DNA of 64,000 nt from Octopus bimaculoides (lineage: Eukaryota): assembly GCF_001194135.2 (NCBI RefSeq), contig NC_069002.1, positions 36,172,354 through 36,236,353 of the forward strand, written 5' to 3'. Numbering within the stretch: the first letter of the stretch is position 1; each line of letters begins with the position of its first letter. Shown here piece after piece: positions 1 through 64,000 of this stretch. Both the position numbers and the translations under genes were made by a program. Below the pieces are notes generated by a model, which worked only from the letters and a program-made list of their open reading frames with translations, was not told the origin of the DNA and did not search any database.

Positions 1-13657: not shown

Positions 13658-14078
13658 TACACGAGGTGTATTCAAAACCTATCCGACTTCATTTTTTCCG
13701 GCAAAACGAATAGCACGCGTGCAAATTCATTGGGGGGTAGTTGACACACGTTTGCTGCGCATGCGTGAGCATTTTCGCAGCAGTAGGCCACGTCCCTTCC
13801 CGGCTGTTACGGCTAGAACACAAACGTAGAGCAGGCGCTCATCGGATTTTCGTTTTCCACGCAAGACGACGGAACGCATCCAGCAGAGACCTCAAAGCCA
13901 CGTCTCATCCCAAACGACGACGGTCTTCATGAAGTCTGGGTCGTGGTTTACACAGTCCAGCTTGTGCCGAGCGGTTTCTATGTGGAGCTGCTTCTGCTGT
14001 TGTGTCAGCCCCTTGAGGACATTAGCCGACACTCTCCACATGCATAAATTCTCCGTTAAAATGGAATGCAGTGATCCC
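13658..14078. mobile_element. rearranged mariner: 5' ITR and leader on +, inverted transposase fragment on -
   Basis: TACACGAGGTGTATTCAAAA ITR and leader ending (T)TERIQQR at 13889 on +. 13890-14078 reads GSLHSILTENLCMWRVSANVLKGLTQQQKQLHIETARHKLDCVNHDPDFMKTVVVWDETWL on -. Confidence 0.8.
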
Positions 14079-14097
14079 TAATCCTGTAGACATTCTC

Positions 14098-14253
14098 GCT
14101 TCGCGAGCAAATCGACCCCAGGACTTATTCTTTGTAAGCCTGGTACTTATTCTATCGGTCCCTTATGCCGAACCGCTAGGTTACGGGGACATAAACACAC
14201 CAGCATCAGTTGTCAAGCGATTTTGGGGGGGACAAACAGACACACAAACATAT
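14098..14253 (-). mobile_element. SINE family A 3' half, truncated by gap
   Basis: GAGCAAATCGACCCCAGGACTTATTCTTTGTAAGCC..CCAGCATCAGTTGTCAAGCG matches 3120-3250. Confidence 0.85.
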
Positions 14254-14750
14254 NNNNNNNNNNNNNNNNNNNNNNNNNNNNNNNNNNNNNNNNNNNNNNN
14301 NNNNNNNNNNNNNNNNNNNNNNNNNNNNNNNNNNNNNNNNNNNNNNNNNNNNNNNNNNNNNNNNNNNNNNNNNNNNNNNNNNNNNNNNNNNNNNNNNNNN
14401 NNNNNNNNNNNNNNNNNNNNNNNNNNNNNNNNNNNNNNNNNNNNNNNNNNNNNNNNNNNNNNNNNNNNNNNNNNNNNNNNNNNNNNNNNNNNNNNNNNNN
14501 NNNNNNNNNNNNNNNNNNNNNNNNNNNNNNNNNNNNNNNNNNNNNNNNNNNNNNNNNNNNNNNNNNNNNNNNNNNNNNNNNNNNNNNNNNNNNNNNNNNN
14601 NNNNNNNNNNNNNNNNNNNNNNNNNNNNNNNNNNNNNNNNNNNNNNNNNNNNNNNNNNNNNNNNNNNNNNNNNNNNNNNNNNNNNNNNNNNNNNNNNNNN
14701 NNNNNNNNNNNNNNNNNNNNNNNNNNNNNNNNNNNNNNNNNNNNNNNNNN
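14254..14750. other. assembly gap (N run)
   Basis: Run of N. Other gaps: 4592-4601, 16710-16745, 28448-28728, 33602-33625, 34307-34316, 40204-40490, 43449-43780, 47807-47816, 57865-58610. Confidence 0.99.
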
Positions 14751-14792
<42 letters not shown>

Positions 14793-15240
14793 ATAGCTAG
14801 ACAGATATGTATAAATCAATGTATATACATACATATGACATGTGTATATTTGTACATATGTGTGTGTATGCATATGTACGCACATACAGTCTTGTGGTGC
14901 TACAGTATGGCCGTACGCATAATAGATCGAATAGAGTAACTACAAATACCTCTATACAATTACCGACAGCATTACATGCGTACATGCACGCCCGTCTGCG
15001 TTCGTATATATATATACACACATATATATGCCTGTGTATACAGTTCTGTGTTTGTATAAAAATATATGTATATACGCAAGTGTGTATGTATGTTTTATAT
15101 TATATTATGATGGTGCAGGAAAGGTTAAGACACAGGTGTGAAGGAAGCTGGTATCAAATGACAAATGACGGAAAGTTGGAATGGCAGGGAAGGGATAATG
15201 CCTTTATTTATTTCTTGTTATTGCATCTCCACTGGAATTG

Positions 15241-16075
15241 ATAATGATGATGAGAAGGAGGGGGTGGAGGAGAGGGTTGGGTGTATGGTGAAGCTGATGA
15301 TGATGATGATGATGCAAAAGATGATGTCAAGGACAATAATAATGACGTTCATAATTATGACGACAACAATGTCGATGAGAACGATAACAGTGATGAGGAT
15401 GATGATGAGGATGATGATGATGATGTGATAATGAGGATTGTGATGGTAGACGTGGTGGTAATGATGATGATCGTGGTGATGATGATGGTGATGGTGGTGA
15501 TGGTGATGGTGGTGGTTGTTTTGGTAGTGGTGGTGGTGGGTGTGGTGGTCGTGGTGGGTGTGGTTGTGGTGGTGATGGTTGTGCTGGTTGTGGTGGTGGT
15601 CATGGTGGTACTGCTGGTGGTACTGACGGCAGTGGTGGTGGTGGTGGTGATGATGATATTGCCAACGATGATGATGATGATGGTCGTGGTGATGGTGGTG
15701 GTGGTTGAAGTAGCTTATTAATGATGATGTTAATGATGACTGTTGATGAGAACAACGACGGCGGCGGCGGCGGCGGCGATGTCGACGTCGCCGGTGGGGA
15801 TGATGGTTAAGAGCGGAGGTGATGACGATGACGATGATGATCATTTCGATGAGGATCAGAAGGTGTTGGTAGTAGTAGTAGTGGTGGTAGTGGCAGTGTA
15901 GGTGGGGACAACCGTTAGTACAATGGAAGCGAATTTGTAGTGGTAGCGGTCTCAGCAGCAGTAGCAGTTATAGTAGCAGCAGCAGTAGCAGCAGCAGTAG
16001 CAGTTATAGTAGCAGCAGCAGTAGCAGCAGCAGTAGCAGTTATAGTAGCAGCAGCAGTAGCAGTTGAATGAGAAT
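15241..16075. repeat. compound trinucleotide low-complexity tract (GAT/GGT/GGC/AGT/AGC)
   Basis: Successive (GAT)n, (GGT)n, (GGC)n and (AGC/AGT)n runs, with a 36-nt unit repeated 3 times at about 15958-16065. Confidence 0.95.
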
Positions 16076-16429
16076 GAAGCGCAGGCAGTGGGGGGGGGGG
16101 GGAGGATGAAGTGAAATACAGAATGAATTCTAAGGTAAACTGGAATAGATAGAACAGGATAGCATAGAATAGGATAAGATAGAAGAAGATAGAAGCATGA
16201 ACATAAAGCGTCAACATAGGATAGGCATGAAATGTAATGTTGGATAACAGAGTTGAATAAAATGGAGGGAGGAGTAGTGGAGGGTAAGACGAGAAGGGAA
16301 GAAGTGAGAGTAGCTGAATGGGAGGGGCATTTGTGGAGAGCCGACACTATATATAAGAACCAGCGACTAGCTTGATTCTGTGCACAAGAGAAATCTGCAG
16401 AGGAAGCCACAAACACACATACACACATA

Positions 16430-16587
16430 GAAATATATAGTTATATATATATATATATATATAAGTATATATACATATATAAACATATATAAACACATCG
16501 CTTAAAGTAATAAGGTGTGAAGATAACAGGTAGGTAAAAATATTTTGCAATAACTCTCAGCGGATTAGGATTAAATGAATATCTAAC

Positions 16588-16646
<59 letters not shown>

Positions 16647-16801
16647 TATATATACACATATATATATATATACACACAAATATATATATACACATATATA
16701 TATATATATNNNNNNNNNNNNNNNNNNNNNNNNNNNNNNNNNNNNATATATACACACATATATATATATATACATATATACACATATACATATATACACA
16801 C

Positions 16802-16832
<31 letters not shown>

Positions 16833-16897
16833 TATATATACACATATATATATATATATATACATATATACATGTATATATGTACGTACGTGCATAT

Positions 16898-16928
<31 letters not shown>

Positions 16929-16930
16929 TA
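16430..16930. repeat. (TA)n/(TACA)n microsatellite tract with gap
   Basis: Direct sequence. Similar tracts at 1-38, 7050-7260, 18630-18900, 22100-22310, 43350-43900, 49750-49815 and elsewhere. Confidence 0.95.
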
Positions 16931-17271
16931 TGCAAACACACACATACACACACCATTTATTGATATATCAATAGAATTAATGTGATACATGATTGTAATA
17001 ATATACACTAATATTGATGGTGGAGGTAGCGGTAGATTTGCAGGCGTCTGAAATGTTTTCTTTTATTTTATTGATGTGGAAAGAAGGAAGGCCTTCAGTC
17101 AGCCAAGTGGGTTTGCTGTTGCTGCAAATCTTTACCTTGTTGCTTGTAGTATGGTTTCAAATGACCAGCTTGTATGAAAAAATATTGATGCATATAAATA
17201 TAGTGTGTGTGTGTTTATGTATTATGTGTATTATATGCGTGTGTGTGTGTGTTTATGCCTGTATTTATATA

Positions 17272-17311
<40 letters not shown>

Positions 17312-17550
17312 TTAATTATTTCTATGCATATACATACATATACTATATGCCTTTGTTGTTTTGTATGATCTCAGTCATAGGTCAGTCTGGTTGGCATAGC
17401 CAAGCCCAACCCATTTGCTCTTGTTTTTCTCTCAAATATATTGTGTAACATCATTTAAGGGTGATCTTTCTTTATACCTATCAAGCTCTCTACTTAAATA
17501 CCTATTAATCAACCATTCTATCTATCTACCCGTCTATCTATATACCTACC

Positions 17551-17602
<52 letters not shown>

Positions 17603-17759
17603 GTTTGTGTATGTACTGTATATATTTGTATGTAGATGGTTTTTGGCCATATGATACAATATTTGATAAAATATAAAATGATAAAAAATCTAGTTTCACT
17701 TTCAAAACGAATTTTCACAAATTCTTCTCTTCCTGCCACTCACTCACAAATTTTCCTCT

Positions 17760-18400
17760 TCCAAGATTGGATTTTCACTATATATTTTATCAAATTCAGC
17801 AGTCTCCCACCTTCTCTCTCTCTCTCTCTAATTATCTCTATTCCTCTCTCTCCTTCTCTTTCTTCCTCTTTGTCTCTTTCTCTCTCTCCCTCTCTACCTC
17901 TTTGTCTATTTCTCTCTCTTCCCTTCTCTTTTTCGCTCTCCCTCTCTTTCACTCTTTTCGTCTCTTTCCCTGCCATCCCTCCTCTCTCTCTACCCCCTCT
18001 CCTTCTCTCCCTCCTCTCACTTCTCTCTCTCACGCTGCCTCACGTTTTTTCATTCGATGTCATTTACCCTTTCTCTGTTTCTTCTTTCTCTTTTGCGTCT
18101 TTCTTCTTTGCGCGCGCGCACGCACACACTCATTCACACACGCGCGCACACTCAATCACACGCCCGTGTGCATCCACACACCCACTCGTATACTCACACT
18201 CTCACGCGCATATACATCATTGCCCTTCGCTCTTTTTACTCTGTACCTGATCAAAATGAAATAAATTTATTCCTACCTATCTCTCTCCCTCCCTCTCTGT
18301 CTCCTTCTCTCTCTCTCTCCCTCCCATACACGCTCCTTTTTCTATTGTCTCTCTCTCCTTCTCTCTCCTTGAACACGTGCATATACACACATAGTTATCG
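17760..18400. repeat. (CT)n-rich polypyrimidine tract
   Basis: About 600 bp of degenerate CT/CTT repeats with an internal CA/CG tract. Confidence 0.9.
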
Positions 18401-18771
18401 CTATTCCCTAACTATTCGCCCTTCTTATATAATCTTGTCTACCTGTATTTTACCTTTTTAATTTACCGTTCTAAAGACATAAATAACCTCTGAACTCCAT
18501 CGTTTAATAAGTTGTTGGGATTATATATACTCCAGTAAATATTTATAAGGTACTCCCAGGACTACGTAGTAAATAATCAATTAAAATGAATCTATGAAAA
18601 TAATACACATGACACCTCTAAGAAATATGTCATACACACACACACACACACATAAATATATATATATATATATACATATATACATACATACATGCATACA
18701 TATATATATATACACACACAAAGTATATATATAAATATATGTATTTATTAAAAGATACAAACATATATGTT

Positions 18772-18823
<52 letters not shown>

Positions 18824-19264
18824 CACGCATACACACACACACACACGGACACGCATACGCACGCACACGGACACGCACACACACATATTAATAAAAATAT
18901 ATATAATGATATTTAGAGATCTATTTTTTCCTGTTTGCATGTCCATACCTACACACACACGCTCACACACACACACATATTTAGTCAGTAAATCACAAGG
19001 TATGTGTACTGGTATTAGGGGCCAAGAGTACAGAACGATGCGAACTAACACCAATGTTATTCTAATATGTACTTTACTTAGGAGAGAGAAGGGCAAATGT
19101 TGGTACGAAACAAACAAAATACCTGCATCTGGATTTGAACGCAGAACACAACGGAGCTTTACCTTACGGTTAAGCATCCAATTTCGATATTGCGGAGTAT
19201 GTGCTTCATTCAGCAAAAAACATCACATCCTAATCCATGAATGTTACGGATATCAAAACATCCC

Positions 19265-19705
19265 ATTTCTTACCATCGGACAAAATGCTTTGAAAGAATA
19301 TTATTTATTTTCGTTCTTTACGTTCTGATTTCAAATCTCGCCAACTTTACCTTGTATGCTTTCGGGCCGATAAAATAAAGGACCTGTAAAGTACTCTGGT
19401 CGATTTAATCCCCTGTGCTCATCCCAAACATCTGAGGCTTTGCCTCTACGTTAGAGATAATCGCCATCCTTTTCATACTTTTTCATCAGCATTTTCAGTT
19501 TCATCGTCAATTTCTCTCTCGTCTTTTACAGACATTTTCTGCTCAAACTGTAAATTTTCCTTGCTAAACCCTCATCATTTTATTGCCCCGTAGCAACTTA
19601 TTATCAACATTGCCTTCCATCATTTCGGGGGTTGATAAAGTACGAGTGAAGTACTGGGGATGACGTAAACGACTAACTCCCTAAAAATTGATGACCTTCG
19701 TCTTC

Positions 19706-19738
<33 letters not shown>

Positions 19739-21260
19739 GGTGGTGAGCTGGCAGAATCGTTAGCACACCGGGCGAAATGCTTAGCAACATTTTGTCCGTC
19801 TTTACGTTCTGAGTTCAAATTCCGCTGAGGTAGAGTTTGCCTTTCATCCTTTCGAGGTCGATAAATGAAGTACTAGTGAAACACTGGAGTCCATGTAATC
19901 GACTATCTCCCTCCCTTAATTTCCAGGCCTTGTGCCTATAATAGAAAATATTATTACTATTATTATTACTATTAAGGCGGTGAGCTGGCAGAAACGTTAG
20001 AACACCGGGCAAAATGCTTCGCGACATTTCGTACGTCCCTACGCTCTGAGTAGAAATTTCGCCGAGGTCACCAAGGTCACCGAGGTCGATAGAATAAGTA
20101 CCAGTTGAACACTGAGGTCGATATAATCGACTCATTTCCACCTCCGCAAAGCTGCCCTTGTGACAAAAAGTTTAAATAATAATAATATTTATTATTATTA
20201 TTATCATCATTACTATTGGCTGAATAATCATAATTAATATTATTGTTATGGCTGAGTCATCAACATGCCGGACAAAATACTTAGCAGCGGATCATTTGAT
20301 TCTTTACGTTCTTTGTAGAAATTCTGCTGAGGCCGACTTCACCGTTCGTCCTTTCAGACTCAATGAAACGAGAACCAGTTAAGCACCAGTTAAATTGATT
20401 ACATCGATTTTGCCCTTTCCAAGATTGCTGGCCGTGTTCCAAAATTTGAAACCATTATTATTATTATTATTATTATTACAAACTTTGGGTTGGTTTAATG
20501 ATCAGAGCGTGACAAAATACCTCAGGGGGCTTCTTCCAGTGCACTCTGAACTAAAATCCCTCTTTGGTCAAATTTGCCTGTTATTCATTACCGCACTTCA
20601 TAGAATGAAGTACCAGTAAAATGCCAGAAGGGCGGAATAATCGACAAACCCGCTTCCCTTAAATTTCTGAATGTGTACCTCGTTTAGAAGCAATCATTAA
20701 ATAAAATTACAGAGTAAGGCAGTGAGTGGGCTGGCAGAATCGAGAATATGCAGAGCAAAATGCTTCGCGCAATTTCGTCCATCTTTACATTCAGAATTCA
20801 AATTCTGCCGAGGTCGACTTCGTCATTTGATCCTTTCGGAGTCGATAAAATAAGTACCACTTGACAATTTGAGTAGATGTAGCAATAGCTCGCCTTTGTT
20901 AAAATTTGAATAATATTATTAAAGAGTTAAGGTTTTACAAAGTGTGTAAAGCTGCGAACAAAATGTCTTTGTAGCTTGTGTTTAGCATCTACGTTCCGAA
21001 TTTTATTCCCTGCCACATTTTACCATCTTGCGTTCAATATAAGTTCCCTGTTAGATACAAATATCATTCGCTATCATTTTACCAATAACAAAAATCGAGC
21101 TGGCAGAATCGATAGAGCGTCGGACAAAATGCTTATCCGCATTTCCTCTGCTCTCAGTTCAAATTCCGCGATCGTCAAATTTGTTTTTCCCTATTTCGGC
21201 GTCGATAAAATAAAGCAGGAATCAAGTATTGGGTTCGCTGTAATCCTTTCAGGTTTGTTA
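19265..21260 (+). mobile_element. cluster of about 7 same-orientation SINE family B copies separated by (TAT)n/(AAT)n
   Basis: Copies start near 19270, 19615 (partial), 19735, 19971, 20265, 20715 and 21098; each has the GAGTTCAAATTCCGC/GTCGATAA core. Confidence 0.85.
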
Positions 21261-21664
21261 ACTTTGGACCCAAAACTAGTATACATAATTAAAAATACTA
21301 CCAGCAGTTGTCGTAGTATTAATTGTAGTATAGTAAGCAATATGGAAGTCTATGATTTCTAATCTGATTGTGTCAATTTGCAGACAACAATGACTTTTAA
21401 ACAGACCCCACTCCTTCTACCGTAACATCAAGTCCATTTTTTCAGCGCTTGTTATCAACTTTAGAGCCATATCTTGTTTGTTTCTTCTACTTAAAATTGA
21501 AGTGATACGCACCATGTTACCACTATATATATATATATGTGTATATATATGTATATATGTCACATACACACATGTATGTATATATATATATATATGTTTA
21601 TGTGCGCGTGTATGTATATACATATATATGTTGGGTGTGTGCATGTGTACATACACAAATACAC

Positions 21665-21702
<38 letters not shown>

Positions 21703-22156
21703 TACAAAATCAGCATGAGCTAGAAATAGCCCCAGGTTATCCTAACCCTTACTAGAACAAGAGACACAATGAAGGAACACGCCCAAAACAAGACACAAAA
21801 GGCTCAGTGCCAGTCACACAAACAAACCAACAAACGCATCAAACGTATACGTTCCATCATCCGCTGCCTGTATCGTATCAACGTATTATACTCTATCATA
21901 CAGTTTATTCGTAACATGTATAGTATATACATTGTATACGTTAGATGTGTGCATACAATTCTTTTGAGGTATTGAAACCTCCACTTTTATATTAATTCAA
22001 TACTTATAATACCTTTACCTCCAAGACTACCACAAACGCACACAAATGCGCACATACGCGCATACACTCAAACACATAAGTACGTACGTACCACTCATAC
22101 TCTCCATATATATGTATATATATATATATAGACATACACAAACACACGCATATATA

Positions 22157-22199
<43 letters not shown>

Positions 22200-22250
22200 T
22201 ATATACATGAAACCACAGATGAAATTGTCTGTCTACATATGTGTATACAC

Positions 22251-22286
<36 letters not shown>

Positions 22287-22434
22287 CATACATACATACA
22301 CATATGTACTGTGTATATGCACTGATATACTATGTGTGCGTGAAACACCCAGACTGAAGAAGTCAGAAAGACCATGGTGGTGCTCCAGCATGACCACAGC
22401 CGCATGGCTGAAACAAGTAAAAGAGTATATATAT

Positions 22435-22493
<59 letters not shown>

Positions 22494-23081
22494 TAAAGAT
22501 AGAGAGAGAGAGATAGAGAGAGAGATAGAGAGATAGATTATATCCCGTTTTCTCAAAAGAAGTGTTTGACAATGCGAAAATATTACTGGGCCCTTTGCAC
22601 AGGATCGATCCTTGGAACACTCTACGCACAAGTTGTATGCTACATGTTTTCAATTAGATCTATTTTTTACCATCACGCCACCATAATTATGCAAACTGCG
22701 AACCACTAAGTTATATATTCAGTTTTAGTTGCAGCTTTTTTATCTTTTCACAGATATATGGATGTACATTACAACCACCTACGCGCCTTCGATCTATTAT
22801 AACTTGCAGCCCACGCAAAAGCGTTTTTTTTTTCTTTTTCATTCCATGCTATTATACGTTATTGATTTCGTTAACATTAACACAATATATATTTTTAAAG
22901 GGTACCCGTATATACACCCACGCTCGCGCACAAACGCACACATACAAGCATATAGTAAACACACACACACACACACACACATATTTATATAGATGTATCT
23001 GCTTCGGGTTGACTGTTCGAATAGAAGACAACTCGGTACGATGGTAGAGATTAACAAGATAATTTATTTCGGCCGAATCAG

Positions 23082-23203
23082 CCTGTTGCTACTCCGAGTT
23101 TTACCTGTTGGTGCACAGGATTTTCAGGCGAGTTATGACTTGCCTTGGGTCATAACTTACCTGACGATCCTGCGTACGCACAGATGAAATTTAGAGTAGC
23201 AGG
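23082..23203. ncRNA. palindrome made of two inverted hammerhead-like motifs (probable Penelope-like pLTR end)
   Basis: + strand: CTGACGA (23161-67), TCCTG..CAG, GAAA (23186-89), ..AGTA. - strand arm: CTGAAAA TCCTG TGCACCAA CAGG TAAAACTCGGAGTA. Central hairpin AGTTATGAC/GTCATAACT. Confidence 0.5.
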
Positions 23204-23238
23204 GGACTGACTCGAGCAAAATAATATATATATATATA

Positions 23239-23326
23239 TGGCACCTTGGGCAAATGTCTTCTACTATAGCCTCAGGCCCACCAAGCCTTGTGAGTGGATT
23301 TGGTAGACGGAAACTGGAAGACCGTC

Positions 23327-23386
<60 letters not shown>

Positions 23387-23599
23387 GTGTGTGTTTATAT
23401 CTTCGTGTGTGTGTGTGTCCCCAACATTGCTTGACAACCGATGCTGGTGTGTATACGTCCCCGTAATATAGCGGTTCGGCAAAAGAGACAGATAGAATAA
23501 GTACTAGGCTTACACAGAATAAGCTCTGGGGTCGATTTGCTCGACTAAAGGCGGTGCTCCAGCGTGGCCGCAGTCAAATGGCTGAAACAAGTAAAAGAA
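23239..23599 (+). mobile_element. SINE family A (5' truncated)
   Basis: GGCACCTTGGGCAAATGTCTTCTACTATAGCC...GGTGCTCCAGCGTGGCCGCAGTCAAATGGCTGAAACAAGTAAAAGA. Confidence 0.9.
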
Positions 23600-23654
23600 A
23601 AAATATATATGTATATATGTATGTATGCATTTATGTTTGTATGTATATATATGG

Positions 23655-23945
23655 TACTCCGTCTGTAACGACGATGAGTTGAATTCTACTTGATCCTATC
23701 AACGGAATGCCCTGGTTGGGAAAATCCACAGACACATATACCCTCAACGTAGTTCTGAGAGAGATTCAGCGTGACACAGAATGTGACGAGGCTGGTCCTT
23801 TGTAACACAGGTTCTACTCATTTTAACAGCTGAGTGCAGTGCATTGACGTGAAATGAAGTGCCCTGTTCAAGGACGACACGCGCCGCCGGGTATCGAGCT
23901 AATGACACTAGGATCGTGAGCCGCATACAGTAACGACTAAACTAC
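23655..23945 (-). mobile_element. tRNA-derived SINE, family C
   Basis: Minus strand has GGCTCACGATCC..CGATACCCGGCGGCGCGTGTCGTCCTTGAACAGGGCACTTCATTTCACG. A related + copy lies at about 31570-31730. Confidence 0.75.
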
Positions 23946-24529
23946 AGTTAGTGCGTGTGTGCGTGTGTGTGCGTGTGTGTGTGCGTCCGCGCGCGCTGAT
24001 CATGCATCTGCTTCGGTCAACTGCGTGTCTTGCTTATCGAATAAACTTGTAAGTGTCTGAGTATTCCATAGCTATATGACGTAGACGTACTTTTGAGACA
24101 GAATCATTGTAACACAGAATGTATGTTCCATGTAGAATCCACTGAATGGGCTTCTCTACAGTTTCCGGCTACCGAGTATGTGTCGAGCCAAACATACAAA
24201 CGATAACATTGTCCAAGGTCGTACGTGGTGGAATCGAATTCGGAAATTTAGGCACACAGAGCAAGCTTCTTATTCTGCCTTCTTACCCTGACCTTAGCTT
24301 ACGGCGAGACTGCCGACGACGCCTATTAAACGGAAACTTTGAATTTTCTTTCAAACTTGTCCTAGTAAAAATTAATAAAGCTTCCTTCTCAGCCACAGGG
24401 TTCGGGGTTTAGCCCCACTGCGTGACAAATTGGGTGAGTGTCTTCTATTATAGCGTAGGGCCGACTAAATCTTTCTGAGTGGTGAATTCGCTAGAGAGAA
24501 AATGAAAGAAGCCCATCGTCTATACACAC

Positions 24530-24567
<38 letters not shown>

Positions 24568-24569
24568 AT

Positions 24570-24730
24570 CACCTTGATCACCTTGACCGACCAGTCCGTC
24601 AGGTGTTCATTTGACACCGCTGGTCACAGCACGCTGTCCACTCCTCTCTGGATCGCGCCTTCCTCATCCACGTGGTCCCAATCACCCTCCTAAAATCGTA
24701 ACTCCACCGTCGTGGAGGCCTTCCGAGTGT
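24570..24730 (-). mobile_element. RTE-clade LINE 3' end
   Basis: Minus strand reads RTLGRPPRRWSYDFRRVIGTTWMRKARSREEWTACCDQR, matching the RTE C-terminal RxxGRPxxRW...WxxxAxDRxxW motif. Confidence 0.75.
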
Positions 24731-24899
24731 GCGTGTGTTTGGGTGGGTGGGTGTGCGCGAGCGCAGGAGCCTGTGTGTAGTCGTCCCTGGCCAGATAAAT
24801 CGCAAACTTCTCACTACACGTGCCATCAAAAGCCTTGCAAGTAGGTTTAGCAGCCTGAAACTTAAAGAAGCCCGTTGTAGCAACAGGCTTCGCTGTGTG

Positions 24900-25042
24900 G
24901 TCGGGAAAATTTCTTCCCAGCCATGTGGTTCTGTGTCCAGTCCTACTGCGCGATACCATTGGTCTGTAATTTCTACTGTATCTCCAAGCCAACCAAATAG
25001 TTATGAGAGGATTTTGTAGACAGAAACTGAAAGAAGCCTGTC

Positions 25043-25045
<3 letters not shown>
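24900..25045 (+). mobile_element. SINE family A 5' half (degenerate); another partial copy at about 24370-24530
   Basis: GCTGTGTGGTC..TTCCCAGCCATGTGGTTC..GTCCTACTGCG..ACAGAAACTGAAAGAAGCCTGTCG. Confidence 0.75.
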
Positions 25046-25073
<28 letters not shown>

Positions 25074-25078
<5 letters not shown>

Positions 25079-25279
25079 CTAAACGCTTCAACTCCATGTA
25101 CTTAACACGCCACTGATAGTTTCCCGCACATGCGTATGTTCATCAGGCGCCAGTCGCACTTTACTTTATTTAAACTAAAGTTTTGAGGGTATAGTGCGAT
25201 TGGTGCCTGATTAACGTACGCATGTACGGTAAACTATCAGTGGCGCGTTAAGTACATGCAGTTGAAACGTTCAGTGATA
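25074..25279. mobile_element. foldback MITE (about 92-bp inverted arms, about 25-bp spacer)
   Basis: Left arm TATTACTAAACGCTTCAACTCCATGTACTTAACACGCCACTGATAGTTT... is the reverse complement of the right arm ...AAACTATCAGTGGCGCGTTAAGTACATGCAGTTGAAACGTTCAGTGATA. Confidence 0.85.
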
Positions 25280-27039
25280 TTGAACTCTCATTGGATGGAG
25301 TACTCTTCGATTTGAATTTTACGCAGTTAATTTCTTATATATGTATGTGTGTGTGTGTGTGTGTGTTTGTGTTCGTGTGTGCTTGTATTTGTTCTACACA
25401 ACCGCTTGGCAAACGTTGTTGGTTTACTTACGTCCTCGTTCGCCAAATGTGTGCGATATAATGAGTACCAGCGTTAAAAGTAAAGAAATACTGGAGTCAG
25501 TTCGTTCGAATAAAGCACCTTTATGGCGGTGATCCTGCATGACTGAAACATGTTGAAGATAAAAAATTGATTTCAGGGCCCCAGGAATAACATTATTTAA
25601 ACGAAAGAACGGAAATACAAGAAATTAATTATATCTTCACCAGACAGATACATATTGTATCTTCCATCGAAATCTCGCTTCAGTTATTTCCTCACCTTGC
25701 CATATTCTACCTACGTTTCTGCTATATGAGAAATTATGATTATTAATCACACATACACACTTTCCTTGTTTAATAACCTGATAGTGATTCTATGAAAAAT
25801 ATGTGAGTGTTATAAAGAAAATAACCGAAAGAAAGAAAGAGAGAGAGAAGGATAGATAAAGAGAAGAATAGGAGAGGAACAGATGCGTTCCTGTCCTGAC
25901 CATCCCATCTTTTCTGTACATATATCTTACGTTTATTTTATAAGACAGTTCAATGAGAAATTTGAAGAGGGTTTAGCTGCTATTTTTAGCATGTTGTGCG
26001 ACCGCATAGGGACTTCTCATTCGCTCATATCGTCCTGTGTGTTTGCAACGTGACAAGAAGCGAATGGCCAAAAGCAAGGATGGAAACCAGTTTCCAAACT
26101 AAGCTTGCCGCGATCATCTCGTATTTGACTTATCGGCCTACATGACCTGATGTTTCCTTCGTTGTTCTCGTGGCTGTCTGTTCCCAAAACGATTAAAGGG
26201 GTTACAACCTTGCCCATCCTGACTTTTTTGAATATCCGGACCAGTTTATCCCATGTGTACAATTTTTGTTAACCGTTAGCACATTTTAAATTGAGGGACT
26301 TTGGTTGATATATCCAATTGAACGAGCGACCACCTAAACACTCCTTAATTTAGCTCGCAGAAAGTTTTTGTACTTTGTCATAGAACAAAAAACAATAAAC
26401 GTGTAGCTAAAGCGAACTGGCTCCACCCATGGGTTGCACCTCGGAACCACCTGCACGATCAAGGAGTTTACTTCAACCCTGGATGTAGAAAGAGGAAGGG
26501 AGGGAGTGAGAGAGGGATAGAGAAAAAGAAAGCGGGGGCGGAGAGAGATAGAGAGATCGTTCAGGATTTGATTGCCTCCTTGCATTCTCTCTTGCCCATT
26601 TAGGGGCTGCCAACGACAATGAAGTAGTCGATGACTTGCTTAGCCACTCAAAAGATTATCTCTATTTTTCCAGAACTCGAAGAACCCGTTATTGTTTTCA
26701 GTAATACGAAGCAGGATTTGAAGTCAGAACGCACAGAACGAGCACTTAAACAGAAAGACACCGAAAATTCTGCCTCGACACCGCCCTGATATTTTACTGA
26801 TATTTTACTGTTTGATATTTTACTGAACTCTGAATGTAGATATTCAAAACAAATACCACCAACAAAAGAAGGGAGGGGGCATACTTCCTGACGAATCTTA
26901 CGCGATTATTTGCTTCCTTTAGAATGTTTCAAAAAGGTTTATAAAATTAACTTGTATTTTTGTTTTTGCCGAGAAGGCTGCAGCCAATTAAGCTGACCAA
27001 TATTTGATGATAATATATTGTATAAGCCCCACGATCACG

Positions 27040-27430
27040 GTAGGCAGAAACGATTTCAGTGTTCAATTTGTACTTATTTTATCGACTTCGATAACTGAGT
27101 AAAGGCAAAAACAACCTCGGCAGAATTTGAACTCAGAATGTAAAGACGGACGAAATATCGGTAAGCACTTTGTCTAGCACAAGAGGGCAGAGAGATGGCA
27201 GAATCGTTTACCTGCGGGGAACACGCTTGACGGCTGTCGTCCGACTTTATGCTCTGTATTCACTTAACGCCGAAGTCGACTTTGTCTTTTATCCTTTCGG
27301 AGCCGATAAAATAAGAACCAATTGTGAAATCGGTACCAATTCGTTTCAAAATTTGGCATAAATCCAGCAACTCTGGGGGAGCACAGGAGTCGATTACATC
27401 AACTCCAATCGCTCAACTGGTACTTAATTT
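27040..27430. mobile_element. divergent (head-to-head) pair of SINE family B copies
   Basis: Minus copy at about 27040-27180 (CTCGGCAGAATTTGAACTCAGAATG) followed by a plus copy at about 27185-27430. Confidence 0.75.
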
Positions 27431-27882
27431 ATGGTGTGTATATGGTGTGTATATACATATATATATATATATATATATTCTCTCTCCATTTTTCCTATTA
27501 ATCCTATCGAGAAGCGTAGGTTCGAAACGGAAAGACTTTTCCATTATACTCGAGCGTTAAACTAATATACCTGCTTGTTGTTCCTACACCTGTCTTCGTC
27601 TTTTGCTTTCTGTATATTTGAACAGTATGTGTGTGTGTTTGTGCGTGCGTGTGTGTTACTAGCAATATAAGTATATGTAAGTATTTATTTTATTCATGCA
27701 GTGTACAGTCGGTCTAAACATAATTTCTGAAAGAAGGATATATATGCCCTAAGTTGGGCATGGCTATGTTTGGAACAGTCTTTTTACCTGCTTAGAATTG
27801 ATTATAACAGCAATGGAAACATTACGGACAACGTTATTGCTTTGTCATTAAGGAGAATATAATCTTCTCTCTCTCTTTCTCT

Positions 27883-27939
<57 letters not shown>

Positions 27940-29074
27940 CATACATGCCATGCATACAACACCGCTTGCATTTGTGTGTACCTTTGATTGCTTCAATTGG
28001 TGAAGTCTCGGTGATATATAGATTTCAAATTTTCGTCTGCATATTCATATATATGTGTGTATGCGCGTGCATGCATGGGTGCATGCGTGTGTGTGTGTGT
28101 GTGTGCGTCTATATGCATACTTCCATGTGCACCTGTGCCTTCGTATATACATATATATATATATTATAATAATAATAATATTAGGGATAAAATCCAAAAT
28201 TACAGGTAAAAACTCAATTAAAATCAATTTATTAAATTATGTTTCACAGTATAAAATATATATAAATATATAGATTTAGGGAAAAGAACCAAGGTTCATG
28301 AACTCATCGATGAAAATCCACTGCCACATATAGAAAAATTAATAAGTAAAAGCACAATAAATAAGTATAATATAATACAAAGTAAATATCATAAGATATA
28401 TATATATATATATACACACACATGCGTGTATATACATATATATATACNNNNNNNNNNNNNNNNNNNNNNNNNNNNNNNNNNNNNNNNNNNNNNNNNNNNN
28501 NNNNNNNNNNNNNNNNNNNNNNNNNNNNNNNNNNNNNNNNNNNNNNNNNNNNNNNNNNNNNNNNNNNNNNNNNNNNNNNNNNNNNNNNNNNNNNNNNNNN
28601 NNNNNNNNNNNNNNNNNNNNNNNNNNNNNNNNNNNNNNNNNNNNNNNNNNNNNNNNNNNNNNNNNNNNNNNNNNNNNNNNNNNNNNNNNNNNNNNNNNNN
28701 NNNNNNNNNNNNNNNNNNNNNNNNNNNNGAAACAAAACCATGAAAATTTAAAAACTAACGTTTAATTAGCGCCATTCAAATAACAGACGACTACACATGT
28801 TATACATGAAACGCATCTCCCAGGTATCCAGGTTAGGGATAATGGTCCAACTTCAGGTGTTTTAATGTAGAACAATTGCAAATCCATAAAGAGACACGTA
28901 CGAGTCCTATTAAATTCTGTGAATGTTCCTCTGGTCCAATCCAAATTTTAAGGAGTTCTCTGAATATTTGGTTATTGTAACCTCAATTATGATTTCATAT
29001 GACTGACCAATTATGCTGATATGATCGACACCTCCTGAAGCGTGAGAATAGCGTCAGTTGTAATTTAAAGTGGA

Positions 29075-29134
<60 letters not shown>

Positions 29135-29157
29135 GCATGTGTGCGGATGTCTCTATG

Positions 29158-29207
<50 letters not shown>

Positions 29208-30616
29208 CACACATACACGCCTTCTACCTTTTACTTGTTCAGTCATTAGACTGCGGCCATGCTGTAGCATATATATATATACATATCCATGTGTCTATGG
29301 ATACATACATGCATACACGCATACTTGCATATGTACACGCGTGAATGCATACATACATACATGTTTCTAAATGCAGTCAGTCAGTGGTATAACGGCAACA
29401 TATACACAAAATTTATGGAGATTTATTTCGTTGTTAAAAACAAGCTCTTTCTATCTCGGTAAAACCCAAATGTTTTCAAAGACAAGCCAGTGTGTGTGTG
29501 TGGGTGGGTGTGTGTTTGATAGCAACAGATAACGCACACACTCATGCATTTCTTTTACATGTATGTATACATGCATTATATATATATATATATATATATA
29601 TACAGTCAACAGGTGAGATCTAGTGATGGAATTATTCTAACAAACTCGGAAGTCTTTATTTAGGACTAGGTCCACGGGCTAAAGTGTGGCTATAAGAGAA
29701 ATGTAGGTGAACTGATATGAAGTATAGTGATGCCGATAAACAGGATGATTAGGCTTGCTATGCATAAATATACATACATAAACGCATATAGATATGTATA
29801 GGAATATATAATAAAAAAACTAAATATAATGCGATGATAAATGTATAAATTCAAGGATATAAATATTTATGTATATAGAGAAATAAATGTACTTTTACAT
29901 GGAGTATAAAAAAAACAGAAACCAAAAGGGAGAACACATCGTTTTTTTGTCGACAGCTGTTTAGAAGCTCCCAGGAACAGCTGTCAATTTAAAAAATACG
30001 CATTCTCTCCTTCGTTTTCTGTATTTTCTTATATTCCATGTGAAAGTAAATCTATGTGTCAGCATACATAAATACCTATATGCTTGTATATATGTGTTTA
30101 TCTTCTTAATATATCTTGTTTTGCAGCTGTCTATTTATCTATTTATATATATATATATAATCGGGTTTATCTGTATATCTACATTACTCTCCCTCTTTCA
30201 TTTCTCTTTCTCTTTCTATATATAGTATGTATTTATATACCAATGCATTACTCGCATAGATAGATAGATATAGATAGATTAATTACATATTTGTAGGTGT
30301 CAAGATACCGAGATCTGTTTAAGAATGTAAGACTATAACGATGGCATTTTGGAAGGAGAGAACGCGACAATGCTAGTAAGTCAATAGCTGCACCAGTGAG
30401 AAAACTAATCAATAATTTAAACCTGAGAGAATATATTAGTAGAAAAGCATTTATCACCTTTAAGAGAATCGTTTAACGTAAAGTATCAGTTTATCTTGTA
30501 CGACACATTTCTATTGACTTTTCTTACTGGTAAATTTATGTTCAAGTCTTGCAGCTTGCAAGAAATTTAGCAATTGTGTGGGATACATTTATTCTTCTGA
30601 CATTATTACATTAGAG

Positions 30617-31070
30617 GAAGGCGGCGAGCTGGTAGAATCGTTAGCACGCCGGACAAAATGATTAGCAGTATTTCGTCCGTCTTTAAATTCTGAGTTCAAA
30701 TTCCGCGGAAGTTGACTTTGCCTTTCATCCATCGGGGTCGATAAATTAAGTACTAGTTGAGTACTAGGGTGGATGTAATCGACTATCTACCTCCTCCAAA
30801 TTTTAGGCCTAGTGCGTACAGTAGAAAGTATTATTACGTTAGAGTGTAAGACGGCGAGCCTACAGAATCGTTACAACGCTGGATAAAATGGTTAGCGGCA
30901 CTCGTCCGACTTTTCAATCTGAGTTCAAATTCCGCTGAGGTCGACTAAGCCTTTCATTTTTTTGGAGTCGATAAAATAAATAACAATTGGACACTAGAGT
31001 CGATGTAATCAACTTAAGCCATCCCCCGAACTTTCTGGCGTCGTGTCAAATTTGAAATTATTATTGCATA
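30617..31070 (+). mobile_element. two tandem SINE family B copies (a third partial copy at about 31375-31500)
   Basis: AAGGCGGCGAGCTGGTAGAATCG at 30619 and AAGACGGCGAGCCTACAGAATCG at 30848. Confidence 0.85.
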
Positions 31071-31970
31071 AGAGTGGAGACACATGGCTTAATGCTTAGG
31101 GGTGTTGGACTCATGATCGATTCCTGGACCGGTGAATGCCTTAGATTGCTGACCAAATCATTTCATTTCCCGTTGCTCTAGTTGAATAAGCTAGCAAAAA
31201 CTTGTAATATGGTGAAAGTGGTGACATGCCTGGCAAACCGGTGATGGATGACGGATCTGCATAAAAACGATCAGAAGGGAACTTCTGGACTGACGAGTTA
31301 CAGGCCTGTCCTTATGTTGGGTATTACATTTTTTGCTCTTACATTAGAATGTGAACTAATTGTTTTGGTGTTGTATTCACGTCAACTTTGCCTATCATAC
31401 TTTCGAGGCTGATAAAATTAAGTACTAGTCAAGCACTGTGGTCGTTGGCATCGACTAACTCCACTTACCCAAAACTGTTGGCTTTTTGCCTAAATAAGGA
31501 ATCATTCTTTCTTTAGTCCGTAAGAAGCGCTTATGAAAGAGTGTATAACTGTTTGAATTTCCTACTGTATATTATGATAGCCCGTGGCCCTGTGATCATT
31601 GTTTCGAGTCTCACAGGGGTGGGGTGCGTTGTGTCCTTGAGAAAAACATTTCATTTCACGTTGATTGCGTTCACTCAGCCGTAAACGGATAACGTTTTAC
31701 AGCTGAGTAGACTGCAGCAACGTGAATTGTTTACGCAGCTGTAATGTCTCCTCGACATTACTCTAATGTCTCAACTTGACAGCTTAAGGTATGATTCAGA
31801 GTAAATGGCATTCTGCCCACCTACAATGCGTAGAAGCGCATTGTGACCAGCGGTGTGTAAGAACATCTGATAGATAGATAGATCTATCAGACTATCTAAA
31901 ATAAGAACCTTCTAGAATGTACTTATATAAGTACATTACTTACACCTGTTATCATTTATCTGTAATTAAG

Positions 31971-32034
31971 TTTCATCTTTACAATTGTTTCGAACAATTG
32001 CTGATGGGTTGGTACACCAATGCATATTATGCAA
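31971..32034 (+). CDS. candidate exon (phase 0 in, phase 1 out)
   Basis: Acceptor TAATTAAG and perfect donor CAA|GTAAGT. Open as FHLYNCFEQLLMGWYTNAYYA; phase-compatible with 32334. Confidence 0.3.
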
Positions 32035-32333
32035 GTAAGTGCAATACGGGTACATAATTCTAGGTACACATAAAGGCAAAGCAAATACCAAAGGTATCAA
32101 CTAGCATTGATTTTCGTGAAGTAGTGTCACAGCATTCTCCTCAGAACATTAAGGTCGTGCTGAGTTCGACTCCCACGAAGGTAATATAGTGTTAACGTAA
32201 TATTTGGACGCCCATGAAATGCCTGAAATAAATGCTAGTGAAATATGTTACTAACTTTCTCTGTTGTGTACATGTTAAAGAATTTTATTATATTTTCGAC
32301 GTCTGTTTTCTATATTCCTTTTCTATTTCATAG

Positions 32334-32526
32334 AGTATTTTCTGAACAATAGCATACTCGCTTATATAGGTTTCCAATGGGCCATTCATGTCTTAACAAT
32401 AGCGTCGTTGCTTATAGGCTTCCAGCAGACCAACCATTTTAGAATGGGAAATATAACGAAAGAAGGCAGTATGAGAAATATGGTGGGGGATGCGGGAGTG
32501 GTGGATAATTACATGAATACTACGCG
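32334..32526 (+). CDS. candidate 193-nt internal exon, product unknown
   Basis: Strong acceptor TATTCCTTTTCTATTTCATAG and donor GCG|GTATGT. Open frame YFLNNSILAYIGFQWAIHVLTIASLLIGFQQTNHFRMGNITKEGSMRNMVGDAGVVDNYMNTTR. Confidence 0.45.
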
Positions 32527-33089
32527 GTATGTTTCGTTCGTACAAAACCACAAATTTTATTGTCGATGTTTACATCTTTCTCCAATATATATCACCAAAA
32601 GATATATATATATATATGTGCACACATATACGACGAGATTTCGCCTAAGCTTCGTCGACATAATGGACATGTTGCTATGGTAAAAGATACTCAAGGCGCC
32701 CGCGGCAGGTAAGAACCACAGAATTGCCAACAAAATGTCTTCACCAAACAGCTTTTTTTACTACTATTTTTCGGTAAAGAAAGTTATCTCTTACAAATGT
32801 TCTAATCTCTCTGTGTTATAGAAATCTACACCACTCGCAACGGGAATCTTATAACTGTAAACTTTATTGGAAACCTCTAATTTCGGTCCAAAGCAAGAAA
32901 TTTTGGTTGGGTGGTGTGAGTGTATGCCATTAATTTCATTAGTTAACTGGTATTTTATGTGAGATATTTTTTTTTAAATACCGTGAGATATTTTAAAAGA
33001 TAACAACACGATTCTACACCACCTATCGTCACGTTCATGTACATTTATTTATTTTTGACGTTTAGCTAAGCTTTAACTTTCATGTTCGT

Positions 33090-33250
33090 TTCAAATTTTG
33101 GCACAAGGCCAGGAAGTTTGGTGGGGAGGGAGGCTAAGTCGATTACATCAGTGTTCAACTTTTATTTATTTTATCGACCCCAAAAGGACGAAAGGTAAAG
33201 TCGACTTCGGCGGAATTTGAACTCAGAATGTAAAGACGGACGAAATGCCA
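33090..33250 (-). mobile_element. SINE family B
   Basis: GTCGACTTCGGCGGAATTTGAACTCAGAATG. Further minus copies at about 33720-33805, 34060-34275, 35870-36060, 50630-50830, 52500-52668, 53005-53210, 58715-58870 and 60890-61110. Confidence 0.85.
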
Positions 33251-34331
33251 TTTCTTGGACTTTAATGAATCATTATTTATTTTTCCCTTGAGAAATTCTA
33301 GAATGCTTTAAACATTTTTATCCAACAAATCTTAAAATATTTCCGTTGGAAAGAACTATCATAATGGCAATTTGGAAAGCAGAAAAAAAGAAAGAAAAAA
33401 ACGGGGGAAAAATCAAAAAAGAAGAGAAGAAAACCTGTTCTGGTAAATATCAATTTCGGCAAATTTGTTTTGTTGAAGAACAGCGATTTGTTGTTGTCAA
33501 GGTTGTTTCCTCACCGGAATTCATTAGAACCAAATTAGATTTTTCTGTTAGTCAGTCAGTGCGAAGAACACAACAAAACAAATGTAGAGACAGGCAGTGT
33601 GNNNNNNNNNNNNNNNNNNNNNNNNGGGGGGGGGGGGTAATCTATCAAGAAGGTGATAACAAGTGGCGCATCTGTGTCTGGGTTCATACTTGAAATAATA
33701 ATAACAATAATAATGTTTCCTAATTTTTGCCACAATTCTGGAGTAGGAGATGAGTCGATTACATCGACCCCAGTGTTCAACTGGTACTTATTTTATTGAT
33801 ACCGAAATAATAATAATAATAATAATAATAGGAGAGTATTGTAGTTCGCTTGAAGCATTGTGTATTGCTTGTAAAATGTGTGCCTTGAATAGCACAACAA
33901 TGCACTATAGCGATATCTGAAGAAGGAATTTTAATATTCTGAAATATCATTATTATATCAGACTATTATAACAGTTATTATAGCTCATTGCTGTTAGTGC
34001 ATCGTTATGCCATTCAAGGCACATTTTTTTTCACAAATAATAATAATAATATTAGTAATAATCCTTTCTACTTTAGAGACAAGGCCTGGATTTTGTGAGG
34101 AGAGGAATAGTCGATTACGTCGACCTCACTACTTGACTGCTACTTTATTTATCGATCCTGAAAGAATGAAAGGCAAAGTGGACCTCGGCGGAATTTGAAT
34201 TTAGAATGTACCGCAGAAGAAATACCTCTAAGCATTTCGCCCGGTGTGCTAATTATTCTGCCAGCTTACCGCCTTAATAATGATAATAATAATAATAATA
34301 ATAATANNNNNNNNNNATAATAATAATAATG

Positions 34332-34382
<51 letters not shown>

Positions 34383-35225
34383 GTTTTACATAGGCATAAG
34401 ACCAGAAATGTTGGAGAATTAAATAGTTAATCATATGGTACTTTAATTCATAGATTTCACAATGTTGAAATGTAAAGTTGTTCTGGACGATACTTCATTC
34501 TGAAACTAATTTTTCTGACGCGTCTCATTCTTGAATCGGTGAAAAGTGCATAAAGGTAGTATGGAAAATGTAATCTTAAGAGAGATCACTTTTGTAAAAT
34601 AATATCTTTTGTTGTGTAATTGTCACTTTGTTTCTCTTGAGAGTTACTGATAATTTTCTCCTAATATCAGTAAGAGAAAAGTTTCTTGAAGGAGATGCAA
34701 ATAATTGTCCACGAGAAAATATTGGTTCGTTTCTTTTCAAATTTTCAATGCCACTATTTTATTATAATTATTGAAAACGTGTTGAAAGAATTACGAATGT
34801 AGCGAACGCTCTAAAAGATTGTAACTATACAACGAAATCGAAGACAATTTGTCGATTGTATTCTTTCTGCTACAACACGACTGTGCTAAGTTGGCAAAGA
34901 CGATAAGAGGACGGTGCTTATGGCTAAATTCGAACCTACAATCGCATAGAACGAATTAAAGTAACTGCCCTGCTGATTTGTGGAATTTAAGCGCACACGC
35001 ATACACACACACGCACACACACACACATTTATATATATATATATTAATTCAAATTCTGATAAACGTAAACAAACAAACAAAGTTTGCTTTTAGAACCGTT
35101 GAGATGAGTGATTTTAAATTCTCAAACACAGGATAATGCTAATAATATAGCCTGAACAGGATAAACTACCCCTATTTTGCAGAAAAAAGTGTTGGCGGCC
35201 AGCATACATGTGTGTGCGTGTGTGC

Positions 35226-35256
<31 letters not shown>

Positions 35257-35433
35257 TGTGTGTGTGTGTACCCTCTCGTTTTGTCTTTGTTTTGCTCATT
35301 ACCTAAACAGTCTTTCACTATGTTTTTAATCGACCCGTTGAGTAAACTAAACGATGAACGCACCCAAAATGCATATCAGAAACAGTTGTAAATCTCTAAT
35401 GCACAAATAAATGTATAAAGCCAATTCTTTATG

Positions 35434-35475
<42 letters not shown>

Positions 35476-37099
35476 CGCTTAATTTAAAATATTTATTTCC
35501 CAATCGTCTCACAGAACAATATAGTTGATGCAAATGTTGTATCTATAATAGATTGTCTTTTATTTCATTCCATATTTCATCAGCCACATGAATAACAATT
35601 TTTGAATGCTATTTAGTTCCATGCGATAAAATGTAACTGAATAATATTGCAGATCAAATGCAACAAGAATGTAATCAGTAGAAAGACCAACTTTTCACGG
35701 AGTGTCATTTGCCAATGCTTTTCCCTCATGTTTACAAAAAAGAACAGTGGAGTAATTTAATGTAAGGGAAGCTAATTTGGTATAGTCGTTTATTTCCAAT
35801 ATTTTCATATATCTCACTCACTTACCACTCGCCCAGCTCTCTCAGAAATTTACGCGGAAAAGCACCCATATATTGGTTTCAAATTTTGGCACATATCCAG
35901 TAATTTGGGGGAGGGACTGAGTTGACTGCATCGACCGCCAGTGCTTATTTATCGAACCCGAAAGTATGAAATGCGAAGTAGACCCAGGCGGCATTTGAAC
36001 CCAGAACGTCGAGACAGATGAAATTTTGCCTGACGTGTAAGCGATTATGCCAGTTCTCCCTCACAGTGTCCATATATTAATTTTTTTTTTTTTTTTTTTA
36101 GAAAATACTAACGACGGTGAGTATTTATTGAAAGAAATTTTATTGGATCTTGGCACCATCGTCAACCATATTTTCTGCTCACTTTTAACACCTATTTTCT
36201 GCTCTTTATATTGAATTCCGACAAAGGCATTTTTGAAAGCATGTTTGAAATATATTTTACTGGCTTAAATATTTTATTCATTAGAAACTAACGCTTTCTC
36301 TAAGCAACCAGCGCTCCGATTCCGTTGCTCTCTCACGAGATGTGCCTTTGTGAGCTCAGATTAAGCGGAAAAATGCACTAACATGTAGGTTAAGAGTCAT
36401 ATATGTAGATCCACGATTTACACAACGCCGACTGAAACCTCGCTATTAACAGTTACAAGAAGTGTACCACACATAGGACTAACCTCACCGGCGGTAGTCT
36501 TGACGGTGGCGCCGACAGAAAATCAACAAGAGCAGAAAAACACAAACAGTGTGACAGCATAGAAAATGGCGCTAGGGGAAATGAACTAAGCTTAAAGCCG
36601 TTACCTGCATTGATCGGAAGATTTAAATTACATTTTTCTCTATGTAATAGGTAAGCAAATTTTCTTCATTTTCGAGAGATAAATTTTCCAAAATGAATAA
36701 CATAAATCTTACATTTGGATGATTTTGTAGCAGATATGATTCAGGAGTCCGTCAGGCTGTATCAAATAAATAAACAAAAAATCCACGGACAAAAGAGAAG
36801 AAGAAAATATCACAACCGCAGATTGATGTTATTTATTCAGAACGAAGCCTGGCCGAAAATAATCGACCCAATTTCCAACAAGCTATTGTGTCCTTGCTGC
36901 ACATCAGACATCAGACGTCAGAATATACTGAGCACAGATGAACGCATCTCACGGGTCAACACGTTCCGATTGTTCTAAGTCCGGCTCTTAGTTAAAAGCC
37001 GGACTTGAAAAATCGGAGTGTGTGAGCCGATTCAGACACGAGACTAACAGATAACTGTTAACTATTTTTTAATAATAATAACAACAATATTTACCATTC

Positions 37100-38090
37100 T
37101 TTAAGATAACATCTATATTCTCTGCGCTATGAACATTCTGTTTTTAAGAGTATATTATGGGGAAACCAAACGAAAGAGTCTGCTCTGGTTGTTCAGCGCG
37201 TATGTGTGCGAGTTTCTATGGTGGTGTATGTCATTTCTATTCTACGGCTTATTAAGGATTCTGCTGTTATTTTGCCTGTTTACTTTCGTATGGGGTTTAT
37301 ACTCACTCGAATCCTCGTTATTCTTCCCAGATCTGAGCTTGTCACTCATTGGTTATACCCTACTCTGTCATTCTTTCTTGCTTTTACTTGTTTCTTTATC
37401 TTTATATGGCGGTTTATTGGGTATTCTTATGGTTATTTTAAGCGCAATACTTAAGGTCTGGATATGTTACCTTACTATATGGTTCTACCTTATTTTCTTC
37501 CATTTGTTGAATACTAATTATTATTTAAACCCTGTTTTCTCTGGTGCTAAGTTGTAGTAGTCTTTGTTTAACCTAAATACTTCTTTGTTGGCTGATAAAT
37601 TCCATATGCGGGTTGAAATGTTTGCTATTATGGATTGGGTTATGCACCTGGGGTGATTACTATTTTTGTGAATGTACTTGAAGTTTTCATTGGGTATATG
37701 ACATATTTTATATATTCCAGTACTTAGGTCTAGTGTTACGTCTAAACTATTGACTGTCTTGTGCTCCTCCTCTATGGAGATAGAAAGCCCTATGCTTTTA
37801 AAAAATTTGAATAAATTCTCCTATATTTTTCTAACCCAACGCTGGTAGGGCCGAGTGAATAGTGCGTCATCCCTTTACAGACCTCCACCTATTTTGGGCA
37901 ATTGTTTTATTTATGCGGAATAAATTATAAATTCTTACTATATCAGTTATCGGGGCGGATATAGAGAACATTCTTGAAGCCTGCCGTATTGGAGTGCTAC
38001 ACGGTGGAATTATTCTACAGTACGAGTGATGTTTATTTCACCCTTTACCAAGGATAACCTCTCCAATTTACATGAACTTTTTCGGTAAAG
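37100..38090 (-). mobile_element. Penelope-like element reverse transcriptase remnant
   Basis: Minus strand reads SAPITDIVRIYNL, GGL*RDDAL (37886-37860), KTVNSLDVTLDLSTGIY, KYIHKNSNHPRCI and VWFPHN. These match the PLE motifs GLYRDDGL, FLDVTLDL, YVHxxSNHP and WFNPPY. Confidence 0.85.
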
Positions 38091-40106
38091 AATATTTAAA
38101 TATTACTGGACAAGTTAAACTTGGTGGTTGATTACATGCATTCTCACACAACGCACAGACATATATCTAAACATATCGAAATTTGAGCAGCCAATAGTAT
38201 AACGCGAAATGATCGATATTTTAATTTGCTTCCCAAATTCAATAATTTGAGTAATTGGATCCATGAACAGCAGAGACGCTTCAGCTTCTAAGAAACTATA
38301 TTTACATATATGTGTATATATGTATGTGTGCCTTCGTTTAACTTTGAGGAAAAAGTTCCCAGCAGAATTCCCTCTGCAATTAGTTTTTAGATTTTTCATC
38401 ATTGTTTGGTGCGTACTATGTCCAAAGTCCATGCCTGGGCGCTTATATCGCATGCAAATTCATGTAAGTTGCTAACTACCCATTCAACCCTTATCCGTTT
38501 CTTGGAGAAAAATGTCAACCGTCAGTGGATTCACGACAACCTTGGGCGGCACTTTGCTGTCCATGAAGAGGAAATGGGAAAGAGCAACTGCTACCAGTAC
38601 TTGCAAAGCTTGTTGAATTACCAATCCTGTAACCATGAAAGGCAAAGTTGACTTCGGTGAGATTTGAACTCAAGAAGGCGAGGAGCTGAAGTAGATATCG
38701 CTTACATGTCTTTTGTTTGACGCTCAAACGATTTTGTTAATCAACCATTTTTTCTCTAAAGTATGACAAAGCATATTTCCTCTCCTTTTTCAACGATAAA
38801 TTATTCTAACAGATCAAATAGCAAATTTCTATTTTCTGTTTGTTTAATCCACCTCCTCCTCCCTCTTCTTCTTCTTATTCTTCGTCTTTTTCTTCATCTT
38901 TTTTTTCTTTTTTCTCCTCATTATTCTTTTTGTGCCTTTAATTTTCTTTCTTCTTCTTCATCCTTCTTTCCTTCTTCTGATACTAATCTTCGTGCTCTAC
39001 TTTTTCTTCTTTTTACATCCACTTCTCGATTTCCTCCTTATCATCTTCCGGTTTCTCTTCTTATCCTCTTCTTCCTTTCCTTCTTCTTCCAATATAATAT
39101 GACATTCAAAGCATATCGATTGTTTTCCTTGACGCAAAGTCATCACATTTATAAGGAGCCAAGATGGTTATGGAGAAGGGCGGCAGCTTAAGCCTAATTC
39201 AATAGCTCGACCTTCGACCTATTAATGGAATATTTTTTCTTTGATTGGTACTTTATTTTATCGACCCTAAACGGATGAAATGCAGAGCTGACCTCTACTG
39301 TATTTAAACTCAGAACCTTAAGAGCAATAAATATTACAAATCACATGAATAATATTACGAACATTATTGCGTTTTATTGTAATGGGATTATTTCGCTGTC
39401 TCTACATATTGAAAACAAAATCCCGCTGAAGACAACTTTGCTCTTCGCTTCTTTGGAGTTGGTAAAATAAAATAAAATAACAGTGAAATGTACTTGGTCG
39501 ATTTCATCGAGTTTCTACTCTCACGATATTTCTGGACTTCTGTCTATGCTAGAAATAATTATTTCGAGTGGTAGATTGGTAGAATTATTAAGCAGTCTAT
39601 GACAAAATTATTTATGGTATTTACTACGAGTATTAACGTTCTGAGATCAAATCAAACCGATGTCAATTTTATTTTTCGTGGTGGATGAATAAATCCCCAG
39701 TTACATATATACCGGGTTCGATGTCATTGATTAATCTATTAAGTCCCAGAGCACTTGAATTTCTGAATATTACTTTTAAATTTTTATAGATGATTGAAAA
39801 TAGGTTAAAATGAAAAAAAAATAATTATTAAAACTCCTTTACTTCAAGTAGAAATTGAAATACCCGGTGTCCCATAAATAGCACACTGAGACAATGTGTT
39901 ATAGCTTATTTAATGTTCTCATTTAGTGTCCTATTTATAGGACAGTGGAACTTAATGGGTTAAGTCTCTCTTCTCTCGAAACAACATCAATAATAATCCT
40001 TTTTGCTATAGGCACAGGATAAGGTAACATTATTTCACCGAAAGATCTAAGGCAAAACTCACAATCACTCACTAGATTTCGACTCGAGACGAAAAATATC
40101 TTATTT

Positions 40107-40148
<42 letters not shown>

Positions 40149-40500
40149 ATACGCAGATAACTTTTATTATTAATCGGTAGAAATGTGGTAAACAGCCAGA
40201 ATCNNNNNNNNNNNNNNNNNNNNNNNNNNNNNNNNNNNNNNNNNNNNNNNNNNNNNNNNNNNNNNNNNNNNNNNNNNNNNNNNNNNNNNNNNNNNNNNNN
40301 NNNNNNNNNNNNNNNNNNNNNNNNNNNNNNNNNNNNNNNNNNNNNNNNNNNNNNNNNNNNNNNNNNNNNNNNNNNNNNNNNNNNNNNNNNNNNNNNNNNN
40401 NNNNNNNNNNNNNNNNNNNNNNNNNNNNNNNNNNNNNNNNNNNNNNNNNNNNNNNNNNNNNNNNNNNNNNNNNNNNNNNNNNNNNNNNNNATATATAAAG

Positions 40501-40532
<32 letters not shown>

Positions 40533-40544
40533 TTGCGTGTATAC

Positions 40545-40575
<31 letters not shown>

Positions 40576-40600
40576 TACACATACAAAGATATATATGGGT

Positions 40601-40634
<34 letters not shown>

Positions 40635-41390
40635 TGTTAGTATATATACATAATACATATATATATATGGGCTTATGTATACAGACACACACTCACACAT
40701 AACCACGCACACACACACATATATATATATATATGTAATTTTTACAGGAGCTTTGCGTTGGTATCGCACGTGCAACCTTCGACATTATCCTATCCAAATG
40801 GGTTTTCGTAAACCAGTATCGACGTGCTATTATTTGTAGCTTCAAGCGAAGCACTTCGATATGCAATATCTGTAAAAGTAAAGCTAATTCGGAAGTCTAT
40901 AAAATACTTATGATGTCGATAATATTCCTGTGTGTATGTGTGTATATGTATGTATTATTTGTAATATATGTGTCTGCACGTATGTCTGTTTCCATTGTGA
41001 GCATAGGCTTACAAAATGGAGCCATTATAACAGACTAAAATAAGCTCACATCGAAAGAAACTAGCTAAAAAAATGTATACATTAAGATTCTGTCCTACAT
41101 GGACATAAAATCGCGAACGTCAACTTTATAACTTTCTTCGTTGCAACATTAAGAACGCACACAGAATACACAATGAAAATAACCGGTAGTTATGGGTGAG
41201 GCAATTTCTATCCTGTTGATAATGGTATAAACAGCTACGACGTTATTTCGATATGTATACGTATTTACGTCTATCTATCTACCTATATATATATATTTAT
41301 TTATTTATTTATGTGTTTCAGCCAAGTGGCTGCGGTCATGCTGGTGCATATATTTGAAAAGATTTGTAAATGTACCACACGAGTAAGTAG

Positions 41391-41690
41391 ATATTAAAGA
41401 GAAATAAAAATGAAAAAGCCACTTTAAAAAAATATTTTTTGGGGTGTTTTAATTAATTTACTTTACATGTTTCAGTTTTTTTTTTGAAAACCCTTATCAA
41501 AAATGAGTATAAAACATGTGAGAAAAGAAGAGGGCTATTAATAAAATAAAATTGAAATTAAAACTAATATTTTATACTCGTTTTGATAAGGTTTTTCAAA
41601 AAAAACGAAATATGTAAAGTAAATTAATTAAAACACCCCCAAAAAATTTTTTTTAAAAGTGGCATTTTCCATTTTATTTCTCTTTAATAT
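41391..41690. mobile_element. AT-rich foldback MITE (about 125-bp arms)
   Basis: ATATTAAAGAGAAATAAAA..GCCACTTT..GGGGTGTTTTAATTAATTTACTTTAC mirrored by GTAAAGTAAATTAATTAAAACACCCC..AAAGTGGC..TTTTATTTCTCTTTAATAT. Confidence 0.9.
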
Positions 41691-41799
41691 ATATATATAT
41701 ATATATATGTATATACCATACGAAACTATTTTGTTATACTTAAGTGTAAAGGGTTATAGATATGTATGTATGTATGTATGTAGGTAGGTAGATGTATAT

Positions 41800-42570
41800 A
41801 TCATGTTGGTGCAAAGGTAACGGCTAATTTTTTAGAAAACTGTTTTAGTGTTTTTTAAACTTGTGCCTCTTGAAATGTTTTAAGAATGTCACAATGAGTA
41901 ATTTATGCCGATTCCTTTTAGACTTTGATCGTATTGCCGATAATCCTCTGCTATATTCGCACCCATATTCGTCCCATCAAATGATCAAATTAGACCTGTC
42001 TTATTCTATGAGTTTCATAAAAGTGTCTTATGCAAGCACACTGCAGCAAAATCTTTTCAGAGGGTTTATGGGGATTATGTACTGAGTGAAGGAAGTTGTA
42101 GGAGATGGTTTTCTCATTTCAGAAGTCAGGATTTGTTTTGAAGGTCGAGCCAAACGAAGGTCACTCAAAGCAACTTGATTCCGAAGAGTTGGAAGCTGTT
42201 CTCACAGAAAATCCGATCGCTACTTGTAGAGAACTTGCAGATCAGTTTAACGTAACTCATACAACTGTTCTACGCCAACTGAAAACGATCGGAACGGTTT
42301 CAGTGGTGGAAAATGGTTCCTGTACGAACTGTCTCCAGAGAATTTTCAACAACGTCTTTAAGAAGGCTTGTTACAGGTGATGAGAAGTGGATCCTTTACC
42401 ATGACGTTAAACGCTGCCTATCGAGGATCATTCGAGGAAGAAGACCTGTTCAACAACCAATAGTAGGACTTCATCTAAAGAAGATCCTGTTGAGTGTATG
42501 ACAGGATTTTGAAGGAATTGTCCATCACGATCTGTTGGATAACATAACTGATACCCAAGCAGAAAATCCT
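41800..42570 (+). mobile_element. mariner transposon, 5' ITR plus decayed transposase
   Basis: ITR-like GTTGGTGCAAAGGTAA at 41805. Frameshifted translation QIRPVLFYEF..RVYGDYVLSEGSCRRWF, ENPIATCRELADQFNVTHTTVLRQLKTIG, RRLVTGDEKWILY, LHLKKILLSV. Confidence 0.9.
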
Positions 42571-43406
42571 GAGCTATGAACCACCTTTACAAGCGCATAA
42601 TTTTGTACACAGAAATGACGCTGTGTATATGCCAGAGAAATATATATATATTAAGGACGGCCCTTAGTCCGACACGTAGGTGTACGGCCTTGCTTGTTTA
42701 TGCTTGTATATGTGGCGTGTAGACGTATTTTTGTAATAAATCACTTTCCTTCGTAAACCACTCGACGTTGTGTCTTTACCTGGTTTTCATTATTCTACTA
42801 TAGCTGTCTTCCGTAACCCGATGCTCGATACTAATGTACAACTTTGCTGCAAACTATTTATTTTATGATGTTTCTAAGAATAAGCATGTACGATTCTGCT
42901 AATTCACAAACGGAACCTATCTAATGATAATATGAAAAAAAAAAAAATACAACTAACCTGTCAAATTACTCGCTTTTTGTAATTCTTCATTTGATTCCTC
43001 GTACTTAAATCCAGTTCTGACTTTTCTCTATTTAAGAGTAATACCGAAATTGTTAATTTATTTATTTTTTTATTACATTTGTTCGTTCGGTTATGATGAA
43101 ATGGCTGTGCCGGGGGTGGAGCAATTATGTAATAGACATTACAGAGGGAGCAACACTATAATCCTGTTCTTTTCCATGTCTATATAGATATTGCTTGATT
43201 TGTCATCCGCCCTCTGTTGAAACACTTGTTAAACCATGGAATAAATATAACTACTACTCTATTCTTCACTTTTATGAAGACATACACACGCGCGCGCGCG
43301 CGCGCGCGCACTCACACACACACATGACATATTTAAGCGTATATACCTCATTGTGAATGCGTACATATATAAATATATATATTCACACACACACACATAT
43401 ACTTAT

Positions 43407-43448
<42 letters not shown>

Positions 43449-43780
43449 NNNNNNNNNNNNNNNNNNNNNNNNNNNNNNNNNNNNNNNNNNNNNNNNNNNN
43501 NNNNNNNNNNNNNNNNNNNNNNNNNNNNNNNNNNNNNNNNNNNNNNNNNNNNNNNNNNNNNNNNNNNNNNNNNNNNNNNNNNNNNNNNNNNNNNNNNNNN
43601 NNNNNNNNNNNNNNNNNNNNNNNNNNNNNNNNNNNNNNNNNNNNNNNNNNNNNNNNNNNNNNNNNNNNNNNNNNNNNNNNNNNNNNNNNNNNNNNNNNNN
43701 NNNNNNNNNNNNNNNNNNNNNNNNNNNNNNNNNNNNNNNNNNNNNNNNNNNNNNNNNNNNNNNNNNNNNNNNNNNNNNNN

Positions 43781-43886
<106 letters not shown>

Positions 43887-45489
43887 TTATATATATATAG
43901 AGAGAGAGACAGACAGATATGTATATTTATGTATGCGCAAATATACAGTCATACACAAGCACACACATCTGCCCTCAGAAAGATCTCCCACATACACACA
44001 CACGCAAACAAACACATATATAAGCCTATATATGTGTGTGTGTGTATTACTGTACATCTGAATTTGTGTGTATGTGAGTGTTTAAGTGTGTTTATGATAG
44101 ACGAATGTATGTATTTACAAACGCGTGTGGCGTGTCACGATATAGAGAAAATGAGATAAGGCTCATATTTCAGAGATGTCTGAATAATTAGATATTTCTG
44201 AAGTCTTCATATTGCTTTGGGATTGATACCTTTCTGTCAAAGATAGAACAACTGTGATGTGATCGAGTAAATAATTATTCCGTGCATATAATACTATGAA
44301 CTGAAATGCGTATCATTTGTACAAATATGCACACGCACACACATACACACTCACACACACTTGCACATACAGACATGCTAAAATATATAATAGTGTGGAT
44401 AAAGATGTTTGTGTATCTAGATATATACATGTACCTAGATATACATGCTTACAATATATCTGTATTTATGTATCTATGCATAGATACATAAGATAGCATA
44501 GATATATGCATATCTATGCATATATCTGTCTATCTACCCATCTCTCTTTCTCTCTCTCTCCATATATATATATGTACACGTATATATGTATACAGGTTTG
44601 GCGATGCAAAGAAGGAAAGTAAAACTCAAAGGAGGAGTAGATATATATATATATATTTACTGATATTTAGTGGAAGCAATAGAGAGACTCAAGGGTCAAG
44701 AGTTTGGTAAGTTTGGTAAGCGCTAAGGCGCGAAACTCTCGACCTTTGAGTCACTCGGTTGCTTCTGCTAAATATTACAATATAGTGTTGTAGTTCGCTT
44801 GAAGCATTGTGGTATCGAAGAAGGGAAAGGGAAGGCACAATGTGAAAGCTTCTGGCAATACAGAAAGTTTCCCAAAACCTTTATATTTCAGGCGCAATGG
44901 CCCATCCTCACAAGAGAAACAGTCTGGGAAATGTCTAGGTTCCGTTGGCCTATTGAAACTCCTCAGCGTTATGTTAGCAGTAACAGTCACTCTCGAAACG
45001 TTGGTGTAATCGACTGTCCAGTTGTTGGTGTAAACAAACATCCAAATGTTACTGTAGGCAACTCACCATCTGTTGGATGACGTGGCGGCCTTATGTAGGC
45101 TGCAATAGCAGTCATTCTCCAAATGTTAGTGTAACTCTCCATACATTGGTGTGAACAAATGTCCAACTGTTGGTGTAGACAACTCACACCTCACCAAATG
45201 TCGAATGATGTGACGAGTTAGAAGCAGCATGTTGTCGGCTTTCTGACCATTGGTTGTTGAGAGGTGTAGTCACATGGTGGCGGTGATGGCGGCGGCGTAT
45301 ATTATGGTGTTGGTCGCAGTTGCCGTGATGTTTTCATAAGAGTCATGGGCTCAAATCTGATCGACTATTAACTTTCGGGTTGAGGCGGTGGATCAATAGA
45401 GCTTCTTTTATACATAGATTACTAGTGTTCCTCTCCGAGGCCAGTATAGAGGCGTCTATCTCCTTGCTGGTGATGCCGCATCTGACGTT

Positions 45490-45623
45490 CACCATTACCT
45501 TCTGCCGGAGTCGCGTGGATTTTAGGTGTTTCGCACATAAGCATACACATCGCCCTCAGATTCGAACCTGCGATCCTTCGACTGCGAGTCCGCTGCTCTA
45601 ACCACTAGGTCATATGCCTCCAC
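45490..45623 (-). mobile_element. tRNA-derived SINE head, family D
   Basis: Minus strand GTGGAGGCATATGACCTAGTGGTTAGAGCAGCGGACTCGCAGTCGAAGGATCGCAGGTTCGAATC has A and B boxes but runs into non-tRNA body; no intact acceptor stem. Confidence 0.8.
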
Positions 45624-47014
45624 GAACAGGTCCTGGCAAGGTGATTTTTCCGTTGAACACCGTGTCAATTTTTCCCTTAACTGTGATGTTTAGCCGAAAG
45701 TCAAGCAAGTAGAACGAACCCTCACTGTTTGGGTGTTCAATGATATTTAATGCCAATATACAAGTATAAATTTAATCTATCGATCTCTTCATACCATACA
45801 ATAATTTACGTTAACCCTTACTATCAATCTATAAACCCTAACCTATCTCATTGTTAAATAGAATATACATATATATATATAATTACCATTAAACAAACTC
45901 CAAATTTATAAATTTTTTTAATACAACCCCTATTTTTACATAAATGCTGTAAATTGAACATTTCATCTTTTATTTTATAAAATCTTATAATCCAGCATTA
46001 ATGACTGTTGATACGTTTAATATATTTCAATATATAGAAATATGAATCTTAAAACTACACGTACTTATTTATATCCATATTATCCCTAAAACTTAAAGAC
46101 ATATTTCTCTATTAAATCACATGATATTTTTGCATTATTATATAAAAAAAAATCTGACATGTTTAACCATATGAACAAAGGGAGATTACTAGTTACTCAC
46201 ATTTTGACCTAGGAAAATAACACTGTAACATTGGTTTTTAATTTCTCTTGCATTTCCTAAGTGAGTAAAATATTGATTTTTTTTTATATATACCTAATAT
46301 TTTTTACATACCTAATATCTTTTCTTAGAACACAGGAAATTATATCCTAACCCATTTAATCCTAAATAATACTAATATCATAATATTTCTCTGTAGTACT
46401 TCTAAAACACATTATCGTAGTAAGATATAAACAAACTTTTCATCCCTTTATTAAAATTCCTCAATCTGATTCTTTGTATATTACACCCCTTATGATAAGT
46501 TACATTTATCTTTCTCCCATCTTCCTGCCATAAACTTTTATAAATATTTTTCAAATGCATGTGATATTTTAGCTTCATTTCCACGTTCAATATTAGCTAA
46601 CTTTAAACGATCAATTTCTAATCACATGAACTCCGCGTCCTAATAAGTTGTTTACATTTTAAAATTTCTAAACAAAGCCCTAAGTTATTTCGTAATTCAA
46701 GACCGCAAAATATTCTTACTTTTCCCTGAAAATACCCGGCAATATATGGTTTATTACGTCTATAAAACTTCGAATGTTCATGATTCAAACATACTGTCGG
46801 ACTGAAACATGTGTAAGATTTTTTCGGATATTTTTTGGTTGGTTTGTTGATCTGGTTCCTTTTATACTTATTCTTATAGGTGTCTCTCTTTTTTTTTGCA
46901 TTACTTTTCCATCGTGATACAAATAAAATAAACCAAGCATCTATTATATTATTTCTTCTCCATTTTCTTTTATTAACTTATATATATATATTTTTTTTTT
47001 TTCTGTGCTCCATT

Positions 47015-47127
47015 CTGGCGATGAGCGTAGGCCCGAAACGTAAAATACTTTCTCACTTCCGAGCGTTAAACTAATACAACTGTTTGTTGTTTACACACCC
47101 GTCTTCGTCTTCTTTTGTAAATTCTCA

Positions 47128-47130
<3 letters not shown>
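47015..47130 (+). repeat. dispersed repeat with degenerate hammerhead-like core (second copy at about 27505-27610)
   Basis: GATGAGCGTAGGCCCGAAACGT..CGAGCGTTAAACTAATAC..GTCTTCGTC is shared by both loci. Confidence 0.65.
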
Positions 47131-47199
<69 letters not shown>

Positions 47200-48315
47200 C
47201 ATATGCCTATATATATATATCCATACATATATATTTAGATACATATCCCGATATACATATATATATGTATGTGCGTTTGTGAGTGTCTGTCTGTGTACAT
47301 GAATGCAATATTCATCAATGCATATGAATATATACGTGGTGTATATGTTGGGTTTCATCTGTCAACGTGTGTGCAGAAACACTTTCTTTCCTACGTCTGG
47401 ACGTATATCTTTTATATGGAGATTTCAGCAGGTCACAGGCTTTTGAGTGATGTTTTTTTTTTCACTTCGAACATGAAGATATAAAGTTTCAGCCTATGAA
47501 AAGATAATGGAATACCTGTTTGGTTTCCATCAGCGCAGTAGGTGTTACATCAGGCCTTTCACAGTGTTTCAGACGCTTCTTTACTGATGTTAATGATGAT
47601 GAGTTTGTTGATGTTGAAGATGTTGTTGAAGTTAATGATGATGATGATTGTTATGATGGTGTTAGTGCTAATTATGGTGTGGTATTATTGCTTGTGGTTG
47701 TATCAATGCTGCTGCTTCTGATGTTTGCATGAAAGGAAGATAAAGCATAGTATTTTTTTTTAATCAAAATATATCAACTACTTAATGGCTGGCTCGAGAA
47801 CCTGGTNNNNNNNNNNCAACTACTTAATGGCTGGCTCGAGAACCTGGTGCGTGCGTTCTTTTCTGTGTTCTTGGGAAGATATTCGAGCAACTCCTTGTCA
47901 CATCTACAGCGCTTCATGTCATTCTCAACCGTACCCCAAATATAGTAAATTATGGTATTACAATTGTGGGGGGGATTAGGCGGCCAGAAATTGGGGCAGG
48001 AATTCTCCCGGGTTATTCAATGCAGGGTAGGGCTGACTGGATATTGGTATCGTTTTGAAATATATACTGTAACAGATGTTACATGACGGAGATTTCCGCA
48101 TCCCAAGCGAGTACAAAGAACACTCAACTAGATTGATGTTATTGTGGCGAAGTTATATAACATGAAATTAACAATCCATCAAAGCTGATGTTAAGACAAA
48201 GCTTCCGTGCACAACTTGGGAAACATTACGGTTGCGACCACTTAAGAAAGAATCTCTAATATTACGACCTTATACATACACAGGCGCGCGTGCATGTACA
48301 CACACACACACACAC

Positions 48316-48367
<52 letters not shown>

Positions 48368-49053
48368 GGTAGACACTCATATACTCGTGTACCCTTCGGC
48401 GTGCATATAAAGTAACACAATTGTTTTACAGGCAGCATGCTTCACTCACTAATTTTACGCTCTAGGGAGAAAATACGCTAGCTACCTTTATTAAAAGATA
48501 TCGTAATAACTCTCATAATATTGCACCTACGCTCAGCATGAAAGCACTTGTTAGAAACGTTTTCAATTTATTTAGTTTTCGTATATTACACATTCGAAAT
48601 CGTGGAACACAAATTTATTATCAATATGGAGGCCAACAATTTATGACATGATTCGAGATGTATATGAAGCAGACCACGTACCTTTAAAATACTTTGTCTT
48701 TCTGCGCATATCATAAGCTCATTTGCTGTCATTTACAATTTATTTCTCGCAGCAAATATATTAATTGGAGATTGCAGCTTGTTAAAGTATATTAAATACA
48801 TTGATTTCTCTCAAGTCGTTTACAAAAAGAAGTTTGGATGCTTATAGCTGAGACCCCTTTGGTTAAGTCAGAAGAAACTTGGATCTAAGCAACAACCGCA
48901 ATAACAGTTACTTTGCTGTCGTCACAATAAACACATTTCGCTCGCGGTTGTTCACTGGTGTTTACTGCTTTCAGTTTCTTTTCATTTAGATATTTTGTTG
49001 TTCTCGTTGTTGTTGCTCTCACTGCTATTATTGAGATGTTCTTTGAGAATAAT

Positions 49054-49577
49054 CTATACTGCGGCAGTTGCCATGAGGGAAACTCTCTTATTGGCTTTTG
49101 GTTCAAAATGCACTCCTTTCGGAGAAATAAGTACCGCCACCTACAGCGCTGAGACCATTAAATCATGAGATTTCGACCTTCTCTGGTCTTGACAATGATG
49201 GACTCTCGACCGCTAAAAAATAACTGCGATTCATCTCGCCGCTAGCGATATATAGAAAAACAGTGGCAGAACAGACGCTGTTGTGTATATTTACACTATC
49301 TCTGTTATATATAACATTTTAACAAGTTCATTGGCTAATCTCGACACGAGCGCCTACTCTGAAAATGAGATTCCATATATTGCTGACAAGGAAATGAATC
49401 GCTCTATTGGTCGTGAGTCCATCATGAAAAGACCATGGTAGGTCGAAGTTATGAGATCTGGTGGTCTCAGCACGGAGGCGGCGGAAATTTATCTCCCCGC
49501 TAGTAATATAAACAAGAGTTCTTTTTGCACCAAAAGCTAATACGAAAGTTTCTCTCGTGGTAACAACCGCAGTATAG
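49054..49577. mobile_element. long foldback MITE with perfect 11-bp termini CTATACTGCGG/CCGCAGTATAG
   Basis: Imperfect inverted arms of about 240 bp. Partial family members at about 50960-51235 and 59005-59215. Confidence 0.85.
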
Positions 49578-49746
49578 TTTGTTCTAAAACAACATCCATG
49601 TTTAAGAGGAGATGAGTATTTACCTCTTTGTATTAATACTGCCTACTATTGTTATTCATACGTAATCTGTTAAATTTAAGAGAGTTGTGGGAAACTATTT
49701 CCATAATGGCTCTTCAAAAACTTATCTTTTCTCACGATTACAGAAG

Positions 49747-49818
<72 letters not shown>

Positions 49819-51795
49819 AAGAAAATGGAAATTTTAAGGTAAAACTTATTCTCTATAGCGTGTTTTATTTGCTAATAGGAATTACAAAGATCTACATGAG
49901 CGATAAGTATGAATATATATTGTAATAATGGAATAAGCATATTTGCTTCAACAGCAAAGAATTGGGGTTTACCCTATATACCTATATAATGTGTTTGTAT
50001 ATGTATGCATACATATGTAAATATGTGTGTATATGTATGCATATGTATGTGTATATATATGCATATATACTTACATATGAATGTATACATACATAGATAC
50101 ATACATATATGTGTGTATATATGCGTGTGTAGGTGTATGTGTCTGCGTACGTGTGTGTGTGTGTGTATGTGTTTGTGTATGTGTGTCTGTGTGAGTCTAA
50201 TTGAAACTCATGTCCGTCCGTTGACGTTGAAGGATTCCAATGTAAACTGACGCGTAAAATTGTTTCATTGTATTCTGCCAAAAAAAAAGTTTTCTTGTTG
50301 CGTTCATGTCACCAATCTCACGGGCTGGAATTACGACGTGGCTTGGCAACAAAACAGATGGGAATAAAATTTTGGTTAATCGCTAGAGATATTTGTCTGG
50401 AACGATCAATAAGAAAATGTCAACTAGAGACTCGAAGTTTAATTTGGCGAAGACGCAACCAGTTCTTCGGATTAAAGCACGTCTGAGTTAAAATCTTTTA
50501 CATGATTTTTCATCTTTAATGTGGTAAAGCCATACTCTTGCTTAGTTTCAAAAATCGATCGGTAATTTAATTTGTTATATTTAATAGGGGAAAGAAAGAC
50601 TCAAATGAATTGGTTTTAAAGTGAAACAAACAAGTTTTTCTACTGTAAGGCCTGACATTTTGGGAAAGGGAACAAGTCAGCCCAAGTGGTTAACTGGTAC
50701 TTTTTTTATTGACCACCAATGGGTGAAAGGTAAAGTCGACCTCGGCGGAATTTGAACTCAGAACGTAAAGCCGGAAGTAATACCGCTAAGCACTTTGAGC
50801 GTCATGTTATCGATTCTACTAACTCATCTTGAATGAAACAAAAAATAAAACATACCAACGCACACACTTACACATAGATACATGTACACACCACCACACA
50901 CATATACACACAGAAATATACAGCAAAATAGTTTTTATACTGCCTCCATCACTAATAAATATTTTTTAACAAGCTCATTGGATAATCGCGATACCAGCGC
51001 CTGTTCTGGCACCGTATTCCTGTATATCGTTGACAAGGAGATGAATCGCTGCTATTTCTATCGGTCGAGCGTCCATCGATGACGAGACCAAGGAACATCA
51101 AAATCACGTAATCTGGTGGTTTCGGCGCTGGAAGTCGTAGGGATTTATCTCCCCGCTAGCGATATAAACAATAGTGTATTTTGCATCAAAAGCCGATATG
51201 AGAATTTCTCACGTAGTAGCTACCACAGTATAGTGTGTTACGTTTAAGTGGGGATAAATATTAACTCACAGGAAAATAGTCCTGTTGTATAAAATGGTTA
51301 GAAAAATACTAAATCTGAAAGTTTCAGCCTGAGAAAGAATATGAGGACTTGAGGCGTACTAAAAACAGCATGAGTCACATCTCCCTCAAATCTCGAGTAC
51401 CTTAACGCCATATTGCCTTATAACATCCTAAATACACTACAACTGAAAGAAAAAAAAGACAGGAGTTAGGGATAAAATGCCTTTGAGCATACACCTGATC
51501 TGCCAGGGTTTCAAACAACAGCATCGTTATCATCAAGAATCAAAAGAACGGACTGAACGGCAGGAACAACTTCTAGAACGGTAAGAACATCATCGATATA
51601 GTGACTAAAATAACGACTACGGTAGCGTGCGACAAGCACAGCAACAACAACAAAAGCAATGAGAAGAATATATGCAATGAAAAAGATGATTGCCAAGTCG
51701 CAAAGAATTTCTTGTAAAAGAAAATGTTATTTCCAATTTTCTTACACACATGCAAACACACAGATGTATTTTTTCATTGATATACATATATCTGG

Positions 51796-51830
<35 letters not shown>

Positions 51831-52669
51831 ATGTGCGTATATAAAATGTGTGTGTGTTCGTGTGTACTACATCTGAAATGTCTCTGCTCTAGCAGCATGA
51901 TACAATATCGTGTAAGATATCGTAATTGCCTGCATGCTATGATGCAATAATGTTATTGAAAATATAAAGCTTAAAGAATCTCTTGAGCTCAATCGAAGGT
52001 TTCGTATTCCCTTTTCTTTGTCCTTTATTTCCAATTATAATCATCGTAGCATTTGCAGTATCGAGAATTATTGACAACAGTCACATATAGAGACCATATT
52101 TGATATGAGACATTAAGTTTTCTTATTATTGTGTGCATATATGCACACACACACGCATACATACACATACATCCTCATATGTAACCACCTACAGGGACTT
52201 GCTCGTTGTGTTTATGCTATTGAAACATCTAAGCTTTCATATTGTGTATTTTACTCTAAGAGCATAGAATTTGGACTGTTAAGAATTATGAGCTGTGGTA
52301 CTTCGAGAGTTAAAGAAAAGCAGATAAGAGTTCTATACGGAATTTTAAAATAGTGTAAATGTGTAAGAAAGGAAAAGAAAAACTCTAAGAAAATTCGTGA
52401 AAAATGTAATTTTGTGTGTTAATGTTGTTGTTACTGTTGTCGGCTCACTCCAAACCAATCATGATAATGAAGATCCATTATCATATCCGGTCTTGCGGTG
52501 AATATTAAATTGATCCCAGTGCTCAACCGGTACTTATTCTATTGACCCAGAAAGGGTGAAAGGCAAAGTCGACCTCGGCTGCATTTGATCCTAGAATACA
52601 AAGACGGACGAAATTACGCTATGTATTTCAGCCGGCGTGTAAACCATTCAGACAGCTCGCTGCCTTAGA

Positions 52670-55600
52670 TATCCAGAAATATATTGACCTTCCTTGTTCC
52701 CAAATCGTACCTTCAGGTAACAGAAAGACTAGGCTATTTCTAACAGGTGGAGTGACCACTTACAGGATCTCTCTTGTTGGCTCAATAAACTTGTGTGTCA
52801 TGAAAACTTGTGACTGCTGATGTTTTGATCGAGAGTGCATTCATTCAATTAAAAGCACGTTACTTTGGAATGGGTGATGTTAAAATCTGTCGCAATGAGG
52901 TCATGGATGTTTAATGGTTTGGATGAGTATTGCGGAAGGGGCAAAAACTCCTGGAATATGTCATATACGCGCAATACTTAGTTTTCATCTTCGATCTCAT
53001 TGATATCGTTTCTTATTTCTTTATTACCCACAAGGGGCTAAACATAGAGGGGGCAAACAAGGACAGACAAAGGGATTAAGTCGATTACATCGACCTCAGT
53101 GCATAATTGGTACTTAATTTATCGACCCCGAAAGGATGAAAGGCAAAGTTGACCTCGGCAGAATTTGAACTCAGAACGTAACGGCCGACGAAACACCGAT
53201 AAGCATATAGATGTGTGCATATTTTACTAAAGTTCATTTAAACTCTTCGTCACGGCATTACATGCTGCCCCATGAACAAATATCTATCTATCTTTCTTTC
53301 AATCTAGCTGTGTGTGTGCGTGCGTGTCTAAAATCCACTCACAATGCATCTGTGAAGAAGGAAAACACACGGTTGCAAATCAGACTTCCTAACCACGCAG
53401 TCATAACTAAGCGGATTTGTGAAGAGTGTGCACGTTAATAGGTGTATGTGTGTGTGTGTGAAGACATGCTTGTATATGTGAGTGTAGAATTGCGAGTATG
53501 CGCACGGGTGTTCTTATAATGTACGAACATATGTATGTACAAACGTGCATGTATCCATGCCATATGAATACATGTAATGTAATGTATGCGTGTGTGTATA
53601 ATCCTTCTGGAATATGGGTAACATTGGGAATGTTTTAGAAATCTTCACTCAGCCACCAATCGATTAGATTTCTACGAAGCGAGTCAGTTTGCTTTGACGT
53701 CGAGGAGAAAGTTCAGGCTCTCGCACGGGACTTGTTTTATGCAAACCTGAAATTACATGGCCCAAGGTACACAGAAGAATTTATACTCAGAGTATAAAAG
53801 TTATGGACGACACTCCTATTGAAGAAGACGGTCGATGGTTATACAATTTCTTGTTAAGCAACTACATAGGTAATCTATTTATAGTGGTCAAGTATTTATA
53901 CCATACATTACTTGATTCTATCCATCAGATCTTCTTTGCATGTACAGGTGTACGGTGGGCGGGGCGGGGTGGAGACACACCGGTGTGTGTGTGTGTTTAT
54001 AGCTAGAATATAATTTTCTCAAGAATTTCTCTTAGACGTTCTTTCTTTTCAAAGACTTTTGACGAGAAGTTCTCAAAATGTGGACAGCCGGGTTCAATAG
54101 CAGAGACTGACTTTTGATCTTTGTCCCCGTAAAAATATCTGATTTATTGTACTTGGCTCGGATTTTCTATATTATTCATGAGTTTTCAAGCAATATTTAC
54201 ATCTTGATTCTGGTACGTCTATGTTATGGCCGTCAGGACAATGAATCCGACTGATTGTATTGTGAATTGTTTTTGGTAACAATAGTGTATCTGATGGAAA
54301 TATTGTGCCCTACAGAAATATCTTGACAATAATTGACATTGTAAAAGATCCTTTCCTCATTGGTTTGACACAATCAATACTTTCTATCGCAAACTGGTTC
54401 GGAGGCATACTTTTCCCTTTTGTCCATCAACTAACTCATGTCCCTGAATAGCAAAGATGCAGCATTGTACTTGTGATGTGAGATACTTATCACAGATCCA
54501 TGAAAAGCTACTCTTTCTGCTAAAAGTTATTGATATCTTTTACGCTGTGGAATATATATATCAATGCTGATGAATTGATGAGTGTTTGTCATCTACTCTA
54601 TTAAGTAAATTTGTGTAGCTTCTTGAGACGCATGGAGTAGTTGTGCGCGCAGTTTTCCTATTCTGGAATTCTTCTACTCGCAAAAATTTAATGTTTTCGC
54701 GATTGTATAACCATCAGATCTAGGTGTTGTGTGAGCGATTCGATGCAACACTCAAACGTAGTTAGACCTGAACTTATGCTACGACCCACGACCCTACGAT
54801 TAACGCAGATGAGGTTAGCGACACTAACAAAGTCATTATTGATGTGTATTTCTTTAAAGGTATCTCAAATATTTGCTCCAGCATTGACACAGTGACAGTA
54901 GTAGAGCTTTGATCTTATTGAATACTGACAGTTCTAACATCGATGCGTTCCGAAATTTGTTGAAGTATTCCTTTGTCGCACCATTGTATGCAAAATTCTC
55001 ATAGATACCGAGACCTACGTTAGAAACAAGGGAGTTAGACAGGTTAATTGATATTCATATTCTGTGTCTGGTCAATAATCTACCTTCATTAACTACCAAA
55101 TACGAACAAATGTTGATATGAACTCCATTCCTGTGTCCTGTGAGTATTATAGTAGCCAACTCCATCTGTCTCTCGGTATGGAAAAACACTAAGTAAATAG
55201 AGCTTCCGGCCATTGATATAATCAATGGTTGTAATATTCATTATTGTTGCTCCTCGGCTGATACGAATCTGTAGGTTTGACGTTTCTCTGTCAGTGCTGA
55301 TTAATTATTCACTGTAAGAACGTACAGTTGTACTGATTAACTGTCACCTAGGAATATTCCTGTTGAAAATCTGATTCTATTAATAATTAGTGGAGTCGCT
55401 TCAATTCTTAGTGGCAGCACTGTTGAATTTATGTTATTCAAACTTTTGTTAGCATAGACTATGGCCATAGAAACCTTGGTCAGATACATTGCGAGAAAAA
55501 GCAGACCGCTTTTCAATGGTTGAGCTATATTCTTTTCTCACTTCCTTGGAGAACTTCGTTGATGCAGGAACAAATTTGGGCCACAAATTCACTCTTTCCC

Positions 55601-55980
55601 CCTAGTTTACTCACCAGTTACTATAATATCTTAAAGGAATATTGGAGAAGCAACTATGTGCAGTACATTCATCGCAAACATTTTACAGGTCTGCTACATA
55701 CGTCTCTATAGTCCTAGATACGAGCGTTAAATCTCGTGTATTTTCTTTAACAGGTGGACAGGGATTTACTGTTAAACATGAGCTCCCTATGCGAGTATAC
55801 GATTATACATTTGACAGATTTTCAACACTCATCAAGAATGTTTTGCTGGACACATTTCGTATATTAGATATTTGCACAATATTCGATCCGTAGTATTTTA
55901 GCTCTATCTTACTTGGTCATATTGCTTATTTACATTCAGTATTGACACCGACAATAATAGGCCATTCCGAATAGTATATA
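52670..55980 (-). pseudogene. decayed Toll-like receptor / LRR receptor pseudogene
   Basis: Minus strand, with many stops and frameshifts: LRR-like IFYNVNYCQDISVGHNI (54349-54299) and DIFTGTKIKSQSLLLN (from 54139), LRRCT-like PYTCTCKEDL (from 53955), then a hydrophobic stretch IGVSSITFIL*V*ILL. Weaker TIR-like traces, including WEQGRSIYFW near 52710-52675. Confidence 0.55.
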
Positions 55981-56699
55981 TGCATGCCGATATCTATCTA
56001 TCTATCTCTGCATATAAATAAACAAACACTCACATACACACATATACTAACACAAGATATAAATATTTATGACTTTCTAGCTTACGTGTTTAAATGTCTC
56101 TCCAACAGAAAAAAAGATCCCGTTTGTAAGAAGCAAGAATTTTTGATTGGTGTTTAATTATTTGAATTCTTTTTAAAAATAGAATTTGATCTCTCACAAA
56201 GAAACAAATAATTGTCGTTGGAATCTGGTATAACGAAGACTATACGCGATATATGTTGAAATTTTTACAGTTCCGCTAACGGATGACATTTAAGATGTGC
56301 GTGCTAAGGGTCCAGTAATGTCGACTGAAGACAGTTTTTTTTCTGATTAATTCTTAGATATTTTACTAAGATCGCTTAGTGCATCAATAATTTTTGACGT
56401 GAATGTGAATTTATAGAGAAAATTATTAACACAGCCGCGTGTACGAATAAGTAAATTGCATGAATATGAATTTATAATCAGATAAGACAAGCTATAATTT
56501 GAAATCAAAGATTACAGTTTTTTTCCGGTTCATACAACTATATAAGGTCTGTTACATTTGCAATTGGCGAAGTTTTAATGAGAATTTTCCACCAATAACT
56601 CTTCTTTTGATATAAGTTTAAAAATAGAAGCATGCCTGTATGTATGTGTATGCATGTATGTATATTCGTATTTGGCTTCCTCTTTTTAACTTTAGAATA

Positions 56700-57330
56700 A
56701 ATTTTAACCGGTCCCTAGTTGGTAGCAACCTTTTGAAGGGACGAATCTGATTCTAGCCATCATCCTCTAAACCTTCAGAAAGCCTTGCAGATGTTTATAA
56801 TCCCAGATATCGTGATTATTTGTTGCATATGAATTAAGGATTTGTATTTTCTCCCTAACAACCAAAGTTTAGCCATACTTTAGCCCAGACGGTTTGGCAT
56901 GTATCCTGCCTCTCCAATAATTGCATCCTGATGCTCTTTGATCAAGAATTCTATTCCTATCTCCGAGTACTTCTTCTTACGTGGCTTGTGTACACCGAGA
57001 AATCTTAGTATGGGCACCAGCTCCTCATTTTCATTGCATTAACTGAATACATCTATGCTTCTGTTTTGATCCACTTTGTCGAAAATCCTACCATTCACCG
57101 CATACGTATTCAGGTTCAAGATTAGTTGTAGGCAGCTTTCTATTTGGGCCAGTATCACTTGCTCTACCCGCAAGGTTTTCATACTTATTCATTTGTATGT
57201 GAGCATTTTTATTCTGCCTATTCTTCCAAATCTGACACTGGTTCATTCGCATCCAGATTTCTGTGAAACTTTCTTCTGAGAGCTCCATTTCCATGGACAT
57301 TTTAGTAGAGTCTTCGAGGGATTTCCTCTT
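56700..57330 (-). mobile_element. non-LTR retrotransposon 3' remnant (probably RLE type)
   Basis: Coding-like minus-strand composition with stops; segments such as ASDTGPNRKLPTTNL loosely resemble the AAQDQxLxT region upstream of the CCHC finger. Weak match. Confidence 0.4.
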
Positions 57331-59795
57331 CGTGGTAATACGTTTATTATAACTGATAAGTTAACTGGCTCCCATAGATTCGCATAAATGTAACGGTATC
57401 TTATAAATTTTAAATGCTGGGTTTTAAAAACACGGTTGATAAGACACCAAGATTATTACCAGTAAGAATGAAGAATATTTAAATAAATTGAGACTCACAT
57501 CGTCAGCCTGCGGAAAATGCTATTCTCTTATTCTATTTATATGCTAAGAATGAGTCTTGAAATTTAAGAAGACTTCAGGATAATCAAGATAACATCCTAG
57601 ATAATTAAAATGGCATGTAGTAACTTGGCAATAATAATAATAATAATAAATGGTTTCTAATTTTGGTAAATAGTTATGTTCTCCAGCCGGTTTCTACGAG
57701 GCAAAGTCGGACATCCAATATGCTAGAAAGAGGTCATCAATGACCCAACCACAAAGAAAAATAATGTTCTCTGTGGTCATCCCTTATACACGTGCAATAC
57801 AATTTTTTCTGAATTTTCAGATTTTTTTATATGCTAGGCCACTTGGTTTTAAATTAAATTAATANNNNNNNNNNNNNNNNNNNNNNNNNNNNNNNNNNNN
57901 NNNNNNNNNNNNNNNNNNNNNNNNNNNNNNNNNNNNNNNNNNNNNNNNNNNNNNNNNNNNNNNNNNNNNNNNNNNNNNNNNNNNNNNNNNNNNNNNNNNN
58001 NNNNNNNNNNNNNNNNNNNNNNNNNNNNNNNNNNNNNNNNNNNNNNNNNNNNNNNNNNNNNNNNNNNNNNNNNNNNNNNNNNNNNNNNNNNNNNNNNNNN
58101 NNNNNNNNNNNNNNNNNNNNNNNNNNNNNNNNNNNNNNNNNNNNNNNNNNNNNNNNNNNNNNNNNNNNNNNNNNNNNNNNNNNNNNNNNNNNNNNNNNNN
58201 NNNNNNNNNNNNNNNNNNNNNNNNNNNNNNNNNNNNNNNNNNNNNNNNNNNNNNNNNNNNNNNNNNNNNNNNNNNNNNNNNNNNNNNNNNNNNNNNNNNN
58301 NNNNNNNNNNNNNNNNNNNNNNNNNNNNNNNNNNNNNNNNNNNNNNNNNNNNNNNNNNNNNNNNNNNNNNNNNNNNNNNNNNNNNNNNNNNNNNNNNNNN
58401 NNNNNNNNNNNNNNNNNNNNNNNNNNNNNNNNNNNNNNNNNNNNNNNNNNNNNNNNNNNNNNNNNNNNNNNNNNNNNNNNNNNNNNNNNNNNNNNNNNNN
58501 NNNNNNNNNNNNNNNNNNNNNNNNNNNNNNNNNNNNNNNNNNNNNNNNNNNNNNNNNNNNNNNNNNNNNNNNNNNNNNNNNNNNNNNNNNNNNNNNNNNN
58601 NNNNNNNNNNNATATATATATATATATAGGTTTGTGTGTGTGTGTGTATATAAAGACACCAGCTGCAAGTGATTATCTGCAATCGATATATTCATCATTG
58701 TGTAGAATATATATTCTTTTCTGTTCTAGGCACAACGCCCGATATTTTAGGGGAGGGAGCGAGTCCATTAGATCGACCCCAGTACGCAACTGGTACTTAA
58801 TTTATCGACTCCGAAAGGATGAAAAGCAAAGTTGACCTCAGCGGAATTTGAACTCAGAACGTAAAGACGTGTGGAATATGTAATCATTATACTGTTGTTT
58901 CTCGTATTTTCTTGAATAATTACTGGATAAACGGTAACAAATACATGTCAATGACTTTTGAGATGTTTATGTTTTTATTAGAACTCACACCATTATATTC
59001 TTTATCTTGACCGCTAGAGATAGCAGCGACTCATCCCCCCTCTCGCCTGCGATATATAGAAAAACAGTGCCAGAACAGGCGCCGGTGTCGAGGTTAGCCA
59101 ATGAGCTTGTTAAAAAAGATATATTAGCCACAGATGCAAAATGCGAGCTTGTTTATATCATTAGCGGGGGGATAAATCTCCGCCATCTCCAGCACAGAAA
59201 CTACAAGATATTTGGGTTTACAGCTGTATCATAAATGAAAAACATAATCGCCGACGCCGACGCTAAAATGATAAAAAAGTTCGCGTGACATGGATTGAGA
59301 ATGTTATCAAAATTTCTCTGCTTGGCCTGTGTTGTCCAACTTGCATTGCAGATAACACTAGGCTGAAGAAAGTTCAGAGGAAATGAAGTGTGTTGTCGTT
59401 TGCATTGCAAAAGAAGTTGGAGAAGGTATCGACATGTAGGTCGCCAATAAAGAAAGGCTGCATTTTCGGGCAAAAAATATTTATGCTTTCAGTTGTAAAG
59501 ATTAATTACCTTGCCGATGTGACTGATGTATTGGACCCGTTTTTATCTGTACAATCAGTGAAAGAGGGTGACATTTACGTTCCATTAATTCTCAATTTGC
59601 CGCTTCTTTACTGACATCACGAATTTACAAGATATTTGGTGTGCATGCTCATAATAATAAGCTTTTGTAATCTAGAAAAGTCAGAGTTGCTTCCACAGGC
59701 ATGCACACATTTACTCTCTCTCTCTCTATATATATATACATATATATATATACATATATATACATACATATATATATACATATATATATATATAT

Positions 59796-60202
59796 CAGGG
59801 ACGTGCCGCCTGGGTAGGCAAGGTAGGCAGTACCTACCTTGAATAAAATAGATCGATAGCAGCATTTTTTTTTATGGCAGAATATGCACTCAATTCAATA
59901 AAGTTATGACGGATATTCTGATTACAATGCATAACCTGCAAAAGATTTTTTTTTTTGTAGATTAGTTGGGCATAATTCGCCCCTGCCTTTTAATCTCAGT
60001 AGTTAAGCTACGTATAATATTGCTGTAGTACACGTGCTGCGTGCATTCCTACAACAACGTTTTCTTTATGTGCTATAAAGGCAGAAGTAAATCTGTCTTC
60101 AGCTCAGTCGTACACCTGTGGTTTGCTTATCTTTTGTGTGTTTTACTACATAAAGATCACCAACTGCCTACCCTGAGTAATTACTGACGGCACACGTGTC
60201 TG
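59796..60202. mobile_element. MITE-like element with degenerate termini CAGGGACGTGCCG / CGGCACACGTGTCTG
   Basis: Inverted termini plus subterminal inverted GGGTAGGCA/TGCCTACCC; flanked by (TA)n on both sides. Confidence 0.55.
60074..60109 (+). promoter_or_regulatory. candidate core promoter: TATA box plus initiator
   Basis: TATAAAG at 60074 and TCAGTC at 60104-60109 (A at 60106, 32 nt downstream). Candidate donor TGA|GTAATT at 60177 would define a non-coding exon 1. Confidence 0.4.
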
Positions 60203-60249
<47 letters not shown>

Positions 60250-60251
<2 letters not shown>

Positions 60252-60486
60252 CGAAGCTTGCTGGAAAGTTCTTGGCTTTGGGTTAATAAAAATACGGAAG
60301 GATCAGTTAATTCTGATTTTATTCAACACATTCCACTCTCAGATTCACACAATTATTGCAGAAGTCCTTCGGTTTTCTTGAACCTTGTTGAAGGACTCGG
60401 AAGGTTGGGCCTCCAACCAAGCTTTTAAAACTTTTAAATCCAGGATACCCTGGAAGCCAGTAGCTTTTCAGCATCCCTTCGAACGT
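60250..60486. mobile_element. mariner-derived MITE
   Basis: 5' TACGAAGCTTGCTGGAAAGTTCTTGGCTT and 3' AAGCCAGTAGCTTTTCAGCATCCCTTCG are degenerate inverted repeats in a TA context. Confidence 0.75.
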
Positions 60487-60558
60487 ACATACATGCTTAC
60501 ATATATTGCCTATCTTCAATACCTTCTATTGTCGTTTCTTTATATTCACAGGTGCGTG

Positions 60559-60628
60559 ATGAAAACTATCATTGCTTTCTGTTTCTGCTTTTGCGTACTC
60601 ATTTCATACGCCTTGTCGTATAACGAAG
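60559..60628 (+). CDS. first coding exon of predicted small secreted protein (signal peptide)
   Basis: Acceptor TTTCTTTATATTCACAG (exon starts 60552), ATG at 60559, MKTIIAFCFCFCVLISYALSYNE, perfect donor AAG|GTAAGT, phase 1. Confidence 0.7.
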
Positions 60629-60744
60629 GTAAGTACACACAACTCCCTACTACTTTTTTATGTGTATGTGTGCGTGAAAGTGAAAAAGAGAGAGAGAGAA
60701 AGCGCTAATCAGAGGAAGGAAGGTATTGCATTGCTTCTTTTCAG

Positions 60745-60816
60745 ATTGCCGGATGGGGCTCTATATTCATGTCTTCAGTTTGAACCCCTCTGGGTTTTTG
60801 ATATATGGAAAGAAAA
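60745..60816 (+). CDS. second coding exon (phase 1-1)
   Basis: Acceptor TTGCTTCTTTTCAG and donor AAA|GTATGT after a 116-nt intron. In frame: DCRMGLYIHVFSLNPSGFLIYGKK. Confidence 0.65.
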
Positions 60817-61499
60817 GTATGTATAATTAAGGCAAATATTAAATTGCCATGGAGTTGTCTTAAATAATAGTAATAATAATGTTAATAATAATTCTTTCTA
60901 CTGGAAGCACAAGGCTTCAAATATGGGGAAAGGATTAAGTCGAATTCCATCGACCTCAGTGCGTTACTGGTACTTATTTAATCGACCCTGAAAGGATGAA
61001 AGGCAAAGTCGACCTCGGCGGAATTTGAATTCAGAATGTAAAAACGGACGAAATAGCGCAATGCATTTCACCTGGCGCGCTAACGATTTTGCCACCTCGA
61101 CGCCTTAACAACAACAATAAAAATTATAATAATAATAATAATGAGTTATAGAGGAAATAGGCATAAAACCTAGTTTAATGCAATTGCAGAGAGCATTATT
61201 ACTAGAGAAACTGTGGGCGTTACGCGATATATTAAGAAATGCTAGAGACGTTGCGATTACTTAAAATAAACTCAAATAAATTCGACGTTTATAGAATGCA
61301 AGGATATAATCTTAAAAGTTATGTTTTAAGAAATGCAGCACGTAATGAAGACAATACGCCTACACATACGCAAGAAGCTACTACCAAGGCTGTTTCGAAC
61401 CGTTATCATTACGCCCGTACTGGAGTCTTGTGCGCCTGAAGACGACTATGAGCCTTTCACAGATATTTGGTAATACCTGTTTTAAGGTGCTTTTGACTA

Positions 61500-61878
61500 T
61501 TGGTGTGAGCTTCAGAAATAAGGTGGATGAGGAATTTTTTCCCAACCAAGCTCTTCGATCTTGTGTGATGTGATCTTTGCAGTGTGGGGCCGCGCATTGT
61601 CCTGATGAAACATCACTCCTTTTCGATTCACTAAAGCGGATAATTTTTTCTTCAAAGCTTGGTTCAAACGCTCTAATTGCTGACAGTAGACTTGAACATT
61701 GATTGTTGCATTAGGTGGTAACAATTCAAAGTGAATTACTCCTTTGCAGTCCCACCAGATAGAGAGAAGAACCTTTTTCCTATGAAGTTCCCTTCTTGGT
61801 TGTGGTTGAGCTTTTCCGTTTTACCAAGCCACTGTTTACGATGTTTAACATTTCAATAGAAGATCCATTTTTCATCCT
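61500..61878 (-). mobile_element. mariner transposase catalytic-domain remnant
   Basis: DEKWIFY*NVKHRKQW..KKVLLSIWWDCKGVIHFELLPPNATINVQVYCQQLERL..VMFHQDNARPHTAK..LGWEKIPHPPY. Cut at the DEKW motif by a SINE B copy (61878-62030, +). Confidence 0.92.
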
Positions 61879-62394
61879 AAGTTCAAATTCCGCAGAGGTC
61901 GACTTTGCCTGTCATTCCTTTCGAGATCGATCAAATAAGCACCAGTTGAGCAATGGAGTCTTGATGTAATCGATTAGCCTCTTCATGAGAAATTACTGGA
62001 CTTGTTACAAAATTTGAAACCAATACCTGATACAAAAATATTGTGGATAAGATTCCAAAGTTTGAAAATCTCGGGGAGAAATATTAGTTGAAGTTATTAG
62101 TGTGGAACCTGAGAGGGAAAGGGGTGAGAAAAGTAGAGCCGGATGTGTCGGGTTAACATGAGTGAAGTTGAGTGTTGTGTTAACTTGAGAGAAGATGCTT
62201 CGCGACTAACGACTGTAGAAGAGCATGTCATTGCAGGAACTGAAGATTATGCATAGAGAGAGGGGGAAGAGAGAGAGAGAGAGAGGATGCAGCACATCTG
62301 TGGGGTCTATGGGTCAGAAGTTTTTATAGTGTGGTGGTGAGTATGTTTATAGGAATGACACATATTTAATAGATGTATTCTCTATTGAGATTAT

Positions 62395-62620
62395 CGTAAG
62401 GCGGTGAGCTGGCAGAATCGTTAGCAAGCCGGGCAAAATCATAGCGGCATTTCGCCCGTCGTTACGTTCTGAGTTCAAATTCCGTCGAGGTCGACTTTGC
62501 CTTTCATCCTTTCGGTGTCTATAAATTAAGTACCAGTTGCGTACTGGGGTCGATCTAATCGACTGGCCACCTCCCTCCAAAATCTCAGGCCCTGTGCATA
62601 TAGTAGAAAGGATTATTATT
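62395..62620 (+). mobile_element. SINE family B, well preserved (partial copy follows at 62645-62715)
   Basis: TAAGGCGGTGAGCTGGCAGAATCGTTAGC...GAGTTCAAATTCCGTCGAGGTCGACTTTGCCTTTCATCC...(ATT)n tail. Confidence 0.92.
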
Positions 62621-62765
62621 ATTATTATCATTATTATTATTATTATTGGGATCGATGTAATCAACTTATCTCCTCTGAAAAAATTTCTGGCCTTGTGCCA
62701 AAATTGGAAACCAATACTGGGATTGCTGATCCTGCAACCGTCATGAAATTCATTCTATCCAACAG

Positions 62766-62848
62766 ACATTAGTGGAATTAAATCAATAAACCAAGAGATC
62801 GATATTAGAAGATATATTGAAATCAACAACTACATCAGTCCCTGTTGA
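62766..62848 (+). CDS. candidate terminal coding exon
   Basis: Acceptor TTCATTCTATCCAACAG. The phase-1 frame is open as NISGIKSINQEIDIRRYIEINNYISPC*. Acceptor is moderate and no nearby AATAAA was seen downstream. Confidence 0.45.
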
Positions 62849-63199
62849 TTTGTTGTACTATAATCATCAGAATCTTTTCAGTGTAGCATTAATATTTTTC
62901 TAACTTTCGGACAAGATTTAATGGCGGAAATTTAATTGTCGAATAACGAATAATAATTCTCGAGTGACTGAACAGAGCTGATTAAGCCAGATTGAATAAG
63001 CTTCTAAAGTGTTACGGTCTTAACCTAAAGTATATAATTTACTTCGACTATGTAATTGATATCTATTACTCTGTCACTTGCAATGCTTTCTAGAGCCCTT
63101 TCATTAATTTGCAACGAACCTAGGACTAAATCCTGGTTCCCTCTCTCCTTCTCTACCCATCTCTGTTTTTCATACTGCATTACTGCGTATTTAGCCAAT

Positions 63200-63460
63200 T
63201 AGTTCGGTGTTTGAATGCTTTCTAATTCTGAGGGTGACACTGAAACGGAAAAAAAATCATTTATTTCTGTTGTTGCTGCAACTACTTCTACTCTTGCAAC
63301 CGCACCGGTGGCAGACGCTGCTACTATTAATACGGCTGCCCCTATTACTCTATTTCAACTGAAATTACTACTACTGCTGCTGCTGCTGCTACTTCTACTA
63401 TTGCTGCTGCCAATGATGATGATGGTGACGAGGATGTCGATTACGGCTGCTATTTAGTTC
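63200..63460. repeat. (CTG/CTA/GAT)n low-complexity tract
   Basis: Direct sequence. Confidence 0.8.
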
Positions 63461-64000
63461 GTATGGTACAACTTGGTATTGGTCTTGTAGTTTAGCTCCA
63501 ATTCAACACCGTCTAAGCATTTTTCCCGTTAAAATTTTATATCACAGAGTAATTTTCAAAGAAGCCAACAGTGGGCATAGGTCAACCTGATGGTTAAAGA
63601 GAGGAAGTCTGAACCAATGTACCAATGTTGTGAATATCGTTACTACTGAAACAACACAACGCATATTTAGTCCTCATTCATATCCTGAATTGCGTCAAAT
63701 TCCATTAACATTATTTTCATCAAAATTTCTAGAGATACTTGAATATATAGCATATATTCAGATAGATTAAGTGCGACAGGGTTAGCCTTTTGAATTTCAG
63801 AAAGAGCCCGTAAATTATTGTAGTTAATGTAAGTGGTTAAATATTTCTGAGAGGCATGTGATCCATTCTTCATGTAAGCCTCTCAAAGAGTCAGCATAAT
63901 ACGGTGTATGATAAAGCTAACACTTTGAATTTGAGGCAGATTCCATTTAGTTCCCGAGCAGTTTCCGAATTTCAACTTCACTCATTAGGTTTGAATCAGC

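Follow-up and report, generated by a model that had tools for sequence, protein, structure and literature searches.

The window, by which we mean the whole stretch of 64,000 nucleotides of Octopus bimaculoides DNA analysed here, contains the first coding exon of a gene whose remaining coding exons lie past the window end. The gene is the octopus gene for a CCWamide (agatoxin-like, ALP) neuropeptide precursor, which had already been catalogued under the old model Ocbimv22001854. The window has 100% identity with the chromosome sequence CM046622.1 of O. bimaculoides (L002), a window position being the L002 position + 50558, and positions beyond the window are given as window equivalents. A preliminary description of this DNA had joined the exon to two further pieces to obtain a spliced gene for a 74-aa secreted peptide; these two pieces, both of which lie in intron 1, are written here in quotation marks as 'exon 2' and 'exon 3' to distinguish them from the exons of the real gene. 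Among the three pieces, the stretch from 60559 to 60628 is the sole genuine coding exon. Table 1 compiles the features of the locus.

Table 1. Features of the CCWamide gene and its surroundings, in window coordinates; a slash marks an exon boundary or, in the translated exon 1, the end of the signal peptide.
Feature	Position	Strand	Remarks
Orthologue of the 22-nt 5' exon (second upstream exon) of O. vulgaris isoform P0001	16508-16529	+	aaag/TAATAAGGTGTGAAGATAACAG/gtaggt; tblastn and blastn match
Exon 1, 5' untranslated start	60552-60558	+	acceptor ...tattcacag/G at 60550-60551
Exon 1, coding part, CCWamide/agatoxin-like precursor gene	60559-60628	+	MKTIIAFCFCFCVLISYALS/YNE and first base of Asp codon; GT-AG chain for P0002 on L002
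Intron 1, first 3,372 of 14,423 nt	60629-64000	+	from the exon chain on L002
'Exon 2' of the 74-aa model, open 72-nt stretch in intron 1	60745-60816	+	good splice-like signals
Interspersed repeat (SINE-like), first copy	60863-61107	.	inverted relative to 62397-62641
Degraded mariner-type transposase remnant in 'intron 2' of the 74-aa model	61515-61778	-	Pfam Transposase_1 (PF01359), 69.8 bits
Interspersed repeat (SINE-like), second copy	62397-62641	.	ends 125 nt before 'exon 3'
'Exon 3' of the 74-aa model, open stretch in intron 1	62766-62848	+	one of six terminal pieces closing the frame after 'exon 2'
Exon 2	75052-75106 (window equivalent)		outside the window; GT-AG chain for P0002 on L002
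Exon 3	75954-76025 (window equivalent)		outside the window; GT-AG chain for P0002 on L002
Exon 4	79494-79647 (window equivalent)		outside the window; GT-AG chain for P0002 on L002

The coding part of exon 1 translates with 100% identity into the first 23 residues of P0002, a protein of 116 aa annotated in O. vulgaris and O. bimaculoides; at the DNA level it differs from its O. vulgaris counterpart at one of 70 nt, synonymously. A predicted signal peptide with a hydrophobic core and an A-x-S (A-L-S) cleavage motif is encoded in this exon, which ends in the donor AAG/GTAAGT at 60628/60629 and is followed by a phase-1 intron. On its 5' side, the cross-species alignment reveals the same acceptor and polypyrimidine tract in O. 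vulgaris, and isoform P0001 of that species is read across this acceptor as ...EDN-RCV-MKT.

The same 116-aa protein is encoded by O. vulgaris OX597835.1 (L001) and by O. bimaculoides CM046622.1, and in each of them one GT-AG exon chain only reproduces it. In this chain, exon 1 is spliced in phase 1 to propeptide exons, and the mature eight-cysteine domain lies in the last exon. Exons 2 to 4 are found 14.4-19 kb downstream of exon 1, with exon 2 situated 11 kb past the window end, and the three introns of O. bimaculoides measure 14,423, 847 and 3,468 nt, with phases 1, 2 and 2; the exon structure of O. vulgaris matches, with introns of 17,926, 971 and 4,437 nt. In agreement with this arrangement, only residues 1-23 of P0002 match the window, and residues 24-116 gave no tblastn match anywhere in it. 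Over the full coding sequence, the two species differ at 6 of 351 nt, and all six differences are synonymous.

Given this gene structure, the preliminary description was correct about the first coding exon, the donor that ends it and the intron phase. It had rightly let a gene with introns, coding for the precursor of a small secreted peptide, begin here, and the hydrophobic signal peptide, the consensus donor and the phase-1 intron that it had listed all match the gene structure of P0002. Its proposal of a neuropeptide-type precursor was also correct, but the unrecognised, lineage-specific family that it had supposed is not supported; exon 1 belongs to a published CCWamide/agatoxin-like precursor.

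P0002 consists of MKTIIAFCFCFCVLISYALSYNE-DDLIADDLLQGDYEGLDKRDSSDVDRRAVRYDKLSRFLRINNRGKSKSHKNSCSKWQMACTTSSKRPDARCCSGLVCKCNIWGANCRCDDTLG. Residues 24-66 form an acidic spacer in which KR, RR and R-GK-SK sites occur, and the mature peptide is encoded entirely in exon 4. The eight conserved cysteines of the mature peptide are C76, C83, C94, C95, C100, C102, C109 and C111, and residues 76-114 match Pfam Toxin_9 (PF02819, spider toxin) with 25.1 bits against a gathering score of 21.3. The nearest solved structures, according to sequence matches to the PDB, are those of the spider knottins purotoxin-1 (2KGU, E = 0.002) and mu-hexatoxin-Mg2a (6AX2, E = 0.004). We aligned P0002 with six published CCWamides and an orthologue from Logan; the eight cysteines are invariant throughout, and the two asparagines and the terminal glycine are likewise invariant between P0002 and the bivalve, chiton, Lottia and two phoronid CCWamides.

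Spiralian CCWamides were unified with arthropod agatoxin-like peptides by Thiel et al. 2021 (PMC8557429). According to that study, the family is characterized by a non-conserved spacer, a cleavage site and an eight-cysteine C-terminal peptide in the last exon, by an aromatic residue between Cys6 and Cys7 and an amidated aromatic C-terminus and, as its hallmark, by a phase-2 intron between the second and third base of the basic codon before the last exon (PMC8557429). Judged by its sequence, P0002 conforms to this definition, except for a leucine where the aromatic amide is expected. The aromatic residue between Cys6 and Cys7 is Trp105, within CNIWGANC, and the last intron splits the codon of Arg66 (CGA) in phase 2, with exon 3 ending in ...AAC CG/gtaagc and exon 4 beginning with cag/A GGA AAA. 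The C-terminus reads ...DDTLG, where the residue before the glycine is not aromatic and is replaced by isoleucine in the decapodiform orthologues. The model Ocbimv22001854 is already part of the precursor set of Thiel et al. 2021, in which it adjoins the CCWamide of Idiosepius (PMC8557429). Evidence at the transcript level comes from a relative: the orthologue from Logan, P0004, is an uninterrupted protein of 117 aa encoded by a 990-nt contig (SRR24189504); it is 61% identical to P0002 and close to the Idiosepius sequence.

[quoted passage not shown] Spiralian CCWamides and P0002 are also alike in their last-exon peptide with eight cysteines, a CxCN(I/L/F)(W/F)GxNCxC core and a terminal glycine, and in the phase-2 intron within the basic codon ahead of the last exon. 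The octopus gene differs from them in its predicted amidated residue, which is leucine or isoleucine in cephalopods, and in having four coding exons instead of the usual three. As for the arthropod agatoxin-like peptides and U8-agatoxin (Toxin_9), their eight-cysteine spacing and Cys5-Cys8 motif match the mature octopus peptide. These agatoxin-like or knottin relatives occur in venoms or, in insects and crustaceans, as neuroendocrine peptides, whereas the octopus gene is the endogenous orthologue, with no sign of a toxin role in the data analysed. In a literature search on agatoxin-like peptides in octopus, the only hits were venom reviews, none of them specific.

The donor of exon 1 is joined over the 14.4-kb phase-1 intron to the three exons past the window end, and the product is a prepropeptide of 116 aa, composed of the signal peptide, the acidic propeptide and a C-terminal eight-cysteine knottin ending in glycine. 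By analogy with the family, signal peptidase would cut after ALS and convertases would cut at the basic sites of the propeptide; the terminal glycine would then give rise to a C-terminal amide, leaving Leu-NH2, and the knotted peptide may be secreted as a neuropeptide or hormone.

Upstream of exon 1, isoform P0001 of O. vulgaris has two small exons, which are joined at the acceptor equivalent to 60550-60551, the one implied by the start coordinate 60552 of the preliminary description. The second of them has its orthologue in the window (Table 1), where both splice signals are retained relative to the O. vulgaris exon; in O. bimaculoides this 22-nt candidate exon would probably belong to the 5' UTR of the CCWamide gene. 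The N-terminal extension of P0001, MLLQSPSVVITCEDNRCV, was considered as a coding start and rejected: the first upstream exon, which carries its ATG, lacks conservation in O. bimaculoides. We therefore let translation begin at MKT and assign the upstream exons to the 5' UTR. P0001 also swaps the knottin exon for an alternative last exon (...RGK-KIKRNGNYYSLQALLL) at L001 106853-106900, about 8.5 kb downstream. Its product would be without the mature CCWamide, and this form is either a prediction artefact or a real isoform.

Two other models of the same locus bear marks of their prediction or assembly. The old model Ocbimv22001854 carries an extra low-complexity insert of 68 aa, derived from L002 18516-18668 (window equivalent about 69.07-69.23 kb), with no counterpart in O. 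vulgaris and also missing from the current annotation; it is probably a mis-predicted exon. The insert maps to another part of intron 1, which had therefore already yielded one spurious exon. In O. sinensis, the RefSeq model LOC115232215 (P0003, 163 aa) has no signal peptide and begins in intron-derived sequence, because its contig VCDQ01004243.1 (L004) begins inside intron 1, and it is thus an artefact of a fragmented assembly. O. sinensis was likewise set aside as a third species for comparison. Its contig starts about 7 kb before the real exon 2 and for this reason contains none of the three pieces of the 74-aa model, exon 1 included; only repeat matches were obtained.

The extension of exon 1 through 'exon 2' and 'exon 3' was reproduced as it had been described. 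The pieces of 70, 72 and 83 nt join into 225 nt without a stop and encode exactly the 74 aa that had been quoted, with splice-like signals at all four borders (AAG/gtaagt, ttcttttcag/A, AAA/gtatgt and tccaacag/A), and the acceptor before 'exon 2' equals that of the real exon 2 in quality. These features would favour an O. bimaculoides transcript in which the three pieces are joined to encode a 74-aa precursor cut at GKK and RR, but the comparison with O. vulgaris speaks strongly against it. 'Exon 2' differs between the species at 5 of 72 nt, always non-synonymously (C25W, L29P, Y30F, F34S), and 'exon 3' at 6 of 83 nt, with five non-synonymous changes. Of the 11 differences that the two pieces carry over 155 nt, 10 are non-synonymous; two of the 10 create stops, the sixth codon of 'exon 3' being changed from AAA to TAA and its final TGT to TGA. 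The ratio of non-synonymous to synonymous differences is thus 10/1, compared to 0/6 in the real coding sequence (Fisher p = 0.0006). The identity to O. vulgaris, 93.1% in 'exon 2' and 92.8% in 'exon 3', equals that of the flanking intron (90.5-93.2%), and the 'intron' between the two pieces is transposon debris. When 5.8 billion proteins were searched with the 74-aa product, only two candidates emerged, both of them O. vulgaris hypothetical proteins matching residues 1-24 only; no protein in this set shares words with the 'exon 2' or 'exon 3' pieces, whose peptides occur in no annotated or assembled protein searched. No family was matched in a Pfam scan of the product, and tblastn and blastn searches for paralogues of the three pieces in the window found none, returning only low-complexity Cys/Val/Ile noise.

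The join is also one among many that chance provides. When a simple, modest filter for splice signals was applied, the 3.4 kb after exon 1 yielded nine complete stop-free three-exon models, six of which use 'exon 2', while eight control non-coding stretches of equal length from the same window yielded between 9 and 192 (mean 67). Joining the three pieces in this way does not exceed what is expected by chance, and we consider a transcript encoding the 74-aa precursor to be exceedingly improbable. Neither annotation, databases nor conservation support the 'exon 2' and 'exon 3' portions of the claimed product, which diverge as the intron does, and the signal-peptide exon is joined to a different downstream exon to form the known, longer protein of 116 aa. 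The details of processing that had been derived from the model are not supported either. The amidated peptide YNEDCRMGLYIHVFSLNPSGFLIY-NH2 and the C-terminal YIEINNYISPC would come from a precursor frame with an in-frame TAA in the O. vulgaris 'exon 3', and the two-chain disulphide product would depend on two mature cysteines, neither of which is present in O. vulgaris, where Trp stands in place of Cys25 and a stop in place of the terminal Cys. GKK and RR are retained in that species, but the neighbouring intron is equally 93% identical, and such motifs (GGA AAG AAA and AGA AGA) would be readily yielded by A-rich sequence.

'Exon 2' deserves to be considered by itself, as a cassette that the CCWamide gene might optionally include in frame, maybe at a low level or in particular tissues. 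Its 72 nt are a multiple of three, its acceptor and donor are conserved, and with both of its flanks in phase 1 and its frame open in the two species, it could now and then be included without a frameshift; 24 residues would then be added to the propeptide after the signal peptide, and the mature peptide would be unchanged. Nevertheless, none of its five substitutions is synonymous and some are radical (C to W, L to P, F to S), its identity is not above that of the flanking intron, and conservation of the splice motifs is expected anyway at 93% neutral identity. It is also missing from the annotations of both species and from the squid-like transcript of P0004, in which the signal peptide leads directly into EELIADDLL. 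For these reasons, we regard the cassette as very unlikely, and we allow only a slim chance that 'exon 2' is a young, octopus-specific alternative exon or that the 74-aa product is a newly born peptide, restricted to O. bimaculoides, on a borrowed signal-peptide exon. By far the best explanation, which we hold with high confidence, is that the CCWamide gene has its signal-peptide exon at 60552-60628 and that 'exons 2 and 3' are parts of intron 1 that are open by chance, free of stops and with splice-like flanks, which lie amid transposon debris and would be non-functional.

The locus is therefore that of a known gene, of which only the first coding exon lies in the window and which had been wrongly extended by chance through its intron. 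The main value of this result is that of a correction, in which a plausible 'new secreted peptide' is replaced by a known CCWamide gene and two chance open stretches. In the AT-rich, long-intron DNA of cephalopods, the splice-like motifs near a genuine signal-peptide exon almost always allow it to be prolonged into a stop-free 'gene', and a single comparison with another species suffices to reveal such a false extension. No receptor or function of CCWamide/ALP has yet been established in any animal (PMC8557429, PMC13311285). Cephalopods could serve as a useful system for its study; the octopus gene is already catalogued, and its interest in this respect is modest.

The window is AT-rich, with about 35% GC, many microsatellites and assembly gaps that add up to 2,234 N; long ORFs with coding character are absent from it. 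The runs of N are located at 14.2-14.8, 16.7, 28.3-28.7, 33.6, 40.1-40.5, 43.4-43.8 and 57.9-58.7 kb and are mostly flanked by (TA/CA)n. Much of the window consists of TG/CA-rich and AT-rich simple sequence, which accounts for spurious ORFs that are long and have a high content of Y, I, C and V. The two copies of the SINE-like repeat in intron 1 are 78.5% identical and opposite in orientation, with many more copies in L001, L002 and L004, and the frame around the transposase match is broken by stops. Two further ORFs were observed at a distance from the gene. On both strands of 15218-15844 there is a long low-complexity ORF pair rich in His, Asp and Val, whose minus-strand member is of poly-His type and has 208 aa; the pair looks like a trinucleotide-type repeat rather than a gene. 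On the plus strand, a 91-aa ORF at 42105-42380 matches HTH_24 with 20.4 bits and HTH_Tnp_IS630 with 16.8 bits, both under the cut-off, and from these weak matches to IS630/mariner-type N-termini it is probably a further mariner-family remnant.
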